A DNA stretch of 15,633 nt from Pseudobacteriovorax sp. (GTDB lineage Bacteria; Bdellovibrionota_B; Oligoflexia; Oligoflexales; Oligoflexaceae): contig JBNKNM010000121.1 of the NCBI GenBank assembly GCA_050293845.1, positions 1 to 15,633 on the forward strand, given 5' to 3'. This document shows, piece by piece, positions 1 to 15,633 of this stretch (within the stretch, counting starts at the first letter, position 1; each line of letters starts with the position of its first letter). The position numbers and the translations under genes were made by a program. The notes beneath the pieces were generated by a model. The model did no database searches and was not told the origin of the DNA. It saw only the letters and a list, made by a program, of their open reading frames with translations.

Positions 1-480
1 GGAGTTTGAACACTGGAAACACAAAATAAATCGGTTGGGTTTTTGGAACATTCCCATAGAGAAAAAAACGCCACGCTCTTTGACATGAGAATCATCAAAA
101 TCCAACTGAGCATACCGACCCAAAGGAGTTGCCGGCTACTCCTATGAATAACTGTGTAGAAAAGCAGATATTCATTGCTGGCTAGTGGGATGCAGATCGA
201 AACCACGATAATCTTGACGCTGCAAAGGAGGATAGAATTTGCAAATAGAGGCAGTTTTGGAGTGTGTTGGGCTGAATTAGCGTAGGTTTAGTTGCTGAAG
301 AAGTCTTTGGGATTAGTTTAAGAAGGTTTTCTGAGGATTTGGGTATTTGGTGGAGGTAAGCGGGATGTACCACCGTCGTTTGTAAGTACTCATATTCACT
401 CAATATTTAATAATATCGCAAGCTTGCATCTCCCAATTCTACCCATTTCAACTCATTTTCCCCCATTTCATCACGGTTAA

Positions 481-510
481 TCCCGTACAGTTCCCGTACA
501 GTTCGTACAG
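481..510. repeat. Short tandem direct repeat TCCCGTACAGT-TCCCGTACAGT-TCGTACAG (CGTACAG x3)
   Basis: Read directly: two exact 11-bp units (481-491, 492-502) and a third shortened unit, in non-coding DNA ~80 bp upstream of the ParB-like gene. Confidence 0.85.
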
Positions 511-556
511 GAAGTTTGGAGTGGAAAAATCTTGTAACAACTTGAAATCATTGAAA

Positions 557-571
557 GGGGAATCATTCCCC
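557..571. promoter_or_regulatory. Perfect palindrome GGGGAAT-C-ATTCCCC, candidate operator
   Basis: 7-bp arms with a 1-nt centre, 20 nt upstream of the ATG at 592 and just 5' of its RBS (GGAGA 579-583). Operator function is inferred. Confidence 0.5.
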
Positions 572-591
572 AAAAATCGGAGAAAATAGCT

Positions 592-1296
592 ATGATTAAG
601 CATATTGACAATATTGAAGCCATCGAAAACCTAAATTCGGCCAACTATAGACCCATAAACGAGGATCAAGTAGCAGCCCTAATGGCCTCGATTCGTGAAA
701 TTGGTTTGCAGGAACCCATAAAAGTTTTCGAAATTAAGGACACCAAAGAGCGGTTTATCATTTGCGGCCATCATCGCGCTGAGGCAATAAGGCGATTAAG
801 AGAAGCCAATGCGACGATATTTTATAATCTACCCACGGAGCTAAAACGAGGTACTAGGGAGGAGCTAGAGAGCCAATCAACCATTGTTGGCTCGATAGTA
901 TCCAACATGTTTCGCACGGATATGACAGTTTTCGAACGTGCAGCCGCTTACCAAAAGCTTGTTGATGCTGGCTTAACGGTTCAGGAAATAGCGCGAAGGC
1001 TTACCAAGGATCGCAAGACAGTGACCAACGGCCTTGCTGTAGCCGCTTTACCCTTAGAAGTAAAGGATTGGATCGCAGACAACAAGATCTCGGATTCTAG
1101 GGTCTATTCTGTGGCTAGAGCCTATAAGCGCGACCCTAGTATTGATTGCATTGCTAAGCTGCGAAAGTCTCCGCAAACTAAGAATGGCCTTACAGCAAAA
1201 AGGATGATTCAGGTTGATATTGATCAATTGGTGGAAAAACTTAAGCAAGCCAAGCTTGGTGATTCTACGATCGAAAGGATTATCAACGTGCTTTAA
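592..1296 (+). CDS. ParB/RepB/Spo0J-family protein (ParB N-terminal domain + HTH), 234 aa, no adjacent parA in the window
   Basis: NYR..., L.ASIREIGLQEPIKV (Box I), GHHRAEA (GxxRxxA motif), N..R.DMT.FERA.AY..L, and HTH GLTVQEIARRLTKDRKTVTNGL. RBS GGAGA upstream. Confidence 0.9.
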   Translation: MIKHIDNIEAIENLNSANYRPINEDQVAALMASIREIGLQEPIKVFEIKDTKERFIICGHHRAEAIRRLREANATIFYNLPTELKRGTREELESQSTIVGSIVSNMFRTDMTVFERAAAYQKLVDAGLTVQEIARRLTKDRKTVTNGLAVAALPLEVKDWIADNKISDSRVYSVARAYKRDPSIDCIAKLRKSPQTKNGLTAKRMIQVDIDQLVEKLKQAKLGDSTIERIINVL

Positions 1297-1307
1297 CTAG
1301 ACCACTA

Positions 1308-1327
1308 AGCCCTCCACACCGAGGGCT
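1308..1327 (+). terminator. Stem-loop AGCCCTC-cacacc-GAGGGCT after the ParB-like gene
   Basis: 7-bp GC-rich stem 11 nt after the stop codon. The U-tract is weak (ACTTCAATTT). Confidence 0.5.
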
Positions 1328-1361
1328 ACTTCAATTTAGGACATTTATTTTCAAACAACAC

Positions 1362-1377
1362 AGTATGACGTCACACT
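1362..1377. promoter_or_regulatory. 16-bp near-perfect palindrome AGTATGACGTCACACT (parS-like geometry)
   Basis: One mismatched pair. Matches canonical parS TGTTTCACGTGAAACA at 10/16 positions including the ACGT centre; lies just downstream of the ParB-like gene. Confidence 0.35.
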
Positions 1378-1504
1378 CTATTTGCTTATCTATTATTACA
1401 TTCCCTAAAACCACTGTTTTAAGGCACACTTTTACTAGGTATAGATGACAATATGCAATTTGTTATATTAACCAACTTGACTTCGCACATAAAAACGGGA
1501 TCAG

Positions 1505-1518
1505 TAGTGTCGACACTA
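1505..1518. promoter_or_regulatory. Perfect 14-bp palindrome TAGTGTCGACACTA
   Basis: Read directly. Lies in the convergent intergenic region and shares the AGTGT/ACACT half-site with 1362-1377. Confidence 0.4.
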
Positions 1519-1583
1519 TAAATAGCATTGAAGATTGTAAGAGTTCTTTCGTATCTTCCTCTAATTTGCTGCGGAACAAGAAG

Positions 1584-1934
1584 CTATTTTACGTATGCAA
1601 ACATTCCATCTGCGCTGGTATCGTTATCAAAGCCGTGTATAGACTTATGATGAAACCTCCAATTTACAAATTTTTCTCCACGTTGAGGAGGGACTATTAA
1701 AAAGTCATTTATTTCAGATTTCAGAATTTTTTCAAGAGCAGCTACTGTAGTATCACCATGTAGAGATACTCTCCCTTCTAAGTTGGGTACCTCGTTGAGA
1801 TCAAAGGTGCAAACTATTTTGCGGTTTGATTGAGCTGTTGTACTTCCGTCCAACTGAACCGCATTTGGATTATTTGGGAACCAGGTATTTTTCAACCATT
1901 CTTGGAATTTTTTGAAACTATTAAAACTATCCAT
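1584..1934 (-). CDS. Hypothetical protein, 116 aa (MDSFNSFKKFQEWLKNTWFP...GMFAYVK)
   Basis: Start moved from the ORF track (2072) to the ATG at 1934, which has an AAGGAG RBS (1941-1946) and avoids overlap with the divergent gene. Globular-looking composition; family not recognised. Confidence 0.7.
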   Translation of the reverse strand: MDSFNSFKKFQEWLKNTWFPNNPNAVQLDGSTTAQSNRKIVCTFDLNEVPNLEGRVSLHGDTTVAALEKILKSEINDFLIVPPQRGEKFVNWRFHHKSIHGFDNDTSADGMFAYVK

Positions 1935-1993
1935 TGATAGCTCCTTCTCAAGTAGGAGTAATACAAACCGATATCGGAACTGGAGGAAGAAAC

Positions 1994-2797
1994 ATGAGAA
2001 TAATCCAATCCGATCAGTTCGATAAAATTTACAAGGAAGCGACTGCGATTTTGCTGTCGCATCTATCATCACCAGTCAACAGTAGCAAGGGTAACAATAT
2101 TGAAATATCAAACATCGGGATAGAATTGGCAGATATAAACTCCTACGAGATTGATTTTGAGCATACCTTCTTGCCTGATCGCCAACAAATCTACAAACGC
2201 TACCTTGAAAAAGAGCTTGATTGGTACTTTGAGAAACGACCGAACGAACTACACTACAAAAAAACACCATCACCAAATGTTTGGAAAAATTATGCTGATG
2301 AGAAAGGGTTTGTCGTTTCTAACTACGGGTATATGATTCTTCGAGAGATGAAACGGTTTGGGCGTAAAAGAGGAAAAGGCAGAAAAGCTACATCATATGA
2401 TTTCTGTGCAGATTTATTGCTCCGGAAACCAAAAACACGACAGGCTATTCTTCACTACAACCTACCAAAGCACTTTAATAAAGACGCTAAGGATATTCCT
2501 TGCACAGTTGCTGGACAGGTTTTTATCCGGGATCTTAAGCTTCATATGACTGTGTTTCAACGATCTAGTGATATCTTCACGGGGCTTCCATATGATGTTC
2601 CATGGCATTGTGAGTTAATGAAATATATGATTCGAGATATCAGGGAACGCGCACCTAAAATCAATACAGATAAGGGTCTCTCGAAAATTGAATCAGGATC
2701 ATTAACACTGTTCATTTCCAGTCTTCATCTGTATGAGGACAACTATGAAGAAGCTCTAAAGATCAGTCAGAATCAGGCTATCAAAATGGTAGCGTAA
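1994..2797 (+). CDS. Thymidylate-synthase-fold protein, dCMP hydroxymethylase-like (T4 gp42 type), 267 aa
   Basis: ATG 1994 with GGAGG RBS (1982-1986). Motifs YLEKELDWY, PNVW...G...SNYG, TRQA, DIPCT (catalytic Cys170), QRSSD, GLPYDVPW (Asp201, 31 residues after the Cys) and SLHLY parallel T4 gp42 as recalled (YIQRELEWY, NSNYG, DFMCT, RSND, GFRNDYAW, SLHVY). Confidence 0.85.
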   Translation: MRIIQSDQFDKIYKEATAILLSHLSSPVNSSKGNNIEISNIGIELADINSYEIDFEHTFLPDRQQIYKRYLEKELDWYFEKRPNELHYKKTPSPNVWKNYADEKGFVVSNYGYMILREMKRFGRKRGKGRKATSYDFCADLLLRKPKTRQAILHYNLPKHFNKDAKDIPCTVAGQVFIRDLKLHMTVFQRSSDIFTGLPYDVPWHCELMKYMIRDIRERAPKINTDKGLSKIESGSLTLFISSLHLYEDNYEEALKISQNQAIKMVA

Positions 2798-2807
2798 GGA
2801 GACAATT

Positions 2808-3218
2808 TTGGAAGTTCCAGTTGTTGCAGCTGTAATCATGAAAGATGATAAAGTTCTACTTGCTCAAAGGAAGCACGAGAAGTTTGATAAATTGTGGGAG
2901 TTTCCAGGTGGAAAAAGAGAACCTGGAGAATCCGATGCGGATTGTTTGATCCGTGAAATTAAGGAAGAACTTGATTTATTGATCATTGTCGACGATATAG
3001 TTACATCGATTAGTTACTCATATAAGGATTTTGATGCAAAGATTAGTTTCTACTTTGCTACGATTTTAGAAGGTAATCTTAAGCTATCGGTTCATTATCA
3101 AGTGGCTTTTGTGCATCCTAAAGATTTGTGTAGATATAAACTTTTGCCTTCTAATATCGGTATTGCCAAAAAGCTAGAGCACTTCTTAATCAACAAAAAG
3201 AATCAGAATCAAGATTGA
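2808..3218 (+). CDS. Nudix hydrolase, MutT/NudG-like (d)NTP pyrophosphohydrolase, 136 aa
   Basis: Complete Nudix box WEFPGGKREPGESDADCLIREIKEEL, plus VVAAVI..D.KVLLAQR and L.VH elements typical of the MutT/NudG subfamily. TTG start with AAGGAG RBS overlapping the upstream stop; 10-nt gap implies an operon. Confidence 0.92.
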   Translation: MEVPVVAAVIMKDDKVLLAQRKHEKFDKLWEFPGGKREPGESDADCLIREIKEELDLLIIVDDIVTSISYSYKDFDAKISFYFATILEGNLKLSVHYQVAFVHPKDLCRYKLLPSNIGIAKKLEHFLINKKNQNQD

Positions 3219-3341
3219 CAAAAATTCTCTTAAAAAGAAAGTTTTAAGGGACGCTTTGAAAAGACCGGTATGAATCAATTTATACACCTTATGGAGGTGA
3301 CTTTCTTTGTTCTAAAAGAAAGCTATAGACCCGAAAAAATT

Positions 3342-4301
3342 TCACTTCAATGTCTTCCCCTTTTCATAGGTTCGCATGTCGATTTTGGGAGACTTTCCTT
3401 TAAATGTCTGCATTTGTAAATACTCTTCGGAATTCCTAATTTCTCCGGGAATATTCTTTAACGAATCTAACAAGCTTTTTACGTTGGGGTGTGGACTCGT
3501 CTCGCTAAACCAAGTCTGCATCATTTTGCCATGTTTTTTTTCTAAGTTTTCCGGTGTCTTTTGAAACTCAAATAGAATTAATGCGCTTGAAGGATCTAGT
3601 CCATTCGTAATCTGATAAATGAATGCTGCTATGTATTTGATGCATTTCTGGGCACGCCCTCTATTCAGCGAGGACCATGAGTCACCAAGTTTTAGAATTT
3701 TACCTCTAGCATCCTCACGATTAGACATTAGGCTATATACATAGGAGTCAGGGTTTTCTGATACAACTGGATCACTTGGAGTTTCATGACCCCCAAATGA
3801 GCATATCCTTGATAGATTCATGATTTCCGTCCGACTAGTATTTTTTCTAAAATAGTATACTGATACTCTCTTGTAGCCCCAATCCCATTGGTCATCTGCA
3901 TCTTGTGGACTACCGTAAACCAATTCAAATATTGAGCTAAGGTGTCCTCTTAGATGTATTCCAACAAACGATAGGTATAGATTAACACGAGCTTTCTCAC
4001 GGTTATATAAGGCCTCATAATTCTCTTGTTTTTTTGCCCGCTTGTTCGCTAAAAGTAAGGAAATAATTATATAAACCATAATTATAATGAATAAAATCCA
4101 AATTGTAGAATAGGCGTTCTCTTCTAATTTTATCCAGAGGAAGCCGGAAACAAAAATTCCAAGATATGCATTTAAGATTTCAGAGTAGACAAAATGAAAG
4201 TTAGCTTGACTATTAAGTTTAAGCCAGATTACGAGGGGGTATATGACTAGTGCGAGAATACATAAAATTAGTGGTATGATTACTTGAATTTCTAAACTCA
4301 T
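3342..4301 (-). CDS. Membrane protein with three N-terminal TM helices and a soluble C-terminal domain (possibly GAF-like), 319 aa
   Basis: Hydrophobic segments at about aa 6-27, 37-57 and 66-85, then a charged helical linker and an alpha/beta domain (KRVSVYYF...IKYIAAFIY...ALILFEF). The GAF-like call is pattern inference only. Confidence 0.75.
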   Translation of the reverse strand: MSLEIQVIIPLILCILALVIYPLVIWLKLNSQANFHFVYSEILNAYLGIFVSGFLWIKLEENAYSTIWILFIIIMVYIIISLLLANKRAKKQENYEALYNREKARVNLYLSFVGIHLRGHLSSIFELVYGSPQDADDQWDWGYKRVSVYYFRKNTSRTEIMNLSRICSFGGHETPSDPVVSENPDSYVYSLMSNREDARGKILKLGDSWSSLNRGRAQKCIKYIAAFIYQITNGLDPSSALILFEFQKTPENLEKKHGKMMQTWFSETSPHPNVKSLLDSLKNIPGEIRNSEEYLQMQTFKGKSPKIDMRTYEKGKTLK

Positions 4302-4726
4302 TTTTAAGCCTGATTTATTCGCACTACCTTAAGGCTATCGGAAGGATAGAGAACACCTTTACATTGTTTTAAATGGATGTTTTGATGATTTTTGAACAAT
4401 ATGTGCATTGTAAGGTAATTCACACATAGGCGCGTTCCATAAAAGGAAGGATTTAAGAAACAACTCAATAATCTTTTTTCCATACGCGGTTTCAATGTTC
4501 TCGCTATCTCTTAAAGCCGTGCCTTAAAGTATAGTACTGTAAACTCCCAAAAGATGGAATAAATGAAACAAACTTATTTGTAGTAACAGTGAAACGTATT
4601 GGATATAATACGGTTAGTCCCATGAGTAGAATTTCGATCTATAAATTAATAACCTAGGGAATAAAATCTATAGAGTAAAGCCAAATCGTCCAGGGCTTGA
4701 TGCTTTGAAATTCATTGAAACAGCCG

Positions 4727-4863
4727 ATGTTGATCAAGCTACTTCGTTTTAGAAGGTTTTCTATGGTAGAAAGGGTTTTGAGGCGTCCCAAAACCCTTTT
4801 GAAATAAAGGATAGCCAATTTTTAGGCAAAACTCCTCCTGAAGCGCAGTAGCTTGATCGATGT
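4727..4863 (+). ncRNA. Candidate structured RNA or MITE-like inverted-repeat element (~137 nt)
   Basis: 4727-4756 pairs with 4834-4863 as a 30-bp helix (23 Watson-Crick, 5 G-U, 2 mismatches on the + strand; perfect 12-bp core GATCAAGCTACT/AGTAGCTTGATC). It encloses a perfect 11-bp hairpin AAAGGGTTTTG-8-CAAAACCCTTT (4770-4799). Confidence 0.5.
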
Positions 4864-5047
4864 GAGAAACAGGTAACAATATGAATAGTAATTATTATAT
4901 TTTTATAAGTATTAAAAATACTAAATAATTCCAAAGTATATTAAACTTTTTCCTAATATATACTTTTTAGTAAGAAAATGGCTATTCGTTAACCCAGTCC
5001 AACTAGATATCCGATCCTTCTTTTGAATTAGAAGAGGATCTATTCTA

Positions 5048-6784
5048 ATGGCCGGACAAAAACGATTCATCAATTTCAAATTATATCTTTTTAAGAGAAA
5101 TATTAATTCAATAGGTGATGTTTTTGATGCTGATTCGGCAGATGTTCAAATTAATGTTGTACAGAACCAAGATATGACTATTAAAGCATTTTTTTTCCAG
5201 GGAGACGAGACACAGCCAAACTGGATAAAAGATTTAGAAATTTTAATAGATACTAGTAATCAAACTATTTCACAGAAATTCTCTAACTCTGGTAAAAAAC
5301 TTGAATCTGCATCAACTTCCTGTGTTTTGTACATCGAATACCGAGGTCGAGTGTATGCCCTAAGTTATGGTCCATCGGGGTGGAGAAAGATTTCGAATGA
5401 AGCAGTCGATGATTTTGGCATAAAGGTAGTCTTGAATTCATTAAGTGTTAATTCAATAAAGAAAATAATTAGCGAAACAAAAGAAGGAAACAGAGTATAC
5501 ATATCAAGAAAAACACAAGATAAGGTGAATATCAGTGATTTAGGGTTTATACCGAGAAAAGAGTTTTTGACAGGTGTCGGTGGTGTACCGAACGATCCAT
5601 CTCTCGCAAAATATATTGAAGGAGTAAAAGGACTGCAAGTAAGGGTTTCAGTTGAAGACTTTGTATTGACCGAATTTATAAAAAAAGTTGAAAAAATCTA
5701 TCTGTGTAAAGACTATTTAAAAAATTTCAGTTTTTATGATGAAGCTATGGAGGCAGTTGATCCAAGTATTGTCGGAAAACTAAATGAAATATTTTTTGAT
5801 AGATTAATTAAAAAACAAGGTAAATTCTATGTGACTAATATTTTTTCTGAAGGAAAACCATCCTCCATCACTATTTTTAATAGTAATGGCGAGAATAAAG
5901 AGTATTTGCCTGATGATTGGTCCTTTGAAGTGGTTTCTGAACTAATCGATGAAAACTTCATTTCAGAGGAAGTGAAATTAGATTACGCAACTGTAGCTTA
6001 CGAAGGTAGTTCACTAACTTTAAAAAAAGTCCCCTTAGAACTTTTCACAACCACCATTGAGTTAGACGATAGAGTATATAGCTTGATAGAAGGTAATTGG
6101 TCAAAGGTTAGGGATGGATTCATTGAAGATCTTGATAGTGAACTAGCAACTTCCTTGAGTTTTGGTGAAGATCTGGAAAATTACGATCCTATATACCATG
6201 TGGATTCCAAAGGAAACCAATCCGAAGGACAATATAATATAGATATGGGAAGCAGAGAAGGCTATAGCTACCTTGACAAAGAGTGTATTGAAGGCGTGGA
6301 AATAGCAGATATTGTATCTAATATTAGAAAACCAAGATTTTATCATGTTAAAAAAGGAACGGGTATTAGCTCAGTTTCTTATGTAACAGCACAAGCGCTC
6401 GATTCAACTCAACTATTCGTTACCTCAGAAAAATATCGCACTCAAATACTGAATGAAATTTCACATGAAATAGAGCCAGCTTTTGAGACGGCTGCTGAAG
6501 ACAAGCAATTTGGTGTAGATCTTGTCCTTATTCGCAAAACTGCTTTTGAAGATTTGTCCGATTTTTCGCTTCCAGCAAAACTTACACTGAGGGACTATAT
6601 TAGAGACATGAGAGATGGACTAAGAGTAACTGACATAAGAATTCAAAGTATACGTCACATGACTGAACTTGAGTCACAAGAAGCGGCTAGGAAAAGGAGT
6701 GAACATGCCGCAGTTGAAGCTGCAAGAGCTAAGCAAATTGCTGATAAAAAGAAAGACGAACGAATAATCCAGAATAAAAGCTAA
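5048..6784 (+). CDS. TIGR04141/DUF6119-like sporadically distributed protein with a putative C-terminal PD-(D/E)xK-type nuclease domain, 578 aa
   Basis: N-terminal .LYLFK, P.WI..L, S.S.VL......R.YALSYG..G, DFG.KV.LNS and C-terminal EG.YN, LD...., E.AD, .HVK, S...Y...Q patterns that I recognise from this family. RBS GAGG upstream. Confidence 0.8.
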   Translation: MAGQKRFINFKLYLFKRNINSIGDVFDADSADVQINVVQNQDMTIKAFFFQGDETQPNWIKDLEILIDTSNQTISQKFSNSGKKLESASTSCVLYIEYRGRVYALSYGPSGWRKISNEAVDDFGIKVVLNSLSVNSIKKIISETKEGNRVYISRKTQDKVNISDLGFIPRKEFLTGVGGVPNDPSLAKYIEGVKGLQVRVSVEDFVLTEFIKKVEKIYLCKDYLKNFSFYDEAMEAVDPSIVGKLNEIFFDRLIKKQGKFYVTNIFSEGKPSSITIFNSNGENKEYLPDDWSFEVVSELIDENFISEEVKLDYATVAYEGSSLTLKKVPLELFTTTIELDDRVYSLIEGNWSKVRDGFIEDLDSELATSLSFGEDLENYDPIYHVDSKGNQSEGQYNIDMGSREGYSYLDKECIEGVEIADIVSNIRKPRFYHVKKGTGISSVSYVTAQALDSTQLFVTSEKYRTQILNEISHEIEPAFETAAEDKQFGVDLVLIRKTAFEDLSDFSLPAKLTLRDYIRDMRDGLRVTDIRIQSIRHMTELESQEAARKRSEHAAVEAARAKQIADKKKDERIIQNKS

Positions 6785-6786
6785 AA

Positions 6787-7158
6787 TCAGCAAATTAACG
6801 TTAGCTTTGAGCCCTTTTTACTCATCCTTTTCGCCGCAGCGTATGCCAATACTGAAATGCTCCTTAGCGTCTCAACTGTAGCTTGAATTTCCTTCTGATA
6901 AAGAAGTCTATTTGACATATAAGTCTCTAAATCCCTCTCTAGTGTATCAATTTGCCTTTTCAACTTTCTAAAGTCTTCAGGAATAAGCATAGGTTTACAG
7001 AGGTAGTTCAAACTATCATCATATTCTTTCCGGCGTATTCTCGTTGATTTACACTCCGCTAAACTCATTTCGGGATGACTTATTATTGACATCTTCATCT
7101 CGCTAGAATCTTTAAAGTTAAACTGGGATTTGTAGGGATAATTTGTGCCATTTTCCAT
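6787..7158 (-). CDS. Hypothetical protein, 123 aa, C-terminal coiled coil
   Basis: ATG-initiated ORF ending 2 nt from the convergent gene's stop; heptad-like segment FRKLKRQIDTLERDLETYM...EIQATVETLRSI. Confidence 0.55.
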   Translation of the reverse strand: MENGTNYPYKSQFNFKDSSEMKMSIISHPEMSLAECKSTRIRRKEYDDSLNYLCKPMLIPEDFRKLKRQIDTLERDLETYMSNRLLYQKEIQATVETLRSISVLAYAAAKRMSKKGSKLTLIC

Positions 7159-7588
7159 GTTTGCGCTTCCAAAAAATTAGGGAGAACACTCTACATTTGT
7201 TGAGACAAATTTTCACTGTTTTTTTGAAAAGTGAATAGGTTTCACCATGCGTTCTCTCTAAGCATTTTGCTATTTTGACTATTGTATTTTTGTATTAATT
7301 TGAGAATGTTTAGCAGTCATTTCTGCGCGTGCCACGACAAGAATATGTCCTTGGAAGTGAGGATATCTTCGGACCCAAGACATCTGTAAATCACCACTAA
7401 TTGACGCAATTTAAAAAGTTTCTAGGAACCGACCTGAAACGATCGGTTATCTGTCCGAACTCTGAAGATACAAGCGGAATTTAATAGGATAATTACAGTT
7501 AAAATTCGTCTAAAAACTAACACCAAGTGCTATTTTGGTAGCTAGAAAATTAAATCGATATTCACGAAAATCTTCATTATCCTTTATA

Positions 7589-7951
7589 TCATTGCCATCT
7601 ATTTCCTGGAAAAAATTGCTCCACACTTAGCCATGACCAATCTAAAGTAATGAATTCGCATGACCATGAGTTGCCTAAACTAAATCCTATAAATGAAGAC
7701 CGATAATCCTTGCTTGAATGATCAGTTCTATAGTCAGTTAAAGCTCTATTAAAAGAAACAGTTCTTAGATCAGCATTACCTCTACTTCTAGATTTTTTTC
7801 TTTCCCTAGTCTTTACTGAAGAGCTTTGAGTGTATTCTAACCTATTTTCGAGGCTTTCTATCTTATTTTCCAGTAGTTCGACTCTATTATCTTCACTCGC
7901 AAATATTGCGGTTGATAAGGATATTGCTAGAAACACATAGATGCTTTTCAT
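7589..7951 (-). CDS. Exported hypothetical protein, 120 aa
   Basis: Sec signal peptide MKSIYVFLAISLSTAIFA, then a short coiled coil RVELLENKIESLENRL; purine-rich RBS. Confidence 0.7.
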   Translation of the reverse strand: MKSIYVFLAISLSTAIFASEDNRVELLENKIESLENRLEYTQSSSVKTRERKKSRSRGNADLRTVSFNRALTDYRTDHSSKDYRSSFIGFSLGNSWSCEFITLDWSWLSVEQFFPGNRWQ

Positions 7952-7984
7952 ATCTTCTTCTCTCTAATTCATTTTTAAGTTGAC

Positions 7985-8006
7985 GAGAAGGCAAGATTGC
8001 CTTCTC
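7985..8006. terminator. Stem-loop GAGAAGGCAA-GA-TTGCCTTCTC
   Basis: Perfect 10-bp inverted repeat 7 nt downstream of the DUF285 gene stop. No clear U-tract on the minus strand, so it may be a stabilising hairpin instead. Confidence 0.55.
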
Positions 8007-8013
8007 TTTAAAA

Positions 8014-9492
8014 TTAAGGTTGATACCACGACGGTAAGCTTATCATAGCTGTATCTGTGAACATGCCTGTAAACCTTTTAGCAGATTTTGTTGACCAACC
8101 CTCAAGATTTTGATTGAACTGATTTGCACCATAAAACATAAAACTAAAATTCTCTACATTTTCAACATTCCAGTTACTTAGATCTTGATTAAAGGACTCT
8201 GCAAGTAAAAATACTTCTTGCATGTTAGTTACGTTAGATACGTCCCAACTACCAATATTTTGGTTAAATGATCTTGCTTTTGAGAACATTAAGTACATTC
8301 TTTGAACATTCGCCACATTCCAATTACTGACATCCTGATTAAATGAGCTAGCTTCGCTAAACATAGCTACCATGTTATAAACTGAGGAAACGTCCCATGT
8401 CCCAATGGGTTGATTAAACTTCGATGCACGAAAGAACATAGCGCGCATATTTTTTACTTTAGAGACATCCCACCCATCTATTGCTCTATTGAAGGAAAAA
8501 GCACCTGCGAACATATTAGACATGTATTCTACATTCGCCACATTCCAATTTCCTAACTCTTGATTGAATGATCTAGCTCCTGCAAACATACTGTTCATTC
8601 TTTTAACATTAGAAACGTTCCAGCTTTCGATAGGATGATCAAAATTCATAGCTTCACTGAATATTTCTGACATATCTTCGACTTTGGATACATCCCAATT
8701 TGCTAAAGGTTGATTGAAACTAGAAGCACCCCTAAAAATACCCGACATCTGAGTTACATTGGAGATATTCCATGTATTGAGACTATTATTAAATATTGTA
8801 GCTCCATCGAACATATATCCTATATCAGTAACGTTTGAAATATCCCAAGTTCCGATTTTCTGGTTAAAACTAGAGGTAGACGCAAACATTCTATTCATGT
8901 TTGTAACTTTTGAGACATCCCAGTTTTCCAATGGTTGATTAAAGAGGGTAGCCCCTTCAAACATAGAAGACATATTAGTAACGTTTGAAACGTTCCAATT
9001 TGCAAGTGGCATATTATAACTTGATGCTTCTTTAAACATGCCTTGCATATCAGTTACTTCAGATACATTCCAAGTATTTATAGATTGATCGAAAGAGCTT
9101 GCTCCTTCAAACATAGAAGACATATTAGTAACGTTTGAGACATCCCAATCAGCTAAAGATTGGTTGAAATTCTCGGCACCTTTGAACATCCCTTTCATGT
9201 TCTTGACTCTAGATACATTCCATTCAGAAACATTAACTTTATCGAAATCGGGATCAATAGGAAGAATATAGATTAGGTAAAGATTACTTGCATCTTCAAA
9301 GTCGAGAGTGATTTTTGTAGGAGGTTCATCGAGACTTAGTAATTCTTTTAATTCTTCACCGTTACTAACAATTCCAATATCAGTGTTCTGAGTGAGATCT
9401 GCAACACCAAGATTCTCATCCTTCTCATTCGATCCTTTTTTACAACTAAGCCCTGCAAGCAAGATACAAGCAATTAGAATAATAGTTTTCAT
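8014..9492 (-). CDS. DUF285 / BspA-family surface lipoprotein with 25-aa repeats, 492 aa
   Basis: Lipoprotein signal MKTIILIACILLAGLS-C17; repeats of W(D/N)VS.V..M..MF..A..FNQ.(L/I)..; C-terminal P.W cap. Confidence 0.93.
   Translation of the reverse strand: MKTIILIACILLAGLSCKKGSNEKDENLGVADLTQNTDIGIVSNGEELKELLSLDEPPTKITLDFEDASNLYLIYILPIDPDFDKVNVSEWNVSRVKNMKGMFKGAENFNQSLADWDVSNVTNMSSMFEGASSFDQSINTWNVSEVTDMQGMFKEASSYNMPLANWNVSNVTNMSSMFEGATLFNQPLENWDVSKVTNMNRMFASTSSFNQKIGTWDISNVTDIGYMFDGATIFNNSLNTWNISNVTQMSGIFRGASSFNQPLANWDVSKVEDMSEIFSEAMNFDHPIESWNVSNVKRMNSMFAGARSFNQELGNWNVANVEYMSNMFAGAFSFNRAIDGWDVSKVKNMRAMFFRASKFNQPIGTWDVSSVYNMVAMFSEASSFNQDVSNWNVANVQRMYLMFSKARSFNQNIGSWDVSNVTNMQEVFLLAESFNQDLSNWNVENVENFSFMFYGANQFNQNLEGWSTKSAKRFTGMFTDTAMISLPSWYQP
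8098..9222 (-). repeat. 15 tandem 75-nt (25-aa) DUF285 repeats, followed by a degenerate 16th
   Basis: Counted from the translation; the repeat Trp codons at 9220-9222 and 8095-8097 are exactly 15 x 75 nt apart. Confidence 0.92.
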
Positions 9493-9586
9493 ACAATCCC
9501 TTTATTTTCCCAAGGTTACAAAAAGAAGTCTATCCAAATAATCCGTTTTACTATCAAGACAATAAAATATCTACAAATTTAAGAAA

Positions 9587-9624
9587 TATTCATGAAAGAG
9601 GTAAGTTGCCCTCTTTCATGAATA
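9587..9624 (-). terminator. Intrinsic terminator with a perfect 15-bp stem
   Basis: TATTCATGAAAGAGG-8 nt-CCTCTTTCATGAATA, 16 nt after the stop of the 190-aa gene, followed by TTTCTT on the minus strand. Confidence 0.8.
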
Positions 9625-9640
9625 ACAAAATATCCTACCC

Positions 9641-10213
9641 CTAATACTCGTCTTCATGAATTGCAGTGACAACATTAAGTATGCTTTGTTGGAGTGTTCT
9701 TTTGTTTGGGCCCATGTATGATCTAAAAGCATCGTAACTATATCTTCGAATTGGGTGGGGCCACAAGTTACCACCAAAATCTTGTACCACGTGTAGATAG
9801 CCACATGCCCAAACGTAATCTTGACCTATAATAGCAGTGGTACATCTGACTCTAGCATAAAAATTATTTTCAAGGTTGAAATGTTTTTGACCAGAAGGTT
9901 TGAAAGCGGCAACTCTATCATATTGAATAGTAAATATAATATATGTATCTGTGAAGTCTGTGACGGTTAAATCATTTACAAGAGGTTTAAAGGTATAGCC
10001 TTTATACGTAGACTCATTGCTATTATGAAAAGAGTTCGCTATAGCAATATGCTCGCCGGTGATCGTTCCGTTTGGAGATGTTACAATAAATTCTACAGGT
10101 ATATTTAGATTGTTGATGCTATTTTTTAGTCGATTCGCTAATTCGGCGGGTGTTGCGTCTTCAGCATAGGCATTACTGAAAATCAAAAATAGTGATAAAA
10201 TAATGTATCTCAT
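9641..10213 (-). CDS. Exported hypothetical protein, 190 aa
   Basis: Sec signal peptide MRYIILSLFLIFSNAYA (AxA site); AAGGA RBS; one Cys pair in a beta-rich mature part. Confidence 0.8.
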   Translation of the reverse strand: MRYIILSLFLIFSNAYAEDATPAELANRLKNSINNLNIPVEFIVTSPNGTITGEHIAIANSFHNSNESTYKGYTFKPLVNDLTVTDFTDTYIIFTIQYDRVAAFKPSGQKHFNLENNFYARVRCTTAIIGQDYVWACGYLHVVQDFGGNLWPHPIRRYSYDAFRSYMGPNKRTLQQSILNVVTAIHEDEY

Positions 10214-10349
10214 TTTTTATATCCTTGTGTTGAGGTTACTCTGTATGTTAAGCATGTTTTGGGCAATATCGTTCATTGATGATTAGCGATTCCTCCTTTC
10301 TCGCAATCATGAAGTGTGTTTATTTTCTAAATTAATCAATACTCTATTC

Positions 10350-10371
10350 AAAGCTGTCGAATGACAGCCCC
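10350..10371 (-). terminator. Possible terminator hairpin after the toxin-immunity operon
   Basis: Minus strand GGGGCTGTC-ATTC-GACAGCTTT: 6 Watson-Crick pairs extendable by G-U, short U-run, ~57 nt after the SUKH stop. Confidence 0.35.
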
Positions 10372-10428
10372 TATGATATCTTTAAATGACTCACGAATAA
10401 GCTATGAAACTAGGTTAATAAAATATCG

Positions 10429-10884
10429 TCATTCCCTATCTGTAAGTCGATCCAAAAAATCCTGGAATGAATTGGTTAAGAGTTCGACGTTATCGAAAGT
10501 CGGTGTTTCTCCTTCTTCTACTCTGTCGTCCTTGTACCAATAATATACCTTCCCGTAGTATTCCTCTTTAACACCAATGCAGATTAAATCTCCAATGCCG
10601 TTGTCACCTATTGGCAAAATTTGCTCAGGCACCTCCTCAAATGTAAAGGCATATACGGTAAGCAGATCATTAGATGTTTGTCCTTTAGTACCGATACCGA
10701 GGAAATGCACGTGAAAATCTAGATTGCTATCACTTTCATGAATGAAACGATTTCTTTTTGGAGTTCCCCCATTATGTTTCAATATAAATTCTGAATAATC
10801 TATTGGAAGAACAATTTTAAGACGCTCATTAACTGTTTCAATTTCTCTTTGAGTTATTTTTTCAAAACTACCTGATATTTCCAC
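10429..10884 (-). CDS. SMI1/KNR4 (SUKH) family immunity protein, 151 aa
   Basis: EI..VNERL.I.LP.DY.EFI...NGG, LPIGDNG.GD.ICI, YGKVYYW, and ..SF.DFL..L motifs. GTG start with AGGAG RBS 12 nt after the toxin stop; no signal peptide. Confidence 0.93.
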   Translation of the reverse strand: MEISGSFEKITQREIETVNERLKIVLPIDYSEFILKHNGGTPKRNRFIHESDSNLDFHVHFLGIGTKGQTSNDLLTVYAFTFEEVPEQILPIGDNGIGDLICIGVKEEYYGKVYYWYKDDRVEEGETPTFDNVELLTNSFQDFLDRLTDRE

Positions 10885-10896
10885 TTTCTGTATCTC

Positions 10897-12888
10897 CTAG
10901 AAGCTGTAAGTGTCTCGCCCTCCAGTATGCCCTATTGCAATATGAAGGTCTTTGGGGACTAGTTGTAGTTTAGTTGAATGCTCAACATGATGCCAAGTGG
11001 CATCATCGGTCATATCCCAATCTCTATATAATTTTTTCATTTTTTTGTTCGCAGCTCTAATATCTGCATTTCTTCCCCCTTTACCTGGTTTTAAAAAGTC
11101 AATGTCTACCTCTACTTTCATCCCCTTATGCTTTATGACATAGGGGTTTAAGTCAGGAAATCCTTGTTTAGAAAAGTTAACCCCGTCAGGAAAATCTTTT
11201 GCCAACTGGGCTAGCTTTTCTTGCCTAATTTGCCGTTTAATTGGGTCTTTTATTCTTTCTATTCTTTGTTTTAGGATCGGATTTTTATTCACATCGAGAC
11301 TATAATTCTTGCCGGCAAAGAGGTAGTTTCTCACTGTCTTTCCATTTACTTTGGGAACTTTCGATGCAGATTCGAGCAATTCACCGGATGTTTCCCCTAG
11401 AGGAGGACAAGCAAAAGCAGTCGGTATAATTAACTCTTTCATCCATCTTATCGGACTACGCCAAATATTCGTTGCAAAGCAAGGTACTCTGCCGAACCAG
11501 TCAGCTAGTGCATCGTCCGATTTTTTTATGGAACCTTTCAGCTTCTTTGCCAGTTTACCTGCTTTACCTACTTTACCAGCAACTTTGCCAACGAACTTAC
11601 CTAACTTAACCATACCTTTAACAGTGCCAGACAATATAGAAGGCATAAAAAAGCCACCAGCTATCATTGCTATTTCTACATCCGAAATGGCTTCTCCTGT
11701 AATGGGGTCTTTACCAGTCCAGATTTTGTAGGCATCCTTTGCTGCGCTTACACCAGGAATAAAGTCTGTTGCCAAATCAACGGCACCAATAGCGAATCCT
11801 AGGAAGAAGTCACCATATGAGTCGTCATCTTCAGCGTATGCACTGTCCGCTACCCCTACTGCAAACTCAGCACTATCGAGCAAAGCATCGCGAAAAGGTC
11901 GATTCTCGGACTGATCCGTAGCTACTAAGGCTCTGGTACTTTCAATTCTCTTCTGTATGTGATGAAGATTATAATATTTTTCCGAGGTTTTTGGAGTTTC
12001 AAATTCGTAATCGGTTTCAAGAGCTAATAGCGCGGCTAATCTTTCTTCAGCCGCAATTTGAGATTCTTCTTCAAGACTGTCCAAATTCGAAGTATTTATT
12101 ACTTCCTCAGTGGAACTGTTGGCTTGCTCTACAGAATTGTCAATAGAGGTTTCAGCACTTTGAGCTTGATTTATGCTAGTATTACTTTGATTTTCTATTA
12201 AATTAAGTTTGCTATTATTCTGTTGTAACAGTAAGTTTCGATTAAATTTCTTATTTTCTAATGTTTCTTGCGAATCAATGATTTTTTTCTCAAGCCTATT
12301 CTTCTCCTTGGTATTTTTTTCAAGCTCTTCTTTTGCATCAGCTTCTTTGGCCTTTGCATTTGCAGCGGCACGTGAAGCGCTGTTTCTTTGCGTTGCAGCT
12401 TGGTTGCGCTGATTAACTGCATCATTGATTCGATTTTCTGCATTTCTTACTTCACTAGACAATGAACTAAGTTGTAATTTTAGGCTTCGCAGTTCAGATT
12501 CTAAGCTTTGTCTTTCTCTTATTCGTTGAGCATAGTCAGAATCTGATTCATGACTACCTTGACCGGGTGCGGCACCAACTCCACCAACACCACCTGTGGA
12601 AGGTCCAGAGAATGACCCTAAACCGGATATTTCTTCAGTACCTTCTGGATCATTACAAGGAACATAACATACATATACTGTGTAGTTTTGTCCATTCGCT
12701 TGATCTCTATAGGAAAATGATTCACCTAGTTCATTCGTGGAAGCTTCTTCAGAAAGTTCAAAATACTGTTGCTCTGAGAAAGGATAGTTTAATCCTTTGA
12801 TTTCTCCAATAACTAGTACATCTGCAAACTCAGAAGCCTTTAACGATAACGAGATTAAAAGACAAAATAATATATAAAATAGCTTCAT
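10897..12888 (-). CDS. Polymorphic toxin: signal peptide, coiled coil, pre-toxin TG (PT-TG) domain and C-terminal WHH-type HNH/EndoVII nuclease, 663 aa
   Basis: ATG 12888 (AGGGGG RBS) gives signal peptide MKLFYILFCLLISLSLKA. PT-TG motif DFIPGVSAAKD.Y...TGKDPITGE. Nuclease motifs GV.F...GFPD, D..AAN, TWHH (WHH at 10987-10995) and LQLVP..LH....HTGG. SUKH gene immediately downstream. Confidence 0.92.
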   Translation of the reverse strand: MKLFYILFCLLISLSLKASEFADVLVIGEIKGLNYPFSEQQYFELSEEASTNELGESFSYRDQANGQNYTVYVCYVPCNDPEGTEEISGLGSFSGPSTGGVGGVGAAPGQGSHESDSDYAQRIRERQSLESELRSLKLQLSSLSSEVRNAENRINDAVNQRNQAATQRNSASRAAANAKAKEADAKEELEKNTKEKNRLEKKIIDSQETLENKKFNRNLLLQQNNSKLNLIENQSNTSINQAQSAETSIDNSVEQANSSTEEVINTSNLDSLEEESQIAAEERLAALLALETDYEFETPKTSEKYYNLHHIQKRIESTRALVATDQSENRPFRDALLDSAEFAVGVADSAYAEDDDSYGDFFLGFAIGAVDLATDFIPGVSAAKDAYKIWTGKDPITGEAISDVEIAMIAGGFFMPSILSGTVKGMVKLGKFVGKVAGKVGKAGKLAKKLKGSIKKSDDALADWFGRVPCFATNIWRSPIRWMKELIIPTAFACPPLGETSGELLESASKVPKVNGKTVRNYLFAGKNYSLDVNKNPILKQRIERIKDPIKRQIRQEKLAQLAKDFPDGVNFSKQGFPDLNPYVIKHKGMKVEVDIDFLKPGKGGRNADIRAANKKMKKLYRDWDMTDDATWHHVEHSTKLQLVPKDLHIAIGHTGGRDTYSF

Positions 12889-12896
12889 TTTTCCCC

Positions 12897-14273
12897 CTAA
12901 CACCCTTCTCTAAACTCAAGAAATTCTGATTCTATCTCCGCGGTAGGTTCAGATGTGTCTTGTATTCGTGTTGCAAGCGATAAGCATTGAGAAGTAACAG
13001 AATCTCCTAGTCTTCTTAATCTACGCACTACGATATTTTGCCATTCTGATAAGTATATTTCTGCTTCCATAAGCATGCCTTCAGCAAGTTCAAAATAAAT
13101 ATCTCGTTGTATTAAAAAATCAGTCATCAAGTTTTTAACTTCAATTTTAAACGAATCGGAAAGATCTAGATTTTCCATTTGCTTTATTAGCAATGAGTGA
13201 AATTTATAAGCATCAATAGTTGATTTATGAGCACTAAAAGGATATATGCTTCCCGCTAAATCTTGCATTTGGTATGCATAAAACTCTGTCTTTGATTTTA
13301 TCTGCGCATAAATATCAGGACTTTTTAAGACTCTATCTACCTCCAGAATAATTTCTACCCCAAATTCAATGTTGACAATATGAAGCTTCAAAGTTGCGTA
13401 GGCTTGCCAAATTCTAACTAAATTAAAAATGATTAGTTCTCGTTGACGTCTCATTTGTTCTATAGCTTTACTGAATCGAGTTGCCTGTTTATAGGTATGT
13501 CTTAATGCTAAATCAAGATATTTGAGTGATTCTAAATCGATCTCATTGTTATTAAATTTCCTTAACGTAGCCAAATTCACTGTTCCAGGGAATACCCTTA
13601 TATATTCTATTAATCTGTCTGTACTGACTAAATAAGAGTTTAAAGCCTGTTGAATGGTTGATTCTTTTGCAAGAAGATGAGCAGTATTCGGAAGCTCTTG
13701 AAATGCATTTGATATACTAGCGACAATGGTATTGTAAGACTGGCGATCAATGATACTATCAAAATCTGGACTTTTATCTTCTACGAAGGAATTAAAATCA
13801 AGCAACCATGTTTGATAGAGACGATTAACCTCTCCATAATTATTCTTTATATCTGTGAAGCTATTTTGGTTGTAAGATACTTTTTCATCTAGATCATTAA
13901 AAGAGATAAGCAGTTCGCCTAAATTTGTAATATTGTATTCTTCTTCTAAAATATCTTGTTCTAGGGAATAGAGTTCTGGTGATAGTTCATTTTTAATCTT
14001 ATCTACAACTTGATTGTTTTGCTCATTCAGTCGATTCTTTGACGCAATAGCTTGACTTTCCTCACTTCTAAGCTGAGATGATTCACTCAAAATGATTGAT
14101 TTTTCTGCATTTATTGAGGACACTTCCGACGAAGCAGAATTTATAAAATTTTGAGCTTCTGATATTTTTAATTTTGCTTCACTTATCGCCGCGGATACAT
14201 CCTCATTATAAGCTAAACACATTTGACAGTTAATTATAAATATACTAAGAATCCCACAAATTATCTGTATCAT
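12897..14273 (-). CDS. Exported, largely alpha-helical coiled-coil protein, 458 aa (putative toxin accessory component)
   Basis: N-terminal hydrophobic signal (...QMCLA); long heptad region at about aa 25-155; C-terminal Cys pair; GAGG RBS; stop is 8 nt before the toxin ATG. Confidence 0.82.
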   Translation of the reverse strand: MIQIICGILSIFIINCQMCLAYNEDVSAAISEAKLKISEAQNFINSASSEVSSINAEKSIILSESSQLRSEESQAIASKNRLNEQNNQVVDKIKNELSPELYSLEQDILEEEYNITNLGELLISFNDLDEKVSYNQNSFTDIKNNYGEVNRLYQTWLLDFNSFVEDKSPDFDSIIDRQSYNTIVASISNAFQELPNTAHLLAKESTIQQALNSYLVSTDRLIEYIRVFPGTVNLATLRKFNNNEIDLESLKYLDLALRHTYKQATRFSKAIEQMRRQRELIIFNLVRIWQAYATLKLHIVNIEFGVEIILEVDRVLKSPDIYAQIKSKTEFYAYQMQDLAGSIYPFSAHKSTIDAYKFHSLLIKQMENLDLSDSFKIEVKNLMTDFLIQRDIYFELAEGMLMEAEIYLSEWQNIVVRRLRRLGDSVTSQCLSLATRIQDTSEPTAEIESEFLEFREGC

Positions 14274-14287
14274 ATCAATACCTCAGT

Positions 14288-15469
14288 CTAAAAATGAACA
14301 TAAAGATCTGGTGCAAATATCCAATCAGTGTTAGCAGCATTCCCTGACCCGACTTCGCTAGCTCTCACTAATGCCCATGTTGAATTTAAAAGATTTTTTA
14401 AATTTGCTATTTCGCGCTCAAAACGTACTGCATTTTCGTAACCTTGATGATTCGTAATTGAACCACTACTATCCAAAAAACGTTCTTTATTTACTTCATA
14501 CAGTTCTGGAGCAAGACAAGTATTTCTAAGATGATTAAAATGGCTATCTAGATAAGAAAGCAGATTGCTATTATCTACCCCAATCAATTCACTTACACCA
14601 AGGGCTTTCGCGTTAGCTAGTAAAGATATGATATATCGTCTCGATTCAAGACTAAGATAAAAAAAGCTTTCATCAGGAAATAAAAGTTCTGCTGCTTTTA
14701 GTTTCTGTGCCACGGTATATGCACTACAAATAGCCCCTTTTTGCTTGTCGATAATATGAGAGTGAATTACTGTTGCTTGTGTAATGATAGTACTTTTTGA
14801 CTGAACTAGTTGCTTAACAAAGGAAAGATCATCGTTGATCTCAGTAGCTTCAAAGTCAAGTATAGGTGATGTAAGATCTAGTTTACAATATTCTGGAATT
14901 CTTTCTGTTGGGTATGGAAAATTGGGATCGTATGTCGCATCAAAAAAATCGACTTCTGCGGCCATGATTATTTTATCACCATTTGTATTAGGTTCAATTG
15001 TGATAGGTGAAAAATCATCTGTAAAGTAGTTAGCTAATGTAATTGCGTAACTATTTACTCCTTGTCTTAATCTTTCTGATAACTGTTGATTTTTAAGTCG
15101 TGTTAAAACATCATGTTCCCATAAACTACTTCTGCGACACTCAGTTGAATTATTCCAGTTTGTTGAAAACTTTAGCTTGGGTCTTAAAGAATTAATAAGT
15201 AATACATCAAGATTACCTTGATCGTTTATTAACTCGATAGAAGCATCTTGAAATATTTTCAGTAGATCTACTTCATAAAGGATGTTTGTGCCTGAATCGT
15301 CATGTAAAGTCGCTACTTTAGGAAAAGCAATTGCAGTGTCAAAAACTGTGTCTTTTATATGGCAAAACTGTCTAGTAGTAGGCTTTTCTCTTTCGCATTG
15401 AATTATGTCAATAGCCCATAATTTGGTTGTCGTTGTAAATAACAAAAAATAAAGAAGCAATTTTTTCAT
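14288..15469 (-). CDS. Exported hypothetical protein, 393 aa (first gene of the toxin operon)
   Basis: Signal peptide MKKLLLYFLLFTTTTKLWA; six Cys in the mature part; beta-like N-half and helical C-half; 14-nt gap to the next gene; AT-rich non-coding DNA upstream. Confidence 0.82.
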   Translation of the reverse strand: MKKLLLYFLLFTTTTKLWAIDIIQCEREKPTTRQFCHIKDTVFDTAIAFPKVATLHDDSGTNILYEVDLLKIFQDASIELINDQGNLDVLLINSLRPKLKFSTNWNNSTECRRSSLWEHDVLTRLKNQQLSERLRQGVNSYAITLANYFTDDFSPITIEPNTNGDKIIMAAEVDFFDATYDPNFPYPTERIPEYCKLDLTSPILDFEATEINDDLSFVKQLVQSKSTIITQATVIHSHIIDKQKGAICSAYTVAQKLKAAELLFPDESFFYLSLESRRYIISLLANAKALGVSELIGVDNSNLLSYLDSHFNHLRNTCLAPELYEVNKERFLDSSGSITNHQGYENAVRFEREIANLKNLLNSTWALVRASEVGSGNAANTDWIFAPDLYVHF

Positions 15470-15633
15470 AATATGAATCCTATATTCAACTGTTCAAAGT
15501 ATTTGGTATTAAAATAGATATAAATTGATTTAAATTGCCTTTCTCCTTTCAATATTGTTTTCACAAAATCCTTTCATAAATGGATAGTGCCTCATTAAAA
15601 ATTCCATAGCTTCATGTGAATTATAAAGATACT

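Follow-up and report, generated by a model that had tools for sequence, protein, structure and literature searches.

Pre-replicative hydroxymethylation of dCMP is a textbook phage counter-defence, and gp56, the dCTPase of phage T4, has a fold that differs from that of Nudix enzymes. The T-even pathway to hydroxymethylcytosine (hmC) involves gp56, gp42, gp1, and glucosyltransferases, and its usual neighbours are also present at the locus of phage CC31. Its central enzyme, the dCMP hydroxymethylase (dCH) gp42 of T4 (PDB 1b49, 1b5d, 6a9a), shares the thymidylate synthase (TS) fold with ThyA and lacks the C-terminal tail of TS. Cytosine-nucleotide hydroxymethylases of the same fold occur outside phages as well, as represented by MilA and BcmA (PDB 5jnh, 5b6d). 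According to the available parts of two papers, the position of Asp179 in T4 gp42 and Asn177 in ThyA from E. coli governs cytosine versus uracil specificity (PMC6400193, PMC5175136). The first of these papers further identifies Ser94 and Tyr96 of T4 dCH as a water-positioning pair and proposes a signature for hydroxymethylation, consisting of an Asp three residues before the catalytic Cys (Leu in ThyA) plus a Ser-x-Tyr motif (PMC6400193, available part), and the second assigns Ser169 of T4 to a deoxyribose type, with MilA carrying Ala at the same place (PMC5175136, available part).

Among the Nudix enzymes, NudG of E. coli (PDB 2rrk) represents a CTP/dCTP pyrophosphohydrolase. Nucleotide-depletion defences, such as dCTP deaminase and dGTPase, starve phage replication of a deoxynucleotide, and the SRA fold is that of readers of 5mC and 5hmC. 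Here we describe a chromosomal locus of an Oligoflexia-class bacterium (Pseudobacteriovorax sp.) in which a gp42-like gene is followed by a Nudix gene. The window, i.e., the whole stretch of DNA that was analysed, has a length of 15,633 nt.

Layout of the Locus

The TS-like gene (1994..2797, plus strand) encodes 267 amino acids and starts with an ATG preceded by GGAGGA 7 nt upstream. A gap of 10 nt separates it from the Nudix gene on the same strand (2808..3218), which encodes 136 amino acids and starts with a TTG preceded by AGGAGA 5 nt upstream. The two genes look co-translated in the window, as judged from the 10-nt spacing, the Nudix gene's own Shine-Dalgarno sequence, and the lack of a terminator between them, all of which point to co-expression and agree with the coupling proposed in the initial annotation. 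A divergently transcribed ORF of 116 amino acids, designated up116, is located on the minus strand (1584..1934), and the intergenic region of 59 nt between it and the TS-like gene (1935..1993) contains both ribosome-binding sites, namely AAGGAG 5' of the minus-strand ATG and GGAGGA at 1981-1986. Terminator-like hairpins are present 3' of the Nudix gene (3285..3299, plus strand) and ahead of the unit (1308-1327); they represent consensus matches only, with four such sites found versus 2.6 expected.

Contigs from one study confirmed the window sequence, including a source-run contig of 1478 nt which spans 2342-3819 unbroken, and revealed that the stretches 1-350 and around 4764-4797 are repeats present in several copies; they provided no sequence past either end of the 15.6-kb contig. 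A ParB-like protein is encoded 0.7 kb upstream, and the other neighbours in the window code for a DUF6119/TIGR04141 protein, a DUF285 protein, and a WHH toxin with a SUKH immunity protein. The small ORFs at the left end of the contig gave no Pfam match, and nothing relevant to DUF6119 was found in the literature. Neither a dNMP kinase nor a polymerase, glycosyltransferase, or virion gene was detected among the window ORFs scanned, as already remarked in the initial annotation, and the same applies to relaxase and conjugation genes; the window likewise shows no obvious kinase, effector, or sensor.

Identity of the TS-Like Enzyme

The TS-like protein belongs to Pfam family PF00303 (E 1.2e-15), and its best solved relative is the dCMP hydroxymethylase of T4 (PDB 1b49), already with the single sequence as query (E 7.6e-16, against about 1e-8). 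A profile of the family places T4 dCH (E 1.4e-32) ahead of the best ThyA (2.4e-14) and of MilA (9.4e-11), and the AF2 model of the protein (pLDDT 90.2) has T4 dCH (1.8e-16) and MilA (5.5e-16) as Foldseek leaders. The identity to gp42 of phage CC31 amounts to about 30% only. As judged from its sequence, the enzyme is of the gp42 type and not a thyA product, which bears out the initial annotation on this point: it stays far under the cut-offs of all six NCBIfam models for thymidylate synthase (the best with 46.9 vs 327 bits, the one with the smallest gap with 33.3 vs 108.35 bits), and the protein carries Asp201 and Asp167 where a ThyA from the same genus (genome G001) has Asn and Leu. Flavin-dependent TS-fold dCMP hydroxylases, as recorded in the titles of PDB entries 9iqc and 9iqu, are outside the 60 best profile matches and were set aside; no paper describing them was found in the literature.

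The window enzyme has the fold and the catalytic Cys/Glu/Arg-Ser core in common with ThyA, and it additionally shares the Ser-x-Tyr and Asp-x-x-Cys motifs and the cytosine-reading Asp with T4 gp42. Cys170 (codon 2501-2503) aligns with T4 Cys148 in the HMMER alignment to 1b49 and is conserved in 175 of 175 aligned sequences, and Glu74 (T4 Glu60) occupies a position which is Glu in 173 of them; both residues are invariant in alignment A1. In the same HMMER alignment, Asp201 within the GLPYD motif (2594..2596, plus strand) corresponds to T4 Asp179 and ThyA Asn177, a position with Asp in 166, Asn in 7, and a gap in 2 of the 175 sequences. Cys170 is part of the motif Asp167-Ile-Pro-Cys170 (2492..2503, plus strand), and the Asp three residues upstream is found in 174/175 sequences, with Leu in the ThyA reference. 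The water-positioning pair of T4 is represented by Ser109-Asn-Tyr111 (2318..2326, plus strand), invariant in A1 and retained in 172/175 (Ser) and 174/175 (Tyr) of the sequences. With Asp167, Ser109, and Tyr111, the protein exhibits the hydroxymethylation signature as laid out in the available part of PMC6400193. The phosphate/ribose site consists of Arg190-Ser191-Ser-Asp193 (2561..2572, plus strand), in which Ser191 corresponds to T4 Ser169, and Arg149 corresponds to T4 Arg123'. Counting also Glu74 and His245/Tyr247, the signature residues for cytosine, deoxyribose, and hydroxymethylation named in the available parts of PMC6400193 and PMC5175136 are present; of the Arg-Arg pair from the partner subunit, Arg149 is retained and the second Arg is replaced by Gln150. 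This agrees with the cytosine-type enzyme assumed in the initial annotation, whose positions for Cys170 and Asp201 proved exact. The chemistry predicted from these features, leading from dCTP via dCMP to 5-hydroxymethyl-dCMP (hm-dCMP), is likely.

The window enzyme also differs from T4 gp42 in its sequence. It carries Gln150 in place of the second partner-subunit Arg (T4 Arg124), as is the case for 132/175 of the sequences, phage members among them, and it contains a Lys/Arg-rich, subclade-specific insertion at residues 117-136 (2342..2401, plus strand). The insertion corresponds to an 11-residue gap in gp42 in the alignment to 1b49, is basic in the sequences P0001-P0007, and is modelled by AF2 as a beta-hairpin with a mean pLDDT of 74 over residues 121-130.

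Since the structural search places MilA near the top, the enzyme may be imagined to work in a small-molecule pathway in which a 5-hydroxymethyl-cytosine nucleotide serves as precursor of an antimetabolite or nucleoside antibiotic, as with MilA/BcmA, and an operon on E. coli plasmids which combines a 29% identical TS-like gene with genes for a triphosphatase, an amidohydrolase, a formyltransferase, and an MFS exporter would fit such a pathway. However, MilA ranks far under gp42 by sequence score, and Ser191 and Arg149 are of the deoxyribose type, unlike Ala176 and Lys133' that go with the ribose preference of MilA in the available part of the source. Moreover, there is no N-glycosidase, including any of the MilB type, methyltransferase, kinase, or exporter gene adjacent to the window genes, which makes this explanation improbable.

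The differences from ThyA are more extensive, including Asp instead of Asn177, Asp instead of the Leu before the catalytic Cys, Ser109 instead of Arg, and an overall identity of 23% to the ThyA of the same genus. The C-terminal tail of TS is missing, because Tyr247 is followed by only 20 residues, whereas the ThyA of G001 (264 aa) has about 55 beyond its corresponding Tyr. At the same time, thyA, thyX, and folA were not found in the assembly, the TS-like gene is its only TS-fold gene, and 18/18 family relatives possess a canonical ThyA (E 4.3e-68 or better). These observations would be expected if the enzyme replaced a missing ThyA, either directly or via a modified dCMP whose deamination would give a nucleotide resembling thymidylate. 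We consider such a metabolic replacement very improbable, since Asp201, Asp167, and the missing tail contradict dUMP methylation, a thymidine kinase is available for salvage, and a gap at thyA is possible in an assembly of 96.4% completeness and 741 contigs. Furthermore, Fluviispira harbours ThyX together with a truncated copy of the TS-like gene, and none of 21 family relatives contains the gene. In synteny checks for a true loss of thyA, with the thyA neighbourhood of G001 as reference, the gene flanking the would-be site proved to belong to a multi-copy family, and a thyA-linked gene was found in only 5/22 genomes. In public records, the TS-like gene is labelled "thymidylate synthase".

The Nudix Protein

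The second gene of the unit codes for a MutT/NudG-type Nudix protein (PF00293, E 2.4e-16) and putative (d)NTP pyrophosphohydrolase, whose Nudix box is intact (G-x5-E-x7-REIKEE, residues 35-54, 2910-2969). Its best solved relatives (PDB 3ees, 5x1x, 2rrk) include a "probable pyrophosphohydrolase" from Bdellovibrio, MutT, and NudG. The protein resembles NudG in its subfamily as assigned by HMM, the intact box, and a similar length, but it stays under the equivalog cut-off of the NudG model NF007834 (86 vs 156 bits) and is level with PRK08999 (85.1 bits). The initial annotation as a Nudix enzyme holds, with the narrower (d)CTP type being tentative, as it relies on the sub-threshold match to NudG. 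The protein also matches PDC-S07 (E 5.3e-39, 130.9 bits, profile positions 6-130 of 135), one of the PADLOC PDC families, which are defence candidates only; in the available part of its source, PDC-S07 appears only in the list of hits, as a single-gene candidate and without a TS-like partner. This is the sole solid PADLOC match in the window, and the earlier impression of defence-like neighbours holds in part.

The coupling of the gp42-type enzyme to a candidate NTP pyrophosphatase which could supply dCMP parallels the T4 pair of gp42 and gp56, except that the pyrophosphatase of the window is a Nudix. An NTP phosphatase gene also adjoins the TS-like gene on the E. coli plasmids, which by analogy would suggest a recurring logic. 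The case for the Nudix protein as the feeder of dCMP from dCTP is about evenly balanced.

Family, Distribution, and Gene Contexts

In a tree of 174 sequences, a phylogenetic check advised in the initial annotation, the TS-like family (33 members, support 0.984) is placed next to gp42, being joined next by the gp42 reference and four other representatives (support 0.785). By sequence, the family is small, numbering about 33 representatives, and branches beside T-even gp42. The clade of the window (support 0.94-0.98) is sister to a clade with SRA-fold partners (joint support 0.992). The TS-like gene is found in 2/131 genomes of the phylum and in 0/21 family relatives, in comparison with which the window DNA is almost unique. 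The TS-like and Nudix genes are thus a rare pair, and together with the divergent small gene they were probably acquired horizontally as a two-gene operon on an accessory island.

A counterpart of up116 is present in Fluviispira multicolorata (50% identity, E 9e-40), where it occupies the same divergent position (L010, 7605-7946) with a spacer of about 43 nt versus 59 nt in the window. Among the 131 genomes of the phylum, up116 is limited to the two that also carry the TS-like gene, which marks it as a conserved partner in the subclade. It has no Pfam match, no relative in the atlas (best score 0.77), no resemblance to the SRA-like family in a profile comparison (hhalign probability 0.2), and no homologues in the viral contigs scanned, and no inverted repeat was found in its promoter region. 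The up116 protein is likely a regulator or inhibitor.

In contrast to up116, the Nudix gene is not a regular companion. The initial annotation had treated the pairing as a functional unit, yet none of the 17 homologous loci sampled (a small set, with four loci plus the window from the 19-member clade) contains a related Nudix gene beside the TS-like gene, so that the pairing is seen only in the window, an outcome which the initial annotation itself had named as counting against its interpretation; locus L019 contains an unrelated Nudix gene 1.8 kb upstream on the opposite strand. There is no Nudix orthologue in the 21 family relatives (best match 39% identical), and among the best 120 of 6378 Nudix homologues (E 1e-10 or better), none lies on a contig that matches the contig of a close TS-like homologue in length. 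The two genes might then be adjacent by chance, the Nudix being a sanitiser of the MutT/NudG type or a stand-alone PDC-S07, for which a single-gene definition is given in the available part of the source, and the real unit consisting of the TS-like gene and up116, which occur together in 2/2 subclade loci and nowhere else in the 131 genomes. The very large size of the Nudix family would favour such a coincidence. The tight spacing, the separate Shine-Dalgarno sequence, and the continuous reading without terminator speak for co-expression instead, and the absence of both genes from all 21 family relatives fits a joint acquisition. Moreover, the TS-like gene of Fluviispira is truncated after residue 213, so that its present 3' flank need not represent the original neighbour; the C-terminal extension of the Fluviispira protein shows no Pfam match. 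On balance, a fortuitous adjacency seems rather unlikely.

The survey of neighbourhoods, also advised at the outset, failed to retrieve the Nudix pairing in the 17 loci but turned up PADLOC defence-candidate genes directly adjoining the TS-like homologues in 3/3 genome loci (PDC-S39, 7.5e-100; PDC-S19, 1.1e-22; PDC-S49, 1e-28). In the sister clade, the partner is a stand-alone SRA-fold protein (AF2 pLDDT 75.5). In VIA-align, its 15 top matches are all SRA-type readers, with Z scores from 9.7 (SUVH5) to 5.5 and the next match at 4.8; the Foldseek leader is the SRA domain of ScoMcrA (1.6e-3), and the atlas matches are SRA/DUF6697. Cytosine C5 chemistry thus appears to be echoed by this modelled partner. 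A tblastn search detected no SRA-like gene in the window or its genome, and the literature searches yielded no paper in which a bacterial TS-like gene is paired with a Nudix or SRA protein.

The same contexts have to be weighed with regard to mobile elements. Integrase genes are located upstream of the TS-like homologues in two of the three genome loci (L010, L012), the ParB-like gene and the multi-copy repeats that bound the contig are found in the window itself, and one family member (L020) lies in an ordinary phage context between kinase-like and PolA-like genes. Together with the proximity of the family to T-even gp42, the occurrence of more distant relatives in phage nucleotide or hypermodification clusters, and the SRA-fold partner implying modified cytosine in DNA, these features would agree with a cargo that a mobile element or decayed phage carries for its own protection, with hmC in the element's own DNA evading the restriction of the next host. 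However, genes for a dNMP kinase, a polymerase, a glucosyltransferase, virion proteins, a relaxase, or conjugation were not detected in the window, the scans of viral contigs retrieved only relatives of 25-37% identity, and the effect would extend to the entire dCTP pool of the host. We regard self-protection as unlikely, although it deserves more weight than the other alternatives.

Discussion

The best overall reading of the locus is a pathway from dCTP via dCMP to 5-hydroxymethyl-dCMP, encoded on a mobile island and used in conflicts with phages or mobile elements, a reading to which we assign a probability of roughly one half. In the proposed mechanism, Cys170 would attack C6 of dCMP, Asp201 would read and protonate the cytosine, and Glu74 would open methylene-tetrahydrofolate. 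Asp167, together with Ser109 and Tyr111, would then position a water molecule, yielding 5-hydroxymethyl-dCMP and not a methyl product. The Nudix enzyme would most likely hydrolyse dCTP to supply dCMP and may act in the same way on any hm-dCTP formed, and the pair would copy the logic of T4 gp56 and gp42. Fold, residues, phylogenetic position, gene order, rarity, and contexts are shown by the present analysis, while the substrates, the direction of the Nudix step, the role, and its regulation are inferred. Since no dNMP kinase accompanies the genes, the flow would end in hm-dCMP unless a kinase of the host or a phage acts on it, and it would drain or mark the pool of cytosine deoxynucleotides. 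This sets the locus apart from the complete T-even pathway, as the window is devoid of a dNMP kinase, a glucosyltransferase, and a replication module, and the gene resides on a bacterial accessory island of the chromosome.

A role in conflicts with phages or mobile elements is suggested tentatively by the defence-candidate genes adjoining the relatives and by the variation of the partners, which change from the 116-aa protein of the window to the SRA-fold reader of the sister clade. The nucleotide-depletion defences provide a working analogy, as the window pair would likewise deprive replicating phages of a deoxynucleotide; membership is not implied, because its chemistry would consist of pyrophosphohydrolysis and C5 hydroxymethylation. 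A more far-reaching scheme, which we consider doubtful as a whole, casts the TS-like family as the writing component of a new type of module for bacterial immunity or conflict that relies on hydroxymethylcytosine nucleotides. In this scheme, hm-dCMP would stay idle until a promiscuous dNMP kinase or the fast replication of an invader draws it into DNA. The outcome would be read by the SRA-fold protein in the sister clade, and the Nudix enzyme and the 116-aa regulator would control the pool in the window. The result would be either an irreversible drainage of dCTP or a marking of the invader DNA for modification-dependent attack.

For metabolic reconstructions, the label "thymidylate synthase" would be misleading, most of all in the present assembly without detected thyA or thyX. 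With the TS-like family, what is probably a phage chemistry turns up on accessory islands of bacteria, lacking the kinase and polymerase of phages and accompanied by changing partners, which suggests that cells or their mobile elements have adopted a phage trick for purposes of their own. Should it serve in defence, nucleotide-pool immunity would gain a new chemistry, or else a system would be at hand that both writes and reads modified cytosine.

Gene pair and identity of the TS-like enzyme

The source assembly comprises 6.68 Mb in 741 contigs at 96.4% completeness, and the window is one entire contig of it. The gene for the thymidylate synthase (TS)-like protein (1994..2797, plus strand, 267 amino acids) starts with ATG, 7 nt after a GGAGGA motif, and is followed on the same strand by the Nudix gene (2808..3218, 136 amino acids), whose TTG start codon lies 10 nt past the TS-like stop codon and 5 nt after an AGGAGA motif. 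TTG 2808 is the sensible start, because the Nudix homologues begin at the same first beta-strand. Terminator-like hairpins were called by consensus match at 1308-1327 and 3285-3299 (four found against 2.6 expected), and positions 2342-3819 are spanned without any difference by a 1478-nt contig, probably from the source run. Re-reading of the sequence showed the gene coordinates of the initial annotation as well as its placement of Cys170 (codon 2501-2503) and Asp201 (codon 2594-2596, in GLPYD) to be exact.

The TS-like product is considered, at a probability of about 0.8, to be a folate-dependent, dCMP-directed hydroxymethylating enzyme of the type of T4 gp42, a chemistry which is well supported. 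The protein matches PF00303 (E 1.2e-15), but stays far below the cut-offs of all six thymidylate synthase models of NCBIfam (top score 46.9 bits versus 327; narrowest gap 33.3 versus 108.35). Among solved structures, T4 dCMP hydroxymethylase is the top match of the single sequence (E 7.6e-16 versus about 1e-8 for ThyA) and exceeds the best ThyA and MilA with a profile built from 14 members of the family (1.4e-32 versus 2.4e-14 and 9.4e-11, respectively). A Foldseek search with the AF2 model (pLDDT 90.2, pTM 0.90) gave the same enzyme first (1.8e-16), ahead of MilA (5.5e-16) and ThyA (about 1e-14); since these structural scores are nearly equal, the discrimination rests on sequence. The Foldseek matches also include PDB entries 9iqc and 9iqu, titled as phage flavin-dependent TS-fold dCMP hydroxylases, which represent another chemistry on this fold; they do not rank in the top 60 of the sequence-profile search, and a literature search for them retrieved no paper.

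According to excerpts of two studies (PMC6400193, PMC5175136), Asp179 of T4 dCMP hydroxymethylase reads the cytosine and is Asn in TS, hydroxymethylation is marked by Asp145 three residues ahead of Cys148 (Leu in TS) together with Ser94/Tyr96, deoxyribose substrates are indicated by Ser169 and Arg123' (replaced by Ala176 and Lys133' in MilA, which acts on CMP), and the C-terminal tail of TS is missing from hydroxymethylases. The window protein carries Asp201, Asp167-x-x-Cys170, Ser109-x-Tyr111, Glu74, Arg190-Ser191, Arg149, and His245/Tyr247, with only 20 residues following Tyr247. In an alignment that combines 14 first hits with 148 representatives and 13 references or loci (175 sequences altogether), the Cys is invariant, Asp167, Tyr111, and Ser191 are each present in 174 and Ser109 in 172, while position 201 is Asp in 166, Asn in seven, and a gap in two. 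The seven sequences with Asn at the base-specificity position (P0009 and six others) are otherwise of the hydroxymethylase type and may be dUMP-directed. Two features set the window enzyme apart from gp42: of the Arg pair contributed by the partner subunit, the second is Gln150, a substitution shared by 132 of the 175 sequences, and its subclade contains a specific Lys/Arg-rich insertion of 11 residues within residues 117-136. The scores below all six TS cut-offs and the hydroxymethylase-type signature bear out the initial advice against a thyA label.

The same residues argue against the gene serving as the thymidylate synthase of the organism, a role brought to mind by the fact that canonical thyA, thyX, and folA were not found in the assembly (96.4% complete, 741 contigs). 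A thymidine kinase gene is present there. Canonical ThyA occurs in all 18 family relatives (E <=4.3e-68) and ThyX in none of them; the ThyA of the same-genus genome G001 has Arg at position 109, Leu at 167, and Asn at 201. Fluviispira has ThyX. Synteny comparisons around thyA fit either a real loss or an assembly gap.

Phylogenetic relations and origin

A word-indexed search of 5.8 billion clusters yielded only 15 TS-like proteins, including that of the window. When 1.84 billion representatives were searched exhaustively with a profile, 7964 proteins were obtained at E <=1e-3 and 200 at <=1e-30, of which 18 score <=2.6e-57, followed by a drop to 1.5e-48. A phylogeny including ThyA and gp42, as already envisaged, was calculated with FastTree (LG+gamma) from 174 sequences and rooted with the G001 ThyA, leaving out P0244 as too short. 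The window clade (P0001-P0007 and P0139; support 0.94-0.98) and its sister clade with genes from Berkiella, Francisellaceae, and locus L019 form a joint 19-member clade (0.992) within a wider family of 33 members (0.984), which is next joined by the gp42 reference of phage CC31 and four unnamed representatives (0.785). The window protein shares about 30% identity with CC31 gp42 and 23% with the same-genus ThyA. More distant relatives have dNMP kinase-like, dCMP deaminase, or dUTPase domains as fusion partners and also occur in phage nucleotide or hypermodification clusters, and one family member (locus L020) has a kinase-like gene on one side and a PolA-like gene on the other; the TS-like family thus derives from phage stock. 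Two family members found among the representatives (P0146 and P0148) carry an N-terminal extension of about 190 residues with many Cys motifs, which resembles HNH-type endonucleases by eye and has no Pfam match.

Variable partners of the TS-like genes

The Nudix protein matches PF00293 (E 2.4e-16) with an intact Nudix box. Its NCBIfam score for NudG (86 bits, cut-off 156) is level with that for PRK08999 (85 bits), followed by MutT (59 bits), and the best solved relatives are 3ees, 5x1x (MutT), and 2rrk (NudG). The highest score was obtained with the PADLOC family PDC-S07 (E 5.3e-39), a candidate which excerpts of the literature name as one of several PADLOC hits. The Nudix family is huge (6378 proteins at E <=1e-10 among 7998 scored), and the closest relative among the best 120 listed is 47% identical. 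As its substrate is not readable from the sequence, the earlier designation as (d)CTP-type is a fair guess rather than a finding.

The pairing of both genes, expected to be conserved, did not recur: none of 17 fetched loci with TS-like relatives (three from 185,579 species genomes, six from viral contigs, and eight from metagenomes) contains an adjoining related Nudix gene. L019 harbors an unrelated one 1.8 kb upstream on the opposite strand, past dapB and a NYN gene. The closer homologues P0002-P0006 (53-70% identical) are located on short contigs (4144, 1806, 5257, 5504, and 11,089 bp), none of which matched by size among the best 120 of the 6378 Nudix homologues, an indirect indication that the Nudix gene is not next to them. 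The 21 family relatives lack a Nudix orthologue, their best protein being 39% identical. The Nudix gene appears to be co-expressed with the TS-like gene in the window, but is a lineage-specific addition. Whether it feeds the TS-like enzyme is an evenly balanced matter: it would supply dCMP by splitting dCTP, or hold hm-dCTP low. In phage T4, gp56 and gp42 couple the supply of dCMP from dCTP to its hydroxymethylation, and the proposed logic resembles this system as well as a triphosphatase plus TS-like operon on E. coli plasmids. These plasmid operons (L027, 827-4573; L028, 4797-9259) combine a TS-like gene with Asp at all signature positions with genes for an inosine/xanthosine triphosphatase, an amidohydrolase, a formyltransferase, and an MFS transporter, and look like a small-molecule (modified pyrimidine) pathway; one of the two operons is preceded by a gene for a LysR regulator.

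Conserved in place of the Nudix gene in the window subclade is a divergent gene for a 116-residue protein (1584..1934, minus strand, AAGGAG ahead of its ATG). A 50% identical homologue (E 9e-40) occupies the same divergent place beside the TS-like gene of Fluviispira multicolorata, which shares its class, Oligoflexia, with the window organism by the kinship label of the genome collection. When 131 genomes of this phylum were searched, each of the two genes was found in these two organisms only. For the 116-residue protein, neither Pfam nor the atlas nor a profile comparison gave a relative. The Fluviispira TS-like gene (L010, 7983-9323) is cut after residue 213 and continues into an unrelated extension of about 230 residues, so its original 3' neighbor is no longer readable; a PDC-S39 (DUF7380-DUF4209) gene comes after it. 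The extension has no Pfam match and contains an R-x4-H motif, which by eye may be HEPN-like.

In the sister clade, the TS-like gene is immediately followed by an ORF of 120 codons in three loci (L011, 8631-8990; L012, 8740-9099; L019, 3591-3950), and the same pairing is inferred from same-size contigs (2403, 4205, 5733, and 1492 bp) for four of six further TS-like proteins; the contigs of the other two (8913 and 21,470 bp) had no matching counterpart. The 120-residue protein has 29 members in the 5.8-billion-cluster collection. Compared with 48,161 chains, its AF2 model (pLDDT 75.5) retrieved SRA-type readers of modified cytosine as all top 15 matches (Z 9.7 for SUVH5, 9.4 for ScoMcrA, and 8.9 for AspBHI, down to 5.5 for AbaSI; next Z 4.8), and Foldseek (ScoMcrA, 1.6e-3) and the atlas (SRA/DUF6697) agree on this fold. 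A linked reader of 5-modified cytosine provides an independent fit to the predicted cytosine C5 chemistry, and the two genes, located beside PADLOC candidate genes, look like a writer and a reader of modified cytosine in an as yet undescribed pairing. No SRA-like gene was detected by tblastn in the window or its genome.

Genomic context and possible role

The TS-like gene is accessory: only two of the 131 genomes from the phylum contain it, and all 21 family relatives lack it. The window DNA is nearly unique in the family, the ParB-like gene (592-1296, plus strand) alone matching one relative at 72%; copies or fragments of this gene on four other contigs (92% identity over 67 residues on C213) suggest plasmid-like or integrative elements. 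The contig ends are multi-copy repeats. The left end (1-350) is covered 5-8 times as deeply as the remainder and shows several loose ends at 195, 231, and 343/344, and a further multi-copy repeat at 4438-4871 recurs on four other contigs of the genome. These repeats probably explain the contig boundaries.

Further neighbors are a membrane protein, a DUF6119/TIGR04141 "sporadically distributed" protein (5048-6784, plus strand, E 3.9e-62; a literature search on DUF6119 gave nothing relevant), a DUF285 protein, and a polymorphic toxin (10429-12903, minus strand) with a PT-TG pre-toxin domain and a C-terminal WHH/colicin-DNase nuclease, which forms an interbacterial competition module with the SUKH (SMI1/KNR4) immunity gene immediately downstream. 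Such neighbors make the window a variable rather than a clear defence island. The initial impression of defence-like surroundings is thus only partly borne out. Among the homologues, PADLOC candidates directly flank the gene or pair in all three species-genome loci (PDC-S39, 7.5e-100; PDC-S19, 1.1e-22; PDC-S49, 1e-28), two of which have integrases upstream; these PDC families are themselves candidates.

Literature searches found no description of bacterial TS-like modules of this kind. Their rarity, mobility, variable partners, and neighbors tentatively point to a role in phage or mobile-element conflict, at somewhat less than even odds, which could be either a defence in which cytosine nucleotides are diverted or marked, or self-protection of a mobile element.
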